Shown here piece by piece: positions 1-64,000 of a stretch of 64,000 nt of DNA. Source of the stretch: Chloroflexi bacterium UBA5189 (GTDB taxonomy: Bacteria > Chloroflexota > Limnocylindria > Limnocylindrales > CSP1-4). The notes under the pieces were generated by a model. It was given only the letters and a program-made list of their open reading frames with translations, did no database searches and had not been told where the DNA came from. Where the stretch lies: assembly GCA_002413045.1 (NCBI GenBank), contig DHWF01000051.1, forward strand, positions 90,964 to 154,963. The letters are read 5' to 3'. The translations under genes were made by a program, and so were the position numbers. Each line of letters starts with the position of its first letter. Within the stretch, counting starts at the first letter, position 1.

Positions 1-680
1 AGTCGCTGACGTTCCGGCTCGTCGAGCGCAGGGACACCTTCCCCGGGATCGGCGCGGTCGCCGCATTCACGGTCGTCCCGTATGACTGGGTCAAGGCGGC
101 GATCGGGGCCGGCCTCGCGTCGCCGTCGACGCTCTGGTTGCGGGCGTCCAGCGGACTGGCCGCACCGCTGGCGGCGGAGATCGCCGCGGTGGGGGAGGCG
201 GCCCGGGTCGTGTCCCGGTACGACGCGTACGCGGCGCTCCGCGACGCGCCGTTCGGGGCCGTGATCGAGGCCGGGTACGGAGCGGCCCTGGTGACCGCGG
301 CGATCTACATGGCGATGACGATCATCGGGGCGGTGATCCTGTCCGCGGCGCGCCGAACCCGCGACCTCGCGTTTCTGCGAACCCTCGGGGTTACCGACCT
401 CCAGCGGCTGGCCCTCACCGTCATGGAGCACGCCCCGCCCGTCGTGCTGGCGATCGTACCGGGGGTGGCCCTCGGGATCGGCATCGCCGTGCTGTGTGCG
501 CCCGGCCTCGGGCTCGACACATTCGTCGGGGCGACCGGCGTGCCGCTGTACGTCGACGTGCCCGCCCTCGCGATCATGGTCGCGGCCCTCGTCGGCGTGG
601 TCGCCGCGGCGGTCGCGGCCGGAACGTGGCTGTCCAGTCGGGCGCGGCTGGCCGACGCGCTGCGCATCGGCGACGATTGA
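1..680 (+). CDS. ABC transporter permease, FtsX-like, C-terminal part (5' end outside window)
   Basis: The reading frame starting at position 3 is open to the window edge. It encodes a C-terminal FtsX-type TM bundle (RRTRDLAFLRTLGVTDLQ, several hydrophobic helices). Two ABC ATPase genes follow directly. Confidence 0.8.
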   Translation, partial: SLTFRLVERRDTFPGIGAVAAFTVVPYDWVKAAIGAGLASPSTLWLRASSGLAAPLAAEIAAVGEAARVVSRYDAYAALRDAPFGAVIEAGYGAALVTAAIYMAMTIIGAVILSAARRTRDLAFLRTLGVTDLQRLALTVMEHAPPVVLAIVPGVALGIGIAVLCAPGLGLDTFVGATGVPLYVDVPALAIMVAALVGVVAAAVAAGTWLSSRARLADALRIGDD

Positions 681-696
681 CGACCATGGAGGACGC

Positions 697-1755
697 ATGA
701 GCCAGGACCGCGCGGAGATCGTCGACCTGCCGTCGAGCAGCGCACCACGCGGCGGCGCGCCACGCGACGTGTCGAAGGAGCCGGCCCGACCCGCGGTCGA
801 GTCGCGTTCGCCGCTCGGGGCCGGCGCGCTGATCGTGTGCGACAACCTGGTCAAGATCTACAAGGTCGCCGACCTCGAGGTGGTGGCGCTCCAGGGCCTC
901 GACCTGCTCATCGAGCCCGGCGAGTTCATCGCGCTGGTCGGGGCGTCGGGCAGCGGCAAGAGCACGCTGATGAACATCCTGGGCGGGCTCGACGTTCCGT
1001 CGGCGGGTCGGGCGGTCGTGGCCGGCCACGCGCTCGGTGACATGGGCCGCAGGGAGCGCTCCGAATACCGGCGCCGGGTGATCGGGTTCGTCTGGCAGCA
1101 GACGGCGCGCAACCTGCTCCGCTACCTCACGGCCCGCCAGAACGTGGAGCTGCCGATGCTGCTGAACGGCGTCGGTAAAGGAGAGCGCGAGGAGCGTTCG
1201 GCGGACCTGCTGGCCCGCGTCGGGCTGGCGGAGCGCGGCGATCACCGGCCGGAGCGCCTGTCGGGCGGCGAGCAGCAGCGCGTCGCCATCGCCGTCGCGC
1301 TGGCCAACCGGCCCGCGGTCCTCTTCGCGGATGAGCCGACCGGCGAGCTCGACACGGCCACGGCGCGTGAGGTGTTCGACCTGCTCCGCGGCGTCAACCA
1401 GGAGCTCGGCGTCACGATCGTGGTCGTGACCCACGACCCGCTCGTGAGCGAGCAGGTCAGTCGCACGATCGCCATCCGCGACGGGCGGACGAGCACGGAG
1501 ACGCTTCGCCGGCGCGCCGTGACCGACGCGGGCGACCACCACGTGATCAGCGAGGAGTACGCGGTGCTCGATCGAGTCGGGCGCCTCCAGCTGCCGCGCG
1601 CCCACGTGGAGGCGCTGGGTCTGGAGCGGCGCGTCCGCCTCGCGCTCGAGCCGGACCACATCAGCGTGTGGCCGGATCGCGACCGCTCGGCGGACCCCGA
1701 CGACCACGGCGACCAGCACCTCGACCACACAGGCAAGCCCGGCGAGATCGTGTGA
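697..1755 (+). CDS. ABC transporter ATP-binding protein with C-terminal SpoVT/AbrB-like extension
   Basis: ATG at 697 inside ORF 496..1755. Walker A GASGSGKST, signature LSGGEQQRVAIA, Walker B VLFADEPT. A ~110-aa tail contains GRLQLPRAHVEALGLERRVRLALEPDHISVWP. Confidence 0.9.
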   Translation: MSQDRAEIVDLPSSSAPRGGAPRDVSKEPARPAVESRSPLGAGALIVCDNLVKIYKVADLEVVALQGLDLLIEPGEFIALVGASGSGKSTLMNILGGLDVPSAGRAVVAGHALGDMGRRERSEYRRRVIGFVWQQTARNLLRYLTARQNVELPMLLNGVGKGEREERSADLLARVGLAERGDHRPERLSGGEQQRVAIAVALANRPAVLFADEPTGELDTATAREVFDLLRGVNQELGVTIVVVTHDPLVSEQVSRTIAIRDGRTSTETLRRRAVTDAGDHHVISEEYAVLDRVGRLQLPRAHVEALGLERRVRLALEPDHISVWPDRDRSADPDDHGDQHLDHTGKPGEIV

Positions 1756-2501
1756 TGCGCGACCTCCAGTACGCGCCACCGGAGCGCCGCCTCGCCGACG
1801 AGTCGGGCCGGGCGCCGATGGTCGAGACGCATGACCTGTCGCGCGACTACCCGATGCCCGGCGGCGTGGTCCGCGCGGTCCGCGAGGTGAGCGTGCGGGT
1901 CGGCCATGGCCAGCTCGTGGCCCTGCGCGGCCGGTCCGGATCCGGCAAGACGACGCTCCTGTCGATGATCGGGGCGCTGGACCGGCCGACCCGCGGCAGC
2001 GTGGCCGTGGACGGGCTGGTGGTCTCCGACCTGCCGGAATCGCAGCTGATCGCGTTCCGGCGCACGAACATCGGGTTCATCTTCCAGGCATTCGGGCTCA
2101 TGCCGATCCTGTCAGCCGCGGAGAACGTCGAGGTGCCGCTCCGGCTGGTCCGCTCCGATCCGAAGGAGCGCGACCAGCGCGTCCTGGAGCTGCTCGAGCT
2201 CGTGGGCCTCGGCGGCCGCGCGAACCACCGGCCGCACGAGCTGTCGGGTGGTGAGCAGCAGCGGGTTGCCGTCGCGCGCGCACTGGCCAATCGCCCGGAC
2301 CTGCTCCTCGCCGATGAACCGACCGGCCAGCTCGACTCGAGCACCGGCCGCGCGATCATGGTCCTCCTCCAGCAGCTGATCCGGAGCGAGGGCGTGACGG
2401 CCATCGTCGCCACCCACGACCCGATGCTCATCGATCTCGCGGACCGGGTGATCGAGCTGCAGGACGGGCGCGTCGTCGACGACAGCCGGCCGACGGCCTG
2501 A
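1755..2501 (+). CDS. ABC transporter ATP-binding protein (MacB/LolD-like)
   Basis: ATG at 1755 shares its A with the last base of the upstream TGA stop (1753..1755; GTGATG). Walker A GRSGSGKTT, signature LSGGEQQRVAVARA, Walker B LLLADEPT. Confidence 0.9.
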   Translation: MRDLQYAPPERRLADESGRAPMVETHDLSRDYPMPGGVVRAVREVSVRVGHGQLVALRGRSGSGKTTLLSMIGALDRPTRGSVAVDGLVVSDLPESQLIAFRRTNIGFIFQAFGLMPILSAAENVEVPLRLVRSDPKERDQRVLELLELVGLGGRANHRPHELSGGEQQRVAVARALANRPDLLLADEPTGQLDSSTGRAIMVLLQQLIRSEGVTAIVATHDPMLIDLADRVIELQDGRVVDDSRPTA

Positions 2502-2527
2502 TCGAGGCGCGCCGGTATCCTTCGCCG

Positions 2528-3856
2528 GTGCCATCCACGAGAACCGCCGCGAAGACGTCGTCGAACCTGATCGACCTCGAGGTGCCCATCGAGCGGGCGT
2601 TCCTGATCGCCGTCGACACGGGCGCCGAGGATGGCTGGAACGCCGAGGACTCGCTCGCCGAGCTGGCGAACCTCGCGCTGACCGCGGGAGCCGAGGTGGT
2701 CGGCGCCGAGTGGCAGAACCGACGGCACGTCGATCCGCACTGGTACGTGGGCAAAGGCAAGGCCGAGGACCTCGTCGCGGCCAAGTCGGAGACCGGCTTC
2801 GACCTGCTCGTCGCCGACGACGAGCTCTCGCCGACCCAGCAGAAGACGCTCGAGGACCTGGTCAAGACGAAGGTCATCGATCGGAGCCGACTGATCCTGG
2901 ACATCTTCGCCCAGCACGCACGCACGCACGAGGGCCGGCTCCAGGTCGAGCTGGCGCAGCTCGAGTACCAGCTTCCGCGGCTCACCAAGCTGTGGACCCA
3001 CCTGTCGCGGACCCAGGGCGGCATCGGGTCACGGGGTCCGGGCGAGAGCCAGCTCGAGACGGACCGCCGGATCATCCGCGACCGGATCAAGAAGATGAAG
3101 GAGCGGGTCGACGACGTGCGCAAGGCGCGCGAGACCGCCTCGCGCGGCCGCGATCGACGCCTGATGCCCACGGTCGGAATCGTCGGCTACACGAACTCCG
3201 GCAAGTCGACGCTGCTCAACTCGCTCGTCGGCAGCACGGTGACCCTCGCCGAGGACAAGCTGTTCGCGACCCTCGACCCGACGTCGCGCCAGGTCCGGCT
3301 CGGCGACGGCCAGACGGCGATCCTGACCGACACGGTGGGGTTCATCCACAAGCTCCCGCACCAGCTCGTCGACGCGTTCCGGGCGACCCTTGAAGAGGTG
3401 AATCGCGCCGACGTGCTGATCGAGGTCGTCGACGTCGCCGATGCCCACGCGACCGAGCACCGCGCCACGGTCCAGGCGGTCCTCGACGAGCTGGGCGCCG
3501 GCGACAAGCCGCGCCTCGTCGCCTGGAACAAGGCGGACCTGCTCGCGTCGGCCGCGAGCGACCGGGCAGGGGAGGCCCCGGCGGTGGCGGGCACCGTGAT
3601 GGTCTCCGCGCTGACCGGGTTCGGGCTGGACACGTTGCGCCTGGAGCTGTCCGCGCTGCTTGCCACGCTCTGGGAGGACGTCGATGTCCGATTGCCGTAC
3701 ACCGCGGGCGAACTGCTCGCCCGCGTGCGCGAGCGGGGCACGATCGAGCTGGACTACGGCGACCGCGATGTGCGGGTCCACGGACGCGTCGCGCCGGCCC
3801 TGGCGGCCGAGCTTCGTGGACGGACTGTGGACGGAAGCACGGAATTGCCGTCCTGA
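2528..3856 (+). CDS. hflX: GTPase HflX
   Basis: HflX N-domain motifs (RLILDIFAQHARTHEGRLQVELAQLEYQLPRL, GGIGSRGPGESQLETDRR). G1 GYTNSGKSTLLN, G3 DTVGF, G4 NKAD. Confidence 0.92.
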   Translation: MPSTRTAAKTSSNLIDLEVPIERAFLIAVDTGAEDGWNAEDSLAELANLALTAGAEVVGAEWQNRRHVDPHWYVGKGKAEDLVAAKSETGFDLLVADDELSPTQQKTLEDLVKTKVIDRSRLILDIFAQHARTHEGRLQVELAQLEYQLPRLTKLWTHLSRTQGGIGSRGPGESQLETDRRIIRDRIKKMKERVDDVRKARETASRGRDRRLMPTVGIVGYTNSGKSTLLNSLVGSTVTLAEDKLFATLDPTSRQVRLGDGQTAILTDTVGFIHKLPHQLVDAFRATLEEVNRADVLIEVVDVADAHATEHRATVQAVLDELGAGDKPRLVAWNKADLLASAASDRAGEAPAVAGTVMVSALTGFGLDTLRLELSALLATLWEDVDVRLPYTAGELLARVRERGTIELDYGDRDVRVHGRVAPALAAELRGRTVDGSTELPS

Positions 3857-4040
3857 ACTTCGAAACTCGTGGATAAGTGGGTTCCGGCCGCCGGGACCCC
3901 CCGGGTACATTACGTCTTGCCCAGAGGGGCCAACGAAAACCTGACGGACCCGCCGGTGCTTGCATCGGCACCCGAACCTCGTGCTTGCATGAGGGGAGGG
4001 GGTACGAGAAGGAAGCGGCGGTTCCTCTGGGCGTTTCGTT
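3813..4040 (+). repeat. Copy 1 of a diverged ~230-nt direct repeat; candidate structured RNA or leader. Overlaps the last 11 codons of hflX.
   Basis: Aligns blockwise with 4990..5220. Shared blocks: TTCGTGGACGGrCTGTGGACG, GGAAT, CTCGTGGATAAG, GGTACATTACGTCTTGCCC-GAGGGGCC, GGTGCTTGCA, GCGGTTCCT-GGGCGTTTCGTT. CUUG-loop hairpins at 3953..3968 and 3978..3993. Confidence 0.6.
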
Positions 4041-4089
4041 ATGCGCGGAACGGCTTCCGGCCGGCGGGCGACGCGCCATCATTGGCGAC

Positions 4090-4983
4090 ATGACCGACCC
4101 CCACGCGACGCCCCACCAGATCACCACCCCGGACGGCCGCTTGCTGGACCTGTGGCTGGCCGGCCCGCCCGATGGCGACCCGCTCGTCTTCCACTCCGGC
4201 ACGCCGGGCGCGGGCGTGCCCTTCGGCTGGCACGTCCGAAACCTCGCCGAGCGCAACCTGCGCTACGTCAGCGCGTCGCGACCCGGCTACGGCGACTCGA
4301 CCCGGCGCTAGGGCCGCTCCGTCGCCGATGTCGTCGACGACACCCAGGCGGTGCTGGACCACCTCGGTGCCGAGCGGGCGTGGGTCGTCGGCTGGTCCGG
4401 AGGCGGTCCCCACGCGCTGGCGTGCGCCGCGCTCATGCCCGAGCGCGTCCGCGGGACCGCGCTCATCGCGAGCGTCGCGCCGTACCCGGCCGAGGGCCTG
4501 GACTACCTCGCCGGCATGGGCGCGGAGAACGTCGAGGAGTTCTCGGCGGCGCTCGCCGGCCCCGAGGCGCTGATCCCGTTCAAGGAGCGCGCGATCCTGC
4601 AGTTCCGGGACATGTCGCCGGACGACGTCGCGTCGGGGTTCGGCGACCTCGTCGACGAGGTCGATCGCGGCTCGGTCACCGGCGAGCTCGCGGCGTACCT
4701 CGCCGCACTGTTCCACGAGGGCCTCCGGACCTCGTACTGGGGCTGGTTCGACGACGACATGGCGTTCATCAAGCCGTGGGGCTTTGACGTGGCCTCGATC
4801 CAGGCCCCGGTCCACGTCTGGCAGGGCGCCCACGACCGGATGGTGCCGTTCGCCCATGGCGAGTGGCTGGCCGGGCATCTCGGCAACGCCCGCCCGCACC
4901 TGTTGACCGACCACGGGCACTTGACCCTCGTCGTCGACACGTTCCCGCAGATCCTCGACGAGCTGCTCCGCGGCGCCGGGTGA
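4090..4983 (+). pseudogene. alpha/beta hydrolase interrupted by one in-frame TAG (4309..4311)
   Basis: ORFs 3877..4311 and 4351..4983 are in the same frame and read through as ...PGYGDSTRR*GRSVADVVDD... The nucleophile elbow GWSGGG and C-terminal DHGH are intact. ATG at 4090. Confidence 0.75.
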
Positions 4984-4989
4984 CCGGTG

Positions 4990-5220
4990 TTCGTGGACGG
5001 GCTGTGGACGTGAACACCGGAATCGCTCTGCGAACTCGGAATCTCGTGGATAAGCCGCTTCCGGGACCCGCGGCCGCGCCGGTACATTACGTCTTGCCCG
5101 GAGGGGCCCTGAGCGATCAGGGTGGACCGGTCGATGCTCGCATCGACAGCCGGTCCGGTGCTTGCACCGGATAGGTGGTCCGCCCAGAGCGCCACAGCGG
5201 TTCCTTCGGGCGTTTCGTTG
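4990..5220 (+). repeat. Copy 2 of the ~230-nt direct repeat; candidate structured RNA or 5' leader of the CPBP gene
   Basis: Same conserved blocks as 3813..4040. Nested hairpin 5124..5156 (GGACCGG/CCGGTCC outer stem, TCGATG-CTCG-CATCGA inner stem). CUUG-loop hairpin ~5154..5171. Confidence 0.6.
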
Positions 5221-5284
5221 TGTCCGGCCACCGCCGCAGGCCGCGGCCAACCGGCCGCGCGGCAGGCCAGGGGAGGGCGGCGTC

Positions 5285-6157
5285 GTGAGCGGGCTCGCCG
5301 GCTCCAGCGGGCCGCGCCGGATCGCGGGATGGTCGGGCGTCCCCTTCACCTCGCGGCTGCCGGCGCTCGGGCTGGTTGCCGTCGTCGGGATCGCGGCGGT
5401 CGTACGCGAGACCGCTCCGTTCGTGTTCGTCGGCATCCTGTTCATCTACCTGTTCACGCGCCGGTTCGGTACGCGCTCGACGGCCCTCGCCGCCGTCCTC
5501 CCCGCCGCCGCGATCCTCGTCTGGCGTGCACTGCCGCAGCCGCTCGCGACCGCCGGCGCCGCGGACTGCGCGAACCTCCTCTCGCCGCCGGCGGTGTGGC
5601 GCTTCGCCGAGGCGTTCATCGGGCTCGCGGCGATCGCCCTCCTCGTGCTGGATCGCCGGACGTCGCTCGCCGAGCTCGGATTCCGGCGCGGCTCGCGGCG
5701 GGTGCAGCTGCTCGCGCTCGGCACCCTCGTCGTCGTCACGCCGATCGCCCTGAATGCCGGAACCCTGCTCGGCAACGCGAGCCTGGGCGGCCTGTTCTTC
5801 GGCACCTATACCCTCGACCTGACCCAGCCGCTGGCGTTCGTGCCGGCCATCGTCTTCGCGGCGTCGAACGCGTTCGCCGAGGAGCTCGCCTACCGCGGCG
5901 CGATGCGCACGTGGCTCGTTCCCAGCCTCGGCGTCGTCGGCGCGAACCTCGCCCAGGCCGTCGTGTTCGGGCTGGCACACACGGGCTCGGACTTCGTCGA
6001 TGCGCAGAGCGCGATCCCGGTGATGCTCGCGATGATCGTCGTCGGCTTCATCGGCGGTGTCATCGCCAGGCGGACGAACTCGCTGACGGTGCTCGTCGCG
6101 TTCCACCTCGCCGCCGACATCCCGATCTACTTCTTCTGGGCCTGCCGAATCGGCTAG
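5285..6157 (+). CDS. CPBP family intramembrane glutamic endopeptidase (CAAX protease/Abi-like)
   Basis: Multi-TM protein with CPBP motifs AEELAYRG, FGLAHT and FHLAAD. GTG at 5285 is preceded by GGGAGGG. The upstream part of ORF 5162.. lies inside the repeat element. Confidence 0.8.
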   Translation: MSGLAGSSGPRRIAGWSGVPFTSRLPALGLVAVVGIAAVVRETAPFVFVGILFIYLFTRRFGTRSTALAAVLPAAAILVWRALPQPLATAGAADCANLLSPPAVWRFAEAFIGLAAIALLVLDRRTSLAELGFRRGSRRVQLLALGTLVVVTPIALNAGTLLGNASLGGLFFGTYTLDLTQPLAFVPAIVFAASNAFAEELAYRGAMRTWLVPSLGVVGANLAQAVVFGLAHTGSDFVDAQSAIPVMLAMIVVGFIGGVIARRTNSLTVLVAFHLAADIPIYFFWACRIG

Positions 6158-6166
6158 GGTGCGCGC

Positions 6167-7153
6167 ATGTCGATCAGCTTCGGCGGGTTCGGGTTCAGCT
6201 CCCACAGCGGCCATGCGCCGTCCCCATTCGATGCGCTGAACGGCGGCCGGCTGGCGGGCTCGTCGAGCAGCCACCCGCTCCACGACGTCGGGATCGAGGA
6301 GCTCCTCAAGTCCGTCGACGGTCCGATCTCGGGCTCGATCACGATCGACGGGCAGGTCCGGGTCGGCGATCCGATCAACGGCACGATCGATCTCCTGGCC
6401 ATGGAAGCCATCGACGCGCGCCACGCTTACCTGCGGCTCGTCGGCCTGCGGCTCGTCGAGGAGCGCAAGAGCGAGTCCCACCGCACCGGCAACACCACCA
6501 CCACCGAGAGCTGGGTCGAGGCGGACGGCAGCCTGTTCGTGGAGAGCCCGTTCCTGGAGCCGGCGATCCCCGCGCAGATGGCGGCCGGGGCCGAGTTCAA
6601 GGCGTCCTTCGCCATCCCCGGGCCGCCGCTCGGTCCGCCGACCGCGCATCTCGGCGAGGCGATCGTGGCGTGGGCGGTCGAGGTCCGGTTCGACATCCCC
6701 ATGGGCGCCGACTTCCATCTGGCGACCCTCCTGCCGATCGAGCAGAACCCTGACCTGCTGGCGGCCGGAGTCGGGGACCAGGGCGGCCAGTCGATGCTGG
6801 CCTCGATGGATGTCGGCGGCGGCACGATCAGCGTCCAATCGGCGTTGCCGGCGAAACCGGGCTCGAGCCTCATCGTGCAGGCGACGTGGCCGAGCGCGGG
6901 CTCCGGATCCGGCCGGATCGAGCTGCACCGCCGCTCGAGCGCGCCGAACGGGGTCAACACGGTGATGGCGTCGTGGAACGTCACCGGCGCGGAGCTCGCC
7001 TCCGGCGCCGCGCGTGCGGAGCTTGCACTTCCGGCCGACATCGCGCCCTCGTTCGACGGGGCCAATCTCAGTCTCGGCTACATCGTCCGGGTCCTCGTCG
7101 ACCGCCGCTTCATGCCGGACAACGCGATCGAACGCCCGGTGGCCGTCGTCTGA
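6167..7153 (+). CDS. hypothetical protein, two-lobed arrestin/Spo0M-like beta-sandwich (inferred)
   Basis: High-GC3 ORF starting 10 nt after the CPBP gene. Two repeated beta-rich halves show the Spo0M/arrestin-like pattern (GSITIDGQVRVGDPINGTIDL...; ...LSLGYIVRVLVDRRF). Confidence 0.6.
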   Translation: MSISFGGFGFSSHSGHAPSPFDALNGGRLAGSSSSHPLHDVGIEELLKSVDGPISGSITIDGQVRVGDPINGTIDLLAMEAIDARHAYLRLVGLRLVEERKSESHRTGNTTTTESWVEADGSLFVESPFLEPAIPAQMAAGAEFKASFAIPGPPLGPPTAHLGEAIVAWAVEVRFDIPMGADFHLATLLPIEQNPDLLAAGVGDQGGQSMLASMDVGGGTISVQSALPAKPGSSLIVQATWPSAGSGSGRIELHRRSSAPNGVNTVMASWNVTGAELASGAARAELALPADIAPSFDGANLSLGYIVRVLVDRRFMPDNAIERPVAVV

Positions 7154-7166
7154 GTACGATGCCCGG

Positions 7167-8108
7167 ATGAAACCTTGGTTTGGGCTGCACCTGCCCCTGT
7201 ACACCTATCCCGGCACGTCCTCCGCCCAGCTGTTCGACCGGGTGGTCGAGCAGGCCCAGGCGGCCGAGTCGAATGGCTTCGGCCTGGTCACGGTGATGGA
7301 CCACCTGTACCAGATCGGCGGGGTCGGCTCGGAGGACGAGCCGATGCTCGAGGGCTGGTCCGTGTTGAACGCCCTGGCGCGCGAGACGAGCTCCGTGCGA
7401 CTCGGAACGCTCGTGACCGGCGTGACCTACCGAAACCCGGCGTTGCTGGCGAAGATGGTCACGACACTGGACATCACCTCGGCCGGCCGCGCGATCCTCG
7501 GCCTTGGGGCCGCCTGGAACGAATCGGAGCACGACGGCTACGGCTACGACTTCCCGCGGGTCGGCGAGCGGATGGACCGGTTAGATGAGGCCCTGACGAT
7601 CGCGAAGGCGATGTTCACCGAGGACCGGCCTTCCTTCGAGGGGAAGCACTACCGCATTCACGAGGCCCACAACGTCCCCAAGCCCGTCCAGCCGGGCGGC
7701 CCGCCCATCCTCATCGGCGGGGGAGGGGAGCAGCGGACGCTCCGCATCGCCGCGAAGCATGCCGACATGACGCACTGGTTCCCGCTCGGCTTCGACATGC
7801 TGCGGCACAAGAACGAGGTCCTCGAGGGCTACTGCGCGGAGATCGGGCGGGATCCGTCGACGATCGAACGGACGATGGCCGCGCCGGCGATCGTTGCCCG
7901 CGACGAGGCGGCCAAGGTGTCGCTCCTGGAGGCCGTGCCGGCCGAGCGCCGGCCGTTCATCAAGGGCGGCACGCCGCAGCAGGCGGCGGAGGTCCTGAAG
8001 CAGTACGTCGACGCCGGGTTCACCGGCTTCACCTTCAACAACAACTACTACAAGACGCCCGAGCAGATCGCGCTCATCGGCGAGGTGCTCCCGCTCATCG
8101 GCGGGTGA
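7167..8108 (+). CDS. LLM class F420-dependent oxidoreductase
   Basis: ATG at 7167. Luciferase-like monooxygenase fold motifs (GFGLVTVMDHL, LGLGAAWNESEH, PPILIGGGGEQRTLRIAAKHADM). Confidence 0.85.
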   Translation: MKPWFGLHLPLYTYPGTSSAQLFDRVVEQAQAAESNGFGLVTVMDHLYQIGGVGSEDEPMLEGWSVLNALARETSSVRLGTLVTGVTYRNPALLAKMVTTLDITSAGRAILGLGAAWNESEHDGYGYDFPRVGERMDRLDEALTIAKAMFTEDRPSFEGKHYRIHEAHNVPKPVQPGGPPILIGGGGEQRTLRIAAKHADMTHWFPLGFDMLRHKNEVLEGYCAEIGRDPSTIERTMAAPAIVARDEAAKVSLLEAVPAERRPFIKGGTPQQAAEVLKQYVDAGFTGFTFNNNYYKTPEQIALIGEVLPLIGG

Positions 8109-8118
8109 GCCGGGATCG

Positions 8119-8511
8119 CTAGCTCGGGGCGATTCGCAGGCGCATGAACTCGGTGACGCGCATGAGCCCCAGGAAGAACCGAACCGGCTGGGGCATCTGG
8201 CGCCGCCGCGGGTCGACGAACAGCTCGGGCTCGACCAGGTGGACCGTCCGCCCGCGGGTCAGCAAGTCGCAGCCGCCGGCGGCCAGCACGTTCTTGACCC
8301 ACTGGACATCGGAGCCATAGGTCAGCGCGAGCACGTACGAGTCGCCGTCGCGGAAGACGTTCATTGGCGTGCGATACGGCTTGCCCGACGTTCGTCCGCG
8401 GTAGACCAGGATCCCGAAGCCGGGGAGCCGGCCCGCGAACCGCCGCGACACGCGGTTGAACACGTTCGTCGTGAACGGCCGAAGGACCTGGAGCCTGGTC
8501 CGTGGTGGCAT
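8119..8511 (-). CDS. nitroreductase-family deazaflavin (F420H2)-dependent oxidoreductase, DDN-like
   Basis: FNRVSRRFAG...YRGRTSGKPYRTPMNVFRDGDSYVLALTYG...WVKNVLAAG, typical of the PF04075-type family. Confidence 0.8.
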   Translation of the reverse strand: MPPRTRLQVLRPFTTNVFNRVSRRFAGRLPGFGILVYRGRTSGKPYRTPMNVFRDGDSYVLALTYGSDVQWVKNVLAAGGCDLLTRGRTVHLVEPELFVDPRRRQMPQPVRFFLGLMRVTEFMRLRIAPS

Positions 8512-8570
8512 CGCAAGAGGCCGAGGATAGAGCAGGGCGCCAGTTGACTAATGTGGACTAACTCGATACC

Positions 8571-8819
8571 GTGCCCGACATGGAGAAGTCCGTCAACGTC
8601 CACGACGCCAAGACGCACCTGTCCCGACTCCTCGAGCGGGTCGAGGCAGGGGAGGAGATCACCCTGGCCCGCGCCGGCCGGCCAGTTGCGAGACTCGTGC
8701 CGTACGTGCGGCGATCCGAGCCTCGGCCGCTCGGGCTGTGGAAGGGGAAGATCACGCTTGCGCCTGACTGGGATTCGCCGGAGGTGAACGCCGAGATCGC
8801 GGACCTGTTCAACAAGTGA
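8571..8819 (+). CDS. type II antitoxin, Phd/YefM/prevent-host-death family
   Basis: MEKSVNVHDAKTHLSRLLERVEAGEEITLARAGRPVARLVP. Start is GTG 8571 or ATG 8580. Overlaps the PIN gene by 4 nt (GTGA). Confidence 0.85.
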   Translation: MPDMEKSVNVHDAKTHLSRLLERVEAGEEITLARAGRPVARLVPYVRRSEPRPLGLWKGKITLAPDWDSPEVNAEIADLFNK

Positions 8820-9193
8820 TCCTGCTGCTCGACGCCCATGCCCTCATCTGGTACCTGGCCGACGATGCGAGCCTCTCGCGGGCCGGACGATCGGCGATTC
8901 AGGACCCGGCCAACGATGTCCTCGTCTCCGCAGCGACGGTCTGGGAGCTCGGGATCAAGGCAGCGCTGGGCAAGATCGACGTGCGCGAGGACCTCGTCGA
9001 AGCGGTCGAGGAGGTTGGCTTCAGCGGGGTGCCGGTCACGTTGACGGATGCAAGGGCTGCCGCTGCCCTGCCGCTGCACCATCGAGATCCATTCGACCGC
9101 ATGCTCGTCGCGCAGGCGCAGCGACTCGATGCGATCGTCGTGACCCGCGCTCGGGCGTTCGCTGCATATGACGTTCACGTGCTCGGCGCCTAG
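8816..9193 (+). CDS. vapC: type II toxin, PIN-domain ribonuclease VapC
   Basis: LLLDAHALIWYL...VSAATVWELGIKAALGKI...HHRDPFDRMLVAQA (PIN acidic residues). Coupled to the upstream antitoxin. Confidence 0.85.
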   Translation: MILLLDAHALIWYLADDASLSRAGRSAIQDPANDVLVSAATVWELGIKAALGKIDVREDLVEAVEEVGFSGVPVTLTDARAAAALPLHHRDPFDRMLVAQAQRLDAIVVTRARAFAAYDVHVLGA

Positions 9194-9197
9194 GCGG

Positions 9198-9626
9198 TCA
9201 AGGACGCGAGGCGCCCAGCAGTCGATCGGTGGCCTCGTCGTGCATCCCGGCATACAGTCGCTTCAGAACCTCACCAAAGACGCGCTCATCGGGTGCCGCG
9301 CGCGCGAACAGGGTCATGGAAGAACGGAGCTTGAGCGCGTCCACCTGGCCGAAGACTGCCTCGGGATCCGTCGCGCCCGAGTCCAGGACCGCCTGGGCGG
9401 CCAAACGGAGCCGCGGCCCGAGTGCCGCATGCGCCAGGTACGCCTGAGCTTCATCGAGCGAGGCAATCGCGTAGAACCGCGAGACCTCGCTTCGCCCGAG
9501 TCCCTCGAGCTGGGGGAAGATGAACCACATCCAATGGCCCCGCTTGCGCCCGTCGCGCAGCTCCGTGAGCGACTGCGCGTACGTCTCAGCTTGGGCGTCG
9601 ACAAATCGCTCGAGATCGAATGCCAT
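9198..9626 (-). CDS. DUF1810 domain-containing protein
   Basis: LERFVDAQ...Y..A..EL..G.K..HWMWFIFPQL.GLG.S, a characteristic DUF1810 signature. Confidence 0.8.
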   Translation of the reverse strand: MAFDLERFVDAQAETYAQSLTELRDGRKRGHWMWFIFPQLEGLGRSEVSRFYAIASLDEAQAYLAHAALGPRLRLAAQAVLDSGATDPEAVFGQVDALKLRSSMTLFARAAPDERVFGEVLKRLYAGMHDEATDRLLGASRP

Positions 9627-9796
9627 GCGACGAGTGTGTCGCGACCGTTACCCGACGGCTCGGCGCTCGAGGTCTAGAGCCGCTCGTGCGCTGCTGATGG
9701 CACTTCCGATAAGGAGAGTTATGTCTGACGCCAAGGTGTTCTAGATTCCTGTGAGCATCTCTAGCTGACGGGACAATCGTTCTCGGTCTGACTCTT

Positions 9797-10078
9797 TTGG
9801 CGACGGAAATCAGTCAGATTGTCTTTCGTCTATCGGCGTCAGGTGCGCTTGCTCCCGGCGAGCGGGATGCAGAGTTGATCGGCGTCGCGAAGGAGTTCAT
9901 CAGTGATCCCGACGCCTGGGTCGTGAGTCGGAGCGCGTGGGTCGCTCAGCAGCAGGAGCAGGCAAAGGCAACGCGGGAGGCAGCCCAGGCGAAGCGGGAG
10001 GCTGCAGAGGAGGAAGTCCGGGTGCGGCAGGATGCAGCGCGAGAGGCGCGATCGAGACCCAAACCACCCTCAACCTGA
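9797..10078 (+). CDS. hypothetical small protein (uncertain)
   Basis: TTG-start ORF in a locally AT-richer island. GC3 bias is much weaker than in neighbours. C-terminal E/A/R/Q-rich helix. No recognisable domain. Confidence 0.3.
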   Translation: MATEISQIVFRLSASGALAPGERDAELIGVAKEFISDPDAWVVSRSAWVAQQQEQAKATREAAQAKREAAEEEVRVRQDAAREARSRPKPPST

Positions 10079-10085
10079 CCGGCGA

Positions 10086-10457
10086 TCAGCCCCGGCCGTC
10101 CCGCAGCATCCGTTCGAGCTTGCGCCGGAGCTGCTTGCTCGGCCGGCCCTGACCCCGGACCGCCTTGATGCCGGGCGCGATCTCTCGGACGACCGGCGGT
10201 GGGCTGTTGTCGACGTAGCAGGTGGCGGCGACCGACGCGCCGACGCGCGTTTCGATCGGCGTCACGACCTCGACGATCCGTTCGCGCTCGGCGATCAGCG
10301 CATGCACCACGTCCCCGGCCCGGACCTTCGTCGACGGCTTTGCTGGGTTGCCGTTGACGCGGACGTGGCCACCGTCGCACAGCTGGGTCGCCATGGGCCG
10401 CGTCTTGACGAGGCGCACTGCGCATAACCAGCGATCAATCCGTGTGTCGTCGGCCAT
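10086..10457 (-). CDS. RNA-binding S4 domain protein (Hsp15/HslR-like)
   Basis: RIDRWLCAVRLVKTRPMATQLCDGGHVRVNGNPAKPSTKVRAGDVV is an S4 alpha-L motif. ATG MADDTRID at 10457. Confidence 0.8.
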   Translation of the reverse strand: MADDTRIDRWLCAVRLVKTRPMATQLCDGGHVRVNGNPAKPSTKVRAGDVVHALIAERERIVEVVTPIETRVGASVAATCYVDNSPPPVVREIAPGIKAVRGQGRPSKQLRRKLERMLRDGRG

Positions 10458-10515
10458 GGGTTTCAGTTCACCAGCGCCGTGCACAAGGTGATGACCCGAT
10501 CAGCTGACGATCGGT

Positions 10516-11277
10516 TCAGCCAAGGCCTGACCAGACCCCGACCGCCGTGAACTCGAGCGGCACGTCGATCAGGATCAGCTCGGCGGCGAGCGCCGTGGTG
10601 ATCGAAAGGTCGGTTTGACGCTCGACCTTGATGGCGTCGCCGGTCCCGAGCCCCTCTCCGTCGACCTCGACCCGACCATCGATGACGTAGAGGTAGCCCC
10701 CGCGACCCGCCGCGAATGCGTGCTCGAGGTGGTTGCCCGCGGTCAGGTGGGTGACGAGCGCGCGCGCGTCCTGCGAGAGGTCGAGGCCCTCCGTGCCGGG
10801 CGAGCCCATGATCTGGAGCCAGCGGTCCGTTCGGTCATCGATGCTGTACTGCCGCTGCTGCACGCGTGTCTCGAGCCCAGTGACGCTCGGCAGGATCCAG
10901 AACTGGATGAACCGCAACGCCTCCTCGGCGGAGCCGTTCTTCTCCGAGTGCTCGTCGAAGCCGTGGGAGAAGGTCATCACCTGCGCGGCACCGGCCTGGA
11001 GCGTCCCGTTATTGCCGAGCGAGTCCGCGTGCACGAAATGCCCGGAGACGACGTACGTCAGGGATTCGATGTCGCGATGCGGGTGCATCGGCCATTCGGC
11101 GCCGGCGATGATCCTGTCGTCGTTGAAGACGCGCAGCGCGCCAACCCCCATCTGCTCCGGATCGCGGTAGCGGTCGAACGAGAAGTGCCAGCGGGCATCG
11201 AACCAGCCGCCCTCCTCGCGCCAGATCGTGTCCGCCGGACGGATGGTCAGGCCAGAGCCGCCGCCTGCATCAGGCAC
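10516..11277 (-). CDS. pirin family protein
   Basis: Bicupin with HPHRDIESLTYVVSG and FQFWI-like motifs. Size ~250 aa. Confidence 0.88.
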   Translation of the reverse strand: MPDAGGGSGLTIRPADTIWREEGGWFDARWHFSFDRYRDPEQMGVGALRVFNDDRIIAGAEWPMHPHRDIESLTYVVSGHFVHADSLGNNGTLQAGAAQVMTFSHGFDEHSEKNGSAEEALRFIQFWILPSVTGLETRVQQRQYSIDDRTDRWLQIMGSPGTEGLDLSQDARALVTHLTAGNHLEHAFAAGRGGYLYVIDGRVEVDGEGLGTGDAIKVERQTDLSITTALAAELILIDVPLEFTAVGVWSGLG

Positions 11278-11351
11278 GAGCCGCCTCCTTCTTGAAGCTA
11301 CTCGTCAACTATGACTCGGAGGCGCTACGGTCGCGAGCTGTGGCGCATCGG

Positions 11352-14300
11352 TCATCCGACCGACGGGCTCCATGGCTGCGCGTCTGGGTTCGCCGAAAGG
11401 AACGCGTCGATCTCGGCGATGAATGGTCCGGCACGAAGCGGCTCGACGATCGTTCGAGCCTGTCGGACGGCCGCGAGCCCTGCCTCACGATCGCCGATGC
11501 CCACGAGGCAGCGGCCGATGCCCGCGAGCCCGATCGCACGCTCCAGCGGCCACCCGCGGGACTCGAAGAAGGTCGTCGCCTCCGCGAACCCGGCCTGCGC
11601 CTCCGCAAAGGACCCTTCGGCTTCCGCGACCTCGGCCATGGCCAATCGCGTGAGCTGGCCACGCGCGCTCGGACCCGGCGGCGTGGCGCGGGCGAGGACC
11701 CTGTGCGCGAGCGGCAGGTCGCCGAGCCCACGCGCGGTCCGAACGAGGTCGATGGTGGCGAACGTGGTCGTCCCCTCGACCGTGCCATCCACGGCCTCCT
11801 CGATGACACGCCGGGCCTCGTCAGGATCGCCACCCAGGATCGCGGCCCGGGCGGCGTGGTTGGCGGTCATCGTGGGCGGCCAGCCCAGGGCGTGCGCTTG
11901 GGCAATGATCTCCCCGAAATCCGGGACCGGCTCGCCTCGGACGTCCATGATCGCGGCGCTGAGCGCGCGCGCCATCGTCGTGGCATAGCCGTCGCCCCTG
12001 GCAACGGCCCATTCCCGGATGACCGCAGCCTCGGCGAGCGCCTCGTCGTACCAGCCGCCGGTCGAGAGGAGGTCGAGTCGATTCGCTCGCAGATCGATGT
12101 CGGCAAGTCCGTGGTCCCTGGCAAATCCCAATGCCTCGTCGTAGGCGCTGCGCGCGGCCTGGATGTCCCCGACGTCGATCAGCGTCCAGGCGAGATTCGA
12201 GAGACCCGTGAGGACCTGCCGCGTGTCGCCCGTGGAGATCGCCACCTCCACGCCGCGACGCACATCGGCCTCGCCCGAGTCGTCGCGCAGCTCCAGCTTG
12301 ACGACGCCAAGAGCGATATGCGCTGACGCCGGGATCGGCACGCCAAGGTGCTGCGCAGTGGTCATTGCCTGCTGTGCGATGTCGAGTCTGATCTTCGGAT
12401 CCAGCTCACCGCTCATGCGCGCCTGAGCGGCCAGGAGCGCGACCAGGCCGGGACCTGGGGACGCCTCCAGGATCGGACGGGCCGCCGCAATTGCCGCGAG
12501 CGCCGCCTCGTCGTTGCCCATGCCGTGAAACGCCAGCTCTCGCGAAACTACCAGCTCGGCCGCGGCTAGCTCGTTGCCGCGCGCGAGGTGCCACGCATAT
12601 GCCGCGTCGAACATCTCAACCGCCTGTGGGTACTCGGATCGCATGAGGAACGCCCCACCAAGAGCGGTGAGCACGGCGCCGCGCCGCGGATCGTCCTCCG
12701 GGAGCAGCTCGAGCGCCCGACCGAAGTGCTCGGCCGCCCGTGCCGGATTGACCCGCAGCAGATGTTCCGCGGCAGCGACCAGGGCCGTTGCCAGCTCCGC
12801 TCGGATGGCTGGCAGTTGGTCATCGGCACCCGTTGAGACCGCAAGCTCCTCGGCCCGTCGAAGGTGATCCACCACGATCTCCGCCAGGTCCCCAAGCGCG
12901 GCGCCGGCCTTGTCCGTGATCCAGGCCGCCGCAGCGCGGTGCTTCGCCAGGCGCGCGCCGCGGGACAGGAAGCCGTAGGCGACGTCGCGCAGCAGGGAGT
13001 GCCAGAAGCCGTACTCGAGCTCGTCGACCATGGTCGACGGCTGGTTCGAACGTGTGAGCGATCGTCGCTCTAAATCGGACAGGCTCGGTTCGACCGTTCC
13101 TCGATCGCGACCCTCCAGCGACGCCACGGCGCCCGACCAGAAGACGCGCCCGATCACCGAGGCGTCCAGGATCGCCGGCTTCAGCTCGCCCGGAAGCGCA
13201 TCGATCCGCGCCGCGAGGAGCGCCTGGATCGTTGGCGGGACGGCTCGTTCGTCCAGGGTCACCTCCGCTGCCGAGGCCCCACGCTCTCGGACGAGCGCAG
13301 CCAGCTGCTCGGCGTACAGCGGGCTGCCCGCCGCTCGGTCGAGCACAGTCCGGAGCAGTTCCGGTGCGGCGCCGGCCAACGTCGATCCGATCAGGCCGGC
13401 GATCGCCGCATCGTCGAGCGAGACGAGCTGGATCACACGTGACGCGGGTGGTCCCGCGAGCCATTGCGGGTGGCGCTCCGCTGCCTCGGGCCGAGCCGTG
13501 ACGACGAGCAGGATCGGTAGTGGGGATGGGTTCGCGACGAGCTCCAGCAGGAGCGCGACGAGCGCGGTGTCCGCCCAGTGCAGATCCTCGATGACGATGA
13601 CGGCCGGACCATCGATTGCCAGGGATTCGAGGAACCTGCGCCACGCGGCGAATGCCTCCTCCTGCGATGGTGGAACTGCGTCCGTCTGCAGGCCAACGAG
13701 TGGGGCAAGGCGCTCGCGCATCCACGCCCGCAGCACGGGATCGGACTCGGTCAACGCCGCGTCGAGCTTCTCCTGGATGGTGTTCTGGTCGTCGGTCTCG
13801 AGGATCCGGGCGTGCGTCTTCACGATCTCACCGAGGGCCCAGAACGCGATTCCATCGCCATACGGCAGGCACCTGCCGGCTCGCCAGACCGTGGCCGGGG
13901 CGACCGCGTGGACGTGGCGGCCGAGCTCCCGGATGAGCCGACTCTTCCCGAGTCCAGGCTCCGCGACCACGGTGACCACCTCGAATGCATGCTTCGCGGC
14001 GGCAGACGCAAAGGCGCGGCGTAGCGAATCCAGCTCGGCGTCGCGGCCCACGAACGGGGTCGCCTCGCTGTCCTCGGCTCGGACCGCGGTGGTCCGGGCC
14101 TCCGTCGGGTGCCAGATGTGCACCGGCTCCGCGATGCCCTTGAGCGCGACGGCTCCGAGGTCGTCCCACTGGAACTCGCGGGCGGCCAGCCGGTAGGTCT
14201 GCTCGCCGACCGCGACGCCGTCCACCGGGGCGACGCCCTGGATCCGCGCCGCGATGTTCATGGAGCCGCCGGTCGCGAGGCTCTCCTCCGGGTTCCGTCC

Positions 14301-14648
14301 CCCGTCGACACGGACGACCGCCTCGCCCGTATGCACGCCGATCCGAACGTGCAGGTCGAGGCCTGAAACGGTCACGTCACGCAGGATCGCGAGCGACGCT
14401 CGGACTGCGCGGGTCGGATCATCCTCGTGTGCAGTCGGCGCACCGAACACGCCGACGACCGCATCACCGATGAACTTCTCGACCGTCCCGCCGTGAGACT
14501 CGATGACTCGCCTGGCCCGGCCGTGGTAGGTCGACAGCAGCCGTTCCACGTCCTCGGGGTCCAGCCGCTCCGCCATGTCGGTGGAGCCGACGACGTCGCA
14601 GAACAGCGCGGTGATGACCTTCCGTTCGATCTCCCGCCGCGGTTCCAC
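11352..14648 (-). CDS. class III adenylate/guanylate cyclase domain fused to AAA/STAND ATPase and TPR repeats
   Basis: N-terminal cyclase motifs (ITALFCDVVGSTDMAERL, KFIGDAVVGVFGAP, RIGVHTGEAV). P-loop AEPGLGKSRL. A long TPR-like C-terminus. GTG start. Confidence 0.88.
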   Translation of the reverse strand: MEPRREIERKVITALFCDVVGSTDMAERLDPEDVERLLSTYHGRARRVIESHGGTVEKFIGDAVVGVFGAPTAHEDDPTRAVRASLAILRDVTVSGLDLHVRIGVHTGEAVVRVDGGRNPEESLATGGSMNIAARIQGVAPVDGVAVGEQTYRLAAREFQWDDLGAVALKGIAEPVHIWHPTEARTTAVRAEDSEATPFVGRDAELDSLRRAFASAAAKHAFEVVTVVAEPGLGKSRLIRELGRHVHAVAPATVWRAGRCLPYGDGIAFWALGEIVKTHARILETDDQNTIQEKLDAALTESDPVLRAWMRERLAPLVGLQTDAVPPSQEEAFAAWRRFLESLAIDGPAVIVIEDLHWADTALVALLLELVANPSPLPILLVVTARPEAAERHPQWLAGPPASRVIQLVSLDDAAIAGLIGSTLAGAAPELLRTVLDRAAGSPLYAEQLAALVRERGASAAEVTLDERAVPPTIQALLAARIDALPGELKPAILDASVIGRVFWSGAVASLEGRDRGTVEPSLSDLERRSLTRSNQPSTMVDELEYGFWHSLLRDVAYGFLSRGARLAKHRAAAAWITDKAGAALGDLAEIVVDHLRRAEELAVSTGADDQLPAIRAELATALVAAAEHLLRVNPARAAEHFGRALELLPEDDPRRGAVLTALGGAFLMRSEYPQAVEMFDAAYAWHLARGNELAAAELVVSRELAFHGMGNDEAALAAIAAARPILEASPGPGLVALLAAQARMSGELDPKIRLDIAQQAMTTAQHLGVPIPASAHIALGVVKLELRDDSGEADVRRGVEVAISTGDTRQVLTGLSNLAWTLIDVGDIQAARSAYDEALGFARDHGLADIDLRANRLDLLSTGGWYDEALAEAAVIREWAVARGDGYATTMARALSAAIMDVRGEPVPDFGEIIAQAHALGWPPTMTANHAARAAILGGDPDEARRVIEEAVDGTVEGTTTFATIDLVRTARGLGDLPLAHRVLARATPPGPSARGQLTRLAMAEVAEAEGSFAEAQAGFAEATTFFESRGWPLERAIGLAGIGRCLVGIGDREAGLAAVRQARTIVEPLRAGPFIAEIDAFLSANPDAQPWSPSVG

Positions 14649-14809
14649 CGCTCGATGGTACGGGCCCCCACATGGTCAGCGCGGGCTCCGAGCCCGCCCG
14701 GCCGGCGTCGTTCCCCAGGTCTCCATGGATTGGCGCAAACGGACGATGACCACCGTTCCACACCCTCCAGCATCACCGTGAGCCCGACCGGGCTGAATGG
14801 AGGAAGGCG

Positions 14810-15004
14810 ATGCTCGGACTGGGAAGAAGGTTCATGGCCCTCGGGGCGGCGAGCCTGCTCGCGCTGGCGCTCGTGGGTGGCGCGTCGGCCGCCGCGCCGA
14901 GCAAGTTCACCGCGATCCTGGTGGACGATGGTGGCTGCAGCTTCCACATGGAGGCGTCGTGGAAGGGCGGAAAGGAGGTCGTCCGGGTCGTGTCGTACAT
15001 CTAA
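14810..15004 (+). CDS. small secreted protein, N-terminal part; ends at a TAA that is in frame with the next ORF
   Basis: GGAGGAAGG SD followed by ATG. Signal peptide MLGLGRRFMALGAASLLALALVGGASA-AAP. Confidence 0.6.
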   Translation: MLGLGRRFMALGAASLLALALVGGASAAAPSKFTAILVDDGGCSFHMEASWKGGKEVVRVVSYI

Positions 15005-15019
15005 ATCGACCGTTCGCCG

Positions 15020-15250
15020 GTGGGCGCAGGCGCGCCTGATCTCACCGGGTTTGCGCCAGACTCGCCCGGCAGCACCCTGACGAAGACGAGCGCGTCGATC
15101 CCGTTCGGCCCCCTCGAAGTCGACACGGCGACCACGCACACGTTCGCCGCCACCGTGCAGTTCGATGGGCTCGCACGCAGCGGGCTCTACACGCTTGGAC
15201 AGGTCTACACGACCGGAATCACGCTCGGGTGCAAGCTCGCGACTCCGTGA
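15020..15250 (+). CDS. in-frame continuation of 14810..15004 (possible single gene broken by TAA at 15002..15004) or a separate GTG-start ORF
   Basis: Same frame as the upstream ORF. High GC3 from 15005 onward. No SD before GTG 15020. Confidence 0.4.
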   Translation: MGAGAPDLTGFAPDSPGSTLTKTSASIPFGPLEVDTATTHTFAATVQFDGLARSGLYTLGQVYTTGITLGCKLATP

Positions 15251-15265
15251 CCTGAGCTCGAATTC

Positions 15266-15299
15266 TCGACGCCGGCCCGATCTCCTGGGCCGGCGTCGA
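15266..15299. terminator. bidirectional hairpin terminator between convergent genes
   Basis: Perfect 13-bp inverted repeat TCGACGCCGGCCC / GGGCCGGCGTCGA with an 8-nt loop. Weak T-tract (GTTGCT) after it. Confidence 0.6.
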
Positions 15300-15329
15300 C
15301 GTTGCTAGGTGTCGTAAGAACCGCGGCAG

Positions 15330-15737
15330 TCACGCGCGGTACTCGCTGAGCTCGAACAAGTGACCGTCGGGGTCGCGGAGGAAGCAGCGGGTCTCGGCGC
15401 CGTTGCTGACCGGTGGGGTCAGGAAGGTGCCACCACGCGACTGAAGCAGCTCGTATGTCGCATGGCAGTCGTCGACGCGGATCGTGAAGAGACTGTCGCG
15501 GTGGTTCGGGTCGGCCGGCGGGGCGAGCGTCACCTCGGGCTTGCCGGGTGTCGGGCCGCCGCCCTCGACCAGGAGCAGCCACGCGCCGGCGAAGCTGAGC
15601 ACGACCGACGAGCCATACTCGCGGAAGAGGGTCGCGCCGAGGACGTCGAGGTACCACCCCTTCGATCGCTCTGGATCGGCGACGACCAGGATGTGAGTCA
15701 GCGCGGTGTCGGCCGCCGGGAAAGCCATCGCTGTCAT
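15330..15737 (-). CDS. VOC family protein (glyoxalase/bleomycin-resistance fold)
   Basis: THILVVADPERSKGWYLDVLG...RDPDGHLFEL. Probable ATG at 15737. Confidence 0.8.
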   Translation of the reverse strand: MTAMAFPAADTALTHILVVADPERSKGWYLDVLGATLFREYGSSVVLSFAGAWLLLVEGGGPTPGKPEVTLAPPADPNHRDSLFTIRVDDCHATYELLQSRGGTFLTPPVSNGAETRCFLRDPDGHLFELSEYRA

Positions 15738-15853
15738 GGTCCCACCCACGCCGTCGTTTGCGCACACCAAATGGGTTCCGGCGGCGGACTGTCATGGCCA
15801 AATGGCATGCCCCGACCGATCCGTGGGCAACGCCCTGACCGTAAACTCGCCGC

Positions 15854-16411
15854 ATGGGGCTTCTGACCTTCAGCATCAACGTCACCCTGGACGGCTGCGT
15901 CGACCACCAGGAGGGAATCGCCGACGACGAGACACACGCCTACTTCACGAGCCTCCTGGACGAGGGCGGCGCGATGCTCTGGGGCCGCGTGACCTACGAG
16001 ATGATGGAGAGCTACTGGCCGGCCGTCGCCCGCGGCGACGAGGAGGCGCCCCCGGCGATGCGCGAGTGGGCGGTCAAGCTGGATGCCAAGCCGAAGTACG
16101 TCGTGTCGTCGACGCGAACGGACTTCCCGTGGACGAACAGCCACCTGCTCACCGGCGACCTGCGCACGGGCGTGCAGCAGCTCAAGGACGCGACCCCGAC
16201 CGGCGTGCTCGTCGGTAGCCATAAGCTCGCGACCGCGCTGGACCGGCTGGACCTGATCGACGAGTACAGGTTCCTCGTCCACCCGAGGATCGCCGGCCAC
16301 GGCCCCACCTTGTTCCAGGGCGGGCTGCCCAGCACGCGACGGCTCGAGCTGGTTTCGGCGAAGGCCCTCCACAACGGCGCGGTCGCCATGGACTACCGGC
16401 GCGCCGGCTGA
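15854..16411 (+). CDS. dihydrofolate reductase family protein (RibD C-terminal-like)
   Basis: FSINVTLDGCVDH...GRVTYEMMESYWP...VGSHKLATAL...IDEYRFLVHP. Confidence 0.85.
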   Translation: MGLLTFSINVTLDGCVDHQEGIADDETHAYFTSLLDEGGAMLWGRVTYEMMESYWPAVARGDEEAPPAMREWAVKLDAKPKYVVSSTRTDFPWTNSHLLTGDLRTGVQQLKDATPTGVLVGSHKLATALDRLDLIDEYRFLVHPRIAGHGPTLFQGGLPSTRRLELVSAKALHNGAVAMDYRRAG

Positions 16412-16418
16412 CGCACCG

Positions 16419-17372
16419 ATGGCACCACGTCCGTTCCAGTTCATGGTCGCCTCGCGCGGAGCGCCCGATGGGCGCGCGATCACCGAGCAGGCGCGGTGGG
16501 CCGAGTCCGTCGGCTTCACGCACCTCGCCGTGCACGACCACCTGGCCCAGCGGCACGCCGTGACCCCGTTGCTGGCCGCGGTCGCGATGGCGACGGAGCG
16601 CGTCGGCCTCGTTCCGCTCGTTTACAACAACGACCTTCGCCACCCGGCGGTGCTTGCCCAGGAGCTGGCAAGTCTCGACATCATCAGCGGCGGCCGGCTC
16701 GTCGTCGGGATCGGCGCCGGCTGGAACCAGCCCGAGTACCGCGCGATCGGGATGCAGTTCGATCCGCCCGGCACCCGGATCGACCGGATGCTCGAGGCAA
16801 TCGCGATCCTGCGCGGCCTCTTCGCTGACGAGGCGTTCAGCTATTCGGGTCGGTTCTACACGATCACGGACATGGATGGCGGTCCGAAGCCGGTGCAGAA
16901 GCCGCATCCGCCATTCCTCATCGGCGGCACGCGGGAGCGCGTCCTGCGGTTGGCCGCACGGGAAGGCGACATCGTCGGGATCGACCTTCGCCAGGACGGC
17001 GAGGAGATCCTGGACGCGTTCGAGGCGCGGACGGACGTTCGCATCGGCTGGATCCGCGACACCGCCGGCGACCGGTTCGAGCAGCTGGATCTCAACGTCC
17101 TGCGGACGCTGGGCGACCTCTCGATCACCAGCGAGCCGCTCAACGTGGCCGCCGACGTCGCGCGCGAGCTCGCCAGCGAGACGGGCATGGAGATCAGCGC
17201 GCGGGACGTCCTCGAGTCGCCGTTCTCGCTCATCGGTTCAGTCCCCGAGCTCGTCGACAAGCTCACCTCGCTTCGCCAGCGTTGGGGCATCAACTCGTTC
17301 CTGGTCGGCGCGTTCGGCGAGAGCGGCCTGCGCGAGTTCGCTCCGGTCGTCGAGCAGCTCAGCGGGTCGTAG
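16419..17372 (+). CDS. LLM class F420-dependent oxidoreductase
   Basis: GFTHLAVHDHL, GGRLVVGIGAGW, PPFLIGGTRERVLRLAAREGDIVG. Confidence 0.85.
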   Translation: MAPRPFQFMVASRGAPDGRAITEQARWAESVGFTHLAVHDHLAQRHAVTPLLAAVAMATERVGLVPLVYNNDLRHPAVLAQELASLDIISGGRLVVGIGAGWNQPEYRAIGMQFDPPGTRIDRMLEAIAILRGLFADEAFSYSGRFYTITDMDGGPKPVQKPHPPFLIGGTRERVLRLAAREGDIVGIDLRQDGEEILDAFEARTDVRIGWIRDTAGDRFEQLDLNVLRTLGDLSITSEPLNVAADVARELASETGMEISARDVLESPFSLIGSVPELVDKLTSLRQRWGINSFLVGAFGESGLREFAPVVEQLSGS

Positions 17373-17393
17373 GAGCCCGGCAGCATCGCGCTC

Positions 17394-18572
17394 GTGCCGT
17401 CGCGACGGGTGCACCTGATCCCCTGGGGCCCGTTCCTGCTTATCGGCTGGTCCGGGCTGCTCGTACCGTCGCTGGTCCGGCAGATCGAGGCGACGTTCGG
17501 GGTCGACGACGCAGCGGTTGGGATCTGGTATTTCGTGGCGGCGTCGGCGTACGCCACCGGCTCGCTCGCCGGCGGCCTGCTGACCGAGCGGTTCGGGCGA
17601 CGGACCGTGCTCACGACGGCTGCCGTCGGGCTCGCGGCGAGCTGGGTCATCGCCGGCACCAGCGGCTCGTGGCTTGTCTTCACGTTGGCGGCGGCGCTCG
17701 GCGCTGGGGCGGGAGCGATCGATGGCGGCATGAACGGTCTCGTCCTCGCCATGACCGATGCCGCCGCCCGGCGGGCGCTCAACTTCCTGCACCTGTTCTT
17801 TTCGATCGGGGCATTCGCCGCGCCGCTTGTCATTGGCTGGCTGGTCGCCTCGGGCATTGCCTGGCAGCTGCCGATAGTCGCGACCGGCGTGGCGACGCTC
17901 CTGCTCGTGGCGGCACTGCTGTTGGTGGAGATCCCATCGGGCAGGCGCGAGCGTCGTCCGGACCCCTCCCCTGCCCCGACGCGCCGCGTCGCCAGCCGGC
18001 CATCGGCGCCGCTCATCCTGCTTGCCGTTGCGATCGGGTGCTACGTCGCGGCGGAGATCGCGGTGTCGAGCTGGACCGTCCGGTTCCTCGACGACGTCCC
18101 GTTCGAGACGGCAAGCCTCGCCCTGTCGGGGTTCTGGGCCGGCGTAGCGCTCGGGCGGTTGATGGCGGCCCGCTGGGGTGACCGGTTCTCCCACAGCAGG
18201 CTCGCCGCCGGCTCGGTCGCCGCCGCGGGCGTTGCCGTGATCGCCGCCGTCCTCGCGCCTTCGCCGACGGTCGCCATCGTCGCGATCGCTGTCGCAGGCT
18301 TCGCGTCAGGACCGGTGTTCCCGCTCATCGTGGCGATCGGCGGGGAGCTCTACCCGCATCGAGTCGCCGCCGTGGCCGGGACCCTCACGGCCGCCGGGGT
18401 CGTCGGCGGAATCGTCTACCCGCCGCTGGTCGGACTGATGTCGGCATCGCTGGGCCTCGGGGCCGGGCTGCTCGGCGGCGCGTGCCTTTCTATCGTTGCT
18501 GCCGGCGCGATCCTCGCCGCCGCCCGACTGGCTCGCCGGCCAGACCGCGTCGCGCCTGGACTCCCTACCTGA
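17394..18572 (+). CDS. MFS transporter
   Basis: About 12 predicted TM helices. MFS loop motif GGLLTERFGRR. Confidence 0.85.
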   Translation: MPSRRVHLIPWGPFLLIGWSGLLVPSLVRQIEATFGVDDAAVGIWYFVAASAYATGSLAGGLLTERFGRRTVLTTAAVGLAASWVIAGTSGSWLVFTLAAALGAGAGAIDGGMNGLVLAMTDAAARRALNFLHLFFSIGAFAAPLVIGWLVASGIAWQLPIVATGVATLLLVAALLLVEIPSGRRERRPDPSPAPTRRVASRPSAPLILLAVAIGCYVAAEIAVSSWTVRFLDDVPFETASLALSGFWAGVALGRLMAARWGDRFSHSRLAAGSVAAAGVAVIAAVLAPSPTVAIVAIAVAGFASGPVFPLIVAIGGELYPHRVAAVAGTLTAAGVVGGIVYPPLVGLMSASLGLGAGLLGGACLSIVAAGAILAAARLARRPDRVAPGLPT

Positions 18573-19164
18573 TCTGAGCCGGGCCGCTGTACCTCTCGTA
18601 CCGGCCGCGATAGCCGAGCGCACGAGCGAGCGGGGCGAGCAGGATCGCGATCGGCCCGAGGACCCACTGCGCCGGGGGCGGGAGCTGCACTTCGCGGTTG
18701 TAGGCCCTGGCGAGGACCATCATCTGGAGCGGGTTCGGCAGCCCGCTCTTGCCCACCTTCCCGTCTGCGGCCAGCCCGAAGAACGTCTCGAAGAACGTCT
18801 CCGTGTCGAGCGCGGGGCGGAACTGGACCAATGTCGCCGCCTCTTCCGTGCCGCTGTTCCACCAGGTGTGCGGCGTCCCCGCCGGGACGACGGCGACCTC
18901 GCCCGGCTCGTACAGCCGCTCCTTCCCGGCGACCTTGAAGGTGACCGGCCCCCCGCCGATCTCGAACCGCTCTTCCTGGTTCGGGTGGACATGCGGCGCC
19001 GCGATGAAGCCCTTGGGGGCCAGGTACAGGGTCATCTCGAACAGCTCGCCGCCGGTGTCCCTGGATCGCTTGCGAATCACGATGCGCTCGCCCGTTACCG
19101 GATGGACCAGCGGGCGATCCGCCGCCCCGGGCGGGCTGCTGTCGATCTCGGTGATAGTGGCCAT
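18565..19164 (-). CDS. cupin domain-containing protein
   Basis: HVHPNQEERFEIGGGPVTFKVAGKERLYEPGEVAVVPAGTPH. Confidence 0.8.
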   Translation of the reverse strand: MATITEIDSSPPGAADRPLVHPVTGERIVIRKRSRDTGGELFEMTLYLAPKGFIAAPHVHPNQEERFEIGGGPVTFKVAGKERLYEPGEVAVVPAGTPHTWWNSGTEEAATLVQFRPALDTETFFETFFGLAADGKVGKSGLPNPLQMMVLARAYNREVQLPPPAQWVLGPIAILLAPLARALGYRGRYERYSGPAQIR

Positions 19165-19286
19165 TCCTGCGGATCGTATGCCACGCGGGTCGAGCGCGTC
19201 TGGATCCGGGTCGACAACGTCGACGTGGCTTTCGAAGTCGGTCTCGAGCTCGGGCGCCCCATGGTCGAAGTCGATACCCTTCGGGC

Positions 19287-19643
19287 ATGGCGCTCGTGCT
19301 TGATTACATTGAGCTGGCGGTTGACGACATCGAGCAGGCCAAGGCCTTCTACTCGAAGGCCATGGGCTGGACGTTCAACGACTACGGCCCCGACTACGCG
19401 GGCATGCAGGACCCAAGGAACCCAGGGCAGGAGTTCGGGGGCCTGAACGCGCACGCGGCGACGTCGCGAGGTGACGGTGTCATCGCGCTCGCTCGAACCG
19501 ACGACGCCGAGCGGGAGCTCGCGGCCATTCGGGCCGCCGGAGGCCGGATCGTGCTGGACCTGTACGAATACCCGGGCGGGCGGCGGTTCACCTTCGCCGA
19601 CCCGTGGGGGAACATCCTCGGCGTCTACGAGCCGGCCACCTAG
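19287..19643 (+). CDS. VOC family protein
   Basis: LDYIELAVDDIEQAKAFYSKAMGWTF...FADPWGNILGV. Confidence 0.8.
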   Translation: MALVLDYIELAVDDIEQAKAFYSKAMGWTFNDYGPDYAGMQDPRNPGQEFGGLNAHAATSRGDGVIALARTDDAERELAAIRAAGGRIVLDLYEYPGGRRFTFADPWGNILGVYEPAT

Positions 19644-19804
19644 GCACTTTCGCGGATTCCTCTCGGCCCTGCTCCTACCGGTGATCGTCTACATCGTCAG
19701 CCGGCTGATCGGAGGCCGCGTCGGCGTCTGACGAGACTCGAGCTGCGCAATGCCGTCGCCGATCGGGCGCGGCGCACGGCTCGGCTGTCTCGACATCGCG
19801 TTGC

Positions 19805-20305
19805 TCAGAGCCGAGACAGCACCAGGGTGGCGAAGGTCGAGTCGGCGGCCGTGACCCTGGCCTGATCCGATCCGAAGTAGGCGACGCCGATGTCGATGAT
19901 GTAGCCGCCCTGCTTGATCGAGAGGTCGCCGGAGACCGGGTAGCCGCTGAACGCGGCTTCTCCGAAGCCGCTCACCGGGGTAGCGCCCTGGGCATGGCTG
20001 AAGGTCTGCCAGATGGCGTCGTCGTAGGTCGCGACGGAAATACTGGCCGCGGTCGACTCCGTGTTGTCCTGCGCATCCCAGTTGCACGCGACCTGGCCGC
20101 TCGAGTCCTGCTCGAGGCCGTCCTTCATGGGTACGCCGAGAGCGGTCTGGATCTCGGCGGGCGTGAGCAACGAGCACGCCTTGATCGAACTGACGTCACC
20201 GCCACCGCCCGCCGGGGTGGCCGTCGGCGTGCTTGAGCCGCTGCACGCGGTGAGGAGTACCGCAGTCGTCATCACCAGGAACGCCCGAGCGCGGAAACCG
20301 TGCAT
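19805..20305 (-). CDS. DUF3558-like lipoprotein
   Basis: Signal peptide with lipobox LTAC. ACSLLTPAEIQTALG and a later conserved Cys. Paralog-like to 24673..25272. Confidence 0.7.
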   Translation of the reverse strand: MHGFRARAFLVMTTAVLLTACSGSSTPTATPAGGGGDVSSIKACSLLTPAEIQTALGVPMKDGLEQDSSGQVACNWDAQDNTESTAASISVATYDDAIWQTFSHAQGATPVSGFGEAAFSGYPVSGDLSIKQGGYIIDIGVAYFGSDQARVTAADSTFATLVLSRL

Positions 20306-20316
20306 GGAGTCGCCTC

Positions 20317-21003
20317 CTATCCCGTGGGCTCAGGTTCTCCGCTCGGATTGAGCGGATCCGCCGCGACAAAGATGGCCGTGCCGGCGATGGTTTGCAGCTC
20401 CACGTTGCGGAACGAGCGCCCGAGGATGTCCCGCAGGCCGGCTTCGGTGTCGTCGAGGTTGTCGAATGCGCCGCGCTTGTTGAACGCCCAGAGGAACGCC
20501 CTGCCCAGGCGCGTGTGGTTAGCCGACCTTCCCAGGACGGAGGCACCGAACAGGACGCCGCCGGGAGCCATCACCCGGGCGATGTTCTCGATGGCAAGGG
20601 ACTTGCGCGCCATCGGGCCTGGCAGGCAGTGCAGGACCAGGCTCAGCGCGGCGGATTCGAACGGGCCCGGGGCTGGGAGCGGCTTCAGGACGTCTGCCTG
20701 GACAGCCGTGACGTCGAGCCGTCGAAGCCGTCTCGTGACGTAGCGAAGAACGTTCGCATTCGGGTCGAGGATCGTCACCCTGCTGTCGTCTGGAAAACCG
20801 GCGTGCTCCAGGAAGTAGCCCGTGCCCGGACCGACGTCGAGGTGAATCGGGCGAATGTGCTCGCGGTAGAGACGCACCTGCTCCTTCGTCGGGAACCGCC
20901 ACACGAACCGGGCGATCGGCCCGAGGACGAGCGGGTCATAGAGCCGCAGCAGGGCGCGGCTGTAGTCGCTCTGCCCGCGGTACGCAGGGTCGTCTCGATC
21001 CAC
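20317..21003 (-). CDS. class I SAM-dependent methyltransferase
   Basis: SAM motif I HLDVGPGTGYF, plus later ILDPN and LVLHCLPG blocks. Confidence 0.8.
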   Translation of the reverse strand: MDRDDPAYRGQSDYSRALLRLYDPLVLGPIARFVWRFPTKEQVRLYREHIRPIHLDVGPGTGYFLEHAGFPDDSRVTILDPNANVLRYVTRRLRRLDVTAVQADVLKPLPAPGPFESAALSLVLHCLPGPMARKSLAIENIARVMAPGGVLFGASVLGRSANHTRLGRAFLWAFNKRGAFDNLDDTEAGLRDILGRSFRNVELQTIAGTAIFVAADPLNPSGEPEPTG

Positions 21004-21013
21004 CCTCGGGCCC

Positions 21014-21865
21014 TCAGCTCGGCGGCAGCAGGTCTGGCCGCTCCGGACGCGCTCGCTTGATCAGATCGTTACGGGCTGACCCGCGATACCGGCCGGGCGT
21101 CGTCTCGAGGTAGCGGCCGAACCAGCGGGTCAGGTGGCTCTGGTCGGCGAAGCCGACCTCGTCCGCGACCCGGCTGATCGGCTCGTCGGTGGTCGCGAGG
21201 AGCCTGGCGGCGGCATTCACCCGGATTCGGCGCAGGTACGTCGCCAGCGACTCGCCGTAGGCGCGCCGGAAGCCACGCGCCAGCCGTTCGGGCTCGATCC
21301 CGATCGCGTCGGCGATCTCGGTCAACGACAGCGGGTCCGTGTAGCGGTCGTGGAGGACGGCACGCGCCTTGCCCAGCCACATCGGGCGTCGCTCCAGCCC
21401 GACCGAGCGGGCCACGCGCGCGACGAGCTCCAGCGCCGCCGCCTCGACCGCGAGCGGGGTGACGTCGTCCGGCTCCTCGAGCTCGTTCGCCGCCCGCCTG
21501 GCCAGGAGCTCGATGTACGGGTCCCGCACGTGCAGGAACCGCCGGGTGGCCTCGCCGACGACGGATCCGAGCCGTTCCGCCTCCAGGGTCAGGCTCAGGA
21601 CCGCGGTCTCGGCGGCACCGAACCGGTTGGCATGGAGCTCACCCGCCGGCTCGACCAGAACGGTCGGCGCGAAGCAGTCCCGCTCATGCGGTTCGTTGCC
21701 GGCAAACCAGCCGCCCGCGAGAACCACGGCGATGTTGGTGTCCGGATGTGAGTGCGCCGGCAGCTGCAGGTCGGCAGGAAACCGCATGGAACTCACGCGG
21801 CCGAACGAAACCGCCAGGCCTTCAACGCGAGATGCGCCCGCCGTGACGGCGACCTGCGCTCCCAT
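21014..21865 (-). CDS. AraC family transcriptional regulator (cupin-like N-domain + HTH)
   Basis: C-terminal AraC HTH (LSLTEIADAIGIEPERLARGFRRAYGESLATYLRRIRVNAAARLL...VGFADQSHLTRWF). Start assigned to MGAQVAV. The upstream part of ORF ..22348 is R/S/P-rich and not credible. Confidence 0.8.
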   Translation of the reverse strand: MGAQVAVTAGASRVEGLAVSFGRVSSMRFPADLQLPAHSHPDTNIAVVLAGGWFAGNEPHERDCFAPTVLVEPAGELHANRFGAAETAVLSLTLEAERLGSVVGEATRRFLHVRDPYIELLARRAANELEEPDDVTPLAVEAAALELVARVARSVGLERRPMWLGKARAVLHDRYTDPLSLTEIADAIGIEPERLARGFRRAYGESLATYLRRIRVNAAARLLATTDEPISRVADEVGFADQSHLTRWFGRYLETTPGRYRGSARNDLIKRARPERPDLLPPS

Positions 21866-22005
21866 GACGGGATTGTGCCACGAAGTGCAATCGTTCCAAC
21901 GCTCCCGGAGCATGCAAGACATCCGACCGCGGCGACGGCAACGTATCGGACGACATGGACACCCGGAAGCATTCGGACGTCGTCGAGGACGGGCGAGGGC
22001 GGAAG

Positions 22006-22152
22006 ATGGGCGTGTCCGGGGGTCGCCGGTGTGCTGCGTGCGGCGTCGTCGTCCATTGGCGGATCGAGAAGTTCTGCCTGCAGCACCGCCAGCAATTCGG
22101 CGGTCACATCTACTGCATGCGCTGCCAGGCGGCGTTCCCCGCCGCCAGCTGA
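22006..22152 (+). CDS. possible small zinc-ribbon protein (CxxC...CxxC)
   Basis: MGVSGGRRCAACGVVVHWRIEKFCLQHRQQFGGHIYCMRCQ. GC3 is mostly high. Divergent from the AraC gene. An alternative ATG is at 21955. Confidence 0.3.
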   Translation: MGVSGGRRCAACGVVVHWRIEKFCLQHRQQFGGHIYCMRCQAAFPAAS

Positions 22153-22169
22153 GGAGCGCTGCCCCTCCC

Positions 22170-22530
22170 CTACTCCTCGTTCGCGGCGAGGAACGCGTCG
22201 AGCTCGGCGATGAAGGGCGCGGCGCGGAGCGGCTCGCCGATGGCTCGAGCCTGACGGACCGCCGCGAGGCCGGCATCACGATCACCCATGCCCACCAGGC
22301 AGCGGCCGATGCCAGCGAGCCCGATCGCATGCTCCATTGGCCATCCATGGGACTCGGAGAAGGCCGTCGCTTCGGTGCGCCTCGATGACCCGCCTGGCCC
22401 GCCCGTGATAGGTCGAGAGGAGCCGCTCAACGTCTTCAGGGTCCAGCCGCTCCGCCATATCGGTCGACCCGACGACGTCGCAGAACAGCGCAGTGATGAC
22501 CCTCCGTTCGATCTCTCGCCGCGACTCCAC
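22170..22530 (-). pseudogene. deletion remnant of a paralog of the cyclase-ATPase-TPR gene (N-terminal ~50 codons joined out of frame to C-terminal ~60 codons)
   Basis: MESRREIERRVITALFCDVVGSTDMAERLDPEDVERLLSTYHGRARRVIEAH matches the N-terminus of 11352..14648. A second frame gives GWPMEHAIGLAGIGRCLVGMGDRDAGLAAVRQARAIGEPLRAAPFIAELDAFLAANEE, matching its C-terminus. Confidence 0.8.
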
Positions 22531-22566
22531 GCGTCGATGGTACGAAGACCGCGGGCGAGATCTCAG

Positions 22567-23370
22567 CTACTCGTGCTTGGATCCTGCCTCGAGGACGCGA
22601 CCCAAGTGGACGCCCAGCCAGATGGCGATCACGGGGGCGATCACGACGCCCGTCGCGATCAGGAGCAGCGTCTGGACAAGATCCAGGCCATTGAGATCGA
22701 GAACGACCAGGAGGACGAGCACCGCCTCGAGCGCCGCGCCGACGAATGCGACCGGGGCGAGCCGTCGTGGGAGTGCGGGCTCCGCAAGGCACGCCTTACC
22801 GAGGTAGTACAGACCGATGGCGAACGCCGCAGCGGACGCGGTCCCGCACCACGAGCTGAGGTCGTCCATGAGCTCCGTGCCGCGCCCAACCGCGACCATG
22901 ATCTCGGGTGGCACCTGCTCCCAGCCGGTGCTGCGCCACCAGGACGTGTCGACGAGGAAGGTCACCGCGTTCAGGGCCCCGAAGAGCGCGCCCACACCGA
23001 GGAAGCCCGCAGTGACCTGGACCAGCGCCCTTCGGCCGCCCGTCGCCGCGTTCACCGCAAGGGCAAGCGGAATGAAACCGATGAAGGCGACGAAGAAGAT
23101 GCCGTCGCGCAGCAGGTAGTCCCACATGGTCGCGTTCCGATAGGCGAAGAACGCCACCCAGTAACGAGCCTCGTCCTGGAGCTGGCCGGCGCTGGTGCTT
23201 GCGTAGGTCGGCACCGCGCCGAGGAGGCCCTGGCTCTCAATCAAGAAGAGGATGGCTCCGGCCAGCAGGCCGACACCGACGAGGACTCCCCAGAACCGTG
23301 CGATCCGGCCCCACCGTGGGTCGATCCGCTCGTCGGGCGTCCAACCCGGTCTCGCTCCGTTCACGGTCAT
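22567..23370 (-). CDS. integral membrane protein, function unknown
   Basis: ATG start, high GC3, about 6 hydrophobic helices. No catalytic motif recognised. Confidence 0.7.
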   Translation of the reverse strand: MTVNGARPGWTPDERIDPRWGRIARFWGVLVGVGLLAGAILFLIESQGLLGAVPTYASTSAGQLQDEARYWVAFFAYRNATMWDYLLRDGIFFVAFIGFIPLALAVNAATGGRRALVQVTAGFLGVGALFGALNAVTFLVDTSWWRSTGWEQVPPEIMVAVGRGTELMDDLSSWCGTASAAAFAIGLYYLGKACLAEPALPRRLAPVAFVGAALEAVLVLLVVLDLNGLDLVQTLLLIATGVVIAPVIAIWLGVHLGRVLEAGSKHE

Positions 23371-23391
23371 CGCTAGCCCCTTTCTCCCGAT

Positions 23392-23829
23392 TCAGGCGTA
23401 CCCGCGATGCAAGCTGAACACGTATGGCAGCCGGTTGACCATCAGCAACCCCAGCGGGATGCCGATGACCGTGAGGAACAGCACGTAGCTGACCGCCATG
23501 TAGATCGCGGACAGCCACCAGCCGATCACGACGAAGTACGCGAGCCGGACCGCGAGGCTGACCTGCTCGACCGCGACCGGCCGGTGGCGGACGACGCCGT
23601 CGGCCCCGGTCACGACCATATAGGCCTCGCGTCGGGGGCGGAGCGTCAGCACGGTTGGGATGCGATTGACCAGGTAGAACGCGAGCGGCAGCCCGATGAT
23701 CGTGAGTGCAAGGAACCAGGCGGCGGTCAGGACGATCCCCGCCAGCCACCACCCGACCATCAGGTACCAAGCGGCTCGCACCACGAATGGCGGGCCCGGG
23801 TTGCGCACAATGGCGGTCGACGTCTGCAT
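23392..23829 (-). CDS. YccF domain-containing inner membrane protein
   Basis: Duplicated YccF/DUF307 motif (WWLAGIVLTAAWFLALTIIGLPLAF and GWWLSAIYMAVSYVLFLTVIGIPLG). Confidence 0.8.
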   Translation of the reverse strand: MQTSTAIVRNPGPPFVVRAAWYLMVGWWLAGIVLTAAWFLALTIIGLPLAFYLVNRIPTVLTLRPRREAYMVVTGADGVVRHRPVAVEQVSLAVRLAYFVVIGWWLSAIYMAVSYVLFLTVIGIPLGLLMVNRLPYVFSLHRGYA

Positions 23830-23854
23830 GCGAAGCGGATCGTAGGACCCCGCG

Positions 23855-24463
23855 CTATCCCTCGGCGGTCCCGAAGGTGGCTCGTCCCGCCGGTCGATAC
23901 GTCTGCAGCATCACGCCGTTCGGGGTCGCCTTCGAGTGGAGCAGCTCGAGCCGATGGGTCTGGCCGTGGTCCGGGAACAGCCGTAGCCCGTCGCCGAGGA
24001 CGACAGGGTGGATCACGAGCTGGAGCTCGTCGACGAGGTCGTGCTCCAGGAGCCACTGCAGGAGTACGCCACTGCCCTGCAGCAGGAGGTCTCGGCCCGG
24101 CTGCGCCTTGAGCTCGCGGACCTTCGCCTCGACGTCGCCGTCGATGACGTGCGTGTTCTGCCACGCCGGATCCTTCAGCGTCGTCGACGGCACGTACTTG
24201 GGCAGGACGTTGATCCCATCCGAGATCGGATCGTCGCCGTGGTGTTTCGGCCAATAGTTCGCCCAGATGTCGAAGGTCACCCGGCCCAGCAGCATGGCAT
24301 CCATGCCCGCGTACGCCGCGGTGATGAACGCGCCGGTCTCCTCGTCGCTGAACGGGGCCATCCAGCCGCCGCGCTCGAACCCGCCGCGCGTGTCCTCGTC
24401 GCGCCCGCCCGGACCCTGGTACACGCCGTCCAGCGTCACGAACACCAGTGCAGTCAGCTTCAT
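23855..24463 (-). CDS. dihydrofolate reductase family protein (RibD C-terminal-like)
   Basis: MKLTALVFVTLDGVYQGPGG...LLGRVTFDIWANYWP...LLQGSGVLLQWLL..DLVDELQLVIHP. Confidence 0.85.
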   Translation of the reverse strand: MKLTALVFVTLDGVYQGPGGRDEDTRGGFERGGWMAPFSDEETGAFITAAYAGMDAMLLGRVTFDIWANYWPKHHGDDPISDGINVLPKYVPSTTLKDPAWQNTHVIDGDVEAKVRELKAQPGRDLLLQGSGVLLQWLLEHDLVDELQLVIHPVVLGDGLRLFPDHGQTHRLELLHSKATPNGVMLQTYRPAGRATFGTAEG

Positions 24464-24505
24464 GATCGTCGCTCCTTCGCGTCGCATGGTGACACCAAAG
24501 GCCGA

Positions 24506-24529
24506 GACCCTCAGTCGAGCGAGAGGGTC
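24506..24529 (-). other. hairpin (7-bp stem GACCCTC/GAGGGTC) in the leader of the DHFR-family gene, downstream of the lipoprotein gene
   Basis: Inverted repeat with a 10-nt loop. On the minus strand it is followed by TCGGCCTTTGGTGTC. Confidence 0.35.
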
Positions 24530-24672
24530 ATCGTCCTCGGGCCACCGCGGCGATCCGGCGGACTTGGCCGCGATGTTCGGGCGCGCCGCCGGCGGTCAGG
24601 ACCTGGCCGCCGCCCAGATCTTGTGGATCACCGCTCGACGAACCATCGCAACGCTCCTTCCGCACATCTCGT

Positions 24673-25272
24673 TCAGGGCCCGATGCCCGCGAAGATCTCG
24701 TTGCACAGGGCGCCGAATTGCTGCATGAACGCGGGCAGCGCCGTCGGATCGATCGCGGCGAAGACGCCCTTGCCCGTGGTGTGAACGCTCAGCTGGCCGT
24801 TCCCGCCGGCGATCGAGAGCTCGCAGGTGTCCTGCCCCTTGACCGCGCCGAGGTGCGGGAAGTAGCCCCCGAGCAGGTCCCAGGTCGCGTGGTCTCCGAT
24901 ACCACTGATCGGAGTGACGCCGGTCGTGCCCATGTCATCGTTGAGCGGGCCCTCTCCCTGGCCGACGTTGACGACCACGTTCAAGCCATCGCCGATCGAT
25001 GGGTCGCCGAGGGGCCACGTGCAGTCGCCCGTGTGGTCAGTCGTGGAGGTGCCAAGGGGCGTCGAGAAGAGCGCCTGGACGTCGGCCTCGGTGAGCTTCG
25101 AGCATGGATCGAGGTCCGGCAGCCCGAGGCCGCTCGCGCCTGTCGGAGCGCCGGCTGGCGCATTGGCAACGCTGCCCGCCGACGACGGTCCCGCCGCGCC
25201 ACCGCCAGAGCAGGCGGCCGACCCGGCTGCAACGGCGACCGCCATGAGGCAGGTCACAAGGGTTCTGCGCAT
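24673..25272 (-). CDS. DUF3558-like lipoprotein
   Basis: ATG 25272 preceded by GGAG (GTG 25281 is an alternative). Lipobox SAAC. PCSKLTEADVQALF block resembles 19805..20305. Confidence 0.75.
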   Translation of the reverse strand: MRRTLVTCLMAVAVAAGSAACSGGGAAGPSSAGSVANAPAGAPTGASGLGLPDLDPCSKLTEADVQALFSTPLGTSTTDHTGDCTWPLGDPSIGDGLNVVVNVGQGEGPLNDDMGTTGVTPISGIGDHATWDLLGGYFPHLGAVKGQDTCELSIAGGNGQLSVHTTGKGVFAAIDPTALPAFMQQFGALCNEIFAGIGP

Positions 25273-25319
25273 CCTGTGCACTCCAATCGCCTGTGAAGCC
25301 GCGGCTCACGGCCTGTTGC

Positions 25320-25374
25320 CAGCGTCGCCGCAGTCGATCGCAGATCGGTCGCAAGGCCCGGCTGCGGCGATCGC
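25320..25374 (-). promoter_or_regulatory. SARP-box-like 11-bp-phased heptamer array plus conserved leader (copy A)
   Basis: Minus strand: gcga TCGCCGC agcc GGGCCTT gcga CCGATCT gcga TCGACTG cggc GACGCTG. Homologous to 31005..31047. Confidence 0.5.
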
Positions 25375-25406
25375 ACGCCGGCCGCGAACGCCGGCCGATC
25401 GACGCG

Positions 25407-28400
25407 CTACTGGCTTGAACGCACCGTGAACGCGTACGGACCGGTCTCGGTGCCCGACGAGGCGATCCGGATGGTGTAGATGCCTGCGGCCTGGAGCACG
25501 TGCCGCCCGAGGTCGTTGCAGGATCCCGAGATGTCGATGGGCGAACCGTCGGGCCCGAGCAGGCTCCACACCAGCCGACTCGTGGCGCACGTGGCCTGGG
25601 CCTCGAGGTAGACGACCTCGCCGGCGGTTGCCGGGAACGTGTAGTCGGCATGCTGGGACGTCGAAGTGAGCGCGCCGGTCACCGCCCGGCCGATCGTGAT
25701 CGGACCGGCCGCGGTGGCAGGAGTTCCCGAGACCGTGCTTGGCACACCGCCAGCAACGATGCCAGCCTCGGACTCCGCGAAGGAGGCATCGCCGGTCACG
25801 CCCACGTCGAGGATGCAGTCATCCAGCCAGGGTTCCGAATTGACGCCCAGGGCACGGCAGACCGCCTCGGCACTTGCCCGCGCTGCAGGATCGAGTGAGG
25901 CAATCGTCGCGGTCGACGATGGGAAGTCGAGGTGGGTGAAGGTCGCCGTGCTCTCGCCCGCCTGGTAGTCGAACAGCGATTCGGCCTGGGAGATGCGCCA
26001 GCTGTTGCCAAACGGGTCATACAGCTTGGTCTTGAACGCGGGGTCGGTTGGGCGCAGGACGACGCCATCCCGGGTTGTGAGGTCATTGGCCGGGTTGCCG
26101 TCCTCGCTGCCGAGCAGGCCGAGCAACGTGGGACCAACCGCCGGACTCGGCACGAAGCCGAAGTTGAGGGTGGTTCCGAGGCGAGTCACGGTCAGGCGGC
26201 TCCCATCCGGCCAGCCGACGACGACTTCGCCGCCGTGGCGCTGGAGCACGCCGCCGTGGGGCAGCCGTTCCTCGATGTCCGAGGCCTTGATCGCAACGCC
26301 GTTGACCATCAGGGACGCCGGCTCGCGCGAATAGACGCCGACCCGATCCCCATCGACGTTGGCCGCGACCGCCGTGTTGTAGCTCACCGACGATTGCGGG
26401 GTCCACCCCTCTTGGCGGGCCTGAACCTCCACCTTGCCGTCTGGCGACGTCAGGGTGATGAACTCACCAGCACCCTGGAAGTCCAAATGAACTCCGTCGC
26501 CGGTGCGGAAATGGGTGTCGCCGATCGAACAAAAAGTGCACGTTTCGCCATGTGGGCCGGCACACAGGACACCGGTGCAGCTGAATCCCGACGGGCCGTT
26601 CGAGCATGTGCCGAACACGCAGAATGTACGGAGCTGCCCGGCGATGGATGGGAGCCCACAGACGCCGAAGTAACTAGTGCATGTTGCTGTTGATCCCGAC
26701 GAATTGGCGGGCGGGGTCGCGGGCGGGGTCGTGGGCGGGGTATCAGGGCTCCAGCCCGGATCGCACGAACCGTCGGCGTTTGCGGGGACGCCCTCGTGGA
26801 CCGTCAAACCCCCGGCACTAACGTCTCGGGTGCACTCGACGAGTCCGGTGGGATCGACATGGTTGACGGGGTCCGATCCTGCGTATTGATAGAGGTTCGG
26901 GTCGCCACCGGCGAAGTGGATCGGGTCGGGACCGGTCCACGTGCGGGTCGTGGGTTCATAGTCGCGGGCACCGAAATGCACCAGACCCGTGTCTGGGTCA
27001 GCGAGCCCGCCCGCGAAGCCGAACGGAATCGTGCCTGGAGCCGTCTCGCTCGTGATCCGGCCCCAGACGTCATAGGTGATCGCGTCGACGATCGCGCCGG
27101 TGGCGGTGTCGATAACGAATCGTGGGCTCCCGACCGCATCGGTGACGACACGGTAGGACTCGCCGCCGCGCTCGACGAGGGCGAGGCGTCCCAGGTCGTC
27201 GTAGCCGAACTGCATGACGATCGCGCCGGTCCCATCGGTCTCGGCGACGACCCTGCCGGCCGGGTCGTACAGGTACCCGGCCACGAGCTTGCCGCCGACC
27301 TGCCGGCCGATCCGCCGACCGTCGGCGTCGACGAGATACGTGATCGACCGGCCGTCGGCGAGCGTGACTCCACGCAGGCTGCCGAAATCGTCGAACGTGA
27401 ACGCGGTGGTACCGCTGCTGTCGCTGCGCTTCGTCAGCTGGCCGTCGTCGGCCCAGGTGAAGGTTGCCGAGCCGTCGGTGACGAGCCGGTCGCGGTCGTC
27501 GTAGGTTGCCGTCGTCGTGCCGGCGGGCCGCTTGACCGCCGTTCGGTTGCCCGCCGCATCGTAGGTATCCGTCTCGGTGGTGGCTCCGTTCACCTTGACC
27601 GATGCGAGGCGGTCCGCGCCGTCGTAGGCGTAGGCCGTTGTCGTGGTGCCGCTGGGGGCCGTCTCCGCCACCGTCACGACCCGGCCGATGTCGTCGCGGG
27701 TATAGCGGACGTCATCCACGACCTTGCCCGAGACGGTCGTCGTGGAGCGGATCAGCCGGTCAGTCGCGTCGTACTGCTGATCGGTCTGGACGCTTCCAGC
27801 GATCGTGCGGGTAACCAGCCCCGACGTGGGATCGCGTGTCAGGGCCAGCCCGGCCACGCCGGTCAACAGACCGGCCGGATCGTAGGTCAGCGCGATGCCG
27901 GCCGATCCGCCGGCCGCCTCGCTTACGGCACGCCCGTTTGCATCGAGGGTGACGGTCACGGACCCCGTGAGCGGACCTGACCAGCCCAGCTTATCGACGA
28001 CGGCGCCCGCATAACCGTAGGTCGTGGTCACCCCGCCCGGATCGATGGCCTGCGCTCGGAGATGCGTGGTTGGGTCATAGACCGCTGAACCCGTGCCCAC
28101 ATCGAAGGTCCAGCCGACCAGCCGCCCGGCCGTGTCGTAGGCGAGCTGAATTGCCCGCTTGCCGAGACCCGCCACGCTGATCGGCCGTCCGTCGCCGTCA
28201 TAGGTGGTCAGCTCGGCGGAGGTATCCGTCCCGACTGCCGGCGGAAGGAAGGCGGTCGGGCGGCCGGCCGGGCTGGTGCCGACCGCGAACTGCAATCCGC
28301 CGGGTGGTTGGACCTGCGCGAGGCGACCGTCTGCGTCATAGCCGGTGACCAACGTCGATCCATCCGGTGCCGTCGTCGTGGTCGCCCGGCCGTCCGCGTC

Positions 28401-29948
28401 GACGGCGACGAGAACCACGCGACCATCGGGACGGGTGACCGATTCCTGGCCGTTCGACGTGTCGTAGCTGAAGCGCGTGGTCTGGCTGCCCGCACCCGAC
28501 CCGACCGTCTGGCTGGACTCGCGGCCCTGGGCGTCGTAGGTGCGGGAGACCGTCGGACTGCTTGGTCCGGAGGAGGAGACGAGCCGCCCGTCTGCGTCGT
28601 AGCCGTCGACCAGCTTGCGGCCGGCGGGATCAACGAGCGTGGAGGTTCGGGCGCTCGGATCGAACGTCTGCACCCATGCCTGCCCGTTGACCGTGCTGGT
28701 GATTGAGCCGGCCAGCGCGTACGGCAGGCCGCCGGTCGACTTCAGGGCTTGCGCGACGTCGGTTTTGGACACGACCCCGTCGGGGCGGGTCGCCACCTGG
28801 GGCGTCAGCACGGGCGCGGACATGCCCCAGGTGTCGCTGGCCACCGTACCGAGGGCGAGTGACGACCCGTCGGCAAAGGTGATCGAGCGGGCGCCATCGG
28901 CACTTGTCGTCTCCGACGTGGTCGCCCCATCTGGCCCGACGAACGTGCGCTGGATTCCGCCGCTCTCCGCCGCGGTCCGGAATGTCGAAACGCGTCCGAG
29001 CGTGGTCGTCTCACGGATCTCGACCGTCGTTTCCGACGCGCTCCTCGCCGTCAGCTGGGCGACCCCGTCTGCATCCGTCGAGCTGGCCAGCCTACCGGCC
29101 TGGTCATAGCCGAACCGCGTCACGCCGCCGACCGGGTCGGTTTCGGACGTCACCAGGCCGCCGGGAGCCCAGCTGATCGACGTCGTGCCACCACTCGGGC
29201 TGCGCACGCCGACGAGCTGCCCGCCGGCATCCAGCTCCAACGTCGTGGCGGCGCCGTCGATGCCGACGAGCGCGGTTGGTGCCCCATCGGCGGATCGCTG
29301 GACAGCGAGGTGGGCCGGTTGCGCACCTACCGACCCATCGACGGCGCTCAGGCGCCCGGCCGCGTCGTAGGCCAGGGTCAGAAGGGTCGTTCCGAGGCGT
29401 CCGTCGACGGTCCGAATGTGGTGACCGGCCACATCGAAGATATACGCCGTTGACGCGTCGAAGCTGGGAACGGCCTGGCCCCCGGCCGCGAGCGATACGC
29501 CCGCGGCGAATCGCCACGACCCATCTCCGGCGATGAGGATTCCATCAGCCGCGTCGTAGCGCTGGAGCACGTTGATCGACCAGCCGCCGAGGCCAAGGCC
29601 GTCCGCGTCCCAGTTTGGTCGGTCCTGCCGCCCGACGGCCCACTGGCTCGAGTAGGTCAGGGCCAGATTCGTGTCGACGATCGGGATCGACAGCGTCGCT
29701 GCCTGCTGGTCGCACGGCACGTATCCAGCCGGGTCGCACTCCTCGAGACTCGTCGGCGCCACCGGGCTCGGGCCTTCGGTGGGAGAGGCGGGTGAGGCTG
29801 CAGTGGGCGGAGGAGGCGTCGTCGTGCACGACGCGAGCAGCAGAACCGCGCACGCAGTGGTGCCCAGCCTCCCGAGGACGAGCCTGGTGTGACGCAATCG
29901 GGTGGCCCGCGGACCGCCGATCACGTGCACGGCCTCATGCCGCGACAC
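25407..29948 (-). CDS. RHS/YD-repeat lipoprotein with RHS core, then a Cys-rich linker, a VWD domain and a PPC-like C-terminal domain
   Basis: Lipobox LLASC. Dozens of YD repeats (YDxxGRL). RHS core end YQYAGSDPVNHVDPTGL. Then GDTHFRTGDGVHLDFQGAGEFITL (VWD-like) and a terminal beta-rich segment ...IYTIRIASSGTETGPYAFTV. Confidence 0.9.
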   Translation of the reverse strand: MSRHEAVHVIGGPRATRLRHTRLVLGRLGTTACAVLLLASCTTTPPPPTAASPASPTEGPSPVAPTSLEECDPAGYVPCDQQAATLSIPIVDTNLALTYSSQWAVGRQDRPNWDADGLGLGGWSINVLQRYDAADGILIAGDGSWRFAAGVSLAAGGQAVPSFDASTAYIFDVAGHHIRTVDGRLGTTLLTLAYDAAGRLSAVDGSVGAQPAHLAVQRSADGAPTALVGIDGAATTLELDAGGQLVGVRSPSGGTTSISWAPGGLVTSETDPVGGVTRFGYDQAGRLASSTDADGVAQLTARSASETTVEIRETTTLGRVSTFRTAAESGGIQRTFVGPDGATTSETTSADGARSITFADGSSLALGTVASDTWGMSAPVLTPQVATRPDGVVSKTDVAQALKSTGGLPYALAGSITSTVNGQAWVQTFDPSARTSTLVDPAGRKLVDGYDADGRLVSSSGPSSPTVSRTYDAQGRESSQTVGSGAGSQTTRFSYDTSNGQESVTRPDGRVVLVAVDADGRATTTTAPDGSTLVTGYDADGRLAQVQPPGGLQFAVGTSPAGRPTAFLPPAVGTDTSAELTTYDGDGRPISVAGLGKRAIQLAYDTAGRLVGWTFDVGTGSAVYDPTTHLRAQAIDPGGVTTTYGYAGAVVDKLGWSGPLTGSVTVTLDANGRAVSEAAGGSAGIALTYDPAGLLTGVAGLALTRDPTSGLVTRTIAGSVQTDQQYDATDRLIRSTTTVSGKVVDDVRYTRDDIGRVVTVAETAPSGTTTTAYAYDGADRLASVKVNGATTETDTYDAAGNRTAVKRPAGTTTATYDDRDRLVTDGSATFTWADDGQLTKRSDSSGTTAFTFDDFGSLRGVTLADGRSITYLVDADGRRIGRQVGGKLVAGYLYDPAGRVVAETDGTGAIVMQFGYDDLGRLALVERGGESYRVVTDAVGSPRFVIDTATGAIVDAITYDVWGRITSETAPGTIPFGFAGGLADPDTGLVHFGARDYEPTTRTWTGPDPIHFAGGDPNLYQYAGSDPVNHVDPTGLVECTRDVSAGGLTVHEGVPANADGSCDPGWSPDTPPTTPPATPPANSSGSTATCTSYFGVCGLPSIAGQLRTFCVFGTCSNGPSGFSCTGVLCAGPHGETCTFCSIGDTHFRTGDGVHLDFQGAGEFITLTSPDGKVEVQARQEGWTPQSSVSYNTAVAANVDGDRVGVYSREPASLMVNGVAIKASDIEERLPHGGVLQRHGGEVVVGWPDGSRLTVTRLGTTLNFGFVPSPAVGPTLLGLLGSEDGNPANDLTTRDGVVLRPTDPAFKTKLYDPFGNSWRISQAESLFDYQAGESTATFTHLDFPSSTATIASLDPAARASAEAVCRALGVNSEPWLDDCILDVGVTGDASFAESEAGIVAGGVPSTVSGTPATAAGPITIGRAVTGALTSTSQHADYTFPATAGEVVYLEAQATCATSRLVWSLLGPDGSPIDISGSCNDLGRHVLQAAGIYTIRIASSGTETGPYAFTVRSSQ

Positions 29949-29966
29949 GCGTTGTCCTGACTGGAG

Positions 29967-30956
29967 TCACGGCTGGATCGGTGCGACCGCGAGGTGCAGG
30001 TCGGTGACGGAGGTGCCGTAGATAAAAGCCAGCGTCTGCTGGCCTGCCGTCAGGTCGACGCTCAGCTGGCCCTGTTTGGGCGTGAGCCCAGAACATGTCG
30101 GCAGGGTGCTGTCGCCGTTCGCAACGACCGAGATCTGGTGCGTCCCCGGGGTGGTTGCGAAGACCGCCTCCGACGAGCCGGATCCAGATGCGGCAAAGAC
30201 GTACGGCAGCCCCGGCTCCTGGCTGGCATCGCCGTTCAAGGGCGGATCGCAGGACGCGTCGACGAAGAAGTAGTACCCAACGTTGCCGCCCGTGAGCGAC
30301 AGAAGATTCTCGCCGGACACGACGCTATCGCTCGCCAGTAACTCTGCCTGGCCCGCGGCCGGTGGCGGTGCGACCGGACCCACGCCCCCGTTCGCGTCGT
30401 CGCCCTTCTCGACGAGTGAACTGACACCAAGCTCGCAGATCGGCCCGGTCCCCAAGCAGCCCGACCCGCTCTTGCCCTGGCTCGACAGGATGAGGGTCTC
30501 CTGCAGGTTCGAACCGTCGTCCTGATACCCGCCGACCCCCTTCCCATCAGTGAGGCTGAGGGCAGCGGGATCCTCCCCCGTCGGGAGCACGTACATCCGG
30601 ACGATCCCGCCTGTCTCATGTGGGTGCACGTAGGCCGAGAACGAGCCGTAGGCGACCCCCGTCAGGATCGGCGTGGCGGCCTGGCCCACGGGCGTGTCAT
30701 AGAGGTCGAGGGCAGGCCCCGGCGCGAGGTTCTGGTCGGCGTAGAAGTTCCCGATCCGCACCGACGTCTGGCCCGCCTGCCCTGGCGAGGACGCGCCCCC
30801 GATTGCCGGCGACCCATCAGATCCGCCAGGACTGCCAGCTCCGGGCGTAGCTCCGCCATCGGCGGCGGTCGTAGGAGCAGTGCCGGAACCACTGCAGGCG
30901 GCCAGCGCCGATGCAAGGGCGACCGCCGCGAGGCCGGTCAAGACGCGACTGCGCAT
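29967..30956 (-). CDS. secreted lipoprotein, function unknown, first gene of the RHS operon
   Basis: MRSRVLTGLAAVALASALAACSGSG (lipobox LAAC). Its stop is 18 nt before the RHS start. Beta-rich mature part. Confidence 0.75.
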   Translation of the reverse strand: MRSRVLTGLAAVALASALAACSGSGTAPTTAADGGATPGAGSPGGSDGSPAIGGASSPGQAGQTSVRIGNFYADQNLAPGPALDLYDTPVGQAATPILTGVAYGSFSAYVHPHETGGIVRMYVLPTGEDPAALSLTDGKGVGGYQDDGSNLQETLILSSQGKSGSGCLGTGPICELGVSSLVEKGDDANGGVGPVAPPPAAGQAELLASDSVVSGENLLSLTGGNVGYYFFVDASCDPPLNGDASQEPGLPYVFAASGSGSSEAVFATTPGTHQISVVANGDSTLPTCSGLTPKQGQLSVDLTAGQQTLAFIYGTSVTDLHLAVAPIQP

Positions 30957-31004
30957 GTGTCTGGACTCCGATCGCTGGATGAGCCGCGGATCACGGCCGG
31001 TCGC

Positions 31005-31082
31005 CAGCGTCGCGGGAGCCGATCGCAGATCGATCGCAAAGACCGGCCGGGTCGATCGCGGCTCGACCGCGGCTCGACCGCG
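31005..31082 (-). promoter_or_regulatory. SARP-box-like array: six 11-bp-phased units including 2 perfect TCGAGCC heptamers (copy B)
   Basis: Minus strand: TCGAGCC gcgg TCGAGCC gcga TCGACCC ggcc GGTCTTT gcga TCGATCT gcga TCGGCTC ccgc GACGCTG. Lies between the SARP gene stop and the lipoprotein start. Confidence 0.55.
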
Positions 31083-31094
31083 ATTCGGGGCCGC

Positions 31095-34000
31095 TTACGC
31101 TCGGGCGCGCCGCAGGGGCGTCGGGGCCTGGGTCGGGCGGGCGAGGTCTCGGGCGATGGCGAGCGCGGCCGTGAGCGCCGCAGCGGTACCGTTCGCCGCC
31201 GTCCCGACCACGGCGGCCTGATCCATTTGCCGCTCCGCAGGGATCGGCAGGCGGGCCTGCAGCGCCTCGACGTCGGCCGCCTCGGTCGGGGCGACCGGCT
31301 GGTGGATGGCCTCGCGGATCGCCCGCGCCTCGTCCAGCAGGCGAGCCGCGCCGTCGGTGTGGGCCAGGACGGCCAATCGCGCCACCGCCTCGAGGCCATC
31401 GGCGAGGACCCACCGATCGGTCACCGGATCCACCGCGAGCAGCGCCTCGCTGAGGTGGGCGGCAGCGCTCGCCGTGTCGCCTGCATCGAGATCCAGGCGA
31501 GCGAGGTTGATGTGCCCGAAGGCGACCGTGGTGCGCGTGCTGCCGAGCTCCCCCGCCTCGATTGCCTGCAAGGCATACCGTCGTGCGGCGCGAGGACGCC
31601 CGAGCCCGCGGGCGACCGCGGCCAGTCGGTAGCTGACGGTCCCCTCGGTGGGGCGATGGCCGAGCTGCTGGAACACCGTCAGCGCTTCCTCGCCTGCCTG
31701 CATGGCGGCAGCCAGGTCTCCGGCCTTCCAATGCGCGAGTGTCAGGCCGGCCAGGGCATGGCCGCGGGCGAGCGGGTCGCCGGATGCGACGGCGATGGCA
31801 AGGGCGCGTTGCAGGAGCGGCTGCGCCTCGTCGCGCGGGCTCTGGTCCGCCAGGAGCGACCCCAGGTGGACCAGCGTCGTACCGATCTCGCGCTCCACCC
31901 CGGCCTCGTCGAGACGAACCAGGGAGGCCTCGAGGAATTCGCGCGCGTCATCCACGTCGTCGGTTGCGGCCGCGATCGCACCGAGGCGCCGTAACGCTCG
32001 GCCTTCGCCCAGCGGGTCGCCGATCGTCGCGAATCGTGCACGCGCCTCCGTCCCCATGTCGCGACCCACCGCGAAGTCCGTAAGCCAGTAGGCGAGATGC
32101 GCGCCGCTGAGGGCGGCCTGGGCATGCAGGGCGCTGGTCGGCGCAGCGGCCGCCTCCAGCCGCCGCAGCCAGTCCAGGCCCTCGGCCGGGTGGCGACCGA
32201 GCCAGTAGTCGGTCATGGCGACGGCCATCTCGAGGGCACGTTCAGCCGGCTCCGCGTCCGGCGAGGCGGCACAGCGGGCCAACACGGCGCGTACGTGTGG
32301 CATCTCGCGGTCCAGGAGCTGCAGCGCAGCCGAGCGATCAGGGCTGGCCAGCCGACCGGCCAGTGCCGCGGCGCGTGCGAGAACAGCGTCCTCATAGTGG
32401 CCGCGCGCGGCGGTTACGAGCACGGCGTCGCCGGTCTCGAGGGTGTGGACGGAGATCGTGCGAAGGAGCTCGTAGCGGGTCGGACCGTCGGCGCTGCGGA
32501 CGTGGACGAGGCTCGCATCCACGAGGCGCGCGATAGCGTCGAAGACATCGAGGTGCGGATCTGCAGGATCGATGACTGCCGCGATGAGGGCCGCGTCGGC
32601 GTCCGCGACCATGGCGGCGAGGGCGACCATCACGCGCCGCTCGAGCGGGCCAAGGCGCGCCACGCTCGCGTCGAGGGCGGCCCACAGGCCGGTCCGGCCG
32701 CGTGTCGGGCCGCCTGCCCATCGGCTCAGGTCCCTCTCGACGCGCTCGGTCAACTCGTCCAGCCGCAGCAGATGGAGGTGGCGAGCGACCAGCTCCAGGC
32801 CGAGCGGCAGCCGGTCCACCAGCCCGCACAGTCGCTCCGCGGTCGCCACCTCGTCGGCCCGCATCTCGAAGTGGGGGTCGACCAGCTTGGCACGGTCGAT
32901 CAGCAGCTCCAGCGCCTCCGATTCCGCCAGCGGCCCGACCGGGATGAGCGACTCGTCGAACACGCCGAGGCGCTCGCGGCTGGTCGCCAGCACGCGGACC
33001 CCGGAGCATTCCGCGACGATGGTGTCGACCTCAGCGGCGACATCCGCCGGCCTCACCTCGCATCCATCCAGGACGAGCAGGCCGGTCGCATCCGCGAGGG
33101 CCTGGATCACGCCCTCGCGTGCATCGGTCGCCAGCGAGGACGGGGCCACGACGTCAAGGACCGCAGCTGCAACCGATCGCTCCGAGGGCAGCTGGTCGAG
33201 GGCGACATACCAGACCTCGATCGATGCGGTGCGGGCGGCCTCGACCGCGAGGCGGGTCTTGCCTGCCCCGGGCGGTCCGATGAGGGTCACGACGCGCGCC
33301 CGCGCCCACACGTCCGCCAGCGCTCGCTGCTCCCGAGCCCGCCCGATCAGCCGAGTTGAGGCGCCGGGCAGCCGCTGGCGGTGCTCGACCGTGGCCCCGC
33401 GCGCGACCGGGGGGTCGAGCGCCGGATCCTGGGCCAGGACGGCCTGCTGCATGCGCCGGAGTCCTGGACCCGGTTCGATACCGAGATCGTCGACGAGCCC
33501 GCGCCGGCATTCGGCGTACACGTCGAGCGCCTCGGCCTGGCGGCCCGCCCGGTACAGCGCGAGCATCAGCAGCTCCCACCGACGCTCGCGGTATGGCTGT
33601 TCGGCCGTCAGGCCGCGCGCCGCCGCCACCAGCCCACCGTCACGGGCGTCGTCGTCGAGCTCGGCGGCAAGGAGGTCCTCGCGCAGGCCCGCGACTAGAT
33701 CCTCGATTCGTGCCGCCTCGACCTGGGCAACGGACACATGTTCGAGGTCGGGAAGCGGCCGGCCGCGCCACAGTGCCAGGGCACCGCGGAGGGCGACCAT
33801 CGCCCGCCGGGGTTCAGGAGCAAGCGCCTCGCGGCCTTCGGCGGCGAGTCGGTCGAGTGCCTGGATGTCCGTGGCCGTATCCAGCCTGTACCCGTCGCCC
33901 GATGCCGGGATCGAGAGGCCCAGCCGGCGCAGCCGTGAGACGTGAGCGGCGATGGTGTGCCGCGCCGTCAGCGGTGGGTTATCGCCCCAGACCGCGGCCT

Positions 34001-34136
34001 CGAGCTCGTCGAACGGCACGCCGCGCCCGGCCTCCAGGCCCAAACGTGCCAGCAGACGTCGCTGCCGCCGTCCCCCCGGCGCGATTGCCGCCGGCCCGTC
34101 CCGGATCTCGAGCGGCCCCAGGAGCCCGACTTCCAC
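31095..34136 (-). CDS. AfsR/SARP family regulator: OmpR-type wHTH + BTAD + NB-ARC ATPase + TPR
   Basis: MEVGLLGPLEI...RRLLARL...HVSRLRRLG (wHTH). BTAD (ALALWRGRPL, YRERRWELLMLALYRAGRQAEALDVY). P-loop GPPGAGKTRLA. Long TPR tail. Confidence 0.88.
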   Translation of the reverse strand: MEVGLLGPLEIRDGPAAIAPGGRRQRRLLARLGLEAGRGVPFDELEAAVWGDNPPLTARHTIAAHVSRLRRLGLSIPASGDGYRLDTATDIQALDRLAAEGREALAPEPRRAMVALRGALALWRGRPLPDLEHVSVAQVEAARIEDLVAGLREDLLAAELDDDARDGGLVAAARGLTAEQPYRERRWELLMLALYRAGRQAEALDVYAECRRGLVDDLGIEPGPGLRRMQQAVLAQDPALDPPVARGATVEHRQRLPGASTRLIGRAREQRALADVWARARVVTLIGPPGAGKTRLAVEAARTASIEVWYVALDQLPSERSVAAAVLDVVAPSSLATDAREGVIQALADATGLLVLDGCEVRPADVAAEVDTIVAECSGVRVLATSRERLGVFDESLIPVGPLAESEALELLIDRAKLVDPHFEMRADEVATAERLCGLVDRLPLGLELVARHLHLLRLDELTERVERDLSRWAGGPTRGRTGLWAALDASVARLGPLERRVMVALAAMVADADAALIAAVIDPADPHLDVFDAIARLVDASLVHVRSADGPTRYELLRTISVHTLETGDAVLVTAARGHYEDAVLARAAALAGRLASPDRSAALQLLDREMPHVRAVLARCAASPDAEPAERALEMAVAMTDYWLGRHPAEGLDWLRRLEAAAAPTSALHAQAALSGAHLAYWLTDFAVGRDMGTEARARFATIGDPLGEGRALRRLGAIAAATDDVDDAREFLEASLVRLDEAGVEREIGTTLVHLGSLLADQSPRDEAQPLLQRALAIAVASGDPLARGHALAGLTLAHWKAGDLAAAMQAGEEALTVFQQLGHRPTEGTVSYRLAAVARGLGRPRAARRYALQAIEAGELGSTRTTVAFGHINLARLDLDAGDTASAAAHLSEALLAVDPVTDRWVLADGLEAVARLAVLAHTDGAARLLDEARAIREAIHQPVAPTEAADVEALQARLPIPAERQMDQAAVVGTAANGTAAALTAALAIARDLARPTQAPTPLRRARA

Positions 34137-34176
34137 AGGTGGACTCTAGCCGGGCTCGCCGGATCGAGGACAAACC

Positions 34177-34674
34177 TTAGCGGCCAGCGCCCCCGTCGAG
34201 CCACGCGCGGACGCTCGGGACGTGCTCGTCATGGAGGTGGCCGGTGAATTCGACGTCCACCAGCGGACCATCGATAAAGGGAATGGCTCTTGAATCCATC
34301 AACTTGGCTTGCGGAATCGTCTCGATGATCGCGACCAGGCGGTCGTACGAGTTGGTGTAGTCGTCGACCAGCTGGGCTGCCGAGCGGTCGGCATGGTGGT
34401 CGTGAATCCAGGCATTCACCGGATCGTCGGATTCATCACCGTCGAGCTCCGCGGGCCACGGATTCGGCGGATCGGATTCGCCGCGGGCGAACGCATCGAG
34501 ACGCCGAAGCGTCCGGTTCCGCCAGCCGAGCAGGTGCCCGGCCATGTCGCCAAAGGTCCACTCCCCCATCGGGCCCGGCTCCGAATATCGATCTGGCCCG
34601 ACCTCGGCCGCGAGGTCCCGCCAGAACTGCTGGTCGGCCCCAATGGCGGCGATCTGCTCGGCCCTGGTTCGCAT
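34177..34674 (-). CDS. DinB/maleylpyruvate-isomerase N-terminal (mycothiol-type) domain protein
   Basis: ATG at 34674 preceded by AAGGAGG. WTFGDMAGHLLGW...HDEHVPSVRAWL. Confidence 0.75.
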   Translation of the reverse strand: MRTRAEQIAAIGADQQFWRDLAAEVGPDRYSEPGPMGEWTFGDMAGHLLGWRNRTLRRLDAFARGESDPPNPWPAELDGDESDDPVNAWIHDHHADRSAAQLVDDYTNSYDRLVAIIETIPQAKLMDSRAIPFIDGPLVDVEFTGHLHDEHVPSVRAWLDGGAGR

Positions 34675-34831
34675 CGCCCCTGCCTCCTTGTCGATGGTTG
34701 AACGATATGACGTTCGTGCCTGTTTACGCTCCTGCAAGGCCGCGCTCGTGGATCGGTGAGACCATGGTTGCCTCCCAGAACGCGCCCCCAGACGGGGGTC
34801 GCGACGCGATTCCCGCAAAGGGGGAACAGCC

Positions 34832-35611
34832 ATGACACAGCTTCTGACCAAGATTGGCCACCGACCTGCATGGGTCGACCTCTCCAGCGCCGATCCGGCC
34901 CGCTCGCGGGACTTCTACTCGAAGCTTTTCGGCTGGCAGATCGACGTGAATCCAGATCCGAAGTTCGGCGGCTACGGTCGCGCGACCGTGCACGGCCGCG
35001 ATGCGGCTGGCATCACCCCGACGCAGGCGAAGGACCAGCCGACGGCGTGGAATTTCTACATCCACACCGGCGACGTGGACTCCACTGCCCGTGCCGTCGA
35101 GGCCGCCGGCGGCAAGGTCGAGATGGAGCCGACGGACATCCCGGACCAGGGCCGCATGGCGGTCTTCAAGGATCCGACCGGTGCTTTCATCTCCGTCTGG
35201 CAGCCGACCCGCATGGCCGGCTTCGAGGTGGATGGCCCCAATACGTTCGGCTGGGCTGAGCTCCAGGCGCGCGGCATCGAGAAGGCCGTGCCGTTCTACG
35301 AGCGGGTGTTCGGTTGGACGACGAAGCGGACGCCGGTCCCCGGCGGTTCTGACTACCTCGAGTTCCAGCTCGATGGAGAGAGCGTCGCCGGGGCGACCGA
35401 GATGAACCCGATGGTCGCGCCGTCGGTGCCCAACCACTGGCTGGTGTACTTCACGGTCGACGACGTCGGCGCGGCGGCCATGCGGGCCGTCACCCTCGGC
35501 GCTCGCGAGATCGTGGCGCCCCAGAACTACGGCGGCGGTGATTTCGCGATCCTCGCCGACCCGCAGGGTGCCGCGTTCGGTCTGTACAAGTCAGCCTCGA
35601 CCCAGCGCTGA
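34832..35611 (+). CDS. VOC family protein (two glyoxalase-like domains)
   Basis: Two repeats of the W.DL...D...S..FY..LFGW / F.DP.GA.F motif pattern. Confidence 0.85.
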   Translation: MTQLLTKIGHRPAWVDLSSADPARSRDFYSKLFGWQIDVNPDPKFGGYGRATVHGRDAAGITPTQAKDQPTAWNFYIHTGDVDSTARAVEAAGGKVEMEPTDIPDQGRMAVFKDPTGAFISVWQPTRMAGFEVDGPNTFGWAELQARGIEKAVPFYERVFGWTTKRTPVPGGSDYLEFQLDGESVAGATEMNPMVAPSVPNHWLVYFTVDDVGAAAMRAVTLGAREIVAPQNYGGGDFAILADPQGAAFGLYKSASTQR

Positions 35612-35681
35612 GCCGGGTCCGGCCGCTCAATCGACGCTCGAGCTGACCGCTCGCGCGTCGTTCGATTCCAGGCGCCTGCCG

Positions 35682-36629
35682 TCAGCTCTGTGTTGACCCA
35701 TGGACGGCGTCGAGGGTCCCCTTGCGTCGACGCTCGACATCGTCGAGGGTCGCGATGACGTCACGCCAGGCCTCGAGGAGCTGGCTCGCGTCCGAGGCGG
35801 CCGGGCTGGGCCGGCGCGAGGCGGCGTGCGCTGCCAGCATCGCCGTCCGCATCGCCGTGACTGTCGTCGTCGTGGTGGCCCGCATGAGCCAGATCAGCTC
35901 GAGGTTGCTCTGCTCGATCCGGCGAAGGGCGGCGTAGCCCTGGGTCGAGACGGAAAGCTGGAGCAGCAAATCGCGCCGCCGCTGCCTGGTCGCGTACAGG
36001 ACCTCGTTGCGGAGGCGCGTGGCCGCCGCGGGCGCAGTGACCGAGATCGCCTCGATCCGGTCGTCGAGCGCCTCGTCGATCCGCGCGGCGATGGCGGCGC
36101 ACTCGCGGATCGCCCGGATCTGGGTCCAGAGGGCGCGTTCCTGCTGGTTCAACACGCCGTTGTCGACGTCGAGCACCTCGCGCTCGGCATCGATCGCGCC
36201 GACGAGCTCGCGGATCCGCTCCTCGACGTCCTCGGTCGCGCGGGCGACCTCCTCGGCAGACCGCGATCGGTCCTTCGCGAGGCGCACGAGCCGTTCCGCG
36301 ATCCGGCGCAGCTCGCGCTGGCTCGCCGCGAGCGGCCACCGATCCGCCAGCTCGTGCTCCAGGGTCCGCACGGGCTGATCGCCGAAGCGCGACGCAATGG
36401 CGGTGGTCGTGCGGATCTCGCGCTCGCCGAGCTGCTCGACGGACGTCAGCGCGCGCCGGTAGGTCGCCGAGTCCGGGTCGGCGTCGACGACGGACGCGAC
36501 GAACCGCGCGGCGATGCCGTCGATGCGCTCGGCCTGGTCGGACTCGAGCGAGTCGTCGGGTTCGAGCGCGAGCTCCGCGTCCGACTGATCGGCGTCGGCA
36601 TCCTCCGCGCCGGGACGACGCGTCGTCAG
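35682..36629 (-). CDS. toxic anion resistance (TelA) family protein; start codon unresolved
   Basis: TelA-like sequence across the whole frame (IDGIAARFVASVVDADPDSATYRRALTSVEQLGEREIR...; NQQERALWTQIRAIRECAAIAARIDEAL). The first canonical start is GTG 36371, but high-GC3 homologous codons extend up to the flotillin stop. Confidence 0.65.
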   Translation of the reverse strand: MTTRRPGAEDADADQSDAELALEPDDSLESDQAERIDGIAARFVASVVDADPDSATYRRALTSVEQLGEREIRTTTAIASRFGDQPVRTLEHELADRWPLAASQRELRRIAERLVRLAKDRSRSAEEVARATEDVEERIRELVGAIDAEREVLDVDNGVLNQQERALWTQIRAIRECAAIAARIDEALDDRIEAISVTAPAAATRLRNEVLYATRQRRRDLLLQLSVSTQGYAALRRIEQSNLELIWLMRATTTTTVTAMRTAMLAAHAASRRPSPAASDASQLLEAWRDVIATLDDVERRRKGTLDAVHGSTQS

Positions 36630-38152
36630 GCCGAGGCCCCGCCGCCGGCCTTGCCCGACGACGACTCGCTCGAGCTCGGCTTCGACCGCCCGGCCGGTCG
36701 CGAGGCTGCCGCGCCTGCCTTCACGGGTTCGACCGCGGGCGCGCTCTTACCGTTCGATTCGCTGACATGGCTGCGCGGCCCGATTGCCGGCATGAGGGAC
36801 TCGCGCGCCATCGTCGTGAGGGCGCCCGCTTGCTGGATGATCTGGGCCAGGGCGCCGGTGACGCCCTCGGCGCCGTTGAGGACCGTGAACGAGCCGACGT
36901 GCTCGAACGGCGACGCCGCCGCCGCCACGATCGCCGGCAGGTTCTCGGCGATCTGCTGGGCGATGACGGCTTCCTGGTTCTGGCTCAATGCGGCGGCTCG
37001 GCGCTCGATGCCGGCCGCCTCGGCCTCCATCCGCGCTCGAATGGCGTCCGCCTCTGCGAGGCCGCGGGCGCGGATCGCGTCCGCCTCTGCCTGCCCATTG
37101 ATGCGGGTGGCGCCGGCCTGCGCCTCAGCCTGGATCTTCGTGGCGGCTGCCTGGGCTTCCGCGTTCAGGCGGACCTGCTGCGCCGCGGCCTCCGCTGCGC
37201 GAATCGCGACGTCGCGGCCGGCCGTGGCGAGCGTCGTCTGCTTGTACGCCTCCGCGTCGGCAGGGCGCCGCACGTCGACCTGGAGCTGCTGCTCCTTCTG
37301 CTCCGCCTGGAGCTCGGCGACCTTGGTCTCCTCCTGGACGACCGCCTGGCGCGCGGTCGCCTGGGCGAGTGGGCCCTGCTGGCCGGCGTTCTGGTTTGCC
37401 CGGTCGATCTCGGCCTGGAAGCCGGCCTTCTTGATCTCCGTGTCGCGCACGGACGACGCGATCTGCGCCGCCGCGGTCTGCTCCTGGGCGACGGCGTCGC
37501 GATCGGCGGTGGCGCGCGCGATGCGGGCGTTGCGCTCGACCTCGGCCTGATGCGGAACCGCGAGATTCTCGATGTAGCTGGAGGGGCTCGTGACCTCCTG
37601 GATCTGGAACGAGTCGATGACGAGCCCGAACGACTCCATCTCCTGGCTGCAGCGGTCGCGGACCTGCTGGGCGAACTTGTCCTGGTCGCTGATCATCTCC
37701 TCGACGGTCAGCGAGCCGGCGATACCGCGAAGGTGGCCGACGAAGACGTTCTGGACCTTCGACTCGAGCTCGGCGGCGGGCCGGTCGAGGAAGCGCCGGG
37801 CGGCGTTGGCGATCGACGGGAAGTCGTCACCGACCTTGTAGACGACGACGCCGCGCAGATCGAGCTTTATCTTCTGCTGGCTGACGCACGGCACCTGGAT
37901 CTCGCTCTCGTGGGCCTCGAGCGAGAGGGTTCTGACCTTGGTGACGCCCGGCACGACGAGCGCGCCTCGCCCGGTCACGATCCGGAAGCCCATCTTGCCG
38001 CCGGGCCCATCGAGGGCGCCGCGGGAGCGGAAGCCGGAGATGATGAGGGCCTCGTCCGGCTCGGCGATCCGCCAGCTCATGCGGAACAGCACGACGAGAA
38101 CCACGAGGACGGCAACGACGATGCCGATGATCACGAACACCGCGATGTCCAT
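36626..38152 (-). CDS. flotillin family protein (SPFH/band 7)
   Basis: N-terminal TM helix, SPFH domain, long A/E/Q-rich coiled coil (AEADAIRARGLAEADAIRARMEAEAAG), low-complexity tail. Confidence 0.9.
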   Translation of the reverse strand: MDIAVFVIIGIVVAVLVVLVVLFRMSWRIAEPDEALIISGFRSRGALDGPGGKMGFRIVTGRGALVVPGVTKVRTLSLEAHESEIQVPCVSQQKIKLDLRGVVVYKVGDDFPSIANAARRFLDRPAAELESKVQNVFVGHLRGIAGSLTVEEMISDQDKFAQQVRDRCSQEMESFGLVIDSFQIQEVTSPSSYIENLAVPHQAEVERNARIARATADRDAVAQEQTAAAQIASSVRDTEIKKAGFQAEIDRANQNAGQQGPLAQATARQAVVQEETKVAELQAEQKEQQLQVDVRRPADAEAYKQTTLATAGRDVAIRAAEAAAQQVRLNAEAQAAATKIQAEAQAGATRINGQAEADAIRARGLAEADAIRARMEAEAAGIERRAAALSQNQEAVIAQQIAENLPAIVAAAASPFEHVGSFTVLNGAEGVTGALAQIIQQAGALTTMARESLMPAIGPRSHVSESNGKSAPAVEPVKAGAAASRPAGRSKPSSSESSSGKAGGGASA

Positions 38153-38377
38153 CTAGGGAAGCCTCAGGCTATCGGTCGGCTCCACTTCGACGGTGCGCGC
38201 CCCCAGGGAGCCAACCACGATCACCTGGGCGTGTTTTGGAATCGATAGGGTCGCGTCGCTCGAGCGTGCCAGGAAGCGTTCGCTCCCCTGCCGGACTTCG
38301 ATCAGGACCTCACCGAGATGTCCCGGGGTGATCGCTGCCGTCACCCGCCCGAGCTTGCCCACGACGTCTGCCGCCAC
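38153..38377 (-). CDS. NfeD-like OB-fold protein (soluble C-terminal domain only)
   Basis: GKLGRVTAAITPGHLGEVLIEVRQGSERFLARSSD..IPKHAQVIVV. Its TAG stop abuts the flotillin ATG. GGAGG lies before the GTG. Confidence 0.65.
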   Translation of the reverse strand: MAADVVGKLGRVTAAITPGHLGEVLIEVRQGSERFLARSSDATLSIPKHAQVIVVGSLGARTVEVEPTDSLRLP

Positions 38378-38492
38378 GGTCCTCCCTCACCCCGTCGACT
38401 GCCACGACGTGACCATCAATGATAGGCCGGTCGACAAGGAGGGTACGCGCGAGCGACAGGCGCCGGCATACCCAGGGCCGTATCGTGGCGGA

Positions 38493-38990
38493 ATGCCGGG
38501 CGAATCGTTCTTCCTGGTCTTCGGGGGGCTTGGGGTGTCGCTGGCTGGTTTCGCTGGCCTGATCAATGCGCTCGATCGGTCGCCGGAGCGCAGGTCGCCC
38601 CTGACCGCCTACCGGATTCGAACCATCGTCCTCCTCGGCTTCTCGCTCACGATCACGGGCCTGGGAACGATCGCCACGTACACCGCGACAGGCGGCGACC
38701 TGGCGGTGGCGATTCGCATTGGGACCCTGTCCCGTGTCGCGGTGCTCGTGTCCGGGCTTGCAACCGACCTGCGGCCCGGGCCCGCATGGCCCAACGAACG
38801 AGAGCGACGGTTCGCGAACCTCATCGGGGTCACGATGCTCCTGATCACCCTTGGGAACGTCGTCGTCGCGAGCCTCGGATACCTCGAGCTGATCATGCTC
38901 ATGAGCCTGACCGGGCCCGTCACGATCTTCTACAACACGATCCGCGCCGCCACTGGCCCGGAAACCGATCCCGAACCGACGCTCCGGTGA
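38493..38990 (+). CDS. small integral membrane protein, unknown function
   Basis: ATG 38493. About 5 hydrophobic helices. Stop overlaps the next gene's start (GTGA). Confidence 0.6.
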   Translation: MPGESFFLVFGGLGVSLAGFAGLINALDRSPERRSPLTAYRIRTIVLLGFSLTITGLGTIATYTATGGDLAVAIRIGTLSRVAVLVSGLATDLRPGPAWPNERERRFANLIGVTMLLITLGNVVVASLGYLELIMLMSLTGPVTIFYNTIRAATGPETDPEPTLR

Positions 38991-39580
38991 CCACGACACG
39001 TGTTGCCTGGCGCCGATCCGACGAGATCGAGGCCGACGAGTTCTGCACGCTGAGCGTCCGCGGCGGCGGGCTGTCGCTGGTCGGGACGATCCTCGGCGCG
39101 GAGGGCGGCCAGCCGATCCGGATCGAGTACCGCGTGCTCGCCGACGCCAAGGGCTTCACGACCGCCGTCCACGTGCGGCAGCTCGTCGGGTTCGATCAGC
39201 GCGCGATCGCGCTCCTCCGCGACGCCAAGGGCAACTGGACGGTTGACGGCCAGCGCGTCGCAGGGCTTCGGGGCTGCTCCGATGTCGACCTCGGGTGCAG
39301 CCCGTCGACGAACACGCTGCCGATCCGCCGCCTGCGTTTGGGCGTTGGCGCGTCACGGACGATCTCCGCCGCGTGGGTCCTCTTCCCGGACCTGCGCGTC
39401 GAGAAGGCCGCCCAGACCTACAAGCGGCTCGATGAAAGCACGTACCGATACTCGAGCGGCACGTTCGAAGCGGACCTCACCGTCGACGACGACGGGCTCG
39501 TGACCTCGTACGCGGAGTGGCGGCGCACCGCCTACTCCCTCGGCCCGGACGACTCCGCGCCGCTCGACGCCGTCCCATAG
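38987..39580 (+). CDS. putative glycolipid-binding domain protein
   Basis: GCSDVDLGCSPSTNTLPIRRL...AAWVLFPDLRVEKAAQTYKRL..STYRYSSG.FEADLTVDDDGLV, characteristic of the PF06475-type family. Confidence 0.7.
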   Translation: MTTTRVAWRRSDEIEADEFCTLSVRGGGLSLVGTILGAEGGQPIRIEYRVLADAKGFTTAVHVRQLVGFDQRAIALLRDAKGNWTVDGQRVAGLRGCSDVDLGCSPSTNTLPIRRLRLGVGASRTISAAWVLFPDLRVEKAAQTYKRLDESTYRYSSGTFEADLTVDDDGLVTSYAEWRRTAYSLGPDDSAPLDAVP

Positions 39581-39910
39581 CGTCGGCGCACACGTCCCGG
39601 CGCTGGTGGATCTCGTGGACGATGCCGAACTAACACCCGGGGGTCGGTATGCACCAATTCCACGTGTGATCCGAGCATGCTGAGACAGCGGCGCATGCCG
39701 ATCCGAGCGTGGATGGTGGTGGATTTGGGACATCTGCGCCCAGTCGATCCCGATCCGTGCGACCTTACGACCCGGGGGTGGTAGTTAGGCAGGAAGAGCG
39801 GCCAGCGGCCGGTGCGCGAGCCGCGTCGAAGCACATCTCCTCGCGCTGGGTGGCCTATTCGCGGCCTCGTACTCGATACGTGACGTGCGTGGCGCAGGGT
39901 GACGAGTTGG

Positions 39911-40582
39911 TCATGCCGAGAGGTCCTTGTCCTCCATCTCCCAGGCGTGGTCGAGCGTGTGGAAGGCCGAGTGCCGGATGAGGAACGGCAGGGTCCACGA
40001 GCGCATCTTCTTCGCGACCTTGCCGGCGTTGTAGTCGCGGATTGCCTTGACGTAGGTCTCGCGGTGCTGTCGGAGTTCGTCAAGCGTGAGCGCCGGGTCG
40101 TCCTCGAGCAGCACGCCGACCTGCTTCGCAAAGTCAAGGCGCTCGACGCGGAGCACATGGCGGATGATGTGATCGCGGTCGCGCCCGCCACCGCGCGGGC
40201 CGGCCCGCATTTCAGGAGTCACTCGCGCAGCCACCGCATCGAAGTAGGCCCAGGCCGCCTTCAGAAGCTTGATCCGACGCTCGAGGTCTTCCGCCTCGAG
40301 CTGACTGTGCTCGGTCGAGGAGGGCGAGAACGAGATGCCCCAGAAGTCCGTCGAGCCCGTGCCGACGCGGTTCTCCACGATCTCCAGCGGGCCCGCGGCG
40401 TCGAACTCACTGGCCAACCCGGCGAGCTGCGCGATGGGCCGGTAGCGCGGTCGATACGCCTCGAGCGTCGTCAGGGCGACCTCGGCGCTCTTCGCCCCGC
40501 GGTTCCAGCCAGGCCAGTCGAGGCTGAACGCAACGGATCGTTTGTCCCTGGTCCCGTGCTCGACGACCGTGCGAACAGGCAT
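39911..40582 (-). CDS. hypothetical protein, DinB-like C-terminal helical region
   Basis: ATG start, good GC3. C-terminal HSAFHTLDHAWEME resembles the DinB His motif. No further assignment. Confidence 0.6.
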   Translation of the reverse strand: MPVRTVVEHGTRDKRSVAFSLDWPGWNRGAKSAEVALTTLEAYRPRYRPIAQLAGLASEFDAAGPLEIVENRVGTGSTDFWGISFSPSSTEHSQLEAEDLERRIKLLKAAWAYFDAVAARVTPEMRAGPRGGGRDRDHIIRHVLRVERLDFAKQVGVLLEDDPALTLDELRQHRETYVKAIRDYNAGKVAKKMRSWTLPFLIRHSAFHTLDHAWEMEDKDLSA

Positions 40583-40594
40583 GTCGCGAGCGTA

Positions 40595-41089
40595 CTACCG
40601 GGCGGCGACGGCCTCGCCCGCGTAGGCGCGCTCGAGCTGGGCGATGTCGAGCTTGTGCATGCCGAGCATCGCCTGCATCGCGCGCTCGGCCGCGGCTCGG
40701 TCCGGGCTTACGAGCATCTCGGTCAGGCGCCGCGGCACGACCTGCCACGACAGCCCGAACCGATCCTTGAGCCAGCCGCAAACACCCGGCTCGCCGCCGC
40801 TGTCGGACAGGGCGCTCCAGTACCGATCGACCTCGGCCTGGTCCTCGCAATCGATGGAGAGCGAGATGGCCTCGGTGAATTTGAAGTCCGGCCCGCCGTT
40901 GAGGCCGATATAGGAACGACCCGCGAGCGTGAACTCGACCGTGATCACCGAGTCCTTCGGCCCGCTCGGGGTATCGGCCGGCGATCGATCCACCGACACG
41001 ATCCGGCTGTTCGGGATCAGCGACGTGTACAGCCGCGCGGCCTCCTCGGCCGTGCCGTCGAACCACAGACAGGGCGAGATCTTGTCCAT
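40595..41089 (-). CDS. VOC family protein (PhnB / 3-demethylubiquinone-9 methyltransferase-domain like)
   Basis: MDKISPCLWFDGTAEEAARLYTSLIPNS...FGLSWQVVP. Confidence 0.8.
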   Translation of the reverse strand: MDKISPCLWFDGTAEEAARLYTSLIPNSRIVSVDRSPADTPSGPKDSVITVEFTLAGRSYIGLNGGPDFKFTEAISLSIDCEDQAEVDRYWSALSDSGGEPGVCGWLKDRFGLSWQVVPRRLTEMLVSPDRAAAERAMQAMLGMHKLDIAQLERAYAGEAVAAR

Positions 41090-41167
41090 CGTGGACCTCC
41101 TGCGTTGTGCTGCCTCCACCCTACCCCGCCGGGTTGCCTTCTGGCTTGCAGCGGCGTTACAGGTGGA

Positions 41168-41890
41168 TCAGTCGCTGCCGCGGACCTCGTAGGTGGCGAG
41201 GCGATAGGACGCGATCGCGAGCGCGGCGACCAGCGCGATCGCGGCGTACGGCACCGCGGCGTTGCCGACGACCGAGTCGATGACGCTCGGCGACACGAGG
41301 TGGACGATGCCGCGCACGTACTCGCGGACGCTGAAGACCTGGGTGCCGGGCAGCAGGCCGGCGAGCAGGCCCTCCCAGATCAACGCGTAGCCGAGCCCGA
41401 GCAGGAGCCCGCGGCTGGTGAGGATGCTCAGGGCCGCGAAGATCGAGGCGTACAGGTATGAGCCAGCGAAGACCCCGATGCCGAGCGAGACCGTGATCCC
41501 GACGACGTCGGCGCCGGGTTCGGCAAGCAGGATGGCCGTCACGATCGTCGATGGCACGGTGAGCGCCGCCGTCAGCGTGCCGGCCACGGCGACCTTGGCG
41601 AGGACGATCGTCGTGCGGCTGATCGGCTTGGTGAGCAGGTGGACCGCGCTGCCGTCCTCCAGCTCCGAGCCGAGCGCGGCGGTCCCGAACACGAGCGCCA
41701 CGAGCGGAAGGATGATCCGAACGACGAGGCCGTCCAGCGTCGGGCCGACCTCGGCGATCCCGTCCGAGTTCGCCCGCACCAGCAGCCCGACGAGGATCGG
41801 GACTCCGGCCAGCAGCAGCATGAGGACGGTCCGTCGCCGGCCGACGAGCGCTCGCAGCGTGACCCGCGCGACCTCGGGGAAGATCGTCAT
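41168..41890 (-). CDS. ABC-2 type transporter permease
   Basis: Six hydrophobic helices. 4-nt overlap with the upstream ATPase gene. Confidence 0.75.
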   Translation of the reverse strand: MTIFPEVARVTLRALVGRRRTVLMLLLAGVPILVGLLVRANSDGIAEVGPTLDGLVVRIILPLVALVFGTAALGSELEDGSAVHLLTKPISRTTIVLAKVAVAGTLTAALTVPSTIVTAILLAEPGADVVGITVSLGIGVFAGSYLYASIFAALSILTSRGLLLGLGYALIWEGLLAGLLPGTQVFSVREYVRGIVHLVSPSVIDSVVGNAAVPYAAIALVAALAIASYRLATYEVRGSD

Positions 41891-42822
41891 CGGCGGCTCG
41901 TCAGGTACGCGAAGACGCTCTCGAGGGAATCGTCGGTCGGGGCGACCTCATAGAGCGTCACCGCAGCGTCGCGGGCGACCCGGGCGACGATCCGGGTGAA
42001 GCCGCTGAACTCGGCGACGCGCACGTTCAGGCGGCCGTCCTGGAGCTCGGCGCCGAAGACGGCCGGCTCGGCCAGGAACGCGGCAGCCAGGCGCCGGTTG
42101 TCCGACGACCGGACGACGAACGTGTGCGGTCGATCGGTCATGAGCCGGCGAATCTGGCGGTAGTCGCCCGCGGCGGCGAGGCGGCCGGCGTTGATGACGA
42201 GCACCTGCTCGGCCAGCCGCTCGACCTCTTCGAGGATGTGCGAGGAGAACAGGATCGCCCGACCCTGGGCGGCCATCGACCGCAGCAGCTCGATCATGTG
42301 CAGGCGCTGGCGCGGGTCCATGCCGTTGAACGGCTCGTCGAGCAGCAGGATCGTCGGATCGTGGACGAGGGCGCCGGCGATCTTGACCCGCTGGCGCATC
42401 CCCTTCGAATAGGTGCCGATCGCGCGCCCGGCGGCGGGCTCGAGATCCACCGTCGCGATCGCGCGCGCGGCTGCGGCTGCGGGATCCGGGAGCCGCTGGA
42501 GCTTCGCGCACATCTCCACGAACTCGCGACCGGTGAGGAAGTCGTACACGGCCTCCCGCTCCGGCACGAGCCCCACGAACCGATACACGGCGGGATTGCG
42601 CCACGCCGGCTGGCCGCCGAGCAGCACCCGGCCCGCGGATGGCCGCAGCAGCCCGGCCAGCATGTGCAGGATCGTCGTCTTGCCGGCGCCGTTTGGGCCG
42701 AGCAGGCTCGTGATCCCCGCGCCGACGCTGAACGAAACGTCGTTGACCGCCACCACGTTGCCGTACCAGCGCGACGCGCGCTCGAGCACGATGGCCGCCG
42801 GGGGTCCTGCGGGCGCCGTCAT
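41887..42822 (-). CDS. ABC transporter ATP-binding protein
   Basis: GPNGAGKTT, YSKGMRQRVKIAGAL, LLLDEPFNGMDP. Confidence 0.9.
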   Translation of the reverse strand: MTAPAGPPAAIVLERASRWYGNVVAVNDVSFSVGAGITSLLGPNGAGKTTILHMLAGLLRPSAGRVLLGGQPAWRNPAVYRFVGLVPEREAVYDFLTGREFVEMCAKLQRLPDPAAAAARAIATVDLEPAAGRAIGTYSKGMRQRVKIAGALVHDPTILLLDEPFNGMDPRQRLHMIELLRSMAAQGRAILFSSHILEEVERLAEQVLVINAGRLAAAGDYRQIRRLMTDRPHTFVVRSSDNRRLAAAFLAEPAVFGAELQDGRLNVRVAEFSGFTRIVARVARDAAVTLYEVAPTDDSLESVFAYLTSRR

Positions 42823-43763
42823 GCGGTGAGGCCCTTGAACCGGCGGATCGTGATCGCGATCGATCCGGCGATGCCGCCCGCGGCGGTCACGAGGAACGCG
42901 ATGTCCGGAACCGCATCGAGGTAGCCCTGGAACTGCCCGATCCGTGGCGTGTCGAAGAGGAACGCGTTGGTGCCGTCGAGGACCGACGTGGGGCTGAGGA
43001 GGACGAGCCAGCGCCCGACGTCGGCCGATCCGAGACCGACCACGATGCCCGCGACGATGCTCGGAATGATGAACAGCGCGATGATCCCGGCCACGGCGTA
43101 GGCGCGGCGCGGCGTGAACGCCGAGACCGCCATCGAGAGGCCGCCAAGGAGCCCGGCCGTCAAGGCGGCCTGCGCGATCGCGGCGGCCATCGGATGCAGG
43201 TTGTCGATCATCCCCTGCAGGACGTCCGTGGCGAGCAACGCCTGGCCCACGAACAGCAGGACCTGGGGCAGCATCTGCAGGATGAAGATCGCGACGGCGA
43301 AGCCGGCCATCCGGGCCAGCACGTAGTCCTCACGCCGCAGCGCCCGCGAGAAGTACAGGCTCAGCAGCGAGTGCCGCTGGTCGCGGCCGAACAGGTCCGG
43401 CGCCTGGGCTGCGCAGAACAGGACCACGAAGATCCCGATCGTGCTGGCGTACGTGTCGAAGCGGACCGGCAGCTGGCCCTCGAAGCCCTGGCCGCCGGGG
43501 ATCTGGCGGATCAGCGCCTGTGCGGCCACGATGGCAAGCGCCGGGATGCACACGAGGACTCCGAGCGTGATCGGCGCGATCTTGGCCCTCCCACCGCGAC
43601 CGATGCCGAACGACGACCGGAGCGAGTGGCTGAACAGCGACCGGATCGCATGCGCGCGCCCGAGCCGCGGGCCCTCGTACTTGCGGTAGCCGATGTCGTA
43701 GATCGAGCCGGTCTCGGCCGCGGGTGTGGCGGCGATCACAGGAACCGTCGCGTCGGCGGTCAT
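42819..43763 (-). CDS. ABC-2 type transporter permease
   Basis: Multi-TM protein, translationally coupled on both sides. Confidence 0.75.
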   Translation of the reverse strand: MTADATVPVIAATPAAETGSIYDIGYRKYEGPRLGRAHAIRSLFSHSLRSSFGIGRGGRAKIAPITLGVLVCIPALAIVAAQALIRQIPGGQGFEGQLPVRFDTYASTIGIFVVLFCAAQAPDLFGRDQRHSLLSLYFSRALRREDYVLARMAGFAVAIFILQMLPQVLLFVGQALLATDVLQGMIDNLHPMAAAIAQAALTAGLLGGLSMAVSAFTPRRAYAVAGIIALFIIPSIVAGIVVGLGSADVGRWLVLLSPTSVLDGTNAFLFDTPRIGQFQGYLDAVPDIAFLVTAAGGIAGSIAITIRRFKGLTA

Positions 43764-44752
43764 GCAGGAGGACCCGCGGCCGGGTTGCCGCCCGGGATTG
43801 CGGCCGCTCCCGGCCCCGCCACGGCGATCGGCACCGCGGCGCCCGAGCCCGCCGGTGCGTCGCGGAACAGGTCCTCCAGTCGGTGCCGGCGCCGTTCGAT
43901 CCGGAGCAGCGGCAGGCCAAGGTCCGCGACCGCGTCGCGCACGATGTCGTACGTCGCCTCACCGGCGAGCGCGACCAGCACGGCCCGGCCATCGAGCGCA
44001 ACGGACAGCCCTTGCCGCGCGAGGCGTTCCGCGAGACGCGGCGTGTCCTCGTCCACCTCGACCGCGAGCGTCCCGGTGTCTTCCGTGAAGTCGCCGAGCG
44101 GCGCCGATCGGAGCAGCTGGCCGCCCTCGATCGCGACGAGATATGTGCACACCCGCTCGATCTCGTTGAGCAGGTGCGAGGCGACGATCACGGCCATCCC
44201 GAATTCCGTGCCGGTTCGATGGACCAGCTCCAGCATCTCGTCCCGGCCGGCCGGATCGAGCCCGTTCGTCGGCTCGTCGAGCAGGAGCAGGCGCGGGTCG
44301 TGCACGAGTGCCTGGGCAAGCTTTACGCGCTGCTTCATGCCCGTCGAGTAGCCGCCGATCGCGCGGTAGCGCTCCTCGTACAGCCCCACGTGCCGGAGGA
44401 CCTCGGCGGTGCGCTCCCGCGCGGCGATCCAGGGCAGGCCGGACATGAGCGCCAGGTGCGCGACCCAATCGGTCGCGGTGGTGTCCGGCGGCAGGCAGTC
44501 GTGCTCCGGCATGTAGCCGACGAACTGGCGGATATCGGTCCCGCGCGTTCGAACGTCGAGGTCGAACACGGTCGCCGAGCCGGACGTCGGCTCGATGAGC
44601 CCGAGCAGGATCTTCAGCAGGGTCGACTTGCCCGCCCCATTCGAGCCGACCAGCCCGACGATCCCTGGCTCGATGTCCACCGTCAGCGAATCGAGCGCCG
44701 TCACGGACGTCCCGTATCGCTTGGTCAGTGCGCGGATCTCGATCAGGGGCAC
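43760..44752 (-). CDS. ABC transporter ATP-binding protein
   Basis: GTG 44752 gives MPLIEIRALTKRYG. GSNGAGKST, YSTGMKQRVKLAQAL, LLLDEPTNGLDP. Confidence 0.88.
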   Translation of the reverse strand: MPLIEIRALTKRYGTSVTALDSLTVDIEPGIVGLVGSNGAGKSTLLKILLGLIEPTSGSATVFDLDVRTRGTDIRQFVGYMPEHDCLPPDTTATDWVAHLALMSGLPWIAARERTAEVLRHVGLYEERYRAIGGYSTGMKQRVKLAQALVHDPRLLLLDEPTNGLDPAGRDEMLELVHRTGTEFGMAVIVASHLLNEIERVCTYLVAIEGGQLLRSAPLGDFTEDTGTLAVEVDEDTPRLAERLARQGLSVALDGRAVLVALAGEATYDIVRDAVADLGLPLLRIERRRHRLEDLFRDAPAGSGAAVPIAVAGPGAAAIPGGNPAAGPPA

Positions 44753-45384
44753 CGCGACAGCGTAGCCGCCGCAACTTTGGCGCCCGGGCGGGGCTCGACA
44801 TCCAGGGCGTTGGCCGGGGTGCTCAGCGCCTCCGACGAGTCGTCGTCGGAGGCGCCCACTCCGGCGGCCGCAAGCACGAGCACGATCCCGACCAGGATCG
44901 ACGCGACCGCGGCGACGGCGACGACCACCTGCGCGATGACCTTGGCCGCGACGGGATGGTGTGCTGCCAGCGCCTCGTAGCGGAGACCCGTCACGAACGC
45001 GAGGATCGCCCCGACGAGCACGACCGACGTCGACTGGTGATAGGCGCCGAGCACGACCCCGATGACGACGGCGACCACGAGCGGCATGCCGTAATGGACC
45101 TCGAACGGCGCGGGCTGCGTGTCCGCCGCGGGGATCGGCGGTATCGGGCTTGGCTGTGGCGCCGCGGTTGTCGGTCCGGGCTCGGCCGGTCGGCCCCAGA
45201 CCGGCGTCGATGACAGCTGGCGGAACATGTACAGCCCGGTCCCGGGCAGGCCGACGGTCTGCCGGACGCCACGCTTGCCGAAGGTCATCTTGGAGCCGCG
45301 CGGACCGACGCTCAGCGATGGCCCGGACTTCGAGAAGTTGATCGTCAGACCGGGCGCCACCTTGACCCGGCGCCACAGGCGCAT
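44743..45384 (-). CDS. DUF4236 domain protein with C-terminal TM segments
   Basis: MRLWRRVKVAPGLTINFSKSGPSLSVGPRGSKMTFGKRGVRQTVGLPGTGL is the DUF4236 signature. Confidence 0.7.
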   Translation of the reverse strand: MRLWRRVKVAPGLTINFSKSGPSLSVGPRGSKMTFGKRGVRQTVGLPGTGLYMFRQLSSTPVWGRPAEPGPTTAAPQPSPIPPIPAADTQPAPFEVHYGMPLVVAVVIGVVLGAYHQSTSVVLVGAILAFVTGLRYEALAAHHPVAAKVIAQVVVAVAAVASILVGIVLVLAAAGVGASDDDSSEALSTPANALDVEPRPGAKVAAATLSRCP

Positions 45385-45409
45385 GTGCCAGCCGGCCATC
45401 AAGCAGCGG

Positions 45410-45641
45410 TCATGGCAGCTGCCAGAACTCGCCGGTGAGGCCGAGTCCATCGAGGATCGCCTGGTTCTGGTCGCGGGTGCGCGGCTGCCAGTCCGTCATG
45501 GAGGCGCCGCCACGCGGCCGAGAGCTCGGCGCTCCCCTGTCCCAGCGTCTGGGCGACCTCGGCGAGGGTTGGCGCCCGACCGAGCTCCACGAATCGGCGG
45601 TAGGTCGCGTTGCGAACGGCGAGGTCGGCTGGGTTGATCAT
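45410..45641 (-). pseudogene. small winged-helix (MerB N-terminal-like) ORF with an apparent frame switch near 45497
   Basis: MINPADLAVRNATYRRFVELGRAPTLAEVAQTLGQGSAELSAAWRRLH has high GC3. After that point high GC3 moves to another frame (MTDWQPRTRDQNQAILDGLGLTGEFWQLP, stop 45410). Confidence 0.3.
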
Positions 45642-45720
45642 CCGAACAGGGCGAATTGTCGTCGATTCCCGACCCCGTCCGTCGGTATGATCGGCGCGCG
45701 GTGGGAGGTGGCTGCGCTCA

Positions 45721-46821
45721 ATGAAGATCGATGCGGCGCGAATCGCGCTCGTCACCGCCCTCCTGCTCGCGCTCCACTCCGGCGAGCCCACGGCGGCCCA
45801 CGTCCTGTTCTTCGTCGTGCTCGGCGCGCTGCTCGCCGCTGCAACGCGCTGGCCGGTCGGCCTGGCGACGATCGTGGCGCTGTTCTTAGGAGCGGTGATC
45901 ATCCGGCTTGCCGTATCGGATCGGACCGGCTCGGACGTCCTCACCGTCACGCGCGCCGCGATCGATCGGGTGCTCGCCGGCCTCGACCCGTACGGCTTCG
46001 CATACCAGGCATCCTCGCCGCCCGGCGCCCCGTTCCCGTACGGGCCGCTCGCGATCCTCATGTACATGCCGTTCCACCACGCGGCGTTCGTCCTCGAGCT
46101 GGTTTCGTCCACGGTGGTCCTGGGCATCCTCGCATTCCAGGGCCGGCTGATCGGCCTGGCCGTGTACGCCGCTGCGCCGATCGTCGTCTCGATCTCGGTC
46201 GACGGCTCGAACGACACGACCCTCGGGCTCTTGATCCTCGCCGCGTTCATGGCTGCGAAGCGCTGGCCGATGCTGGCCGGGTTCATCCTCGCCCTCGCGA
46301 CCGGGTTCAAGCTGTCGGCACTGGCCTTCGTGCCGGGGTTCCTCGCCTGGGCGGGCTTGCGCGTATCGCTGGTATTCGCTGCCGGCACGATCATCGCTTG
46401 GGCGCCGGTCCTCGCCAACTGGGGCGTCGCGAACTATCTCGACAGCGTGGACAAGGCCAACGTCATCCACGCCAACCGGACGACGTTCTCGCTCGGCGTC
46501 CTCATCAAGGGGCTGACCGGCGCCCGCCAGCCGATCATGGACGTGCTCAAGTACGTCTTCGGCGCGGTCATCGCCGTGGCCGGGCTCCGCTTCCGGAAGT
46601 CGTTGGACGGCGTGATCCTCGTCGGCGTCGCCGTCTACCTCGTGGTGCTGTACGGCGGCAACTGGGGCTCATACGCCTACTTCGGCGGCGTCGCCCCCAT
46701 CGTCTGCTGGCGCCTCGACGACTGGCTCGGGTTCACGTCCGTCCCCCTGCTCGACCGGCTGCGCGCGCTCCGCGAGGCGTGGCGAAACCGTAAGCGGGAC
46801 GCGCCGGAGCCCATCGGCTGA
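45721..46821 (+). CDS. polytopic membrane protein, GT-C/GT87 (DUF2029)-like glycosyltransferase
   Basis: About 10 TM helices. The loop YGFAYQASSPPGAPFPYGPL and GFKLSA block are typical of DUF2029-type mannosyltransferase-like proteins. Confidence 0.65.
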   Translation: MKIDAARIALVTALLLALHSGEPTAAHVLFFVVLGALLAAATRWPVGLATIVALFLGAVIIRLAVSDRTGSDVLTVTRAAIDRVLAGLDPYGFAYQASSPPGAPFPYGPLAILMYMPFHHAAFVLELVSSTVVLGILAFQGRLIGLAVYAAAPIVVSISVDGSNDTTLGLLILAAFMAAKRWPMLAGFILALATGFKLSALAFVPGFLAWAGLRVSLVFAAGTIIAWAPVLANWGVANYLDSVDKANVIHANRTTFSLGVLIKGLTGARQPIMDVLKYVFGAVIAVAGLRFRKSLDGVILVGVAVYLVVLYGGNWGSYAYFGGVAPIVCWRLDDWLGFTSVPLLDRLRALREAWRNRKRDAPEPIG

Positions 46822-46832
46822 CCACGTCACGC

Positions 46833-47630
46833 ATGGCATCGACCCGGGCCATCGTCTCGCGGCCGCGCCTCGTTCGGGCCACGACGGTCGTGCTTCTTGC
46901 GATCGTCCTCATGGTGGCCGGCGCCTGGGCCGTCGCCACCGTCATCGAACTCGCCCCGACCGCTCGGACCACGGCGCGCTTCGACCCGCCGGTGTGGGCC
47001 GGCCAGAACGTGCCTGGGGCGTGCTCGGGCGGCTTCTACGCCCGCCACGGCAAGACGATCGTGCTCACGATCGTCGCCCACTGCGCGGTGCCGGGCGCGA
47101 CGCTGCGCGATGGTGATGGCAGGACGATCGGGGTCTTCGGACCCCGTGCGCAGCTCGCCGACTGCCCAGCTGGTCGGTTCTGCGCGCCGTCGGACTTCCT
47201 GACGCTCGAGCTCGCCGCCGACCGGATCCCGTGGGGCCACCTCAACCTGGTCGACTTGGGCGCTGGTGGCTACCGCACGTTCGCAACGGGAACCCACGCC
47301 CTCTCGTGCGCCGAGATCGCGGTTGGCGACCGCGTCGAGGTCGACGGGCGCGAGCACTATCGGCAGGGCACGGTTATCGCGAGCGGGCCGTACGAGTTCA
47401 CGACCGACACGATGTTCCCGTGCATGATCGTGGCCGACGTCGCGGTCGTGGTCGGCGACTCCGGCGGCGCGGTCCTGGTCAACGGCGCGCCCGCCGGGAT
47501 CACCTCGCGGGACGTCGGCGGTCAACTGGGTTTCACGCCGCTCGCCGAGGGCCTCGACAACCTCGACCTGACGCTGTGCACGACCCCCGACTGCGACCTG
47601 ACGCCGGCCAGCGCGATCCAGCCCGGCTAA
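46833..47630 (+). CDS. S1 family (chymotrypsin/streptogrisin-like) serine peptidase, membrane-anchored or secreted
   Basis: N-terminal hydrophobic segment. VAHCA (His), GDSGGAV (Ser), several Cys pairs. Confidence 0.75.
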   Translation: MASTRAIVSRPRLVRATTVVLLAIVLMVAGAWAVATVIELAPTARTTARFDPPVWAGQNVPGACSGGFYARHGKTIVLTIVAHCAVPGATLRDGDGRTIGVFGPRAQLADCPAGRFCAPSDFLTLELAADRIPWGHLNLVDLGAGGYRTFATGTHALSCAEIAVGDRVEVDGREHYRQGTVIASGPYEFTTDTMFPCMIVADVAVVVGDSGGAVLVNGAPAGITSRDVGGQLGFTPLAEGLDNLDLTLCTTPDCDLTPASAIQPG

Positions 47631-47640
47631 CCTGAGCCGG

Positions 47641-49098
47641 ATGACGCCTCCAATCGAGCTGCTCGACGTCCTGAAGGGCGGCCTGCCGCCGACCAACGGC
47701 CCCAGGCGCCACGTCGTGATCGTCGGGGCCGGGATCGCGGGCCTGACGGCGGGGATGCTGCTCAAGGAGGCCGGCCACCAGGTCACGATCCTCGAGGCGC
47801 GCAACCGCCTCGGCGGCCGGATCTATACGTACCGCGGCTTCGCAGGCACGATGTACGGCGAGTTCGGGGCGATGCGCTTCCCGCGCCAGCATCGGCTCGC
47901 GCAACACCTGATCCACGAGCGGTTCAAGCTGCCGACGAAGCCGTTCGGCATGGAGGACCAGGACACCTTCGTCTACCTCCACGGCAAGGCCGTCCGGCGA
48001 AGCGAGTTCAGCGCGACGAGCTTCGACTTCCACCTGTCGCCCGGCGAGCTGGGCAAGGATCCGGCCAGGATCCTCCACGACGCGATGCAGCCGCTGATCG
48101 ACGTGGTCGGGCAGCCGAACGGGTGGCAGCAGGTCATCGACCAGTTCGATCGGTATTCGCTCCTGGGCTACCTGCTCGAACGCGGCGTCAGCGAGCACGC
48201 ACTGTGGCTGCTGGGGCCCTTGTTCAATCTCGAAGGCCGGTTCCACTTCTCGCTCGTCGAGTGGTTCGCCCACTGGTACGACGACGTGTTCGGCGACCTC
48301 GAGTACATCGATGCCGGCGCGGACACACTCCCCCACGCGTTCGCCCCGATTCTCATGGACGACACGCGCCTCGGCGCCGAGGTGCATGCGATCCACCAGG
48401 GCCGCGACGGGATCACCGTCCACTTCAAGGACAGCGTCGGGACCGAGGGCAAGGTGAGCGCGGACGAGTGCATCCTCACGGTCCCGCTCGTGCTGCTGCG
48501 GCACATGGAGATCAACGGCCTCGACGTCGACAAGTGGTTCACGATTCGGAACGTCTACTACGGCCGCGCGCACAAGATCTTCATGCAGTTCAGCCGGCGC
48601 TGGTGGGTCGACGACTACGCGATCGACCACGGCGTCACGGTGACCGACCTCGCGATCCGCAACGTCGTCTACACACCGGCGGGCCAGGACCCGTCGATCG
48701 CGAAGGGCGTGATCATCGCGTCCTACGCCTGGGAACAGGATTCGATGGCGTATTCGATGCTCGACGAATCGCAGCGCATCGCGCAGGCGCTCGAGGACCT
48801 CGCGAAGATCCATCCCGAGGCGGAGACGACGTTCGAGTTCGGGATCTCGCACGACTGGGCGCTGGACCGCCACGGCGGGGGCATCGGTCCCCTCTTCCGC
48901 CCGTTCGAGATGGCGGGCAAGTTCTTCGACGACATCACCCGCCCGGTCAACCGCCTCTGGTTCGCCGGCGACGCGTGCAGCCGCCTCTCGCGCCGGTGGA
49001 TCGAGGGCGCCATCTCATCCGGCGTCATCAACGCCTACGCCATCAATGCCGGCCTCCGCAACGAGCTTCCGACCGTCGAGAGCGCCCAGCCGATTTGA
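47641..49098 (+). CDS. flavin monoamine oxidase family protein (L-amino-acid oxidase-like)
   Basis: VVIVGAGIAGLTAG...ILEARNRLGGRIYT dinucleotide-binding motif. C-terminal FAGDA. Confidence 0.88.
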   Translation: MTPPIELLDVLKGGLPPTNGPRRHVVIVGAGIAGLTAGMLLKEAGHQVTILEARNRLGGRIYTYRGFAGTMYGEFGAMRFPRQHRLAQHLIHERFKLPTKPFGMEDQDTFVYLHGKAVRRSEFSATSFDFHLSPGELGKDPARILHDAMQPLIDVVGQPNGWQQVIDQFDRYSLLGYLLERGVSEHALWLLGPLFNLEGRFHFSLVEWFAHWYDDVFGDLEYIDAGADTLPHAFAPILMDDTRLGAEVHAIHQGRDGITVHFKDSVGTEGKVSADECILTVPLVLLRHMEINGLDVDKWFTIRNVYYGRAHKIFMQFSRRWWVDDYAIDHGVTVTDLAIRNVVYTPAGQDPSIAKGVIIASYAWEQDSMAYSMLDESQRIAQALEDLAKIHPEAETTFEFGISHDWALDRHGGGIGPLFRPFEMAGKFFDDITRPVNRLWFAGDACSRLSRRWIEGAISSGVINAYAINAGLRNELPTVESAQPI

Positions 49099-49114
49099 CG
49101 AGCACAAGCGCTCG

Positions 49115-49675
49115 TCAGCCGGCCGCTTCGTAGGCCTCGCGCAGCCAGCCAACGAGCTCTGCGTCGATGTCGTCGAGCGAGCGGACGCGGACGCGGTTCG
49201 TGAACAGGGCGTTGAACGAATCCGCGTTTTCGAGCCGCGCGTCGTCGGGCGCGTCCGGCAGGATGAGTCCGAGATCGATGTGCTTCGCGGCGGGCTGGAT
49301 CATCGCGAACTGCTTCCGGCGCCGGATGCTCACGTAGGCCTTCTTGGGCGCGAGCTCGATGTCGTCACCGAGCGCCCGAACCTGCTGCATCAGCGCCTCG
49401 TGCAGTGGCAGCAGGTGCCGGCGGGACTCGGGGTAGAGCGCGTCTTCAAGTGAGGCCGGAGCAGGTGTGGCGGCAAGCCGGTCGATCGCGAAGAGCGCCA
49501 CGCGGTTCGCCGAGCCGTGGGTCATGCCGTGCTCGCCTTTGAGCATCGCCACGATCTCTCGGTGCCGCCGCAGATCGCTCGCGCGGATCACCTCGACCCA
49601 TTCGTCGATCGAGCGGCCGTACGTCGACTCGATGTTTCGCAGCTGGGACTGGAGCCCCTCGGCGACGGTGGCCAT
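49115..49675 (-). CDS. DUF4287 + DUF5655 domain protein
   Basis: NIESTYGRSIDEWVEVI...MLKGEHGMTHGSANRVA, then KKAYVSIRRRKQFAMIQPAAKHIDLGL. Confidence 0.75.
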   Translation of the reverse strand: MATVAEGLQSQLRNIESTYGRSIDEWVEVIRASDLRRHREIVAMLKGEHGMTHGSANRVALFAIDRLAATPAPASLEDALYPESRRHLLPLHEALMQQVRALGDDIELAPKKAYVSIRRRKQFAMIQPAAKHIDLGLILPDAPDDARLENADSFNALFTNRVRVRSLDDIDAELVGWLREAYEAAG

Positions 49676-49859
49676 GTTGGCAGGATATGCCGCCAGACGC
49701 TTATCCGATGTGGTTCAGTGCGTCGAGCGCGAGCGCCTTGTCGGCGGCTTCGATGGAGTCGGCCGTGGCATTCGACCCGAGGACCGCGGCGATTGTGTAG
49801 ACCCCCCTTCGATTGCGCTTGTAGCAGCAGGGCCCGATCGATGCGTTGCAGCCCGCCAG

Positions 49860-50243
49860 TCAGCCCTCGATTTCCGAGTAGATCACCGCACCGGTGTCCC
49901 GATCGATGACCAGCTCCATCGTCACCAGCCCGCACGGAAGCAGCGCCGTGTCGGCACACGGCTGCTGCACGAATCCGCGGATGTCGACGGCCCACGCTGG
50001 ACGCACCCGACGGGCTGCCTCCCTGGCGATCATGTCGTCCGTGAGCGAGGGAGGGGGCCCGTTGAAGATCTGCCCTGCGGCGCCCTCACGCACGTCGAGG
50101 ATCGTGATCGGCGCGGAGAGGCCGGCGATCCGCTCGACGGCCGTGATCGCGTCCGATCTGTTCCGGATCGATCCCGGCGCACATCCGGCGATGACCATCG
50201 CGGTCCCGAGCGCGACGGCGAGCGTTGCAGATCGTCCTCGCAT
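49860..50243 (-). CDS. small lipoprotein; its TGA stop is followed by a 52-codon in-frame coding-like extension
   Basis: MRGRSATLAVALGTAMVIAGC lipobox, high GC3. The same frame continues 49859..49704 with high GC3 to TAA 49701..49703. Confidence 0.55.
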   Translation of the reverse strand: MRGRSATLAVALGTAMVIAGCAPGSIRNRSDAITAVERIAGLSAPITILDVREGAAGQIFNGPPPSLTDDMIAREAARRVRPAWAVDIRGFVQQPCADTALLPCGLVTMELVIDRDTGAVIYSEIEG

Positions 50244-50330
50244 TGCCGAAACGCTGCGGCCATCGGGTCCAGGCGTCGATCCGTGGAATCCCGGAGTGGA
50301 GATGGGTGGCTGGACTGCGATGATGCGCCG

Positions 50331-50975
50331 GTGATTCCCGGTAGCGAGATCCGGCTCGCGGTAGTCGACGATCACCCCGTGATCGCGCGGGCGATCGAGG
50401 CCGCGGTGCTCGATTCGGCGGAGCACGACATCCGGCTCGTGGGCGTGGCCCGCACGCCGGAGGACGGGATCGAGCTCGTCTCGCGAGCGGGCGCCGACGC
50501 TCCCGACGTCGTGCTGTGCGACGTCCAGCTCCAGTCCGGCACCGATGGGCTCCGGGTCGTTGACGCCGCCACGGCGGCGGGCTGCCGCGCGATCGTGCTG
50601 ACCTCGTTCGATCGCTCCTCGCTGATGCGGGCGGCGTTCGAGCGCGGGGCCGCGGGCTTCCTGGACAAGGGCGCCGAGATGAACGTGATCCTCGCGGCCG
50701 TGCGCAGCGTCGCGTCCGGCGGCACCGCGTTCTCCTCGGCGGTCCTCGATGCGGCGCGCTACGGGCCGAAGCCGCCATCGGATCGCGAGGTCGCCGTCCT
50801 CACCGAGCTCCACAAGGGCGCGACGAGCGACGAGATCGGGGCACGGCTCGGCATCTCATCGCGGACGGTGGAGAGCCACCTGCGCCGCCTGTTCGACCGA
50901 TACGGCGTCCTGTCGCGGACCGAGCTCGCGGTGCTCGCGCTCCGCGAGGGCTGGATCGACTCCGGCCGGGGTTGA
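50331..50975 (+). CDS. response regulator, NarL/FixJ (LuxR HTH) family
   Basis: GTG 50331. REC domain (LAVVDDHP, VVLCDVQL, LTSF). C-terminal LuxR HTH (TSDEIGARLGISSRTVESHLRRLF). Confidence 0.88.
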   Translation: MIPGSEIRLAVVDDHPVIARAIEAAVLDSAEHDIRLVGVARTPEDGIELVSRAGADAPDVVLCDVQLQSGTDGLRVVDAATAAGCRAIVLTSFDRSSLMRAAFERGAAGFLDKGAEMNVILAAVRSVASGGTAFSSAVLDAARYGPKPPSDREVAVLTELHKGATSDEIGARLGISSRTVESHLRRLFDRYGVLSRTELAVLALREGWIDSGRG

Positions 50976-52333
50976 TGGCCGGGACGCCACGCCTCGGCAC
51001 GGCCGGCGCATCCAGCCGCGCGTTGCCGGCGGCGCTTGCGCTCGCGCTCGTCGTCGTGAGCGCCGCGGTCGCGCTGCGCCTGCTCGACATCGCGGCTGGT
51101 CGGTTTCCGTTCGGGACGGCCTGGTTCCCAGCCCTGTTCGCCGCCGGTGGGCTGATCGCCGCGGCGCTGCTCGTCCGGCGTGCGCCCGCGCTCGCCTGGT
51201 TCGCGATGGTGGCGGCATCGGCGATCGGGGCGATCGAGGTGGTCGGCGTCGTTCGGGACCGGCAGGCGACGGCAACGGCCCGCGACTGGCTGGTCGAGGT
51301 GGCCGTCGCCGTGGCGGCACTCGTGCTCGCCGCCGGGGTGGCCGCCGCGTACGCCTCCCGCACGCCGACCGGGATGGCCCATCCCACGCGGGCGAGGCTC
51401 TGGCGGCTTCTCGTCGTGGCTGGTTTTGGCATCGTGGTGGTTGCCGGCGCACTCGCCGTCGGCGCGGCTTCGAGCCTGGTTGCATCCGGATTCGCCACCG
51501 ACGCCGGCGCCCTTCGATTGGGCGGCCGTGTCGCGGCCGCGTTCATCGGGATTGCGACACTCGGGGGCTTGTGGGCGGACCTGCGTGACCCGGTGGTGGG
51601 GGCACGGGCACGAGGTGGCGGGTTCGCCGGGTTCACGCGGGCCTTCGCCGACGAGCTCCTGCCGACCTCGACCGCGATGCGCCGCCGAGGTGTCGAAGAC
51701 GAACGGGCCCGGCTCGCGGCAGAGCTCCACGCCCGTGTGCTGCCCGACTTGCGGCGAGCCGCGGCGGCCGCCGAGGCAACCGGCACGGCATCAGATCCGC
51801 TGGCGGTGGGCCTGCGGCACGCCGTCGAGGACGTCGAGGAGCTGATGCACGGCCGTCAGTCGGTCGTGCTCGACGAGTACGGACTCGTCGCGGCGCTGGA
51901 GTGGCTCGCCGAGCGCACCCAGCAGCGCCGGCCGCTCGTCGTCGATCTCGAGCTCGACGGCGCCGCCGTCGATGACCCCAGCGCGGTCACGAAGCCGGTC
52001 GCGCAAGCCGCGTTCCGCGTCGCCCAGCTCGCCGTCGACAACGTCGTTCGCCACGCGAGCGCGACGCGGGTTGTGCTGCGGCTCACGGTCGACGCGGCGC
52101 GGATCGAGCTGGCCATCCAGGATGACGGGACGGGCATCGAACCCAGTGGCGGCCGGGGGCCCCGAGCCGGTCGCGGCCTGGTCGACATGCGCGCCGCCGC
52201 GGCCGGTATCGGCGCGATCCTGCGAGTCGAGCGTCGTGAACCCGGGACGCTCGTCGACCTCGTGCTGGAGCGTGGCGCCGACACCAAAGGTGGCGCAAGA
52301 GGCGCTGATGCCGGAGCGTCTACTCCGCGCTGA
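50972..52333 (+). CDS. sensor histidine kinase (HisKA_3 type)
   Basis: ATGA overlap with the regulator gene. Multi-TM N-terminus. ERARLAAELHARV, then an ATPase domain (NVVRHA, QDDGTGI, GRGLVDM). Confidence 0.85.
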   Translation: MMAGTPRLGTAGASSRALPAALALALVVVSAAVALRLLDIAAGRFPFGTAWFPALFAAGGLIAAALLVRRAPALAWFAMVAASAIGAIEVVGVVRDRQATATARDWLVEVAVAVAALVLAAGVAAAYASRTPTGMAHPTRARLWRLLVVAGFGIVVVAGALAVGAASSLVASGFATDAGALRLGGRVAAAFIGIATLGGLWADLRDPVVGARARGGGFAGFTRAFADELLPTSTAMRRRGVEDERARLAAELHARVLPDLRRAAAAAEATGTASDPLAVGLRHAVEDVEELMHGRQSVVLDEYGLVAALEWLAERTQQRRPLVVDLELDGAAVDDPSAVTKPVAQAAFRVAQLAVDNVVRHASATRVVLRLTVDAARIELAIQDDGTGIEPSGGRGPRAGRGLVDMRAAAAGIGAILRVERREPGTLVDLVLERGADTKGGARGADAGASTPR

Positions 52334-52685
52334 CCGGGCTGTCGCCCGCGCCATCCTCATCGGCAGGAACCGCCTCGGGGCGCTCGACGCGGCTCCGATG
52401 GCTGACCTCGACGATCCGCGGCGAACCGTCGCGGTCCTTCCAGCGGGTCTCGAGCTCAACGTCCTCGGTCTCGCTCGTGACCCGGACGACCACGACGACC
52501 GCCGAGGCGCCCCGTTCCACGGAGGCGATCGATGCCTCGGTGGCAGGGAGCGGCAGGAGCGCCACGACCTCGCCGAGGTTTCGGCGCAGCTCCTCGCTCA
52601 GGAAGCCGATCGCCGTATCGACATCGCCGGCAACCAGCGCGTCGGCAACCTGCTGCGCGCTCGCGCGGACGTCGTCCTCGTTCAT
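52320..52685 (-). CDS. hypothetical protein (small alpha+beta, NTF2-like guess)
   Basis: ATG start, high GC3. No motif recognised. Confidence 0.5.
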   Translation of the reverse strand: MNEDDVRASAQQVADALVAGDVDTAIGFLSEELRRNLGEVVALLPLPATEASIASVERGASAVVVVVRVTSETEDVELETRWKDRDGSPRIVEVSHRSRVERPEAVPADEDGAGDSPVSAE

Positions 52686-52786
52686 CGGCCCATCCTAGTG
52701 CGCGGCCCCTGCCGCAGAGTTGCAGTCGCATCGCAAACGAGCCGCGTCGAATCGCAGCCCGCTACCCTCGGTATCGAGGAGAGACG

Positions 52787-53290
52787 ATGACCGACCCGAT
52801 CGACGCTGCCGGCGCCGCACCGCCCGTGCCGCCGTTGGAGGCCGGCCGCTGGCGCGGGGTCCTCGTGCTGGCGTTGCTGATCGGCTTCCTCGTGGTGGTG
52901 CTGTTCACGGTCAAGGACAACACGTCCGCGAGCGACCTCAAGGTCGGCGATTGCTTCGACATTCCCACGGCCATCTCGGTGCAGTCGGTCACCCATCACA
53001 CGTGCACGGAACCGCACTCCGCCGAGGCGTTCCTGGTCACGGACTACACCGGGAGCCCGATGGACACCCCGCTCACCCTCCTCCTCGACGCCTTCGTCCA
53101 GGCCAACTGCGACCCTGCGTTCGCGACCTACGTCGGCAAGGCGCTCGCGGACGAACCCGGCCTGTCGATCGGCTACATCTACCCGGATGTGGACGCATGG
53201 CAGCAGGGCAAGCGCAGCATCACGTGCTACGTTGCGAAGAGCGACCAGAGCTCGATCTCGACCTCGCTCAAGGGATCCGCCGCGCAGTAG
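52787..53290 (+). CDS. septum formation family protein (membrane-anchored)
   Basis: TM helix, then VGDCFD...HTCTEPHSAEAF...ANCDPAF...SITCYV pattern. Confidence 0.7.
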   Translation: MTDPIDAAGAAPPVPPLEAGRWRGVLVLALLIGFLVVVLFTVKDNTSASDLKVGDCFDIPTAISVQSVTHHTCTEPHSAEAFLVTDYTGSPMDTPLTLLLDAFVQANCDPAFATYVGKALADEPGLSIGYIYPDVDAWQQGKRSITCYVAKSDQSSISTSLKGSAAQ

Positions 53291-53947
53291 CTAGCCGGCG
53301 TCGCGCCGTCGTGGCGACTCGCGCCGCATCTCGGCGGCGAGGGCCTGCTCACGCGGCGAGCCGGCCGCGAGGCCCGCGATCGTGCCCTCGAAGTCCGCCT
53401 CGCTGCGGTTCTGGGTCAGCTTGCGCTTCGCCTCGAGGCGGGAGATCCGTAGCTCCAGCCCGACGATCGCCCTGATCTGCGTCTCCACGTAACCGTCGGG
53501 CGCGTCGTCGATCGACCAGGGATCCGTGCGCGCCGCCTCGTGCCGGTCGACGAGCCGGCGCACGTGGGCGAGCAGCCACTCCGGTTCGGGCCGGAGCGTG
53601 ATCGTGCCGTGCGCGAGAACCGTGACGTAGTTCCACGTCGGCACGACCTTGCCGGTGCGCCGCTTCTCCTCGTAGAAGGCGGGCGAGATGTAGGCGTCGG
53701 GGCCGTCGAAGATCGCGAGCGCCTCGACCGCTGGATCGATGTCCCGCCACTGTGGATTCGGGCGGGCCAGGTGGCCGCGGAGCGTCCCGTGCTCGCCGTC
53801 GCCGGCATCGAACAGCATCGGCAGGATCGAGGCGCGCAGGCCGTCCGCCGCGAGGGTCACGAGCGTCGCCGGCACGCGCGGCGCAAGCTCGGCGAGGAGG
53901 GCCGCGGGATCGCCGACCTCGAACCGATGGTGTGCGGGCTGGTACAC
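53291..53947 (-). CDS. FMN-binding negative transcriptional regulator, PaiB family
   Basis: GTG gives MYQPAHHRF. LRGHLARPNPQW, GPDAYISPAFY, VPTWNYVTVLAHG, RLEAKRKLTQNR. Confidence 0.85.
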   Translation of the reverse strand: MYQPAHHRFEVGDPAALLAELAPRVPATLVTLAADGLRASILPMLFDAGDGEHGTLRGHLARPNPQWRDIDPAVEALAIFDGPDAYISPAFYEEKRRTGKVVPTWNYVTVLAHGTITLRPEPEWLLAHVRRLVDRHEAARTDPWSIDDAPDGYVETQIRAIVGLELRISRLEAKRKLTQNRSEADFEGTIAGLAAGSPREQALAAEMRRESPRRRDAG

Positions 53948-54030
53948 GTCGGCCTCCCTCGATCCGATTGTGGCATGCGGTCGAATCCGGGCCCGCGCGA
54001 TCGAAGCCGGCCGTGCGATCATCGGCCGGC

Positions 54031-55110
54031 ATGAACGTCCTGCTCTTCCTCGCCGGCCTGATCCTGCTCGGCATCGTCCTGTGGGACATCTTCCAGTCGA
54101 TCGTCGTGCCTCGACCAACGCCGGGCCGGCTCCGGCTCGGGCGCTACCTGATCCCCCCGACGTGGCGGGTCTGGCGCGCCATCGGGACGCGGGCTCGCAA
54201 CCCCCAGGCGACGGACTGGTTCCTGGGCCTGTACGCGCCGGGCGCCGCGATCATCCTGTTCGTCGTCTGGCTCGCGATCATCATCCTCGCGGACGGCTTG
54301 ATGCTGTGGGCGCTGCGCGCCGAGATCACGCCCCAGCTCGGTGGGTTCTTCGACGCGCTGTACTTCGCCGGCACGTCTGTCCTGACGCTCGGCTTCGGCG
54401 AGATCATCGCGAGCGGCGCGGTCTCACGGGTAGTCGTCCTCGTGGCCGCGGCGACCGGCCTCGGCGTCGTGGCGCTCGTGATCACGTTCATCTTCTCGCT
54501 GTTCGCGAACTACCAGCGCCGCGAGGTGCTCGTCGTCACGCTGTCGGCCCGGGCGAAGGCGCCGCCGTCCGCAGCCACGCTGCTCGAGACCCACGCGCGG
54601 CTGGACATGATCGATGAGCTGCCCGGCCTGTTCCGCGAGTGGGAGCGCTGGGCGGCGGAGGTGCTCGACAGCCACGTCGCCTATCCCCTGCTCGGGTACT
54701 TCCGATCGAGCCACGACAACATCAGCTGGATCAGCGCGCTTGGCGCCGTGCTCGATTCGGCCGCGCTCGTGGTCACCACGATCCAGGGCGTGCCCCGCGG
54801 CCAGGCCCACATGATGCTGAAGGTCGGCGCCCACCTCGTCGAGGACATCAGCAACAACCGCGGCGAGATCGGTGAGCCCTCCGAGGTCGACGAGGCAGGC
54901 TTCGCGATCGTCTACGAGCATCTCGCCCGCGTGGGCTACAAGCTGGAGCCACGCGAACGATCCCTCCGGGCATTCGAGCGGGTGCGCCGGACGTACGCGG
55001 GCCGGCTCGAGGCCCTCGCTGCCTTCTGGGCCACGCCGGCACCGCGCTGGAGCGACCACCAGGACGTCATGCCGGGTTCCGCGATTCATGAGGCGCCTCC
55101 CGCCAAGTGA
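54031..55110 (+). CDS. ion channel family protein (2-TM pore with TLGFGE filter-like motif) plus a C-terminal cytosolic domain
   Basis: FFDALYFAGTSVLTLGFGE between two TM helices. A ~200-aa tail of unknown fold. Confidence 0.7.
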   Translation: MNVLLFLAGLILLGIVLWDIFQSIVVPRPTPGRLRLGRYLIPPTWRVWRAIGTRARNPQATDWFLGLYAPGAAIILFVVWLAIIILADGLMLWALRAEITPQLGGFFDALYFAGTSVLTLGFGEIIASGAVSRVVVLVAAATGLGVVALVITFIFSLFANYQRREVLVVTLSARAKAPPSAATLLETHARLDMIDELPGLFREWERWAAEVLDSHVAYPLLGYFRSSHDNISWISALGAVLDSAALVVTTIQGVPRGQAHMMLKVGAHLVEDISNNRGEIGEPSEVDEAGFAIVYEHLARVGYKLEPRERSLRAFERVRRTYAGRLEALAAFWATPAPRWSDHQDVMPGSAIHEAPPAK

Positions 55111-55170
55111 GTCGGTGGCGACTGGTTGCCGCCGCCGATCTGACGAGCGTCCGCGCGGCTCAGCCCGGCC

Positions 55171-56100
55171 TCAGCGCAGGATCTCGACCGTATCGCCGTC
55201 GTCCACCTCGTGGTCGCGCCCGACCCGCTGGCCCTCGAAGCGCGCCGAGGGACCCCAGACCCGCGCGCCGGTGAACGACGTCGCGAGATCCTGGTGGACC
55301 CAGGCCGCGACGTCCTCGACGGTTGCGCCGGGATCCAGCGCGAGTGGCTCCTGGTCGGTCTCGCCGTTCGTCCGCAGGCGGACCCGAATCAGCCCTGTCA
55401 GCCCCCAGGCGGCGGCCCGGAACGCATCGAGACTCGCCTCGTCGATGACCGAGACTGGCACGACCTCGAGGTCCGCAAACGCGGCCCGCAGTCGCTCGAG
55501 GGCGTGGGGCGCGGCTTCATCGAACCGCGTGGCGGCAACGAACGCCGGCTTCTCGATGCCGGCGAGCGCCACCTCGGCGCGAACGGGCACGAGGTCCCCT
55601 GAGTCGGCGTCGGCCCGGGCGCAGTAGATGATCGCGTCGGCCGATCGCAGCACGCCGAGCAGCGCCCGTCCCCCACCCCGATCCTCGTTGGCGCCCTCGA
55701 TGAGGCCGGGGATCTCGACGAGCTGAACGAGCACACCACCGATCCGGGTCAGCGCCGGGATCGGGCGAAGGGTCGTGAACGGATAGTCGCCGGTCTTGAT
55801 CTGGATCTCGGACAGCGCCTGGAGCAGCGAGGACTTGCCCACGTTGGGCGGTCCCACCAGCGCGATCTGCGCCGCGCCCTCGCGCCGAACCGAGATCGAG
55901 TCGCGGTGGACGGCGTTCGACCGCTGGCGCGACTCCTCGATCTCCGAGGCGAGCCACTTGCGGAGGTCCGCGTATGGACCGTTCTTGTAGTCCGGCAGCT
56001 CCGAGATCAGTGCGTTGACCTCGCGGATCCGGTCCCGGCCTTCTTTCCCTACGAGCCTGCGCTTCGCCACCTGGGCGAAGGTTCGATGCGGCATCGGCAT
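55171..56100 (-). CDS. OBG-HflX-like GTPase of the DRG/Rbg type with C-terminal TGS-like domain
   Basis: SVRREGAAQIALVGPPNVGKSSLLQAL, YPFTTLRPIPA, VEIPGLIEGA. C-terminal GATVEDVAAWVHQDL...GRDHEVDDGDTVEI. Confidence 0.8.
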   Translation of the reverse strand: MPMPHRTFAQVAKRRLVGKEGRDRIREVNALISELPDYKNGPYADLRKWLASEIEESRQRSNAVHRDSISVRREGAAQIALVGPPNVGKSSLLQALSEIQIKTGDYPFTTLRPIPALTRIGGVLVQLVEIPGLIEGANEDRGGGRALLGVLRSADAIIYCARADADSGDLVPVRAEVALAGIEKPAFVAATRFDEAAPHALERLRAAFADLEVVPVSVIDEASLDAFRAAAWGLTGLIRVRLRTNGETDQEPLALDPGATVEDVAAWVHQDLATSFTGARVWGPSARFEGQRVGRDHEVDDGDTVEILR

Positions 56101-56176
56101 GTCGATCTCCCGTTGATCACCGGGGACGACGCGGCGCGCACAGGCAAAAGCTGCAGCAGCGGCTCGCGTCTGTCCC

Positions 56177-56209
56177 GCCCCTTCCTCCGACGCTGGTTGT
56201 GGAAGGGGC
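56177..56209 (-). other. 9-bp perfect hairpin (GCCCCTTCC/GGAAGGGGC) between the ChrB-domain gene and the GTPase gene
   Basis: Inverted repeat with a 15-nt loop. Could be a terminator or a leader structure. Confidence 0.35.
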
Positions 56210-56307
56210 CGATCAGCCGTTCTGCTTGGAGATCGTTGCGGCCCACGCGTCGATCGGACGGCGGACCAGGAGCTCGTTCATCGTCGGCGAAGGGTACACC
56301 GAGGCGG

Positions 56308-56751
56308 TCAGCCCGCGGCGCCCCCGCCGACCTGATCCTGGGCCCACGCATAGAGCGCGTCGTACACCGGCAGCTCGAGGGCCAGCTGATGCTGGTCGTC
56401 GAGGCCGAGGAGCGCGAAACCGTCGGCGATCGCTTCGAGGCCGCGGGACTGCGGGGTCGCGTCGGCGTCCTCGGACACGTCCGCGCCGTGGATGACCTTC
56501 GCCATCAGGGAGAGCGCCGGGTCATCGAGCCCATTCGCCTCGATGAGCACCTCGAACGAGCACAGGCCGTCGCGGTGGGTGTAGTCCGCGCCAGGCGCAT
56601 CGAAGCTCGTCGCGCCCTCCCGCTTGGCATATGCGAGCACGTCGTCACGTGGGACGTAGATGATGTCCGCGTCCGGGTCGATGAACTTGCGGATCAGCCA
56701 CGGACAGGCGATCCGGTCGGTCTTCGGGTGTTCGCGCGTGACCCACTTCAC
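56308..56751 (-). CDS. chromate resistance protein ChrB C-terminal domain protein
   Basis: GTG gives VKWVTREHPKTDRIACPWLIRKFIDPDA...FEVLIE. Confidence 0.75.
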   Translation of the reverse strand: MKWVTREHPKTDRIACPWLIRKFIDPDADIIYVPRDDVLAYAKREGATSFDAPGADYTHRDGLCSFEVLIEANGLDDPALSLMAKVIHGADVSEDADATPQSRGLEAIADGFALLGLDDQHQLALELPVYDALYAWAQDQVGGGAAG

Positions 56752-56802
56752 GCCGTAGGCATAACACGCCGCTGGCGACCATGCGCCTGTATCGTGCGGA
56801 CG

Positions 56803-57372
56803 ATGACCGCGTTCGATGACGCACCGCATCTCGAAGTAGCCGACCGCGAGACCTTCCGCGCGTGGCTCGAGGCGAATCACGCCACCGCGACCGGCGTCTG
56901 GCTCGTGATGAACCGGCAGGAGGCGCGGCGCACGTTGTACGAGATCACGGTCGAAGAGGCCCTCTGCTTCGGCTGGATCGACAGCACGGCCGGCCGGGTC
57001 GACGACGAGCGCGGCAAGCTGTACTTCGCGCCGCGCAAGGCCACCAGCGGCTGGGCCGCCACGAACAAATCGCGCATCGAGCGGCTGATCGCCGCCGGCC
57101 GCATGGCGCCCGCGGGGCTCGCCGCCATCGAGCGCGCGAAGGCCAACGGCTCGTGGGAGCTCCTCGACAGCGTCGAGCGCGGCGAAGCGCCGGCGGAGCT
57201 CACGAGCGCCCTCTCGGCTCGGCCGCCGGCAGCCGCCAACTGGGCCGCCTGGCCGCCCGGCGTGCGCAAGCAGGCGCTGACCTCCATCGCCCAGGCTCGC
57301 CGCCCCGAGACGCGCGCGCAGCGGATCGAGAAGATCGTCGACCACGCCGCCAGGAACGTTCGGCTGGCCTGA
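56803..57372 (+). CDS. YdeI/OmpD-associated family protein
   Basis: FRAWLEANHA...GVWLV...EEALCFGWIDS...SGWAATNKSRIERLIAAGRM. Confidence 0.8.
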   Translation: MTAFDDAPHLEVADRETFRAWLEANHATATGVWLVMNRQEARRTLYEITVEEALCFGWIDSTAGRVDDERGKLYFAPRKATSGWAATNKSRIERLIAAGRMAPAGLAAIERAKANGSWELLDSVERGEAPAELTSALSARPPAAANWAAWPPGVRKQALTSIAQARRPETRAQRIEKIVDHAARNVRLA

Positions 57373-57394
57373 GCGGGCGGCCGCCGGGCAGCCT

Positions 57395-58375
57395 TTAGAC
57401 GGTGATCACGACCTTGCCCTTGGCCCGGCCCTCGTGGACGGCGCGGAGTGCCTCGCGAACCTGGCCGAGCGGAAACCGCTGATCGATCTGCGGCTTGATG
57501 ACGCCAGCGGCGATGAAGCGCTTGAGGTCGGCCACGTCGGACGGCGCGAACGCGCGCCAGCCACCCATCAGCCCCAGGCGCTTGCCGCGCGCGATCAGCC
57601 AGCCGGTCAGCGCGAGCACCGGCAGCGACAGGATCCACGGGCGGTTGCCGCCCATCGCCATGTACACGCCGTTGGGTCGGAGGGCCTTCACGAAGCCGAG
57701 GATCGACCGGTGCGCATCGACGTCGATGATCCAGTCGTACGGGCCGGTGTTCGTGTAGTCGGTGGTCGTGTAGTCGATGGCGTGATCGGCGCCGAGCGAC
57801 CGCACGAAATCCATCTTCTCGGTCCGACAGACGCCCGTGACCTCGGCACCCAGGTGCTTCGCGATCTGGACGGCGAACGGCCCGACGTTGCCGGACGCAC
57901 CCACGATCATGACCCTGGACCCGGGCCCGACCGCGCGCCCATGGCGCGGCCGCATGCCCTGCACCGCGAGCAGCGCGGCATGCGGGAGCGTCGCCGCGTC
58001 CTCGAATGACAGCCCCTCGGGCAGCAGCTGGAAGGCCCGCTCCGGAGCACATACGTACTCGGCGAACGAGCCGTGGCCGAACCAGAACATGTCGGCAAAC
58101 ACCGCGTCGCCCACCTTGAACCGGCTCGCCGTTGGCCCAACGGCCTCGATGACGCCAGCCACGTCCAAGCCGAGCTGCTTCCTCCGCGGCGCGCGCACGC
58201 CGGTGAACACGCGAAACAGCTGCGACTTGGGGAGGAGCCAGTCCAGGTCGGCCCGGTTCACCGAGGCGGCGTGGACCTTCACGAGGACCTGATCGTCAAC
58301 GGGGACGGGCGTCGGGACCTCCCGGATCTCGACAACCTCCGGCTCGCCGTACGTATCGTGCATGGCCGCCTTCAT
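57395..58375 (-). CDS. NAD(P)-dependent MDR-family quinone oxidoreductase / alcohol dehydrogenase
   Basis: VLVKVHAASVNRADL, GDAVF, VMIVGASGNVGPFAVQIAK, GKVVITV. Confidence 0.88.
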   Translation of the reverse strand: MKAAMHDTYGEPEVVEIREVPTPVPVDDQVLVKVHAASVNRADLDWLLPKSQLFRVFTGVRAPRRKQLGLDVAGVIEAVGPTASRFKVGDAVFADMFWFGHGSFAEYVCAPERAFQLLPEGLSFEDAATLPHAALLAVQGMRPRHGRAVGPGSRVMIVGASGNVGPFAVQIAKHLGAEVTGVCRTEKMDFVRSLGADHAIDYTTTDYTNTGPYDWIIDVDAHRSILGFVKALRPNGVYMAMGGNRPWILSLPVLALTGWLIARGKRLGLMGGWRAFAPSDVADLKRFIAAGVIKPQIDQRFPLGQVREALRAVHEGRAKGKVVITV

Positions 58376-59766
58376 GACTGCGGCTCGATGTTGAAGTTGC
58401 GCCGGAACACGTTGTCCGGATCCCAGGTGCGCTTGAGGGCCTGCAGCCTCGCCAGCTTCGCGTCGCCATAGATCGCGCGGACCTGCTCGGCGCCGTCGCG
58501 AGTGCAGCCGTTGACGTATCGACCGATGGTGAGGTCCGGCGCCACGATCTCCAGCGCCCGGTCGATCCAGACGCTGTTCGCCGTATCGAGGGACGGGTCG
58601 TCCCAGGAGCCGTCGGCGCTCAGGTCGAACGCGGCGTCGCGGCCGGTGTAGGCCATCGCGTCGTCCGCGACCCGCGCGATCGCGCCGCCCTGGACCGTGA
58701 TCGAAAACGAGGCGCCGTCGGGCGCCGTCGCGGCGTGGTCGAGGAGCGCGTCGATCGCACTGGGCGCGACGTCGTTCGCGTAGGCGCTCTCGATGATCGA
58801 TCGATGGCCGAAGCCCATCGCGAGATCATGCGCGGTCTGGACGTCGAGGTATGGGAGGCTTGCCTCATTGACCACGACCGGCTTCGGGCCGGCGCGCAAC
58901 GCCGCCGTATCGCGCTCGACGTCTGCGGCGTTGCCGCAGTGGCTGTACCCGACGACGACGATCGGCTGGCCGGCGATCGATTCCGGGTACTCGTCGATCG
59001 GCTCCGCCCGCCCGATTGCCATGATGCATGTCAGCGCGCTGGGCATCGACGGCGCGAAGTCGCGGACGGCAGTCCATACCGCCTGCGCATCCGAGCCGCG
59101 ATAGATCCGGATGCCCCGATGCAGCACCCCGGCGAATGGCTGCAGCTCGAACTCGAATGCCGTCACGATGCCGAAGTTCGCGCCGGCGCCACGGATCGCC
59201 CAGAACAGGTCCGGCTCCTCGTTCTCGCTCGCACGAACGACGCGGCCGTCCGCCGTCACGAGCTCGACCGCGCGCAGGTTGTCGATCGTCAGCCCGAACT
59301 GACGCTGCAGCCGCCCGACCCCGCCACCGAGCGTCAGCCCCGCGACCCCGGTATGGCCGATGACGCCGACCGGGCAGACGAGGCCGTGTGCCTGCGCCGC
59401 GACGTCGAGCTCGCCGAGCAGCGCGCCGCCGTTGACGCGCGCCGTTCGGCGCTCCGCATCGACCGCCACGCCGCGCATGCCGGCCATGTCGATGACGAGC
59501 CCGCCGACCGTCGAGGAGTGCCCGGTCGGACTGTGCGCACCGGAGCGCAGCGCGATCTCGACGTCCCACTCCCGTCCGAGCCGGAGCGCCGTGGCCACGT
59601 CGTCGACATCCGCCGGTCGCACCATGACGCCCGGTCGCCGGTCGATGAGCCCGTTCCAGGCTCGCCGCGCCTCGTCGTAGCCAGCGTCGTCCGGTGCGAT
59701 CACCGCGCCGTTGAGCGCCTCACGCAGGCGGCTGATGTCGGCTGGTCTGATCGTCCGGCTGGGCAC
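58372..59766 (-). CDS. FAD-binding oxidoreductase (FAD_binding_4 + BBE-like C-terminus)
   Basis: RSGAHSPTGHS, GVIGHTGVAGLTLGGGVG, WAIRGAGANFGIVT. C-terminal WDPDNVFRRNFNI. Confidence 0.88.
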   Translation of the reverse strand: MPSRTIRPADISRLREALNGAVIAPDDAGYDEARRAWNGLIDRRPGVMVRPADVDDVATALRLGREWDVEIALRSGAHSPTGHSSTVGGLVIDMAGMRGVAVDAERRTARVNGGALLGELDVAAQAHGLVCPVGVIGHTGVAGLTLGGGVGRLQRQFGLTIDNLRAVELVTADGRVVRASENEEPDLFWAIRGAGANFGIVTAFEFELQPFAGVLHRGIRIYRGSDAQAVWTAVRDFAPSMPSALTCIMAIGRAEPIDEYPESIAGQPIVVVGYSHCGNAADVERDTAALRAGPKPVVVNEASLPYLDVQTAHDLAMGFGHRSIIESAYANDVAPSAIDALLDHAATAPDGASFSITVQGGAIARVADDAMAYTGRDAAFDLSADGSWDDPSLDTANSVWIDRALEIVAPDLTIGRYVNGCTRDGAEQVRAIYGDAKLARLQALKRTWDPDNVFRRNFNIEPQS

Positions 59767-59801
59767 CCGCCGATGCTAGCCCAGCTCGGCGGCGACCTGC
59801 G

Positions 59802-60329
59802 CTATGCCCGAACCGGGAGGCGCGCGCCGAGTGCCCGGCCCCACTCCCGCGCTTCCTCGAGCTCCCCGTCGACCAGCGCGTCGCCCTGGGGCGCCTTGGT
59901 GCTGATGACGAAGCTCTGCGGATCCGAGACGATCTCGAAGCCGAGGCGGCGCAGGTGCTTCGAGAAGCTGCCGGCGGCTGAGCCGGTAAGGACCTTCGGC
60001 CCGTCGATACGGGTGTCGAAGGCCGCCGCTGGGATCGGTCCGGCCACGTGCTCGAGTTGCTCGAGCCATTCGCGCAACCCGATGCCGGTCGACACGAGCT
60101 GGCCCGCCGCGCGCTCGGCCGCCGACGAACGGGTCCGGGCGGTCGTCATGCCGTGGACGTGGGTCGGCCCGCCGACGACAAGCAGGTCGAGGTCGGGCTG
60201 GATCGTCGTGGCCGCATGCGACACCTCCACGACGTCGACATGCACGTGCTCGCCGAGCCCGGCCGCGACCGCCTCCGCGACGTGCCGGGTGTTGCCGAAC
60301 ATGGACTCGTAGATGACCAGGGCGCCCAT
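59802..60329 (-). CDS. flavodoxin family protein
   Basis: ALVIYESMFGNTRHVAEAVA...LLVVGGPTH. Confidence 0.8.
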   Translation of the reverse strand: MGALVIYESMFGNTRHVAEAVAAGLGEHVHVDVVEVSHAATTIQPDLDLLVVGGPTHVHGMTTARTRSSAAERAAGQLVSTGIGLREWLEQLEHVAGPIPAAAFDTRIDGPKVLTGSAAGSFSKHLRRLGFEIVSDPQSFVISTKAPQGDALVDGELEEAREWGRALGARLPVRA

Positions 60330-60461
60330 CGTCGTTCCTCAGTGCGAGTGCCGTAGTGCTGCTGCGCGTTCACGATCGTCCAGGGCGGTGCCCGCGCCTA
60401 GGGCCGGCTGGCCCATTCGGCGCGGACTTCGTTCCCGACGCGCAACCGGAGTGGCATCGGC

Positions 60462-60481
60462 GCACAACCTCCGGGTTGTGC
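60462..60481 (-). terminator. 8-bp hairpin GCACAACC-CGGA-GGTTGTGC (minus-strand reading) after the agmatinase gene, in the flavodoxin leader
   Basis: Perfect inverted repeat with a tetraloop. No clear U-tract. A competing arm lies at 60440..60451. Confidence 0.4.
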
Positions 60482-60501
60482 TCCCGCTTGGCAGAACCGG
60501 G

Positions 60502-61449
60502 CTACCTCCGGAGCGCGAACAGCGCGAGGCACTCGTAGGCGAGATTCGACGCTGCCAGGGCGGTCAGCTCGGCGTGGTCGTATGGCGGAGCGACCTCGAC
60601 GACGTCGGCACCGACGATCGGCAGGCCCGCCATCCCGCGCAGGAGCAGCATCATCTCGCGCGTCGTGAGGCCGCCGGGCTCCGGCGTGCCGGTGCCGGGC
60701 GCGTGGGCCGGGTCCAGGACGTCGATGTCGATGCTCACGTAGACCGGCGAGTCCCCCACCCTGGCCCGGATCCGCTCGATGGCGGCGTCCACGCCAGCGC
60801 GAGCGACGTCGACGGTCGAGGTGATCTCGAAGCCCATCCCCGCGTCCTCGACGAGATCCTGCTTCCCGAAGATCGAGCCGCGGATGCCCACGTGCGCCGA
60901 GCGCCCCACGGCGAGCAGGCCCTCCTCGAAGGCGCGTCGGAATGGCGTGCCATGGGTGTACGCCGCCCCGAAGTACGTGTCCCACGTGTCGAGGTGGGCA
61001 TCGAAGTGCACCAGGGCGATCGGGCCGTGGCGCTCGCGGGCGAGTCGCAGGAGTGGCAGCGCGATCGTGTGGTCGCCGCCGATCGCGAGCAGATAGTCCG
61101 CCCGCTCGAGCGTCTGGCGGCCGCCGGTCTCGATCGTCGCGATGGCTTCGGCGATGTCGAACGGGTTCGGCGCGAGGTCGCCCGCGTCGGCAACCTGGTG
61201 GACGAGCCACGGCTCGACGTCGATGCCCTGGTGGTATGCCCGGAGGAGCTTCGAAGCGGCACGGATCGCCGCCGGCCCGAAGCGCGCTCCGGGACGGTAC
61301 GAGACGCCTGCGTCGAACGGCACCCCCAGCACGGCAACCCTGGCGTGCGGCACGTCCTCGAGTCGCGGCAAGCGGGCAAAGGTGTCCGGCCCGATGAAGC
61401 GGGGCCGGACCCGGCCGTCTGGTGCGCCGATCGGCTTGGGTGGCTCCAT
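60502..61449 (-). CDS. speB: agmatinase
   Basis: Ureohydrolase motifs GGDHTIALP, HFDAHLDTWD, SIDIDVLDPAHAPGTGTPEPGG. ATG MEPPKPIG at 61449. Confidence 0.88.
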   Translation of the reverse strand: MEPPKPIGAPDGRVRPRFIGPDTFARLPRLEDVPHARVAVLGVPFDAGVSYRPGARFGPAAIRAASKLLRAYHQGIDVEPWLVHQVADAGDLAPNPFDIAEAIATIETGGRQTLERADYLLAIGGDHTIALPLLRLARERHGPIALVHFDAHLDTWDTYFGAAYTHGTPFRRAFEEGLLAVGRSAHVGIRGSIFGKQDLVEDAGMGFEITSTVDVARAGVDAAIERIRARVGDSPVYVSIDIDVLDPAHAPGTGTPEPGGLTTREMMLLLRGMAGLPIVGADVVEVAPPYDHAELTALAASNLAYECLALFALRR

Positions 61450-61472
61450 CGGCTCGCAGGATAGGCGGCGGG

Positions 61473-62414
61473 TCAGTCGTGCTCGAGCCGGACCAGCCGA
61501 ATGGCCCAGCGGCACGAGCTCGTGATCTCGAGCGTGAAGTTCACCCAGGTGCTGCTGCCGGCAACGGCCCACGGGAGCGCGGAGCCGGCGACCGGGGCCG
61601 CCTTGACCGAGGTCGTCGAGGTGTCGAGGGCCGTCAGCGGTTCGAAGTCGGCATCGTCCGGCACGAGCTGAACCTTGAACGGGCAGGTCGTCGCGGTCCC
61701 CGTGATCGTTGCGGCCCAGTAGAACAGGAAGGCGTCGTGGCGTGGCATCGGCGCCGAGACGTAATTCCCCGTCCCCGCGATAACGAGGCCCGGGGCGTCC
61801 ACGGCCTCGATCTCGGCCGTGGTCGGGCGTCGCTCCAAGGTCACGTACTTCGTGCTGCCGACCGCCGTCGCAATCCAGGCCGGCACCGGCTGGCCGGCCA
61901 GCGGGGCCTGGTCGTACCAGTTCGTGGTCTGGTCGTCGAGCGTCGCGCCGGCCGCCGGCCAGACGAGGTACCAGGTGATATTTCCCACCTGGAGGGGGCC
62001 GAGCTGCACCTTCACGAAGTTGCCCGTGTTCAGCCGAACCTCGCCGAGATCGCTCGCGGTCGTCCCCAGGATGAGGTACTGGTGGACGAGCCTGGCGGTC
62101 TTCGTCGGCGCCGTGCGAACGGCGAGCTTGTCGATCTGGATCTTGAGGATGTCGTCGAAGTGGAAGCCATTCGTCGTCACGGTCCCCGGCGACGGGGGGA
62201 CCTCCGTCGAGCCAACGCCGGGGGTCTTGGTCGGCGAGAGCGTCGGCGGCGGCGTCAACAGGGCGCCGGTATCGATCGGGGCGGTCGTTCCCTCAGGTGA
62301 AGCCCTGGGGCTTGTCACCGGGCTTGAGCAACCCGCGACGATCGCCATGACGCCGAGCGCGCCGATCAGGCGGCGCCGGGCATTCGTGCGGAGTTCGCTG
62401 ACCCCCGTCATCAC
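61473..62414 (-). CDS. lipoprotein, function unknown
   Basis: Lipobox VAGC, P/T-rich linker, beta-rich body. Upstream of speB on the same strand. Confidence 0.65.
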   Translation of the reverse strand: MMTGVSELRTNARRRLIGALGVMAIVAGCSSPVTSPRASPEGTTAPIDTGALLTPPPTLSPTKTPGVGSTEVPPSPGTVTTNGFHFDDILKIQIDKLAVRTAPTKTARLVHQYLILGTTASDLGEVRLNTGNFVKVQLGPLQVGNITWYLVWPAAGATLDDQTTNWYDQAPLAGQPVPAWIATAVGSTKYVTLERRPTTAEIEAVDAPGLVIAGTGNYVSAPMPRHDAFLFYWAATITGTATTCPFKVQLVPDDADFEPLTALDTSTTSVKAAPVAGSALPWAVAGSSTWVNFTLEITSSCRWAIRLVRLEHD

Positions 62415-62494
62415 TGGCGAAGCAAGCCTACGCTACGCTAGGCCGTCAGGGAGCGGCCGCATGCCGCACCAGCCATTCCGCAATCGAGGCAGAG

Positions 62495-62752
62495 TTGACG
62501 AGACGATCAGAGTTCGAGCGCGCGCGGCGAGTCGCCGAGAACGAGCGCATGGTCGAGATCGAGCGCGCCTGGCGAGGCAGCATTCCCGCTGACGTGGCCT
62601 CGAAGTTCGATGCGCAGGTCCGCGCATCCCAGGCCCGCGGGCCGATGCCGCCGGCGCCGAACATGGCCCCGGGCACGCAGCCCCGCCCGCCGCGTCCCGG
62701 CCACGAGCCGAAGCCCAAGAAGCTCGACGAACGCGAACGGCGCGGGCGCTAG
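62495..62752 (+). CDS. hypothetical small charged protein
   Basis: ORF with moderate GC3. P-rich, basic C-terminus. Confidence 0.4.
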   Translation: MTRRSEFERARRVAENERMVEIERAWRGSIPADVASKFDAQVRASQARGPMPPAPNMAPGTQPRPPRPGHEPKPKKLDERERRGR

Positions 62753-62755
62753 CCG

Positions 62756-63103
62756 GTGCGTCGTCGCAAGGTCACCTATCCGCCGCCGAAGACGGCAACG
62801 TCCGGCGGCTCGGCCAGTGCATCGGTGGTGGACGCACGCGCAGCAGCGAACGCCAGCCGCGCGGTCTCCATCAACCTCGAAGCCAAGGTCGGCCGGCCCT
62901 CGATCGTCCAGGGCGCCCGCGTCCAGATCGGCAGCGGGCTGTACATGGGCGAGATCGCCGTCGTCGAATCGGTGGTGGGCGGCGTCATTCCCGCTGCTGT
63001 CGTCCGCACCGAAGCGGGGCGCACGCGCCGCGTCCGCACGGTCGATCTCGTGCTCTACCGCGGCGAATCACCGGCCGCTCCGGAGAGCCAACCCCAGGGT
63101 TAG
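62756..63103 (+). CDS. hypothetical protein with KOW/SH3-like C-terminal segment (guess)
   Basis: GTG 3 nt after the upstream stop. GARVQIGSGLYMGEIAVVESV...RVRTVDL. Confidence 0.45.
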   Translation: MRRRKVTYPPPKTATSGGSASASVVDARAAANASRAVSINLEAKVGRPSIVQGARVQIGSGLYMGEIAVVESVVGGVIPAAVVRTEAGRTRRVRTVDLVLYRGESPAAPESQPQG

Positions 63104-63121
63104 TGCGATCGACGTCAGGCC

Positions 63122-63520
63122 CTAAGCCTGCGACGGCTCGACATTCCCTTCCGGTTGCGGGAACCCGAGGCGCTGGGCATCGCGGAACCGATCGCCGGCC
63201 TCTGTCTCGGCGCGCTGCGCATCATCGAGTGCAGTATCCGCGTCGGCCCTGTCACCGGCTGCCGCCGTTGCGCTGACCATCGCGGCTTCGGCCGTTCGGT
63301 TGGCTGCTTCCGACGCGCGTTCTGCCGCAACCTGGCTGAGCCGGGCGGCGTCGCTTGTCTCCTGGGCGGCAACTCGCGCCACCTGGGCAGCCCGCTCTGC
63401 GAGCGACGCGCTGTCGGCGTTTGCCTGGGCGGCAGCCACGTCGCGCTCGGCGGCTCGCCAATCCCCGAGCAGCTCCGCTGCAGAATGCTTGCCCAGCCTG
63501 CGGCCTTCTGCTTCAGCCAT
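63122..63520 (-). CDS. hypothetical alanine-rich coiled-coil protein
   Basis: GGAGGAG SD followed by ATG. A/E/R/D-rich heptad-like sequence. Confidence 0.55.
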   Translation of the reverse strand: MAEAEGRRLGKHSAAELLGDWRAAERDVAAAQANADSASLAERAAQVARVAAQETSDAARLSQVAAERASEAANRTAEAAMVSATAAAGDRADADTALDDAQRAETEAGDRFRDAQRLGFPQPEGNVEPSQA

Positions 63521-64000
63521 CGACCATCTCCTCCAACCGCTCGACGAACTGCAGGTCGTGTGAGACCGGAAGCGCGATCCGCTCGCGGGGGAGGATACCT
63601 ACCGGGCGTTGAGGCCGGCTTGCAGTGCTCCCGCTCGGCATTGCACCGCAATCGAACGCGCGAAGCTCAGCGCGAGGGGTCGGTCCTTGCGATGCGTTCG
63701 CCGGGCATCGTCGTGAACTGGCGACTGCCGCCGCCCAGCTGCGCCGGACCGGCGCCGTTCGTCGGCCGAGACTGGTTCGTTGCGCGAGGGCCGCTCACCG
63801 ATCGATGCGCAGGAGCCGCTCCTTCCGGTCGATAGGGCGCGGTTCGATGCGCCGGTGCGGGCCGCCCGGCTTCGGTGGGTCGCCCGGGCGCTCGGCGCCG
63901 CGGTGCGCCCCGGCCCTGGGGGCCAGCCCCGGCCGATGCGTAGGCGCGACTCGAGGTAGGCCGCCCGCCGCCGCGCCGGATCTCGCGGATCGGCTCGGCG

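What the first reader, a model, noticed from the sequence alone, without database searches (positions are those of the whole stretch)
31005..31082. Six-unit, strictly 11-bp-phased heptamer array (TCGAGCC type) directly downstream of the SARP-STAND regulator gene and upstream of the lipoprotein/RHS operon
Seen in sequence: on the minus strand, the gap between the SARP gene stop (31095) and the lipoprotein ATG (30956) reads TCGAGCC gcgg TCGAGCC gcga TCGACCC ggcc GGTCTTT gcga TCGATCT gcga TCGGCTC ccgc GACGCTG. These are heptamers with 4-nt spacers in one unbroken 11-bp register. Five of six units start with TCG(A/G), and the spacers are mostly GCG(A/G).
Established knowledge: SARP-family activators (OmpR-type wHTH + BTAD) bind direct heptamer repeats with consensus TCGAGXX and 11-bp periodicity, placed at or instead of the -35 region.
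Inference: this array is the operator through which the adjacent 1013-aa SARP-NB-ARC-TPR protein activates the lipoprotein-RHS operon. SARPs are classically pathway-specific activators of antibiotic clusters. I am not aware of SARP control of a YD-repeat surface protein being described.
Basis: partly seen in the sequence, partly recalled or inferred. Interest (0 to 1): 0.7.

Follow-up and report, generated by a model that had tools for sequence, protein, structure and literature searches.

The report
SARP-type activator box for lipoprotein genes
The 11-bp-phased repeats are real and conserved, and most likely form the docking site through which the neighbouring AfsR-like regulator switches on surface-lipoprotein genes; this is a textbook type of site with a new repeat sequence (GCGATCG), new targets and an uncultured host.

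Summary
On the minus strand, 31081..31016 holds six 11-bp-phased units between the SARP stop codon (31095) and the lipoprotein ATG (30956).

Across 41 units from orthologous and paralogous copies, the near-invariant heptamer is GCGATCG. The 4 nt after it vary.

Three units are conserved everywhere: GCGATCG-N15-GCGATCG-N4-GCGATCG. The "GGTCTTT" unit is an unconserved linker. The "GACGCTG" unit is the -10 hexamer (GACGCT), exactly 8 bp after the last heptamer. That spacing is the published SARP/AfsR promoter geometry.

A second copy of the cassette lies at 25321-25374, upstream of a DUF3558 lipoprotein gene.

Of six related SARP genes with the same type of recognition helix, picked by protein similarity alone, five have GCGATCG pairs followed by 8 bp and nAnnnT nearby. 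These sit in front of lipoprotein-like genes.

The RHS gene is absent from all relatives. It is a lineage-specific insertion into the operon.

No biosynthetic cluster is nearby, and the host looks like a Chloroflexota/Dormibacteria-type MAG.

Verdict: a new member of the SARP-box kind. It is well supported by comparison between genomes, but binding and the transcription start site are inferred.

The parts
31095..34136 (-). Gene for a 1013-aa large SARP (OmpR-type wHTH, BTAD, NOD/AAA_16, TPR). It has AfsR architecture but is not an AfsR ortholog.
   Evidence: Pfam: BTAD 2.6e-32, Trans_reg_C, AAA_16, TPR_12. PDB: AfsR 8k60, E 1.5e-32 over residues 3-869, and EmbR 2fez. The NCBIfam AfsR equivalog scores 152 bits against a cut-off of 1430.
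31071..31081 (-). Unit U0, GCGGTCGAGCC. An extra distal copy found only in this window. It is an exact duplicate of U1 and stays in the 11-bp register.
   Evidence: It is absent from L001, L002, L003, L020 and L021.
31060..31070 (-). Unit U1, GCGGTCGAGCC. A distal degenerate site (GCGGTCG) conserved only in the lipoprotein-type ('a') cassettes.
   Evidence: Alignments.
31049..31059 (-). Unit U2, GCGATCGACCC. A conserved heptamer GCGATCG (31053-31059), 22 bp upstream of U4.
   Evidence: Conserved in both the a and b cassettes.
31038..31048 (-). It is not a conserved site and only keeps U2 and U4 in phase.
   Evidence: Semi-conserved among a cassettes (Gn(C)CGkTCnnT) but shows no conserved heptamer across a and b cassettes.
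31027..31037 (-). Unit U4, (T)GCGATCGATCT. The upstream half of the promoter-proximal pair, at about -38..-32 from the predicted start site.
   Evidence: Invariant or nearly so in 12 of 12 cassettes.
31016..31026 (-). Unit U5, (T)GCGATCGGCTC. The downstream half of the proximal pair, with the heptamer at about -27..-21.
31006..31011 (-). Predicted -10 hexamer GACGCT (nAnnnT), exactly 8 bp after the U5 heptamer.
   Evidence: Invariant in the orthologs. nAnnnT lies at exactly 8 bp in 22 of 27 exact GCGATC-N5-GCGATC sites. In L001b and L020b the ATG of a lipoprotein ORF follows the hexamer by 6-7 nt, which indicates a leaderless transcript.
30998..31001 (-). Predicted transcription start region, 5-8 nt after the -10 hexamer. 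This is inferred, not mapped.
   Evidence: Inference from the -10 position and from the leaderless paralogous promoters.
30966..30998 (-). Conserved 5'-UTR. It contains a short hairpin (GGCCG-UGAUCCG-CGGCU in the window; CUGCGG-N7-CCGCAG in relatives) and GCGATCGGAG, which overlaps the Shine-Dalgarno sequence. Function unknown.
   Evidence: No Rfam match. Fold z-score is only -1.87.
29967..30956 (-). Target gene 1: a 329-aa lipoprotein with signal peptide and lipobox LAAC. It is all-beta with tandem beta-sandwich domains and has no Pfam family.
   Evidence: lipobox conserved in homologs. AF2 model pLDDT 77, with weak similarity to the PepT extracellular domain.
25407..29948 (-). A 1513-aa RHS/YD-repeat lipoprotein (lipobox LLASC, DPxGL core end, VWD domain). 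It starts 18 nt after the lipoprotein stop and is probably co-transcribed. It is a lineage-specific insertion.
   Evidence: Pfam and NCBIfam. Sequence. Absent from all related loci.
25321..25374 (-). Second cassette: GCGATCG-N15-GCGACCG-N4-GCGATCG-N8-GACGCT. The paralogous duplication runs on through the 5'-UTR and the signal-peptide codons.
   Evidence: (nhmmer E 4.9e-13).
24673..25281 (-). Target gene 2: a 202-aa DUF3558-like lipoprotein.
   Evidence: Pfam DUF3558, 2.6e-6, below the gathering cut-off. Homologs follow the lipoprotein gene in relatives.

Best explanation
The array is the activator-binding part of an activator-dependent promoter, a SARP box.

**Layout.** The conserved core is three direct GCGATCG heptamers, arranged as GCGATCG-N15-GCGATCG-N4-GCGATCG, all on one face of the helix. 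The proximal pair lies at about -39..-21 and takes the place of a -35 element. A weak -10 hexamer (GACGCT) lies 8 bp after the last heptamer.

**Proposed mechanism, by analogy with the AfsR-afsS initiation complex.** Two SARP domains of the neighbouring AfsR-like regulator bind the proximal pair side by side. They contact sigma region 4 and the RNA polymerase core, and recruit the polymerase. Further protomers could occupy the distal heptamers at 31053-31059 and 31064-31070, plus the duplicated one at 31075-31081. The NOD and TPR domains would keep the regulator off until ATP or an unknown signal is bound.

**Output.** The promoter would drive the lipoprotein gene and, in this genome, the RHS gene inserted behind it. 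A second copy of the cassette would drive the DUF3558 lipoprotein gene.

**Shown here:** the sequence architecture, its conservation, its duplication, and its linkage to this SARP clade. **Inferred:** binding by this protein, activation rather than repression, the start site, and co-transcription of the RHS gene.
For: 1. **Selection.** The heptamers and the -10 are invariant in six orthologous intergenic regions, while four-fold sites in the flanking genes are 46-66% identical. In 41 units, positions 1-7 (GCGATCG) are nearly invariant and positions 8-11 vary.
2. **Geometry matches the literature.** SARP sites are direct repeats 11 or 22 bp apart, with the 3' repeat 8 bp from the -10. The first 8 bp of each 11-bp repeat are contacted. 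The afsS -10 is CACTGT (PMC10936776; PMC11301090). Published spacers are 4-15 nt and sites have 2-3 heptamers (PMC10972967). Here TGCGATCG plus 3 variable nt repeats, the spacers are 4 and 15 nt, and nAnnnT lies at exactly 8 bp in 22 of 27 exact sites across at least 9 independent promoter lineages.
3. **The -10 assignment has independent support.** In L001 and L020 a lipoprotein ORF starts 6-7 nt after the hexamer, so it must be leaderless.
4. **Linkage to the regulator.**
   - L001-L004, L010, L012, L020 and L021 keep the order SARP-array-lipoprotein.
   - Seven SARP homologs were fetched by protein similarity alone. Of the six whose recognition helix is of the RHTI type, five have the array with the -10 within 6 kb: L023, L024 (on both sides), L025, L026 and L028. 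L029 has none within 4 kb.
   - L027 (49% identity, different recognition helix) has none.
   - About 107 kb of loci without this SARP clade hold no such promoter.
   - Only two cassettes exist in the 64-kb window, both within 6 kb downstream of the SARP gene.
5. **Recognition helix.** RHTIxxHVxRLR is conserved in the SARPs linked to the array. It differs in AfsR and in the L022 BTAD protein, whose neighbouring repeats are GTTACGC.
6. **No ordinary promoter or terminator.** No sigma-70 consensus promoter and no terminator were found between the genes.
Against: - There are no binding, expression or start-site data.
- The -10 hexamer is weak (GACGCT) and was identified by position and conservation only.
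- The conserved heptamer does not match the classical TCGAGXX of small Streptomyces SARPs.
- One array-type SARP (L029) has no array within 4 kb.
- In L025 the SARP gene is not adjacent to the arrays. It lies about 3 and 5 kb away.
- L017 and L018 carry the repeat pair with no SARP gene on their short contigs.
- Several paralogous SARPs seem to share one heptamer, so the cognate regulator of this particular promoter is not proven to be the adjacent one.
- The composite search patterns were derived after seeing the data.
- Part of the window's tandem-repeat signal comes from a recent 11-bp duplication.
Confidence: 0.7

Rival explanations
1. The array is a genuine activator or repressor site, but another protein binds it. 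Candidates are a different OmpR/PhoB-type response regulator or a paralogous SARP encoded elsewhere. In that case the adjacency to this SARP gene would be only synteny.
For: - An 11-bp direct-repeat geometry is common to OmpR/PhoB-family winged-helix proteins (established knowledge).
- Many paralogous SARPs at 57-65% identity share the same recognition helix.
- L017 and L018 have the repeats without a SARP gene on the contig.
- L029 has a SARP gene without repeats.
Against: - The array is linked to SARP genes in different gene neighbourhoods and orientations: downstream, upstream and divergent.
- No response-regulator gene is consistently nearby.
- The 8-bp spacing to the -10 is the SARP hallmark (PMC10936776).
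Confidence: 0.17
2. The roughly 100-200 bp cassette is a repeated DNA module (a promoter-bearing repeat) that spreads by duplication or gene conversion. Its internal periodicity would then be a by-product of slippage rather than a set of protein-binding sites.
For: - The cassette occurs at least twice per locus, and the duplication extends into the signal-peptide codons.
- The window has an exact 11-bp duplicate unit.
Against: - Within the duplicated segments, the heptamers and the -10 are kept while the neighbouring bases diverge.
- Unrelated promoters (L004, L017, L023, L024, L026, L028) share only the heptamer pair and the -10 spacing, not the rest of the cassette.
- There are no terminal inverted repeats. 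The orientation is always towards a downstream gene.
Confidence: 0.06
3. The array acts at the RNA level, as a 3'-UTR or terminator element of the SARP mRNA, or as a structured leader of the lipoprotein mRNA.
For: - It starts 13 nt after the SARP stop codon.
- The intergenic RNA folds somewhat better than shuffled sequence (z = -1.87, 4 of 200 shuffles fold as well).
- A small conserved hairpin lies downstream of the array.
Against: - There is no terminator-like stem with a T-run and no Rfam family.
- The same array occurs where no SARP gene is upstream: the b cassettes and the L024 minus-strand site.
- In L001b and L020b the ORF starts 6-7 nt after the hexamer, so the array cannot be in the transcript there.
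Confidence: 0.04
4. The array is a neutral tandem repeat with no function.
For: The TRF score is modest, and 58 other low-score repeats exist in the window.
Against: - The array is conserved against near-saturated synonymous sites.
- A second copy exists.
- It recurs next to SARP homologs in other genomes.
Confidence: 0.02

Closest known systems
AfsR and the afs box of the afsS promoter (Streptomyces coelicolor)
   Same: - The regulator has the same domain order, SARP-NOD-TPR, and aligns over its full length.
- In AfsR, two 11-bp direct repeats replace or overlap the -35 element at -40..-19. The first 8 bp of each repeat are contacted. The 3' repeat is 8 bp from a weak nAnnnT -10 hexamer (PMC10936776, PMC11301090).
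- Here the proximal pair TGCGATCG-N3-TGCGATCG sits at about -39..-21.
   Different: - The protein is not an ortholog: 152 bits against a 1430-bit cut-off.
- The heptamer is GCGATCG. The AfsR repeat contains TTCAGC.
- AfsR residue T88, which contacts a base, is Ala here, although R92 is kept.
- There is an extra in-phase heptamer 22 bp upstream, plus distal copies.
- The targets are adjacent lipoprotein genes, not a small pleiotropic regulator.
- The host is an uncultured, probably non-actinobacterial lineage.
Pathway-specific SARPs (ActII-ORF4, DnrI, RedD, PimR) and their heptamer repeats
   Same: Heptameric direct repeats with 4-nt (up to 15-nt) spacers, 2-3 repeats per site, at or near the -35 region (PMC10972967).
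   Different: - The classical TCGAGXX-type heptamer is not what is conserved here.
- No biosynthetic genes are present in the 64-kb window.
- The regulator is of the large STAND type.
EmbR (Mycobacterium tuberculosis)
   Same: It has the SARP fold (wHTH plus BTAD), with 2fez as a PDB hit at E 4.4e-28. It is a SARP-family regulator of cell-envelope genes rather than antibiotic genes; that point rests on established knowledge and was not tested here.
   Different: EmbR carries an FHA domain instead of NOD-TPR. No comparable heptamer-array regulon of lipoproteins has been described for it.
PhoP PHO boxes and GlnR boxes of actinobacteria (OmpR-family direct-repeat operators)
   Same: 11-nt direct-repeat units recognised by winged-helix domains (established knowledge).
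   Different: The core sequences differ (GTTCA-type and GTnAC/GaAAC-type). No response-regulator gene is linked here. The distant lipoprotein homologs carry a TTAC-N7-TTAC motif that resembles those boxes more closely.

Membership tests
SARP-binding site (SARP box) | Two or more direct heptamer repeats | tested here: met
   Three conserved GCGATCG heptamers, plus one or two distal GCGGTCG.
SARP-binding site (SARP box) | Repeats spaced 11 or 22 bp apart, on the same helical face | tested here: met
   U4-U5 are 11 bp apart and U2-U4 22 bp apart, in 12 of 12 cassettes. The criterion is from PMC10936776.
SARP-binding site (SARP box) | The 3' repeat lies 8 bp upstream of the -10 element | tested here: met
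   GCGATCG, then 8 bp, then GACGCT. nAnnnT lies at exactly 8 bp in 22 of 27 sites and in L028. The -10 itself is inferred, with support from leaderless ORFs.
SARP-binding site (SARP box) | The site overlaps or replaces a poor -35 element | tested here: inconclusive
   No sigma-70 consensus promoter was found in 25200-34400, and the proximal pair covers about -39..-21. The start site is not mapped.
SARP-binding site (SARP box) | Heptamer of the TCGAGXX type (a feature of the small-SARP subgroup, not of all SARPs) | tested here: not met
   The conserved heptamer is GCGATCG. TCGAGCC is read only in U0 and U1.
SARP-binding site (SARP box) | Specific binding and activation by a SARP protein | not testable with these tools
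   This needs EMSA or footprinting, in vitro transcription, or genetics.
SARP family regulator (large, AfsR-like) | N-terminal OmpR-type wHTH followed by BTAD | tested here: met
   Trans_reg_C at residues 23-71 (24.1 bits, just below the 26.2 gathering cut-off) and BTAD at 89-234 (112.6 bits). Residues 2-242 align with AfsR and EmbR structures.
SARP family regulator (large, AfsR-like) | Central NOD/NB-ARC-type ATPase and C-terminal TPR | tested here: met
   AAA_16 at 262-356 (below cut-off) and TPR_12. Full-length alignment to AfsR 8k60.
AfsR (equivalog) | Score above the NCBIfam NF053617 cut-off | tested here: not met
   152.4 bits against a cut-off of 1430.
Cluster-situated antibiotic regulator | Located in or next to a biosynthetic gene cluster | tested here: not met
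   33 ORFs across the window were scanned. No PKS, NRPS, terpene or RiPP core enzymes were found.
RHS/YD-repeat protein | YD repeats plus an RHS-associated core ending in DPxGL | tested here: met
   RHS_repeat 2e-54, Rhs_assc_core 6.3e-20. 'VDPTGL' is seen in the translation.

The most novel reading that the evidence does not exclude
A large clade of AfsR-like STAND regulators exists in uncultured soil bacteria of the Chloroflexota/Dormibacteria type. These regulators do not control antibiotic clusters. Instead they form small local regulons of surface lipoproteins through a clade-specific GCGATCG box. In this genome an Rhs polymorphic-toxin-like lipoprotein has been captured into such a regulon. 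Deployment of a contact-dependent weapon or adhesin would then be gated by an intracellular ATP- or ligand-sensing STAND switch.
Probability: 0.3. Interest if true: 0.6.

Novelty: new member of a known kind. Interest (0 to 1): 0.45.

Why it matters
**A directly testable prediction.** The analysis predicts an operator, a -10 element and a start site for a large SARP outside Streptomyces. It defines a new recognition heptamer (GCGATCG) for a sizeable clade of AfsR-like regulators that have no known targets.

**A different role for the SARP-NOD-TPR architecture.** In these organisms the architecture appears to be wired to cell-surface lipoproteins rather than to secondary metabolism. In one lineage the wiring includes an Rhs protein.

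**Practical use.** The motif together with its -10 spacing can serve as a genome-wide regulon finder in these uncultured lineages. The pairing of recognition helix and heptamer (RHTIxxHV with GCGATCG, against other helices with other repeats) adds data towards a SARP specificity code.

**Limit.** The type of element itself is textbook, so a specialist would not find it very surprising.

Tried and rejected
2. **Pair pattern with one mismatch in the window alone.** Not significant: 6 matches against 4.26 expected. Only the exact or composite patterns and the comparative data carry weight.
3. **Known RNA families.** None at gathering thresholds in the window, and none at E <= 1 in 30900-31150.
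4. **Terminator or sigma-70 consensus promoter.** None found. The RNA fold z-score is only -1.87.
5. **Autoregulatory array upstream of the SARP gene in the window.** None found by nhmmer.
6. **Other SARP, lipoprotein or RHS paralogs in the window.** None.
7. **Function of the lipoprotein.** No Pfam or NCBIfam family. The AF2 model gives only weak beta-sandwich matches, TM 0.33-0.49 to PepT extracellular domains.
8. **SD-proximal GCGATCGGAG as a further in-phase site.** Its distance to U5 is 51 nt in the window and 54-56 nt in relatives. It is not in register, so it is not counted as part of the array.
9. **5'-UTR hairpin covariation.** Too little variation to judge.
10. **-10 geometry for the GTTAC-type repeats of L022 and distant homologs.** No nAnnnT at 8 bp. 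Left unexplained.
11. **Literature.** No paper in the held library links SARPs with Dormibacterota or Chloroflexota, or with a GCGATCG repeat.
12. **Host taxonomy.** Not settled. It rests only on MAG titles (Chloroflexia and Anaerolineaceae) and on names of more distant homologs (Dormibacteraeota and Limnocylindria).
Full report
**1. The observation**

In the window alone the signal is only moderate:
- Tandem Repeats Finder reports a period-11 array at 31048-31082 (3.2 copies, 91% matches, score 56). That is one of 59 low-score repeats in the window.
- The site is the best lag-11 self-similar stretch in the 64 kb.
- TCGR at three successive 11-bp steps occurs only here: 3 overlapping matches against 0.57 expected, with 2 of 100 shuffles reaching 3.

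On these numbers alone the array would be a curiosity. The weight comes from comparison with other genomes.

**2. The genes around it**

- **31095-34136 (-).** This ORF has Trans_reg_C, BTAD, AAA_16 and TPR domains. It aligns over its whole length with Streptomyces coelicolor AfsR (8k60, E 1.5e-32), and over its first 242 residues with EmbR. It reaches only 152 bits against the 1430-bit cut-off of the AfsR equivalog model. It is therefore an AfsR-like large SARP, not AfsR.
- **29967-30956 (-).** This ORF has no Pfam or NCBIfam family. Its N-terminus is a lipoprotein signal peptide with the lipobox LAAC, conserved in 20 homologs. That fixes the start codon at 30956.
- **25407-29948 (-).** This is an RHS/YD-repeat protein with its own lipobox, a DPxGL core end and a VWD domain. 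It starts 18 nt after the lipoprotein stop.
- **24673-25281 (-).** This ORF is DUF3558-like.
- **No biosynthetic cluster.** None of the 33 ORFs scanned across the window is a biosynthetic core enzyme.

**3. Orthologous loci**

I searched genome and metagenome collections with an alignment of the lipoprotein family, and looked up contigs that encode individual homologs. This gave 22 loci.

- In L001 (=L010), L002, L003, L020 and L021, a SARP of 77-84% identity lies directly upstream of the lipoprotein gene. In L004 (~L012) the SARP is 60% identical.
- None of these loci has an RHS gene. There the lipoprotein gene is followed directly by DUF3558-like genes. The RHS gene of the window is therefore a lineage-specific insertion.
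- The intergenic regions of the window, L001, L002, L003, L020 and L021 align with long invariant blocks. Four-fold degenerate sites of the flanking SARP and lipoprotein genes are only 46-66% identical to the window. The array is under purifying selection.

**4. What exactly is conserved**

I aligned twelve cassettes and tabulated 41 units.

- Positions 1-7 of the 11-bp unit, GCGATCG, are nearly invariant. Each of positions 1-6 has at most 1 exception in 41 units. Position 7 is G in 35 of 41.
- The last four positions vary.
- In the two promoter-proximal units the heptamer is always preceded by T. This gives eight conserved bases followed by three free ones.

Only the distal unit U1 and its window-specific duplicate U0 read TCGAGCC.

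The units, on the minus strand:

| Unit | Coordinates | Sequence | Status |
|---|---|---|---|
| U0 | 31081-31071 | GCGGTCGAGCC | Exact duplicate of U1, present only in this window |
| U1 | 31070-31060 | GCGGTCGAGCC | Conserved in lipoprotein-type cassettes only |
| U2 | 31059-31049 | GCGATCGACCC | Conserved everywhere |
| U4 | 31037-31027 | GCGATCGATCT | Conserved everywhere |
| U5 | 31026-31016 | GCGATCGGCTC | Conserved everywhere |

**5. A second cassette**

The motif search found a second copy in the window at 25321-25374 (-), between the RHS stop and the DUF3558 start. It reads GCGATCG-N15-GCGACCG-N4-GCGATCG-N8-GACGCT.

- The composite pattern occurs twice in the window and never in 100 shuffles.
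- A profile search finds exactly these two copies.
- The paralogy extends about 200 nt, through the 5'-UTR and the signal-peptide codons up to the lipobox. Heptamers and hexamer are kept while their surroundings have diverged.
- The relatives also have a second cassette, 3.4-3.7 kb downstream of the first. It sits in front of other predicted lipoprotein genes that have no homolog in the window.

**6. The -10 element and the start site**

Exactly 8 bp after the last heptamer lies a hexamer of the form nAnnnT: GACGCT in the window, and GAAGCT, GAACCT, GAGGCT, CATTCT, CATCGT, AAGACT, GACGAT or CACGCT elsewhere.

- Of 27 exact GCGATC-N5-GCGATC matches in 364.6 kb of window plus loci, 22 have nAnnnT at exactly that offset. 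The chance expectation is about 2% per site given the base composition. These 22 come from at least nine unrelated promoter contexts.
- In L001 and L020 the ATG of a 700-aa lipoprotein ORF (MRTRSLVALLLTSILASAC...) follows the hexamer by 7 and 6 nt. That leaves room only for a leaderless transcript starting at the ATG, and so identifies the hexamer as the -10 element.

By analogy, the window's lipoprotein transcript should start at about 30998-31001. This puts TGCGATCG of U4 at about -39..-32 and of U5 at about -28..-21. No sigma-70 consensus promoter and no intrinsic terminator lie in 25200-34400.

**7. Comparison with published SARP sites**

- In the AfsR-afsS initiation complex, two SARP protomers bind side by side to two 11-bp repeats at -40..-19. 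They contact the first eight base pairs of each repeat and not the last three. The afsS -10 is CACTGT (PMC10936776).
- Another structural paper repeats the eight-nucleotide rule (PMC11301090).
- A review gives heptamers with spacers of 4-15 nt and two or three repeats per site (PMC10972967).

The cassette here has spacers of 15 and 4 nt, an 8+3 conservation pattern, an 8-bp distance to an nAnnnT hexamer, and a proximal pair at about -39..-21. It fits all of these points.

**8. Is the adjacent SARP the binder?**

This cannot be shown with sequence tools, but I made a test. From 5249 homologs of the regulator I picked seven by identity and contig length only. None was chosen with knowledge of the DNA around it.

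| Locus | Identity to the window's SARP | Result |
|---|---|---|
| L023 | 70% | Array directly after the stop codon, in front of a lipoprotein-like gene |
| L026 | 59% | Array directly after the stop codon, in front of a lipoprotein-like gene |
| L024 | 64% | Arrays on both sides, each pointing at a neighbouring gene |
| L028 | 58% | Array in front of the gene preceding the SARP gene |
| L025 | 59% | Two arrays about 3 and 5 kb away, in front of the lipoprotein homolog and a b-type target |
| L029 | 63% | No array within 4 kb |
| L027 | 49% | No array; different recognition helix (EHTLHNYV) |

- Loci that hold only distant lipoprotein homologs and no SARP of this clade total about 107 kb. They contain no array with a -10.
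- The recognition helix RHTI(A/T)(A/T)(H/Y/N)VxRLR is shared by all array-linked SARPs. It differs in AfsR (AVRTYASRLRK) and in the divergent 993-aa BTAD protein of L022.
- In L022, the intergenic region towards the lipoprotein homolog carries a different 11-bp repeat, GTTACGCCGGG x2.

I read this as good but indirect evidence that this SARP clade recognises GCGATCG.

**9. Mechanism proposed**

The array is the activator site of a promoter that lacks a -35 element. The steps below are all inferred.
- SARP domains of the adjacent regulator bind U4 and U5 as a side-by-side dimer.
- They contact sigma region 4 and the polymerase core, as AfsR does.
- Further protomers of the oligomerising NOD protein could bind U2, U1 and U0 on the same helical face.
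- The NOD and TPR domains keep the protein inactive until ATP or an unknown signal is bound (PMC10936776 abstract).

The output is the lipoprotein gene, with the RHS gene as a passenger in this genome. The second cassette drives the DUF3558 lipoprotein gene. Sequence architecture, conservation, duplication and linkage are shown. Binding, the sign of regulation, the start site and co-transcription of the RHS gene are inferred.

**10. Rival explanations**

- **A different winged-helix regulator or a paralogous SARP binds the site (0.17).** This is the main alternative, because several paralogs share the helix.
- **A spreading promoter cassette (0.06).** This explains how copies arise but not why only the heptamers and the hexamer stay constant.
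- **RNA-level roles (0.04).** These are contradicted by the leaderless copies, the absence of a terminator or Rfam family, and a weak fold z-score.
- **A neutral repeat (0.02).** This is contradicted by the conservation.

**11. Host and novelty**

- The closest genome loci come from MAGs titled 'uncultured Chloroflexia' or 'Anaerolineaceae bacterium'.
- More distant SARP homologs are named Candidatus Dormibacteraeota, Dormiibacterota or Limnocylindria.
- The host is thus probably not an actinomycete, but I did not settle this.
- No paper in the held library links SARPs with these phyla or with a GCGATCG repeat.

The element is a SARP box of the known kind with a new heptamer, new targets and a new host range. 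I file it as a new member of a known kind, with interest 0.45.

The consensus match, the unit count and the emphasis on RHS do not.

Noticed in passing
window 25321-25374 (-) and on to about 25230: A second copy of the promoter cassette lies upstream of the DUF3558 lipoprotein gene. The duplication (about 200 nt) includes the 5'-UTR and the signal-peptide and lipobox codons of the lipoprotein gene. The DUF3558 gene therefore seems to have acquired its promoter and export signal from its neighbour.
   Followed up: yes
window 25407-29948 (-): The RHS/YD gene is absent from all related loci, where DUF3558 genes follow the lipoprotein gene directly. It looks like an insertion into the operon. The protein has a lipobox (LLASC), a DPxGL core end near residue 1080, and an unusual C-terminal region of about 430 aa with a VWD domain.
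   Followed up: partly
L005, L008, L009, L015, L016 (upstream of distant lipoprotein homologs); L022 5670-5700: Distant homologs of the lipoprotein (42-48% identity) carry a different conserved upstream motif, ATTACnnnGACGTTAC, with TTAC at an 11-bp phase. In L022 a divergently transcribed 993-aa BTAD protein faces GTTACGCCGGG x2. The lipoprotein family may be under direct-repeat winged-helix control in several lineages, with different boxes.
   Followed up: partly
window 30966-30998 (-), and the same part of the other cassettes: The 5'-UTR is conserved. It has a short hairpin (CTGCGG-N7-CCGCAG in relatives; GGCCG-N7-CGGCT in the window, which has a 3-4 nt deletion shared by both window cassettes) and GCGATCGGAG overlapping the Shine-Dalgarno sequence. 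It is not in the 11-bp register. Function unknown, and no Rfam match.
   Followed up: partly
L001 10073 and L020 9537: A 700-aa lipoprotein gene begins 6-7 nt after the -10 hexamer of a b-type cassette, which implies a leaderless mRNA. In L020 the reading frame appears disrupted, and the translation turns into low-complexity Arg/Pro/Ser-rich sequence.
   Followed up: partly
window 11352-14648 (-): A second STAND-type signalling protein of 1098 aa: adenylate/guanylate cyclase domain, AAA_16 and TPR.
   Followed up: no
window 29967-30956 (-); protein P0001: The public (JGI) gene call for the identical lipoprotein is 264 aa. It starts 65 codons downstream of the conserved signal peptide and lipobox, so the database entry is N-terminally truncated.
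   Followed up: yes
window 25407-34136: The SARP, lipoprotein and RHS genes have lower third-position GC (0.82-0.85) than most genes of the window (0.87-0.96). The gene upstream of the SARP gene differs between the window (DinB/MDMPI-like) and its relatives (peptidase M24). The SARP-array-lipoprotein unit therefore behaves as a movable module.
   Followed up: partly
L024 5967 (-) and 9197 (+): One SARP homolog is flanked by arrays on both sides, each oriented towards a different small neighbouring gene. Its downstream array has four heptamers, one of them a single base out of phase.
   Followed up: partly
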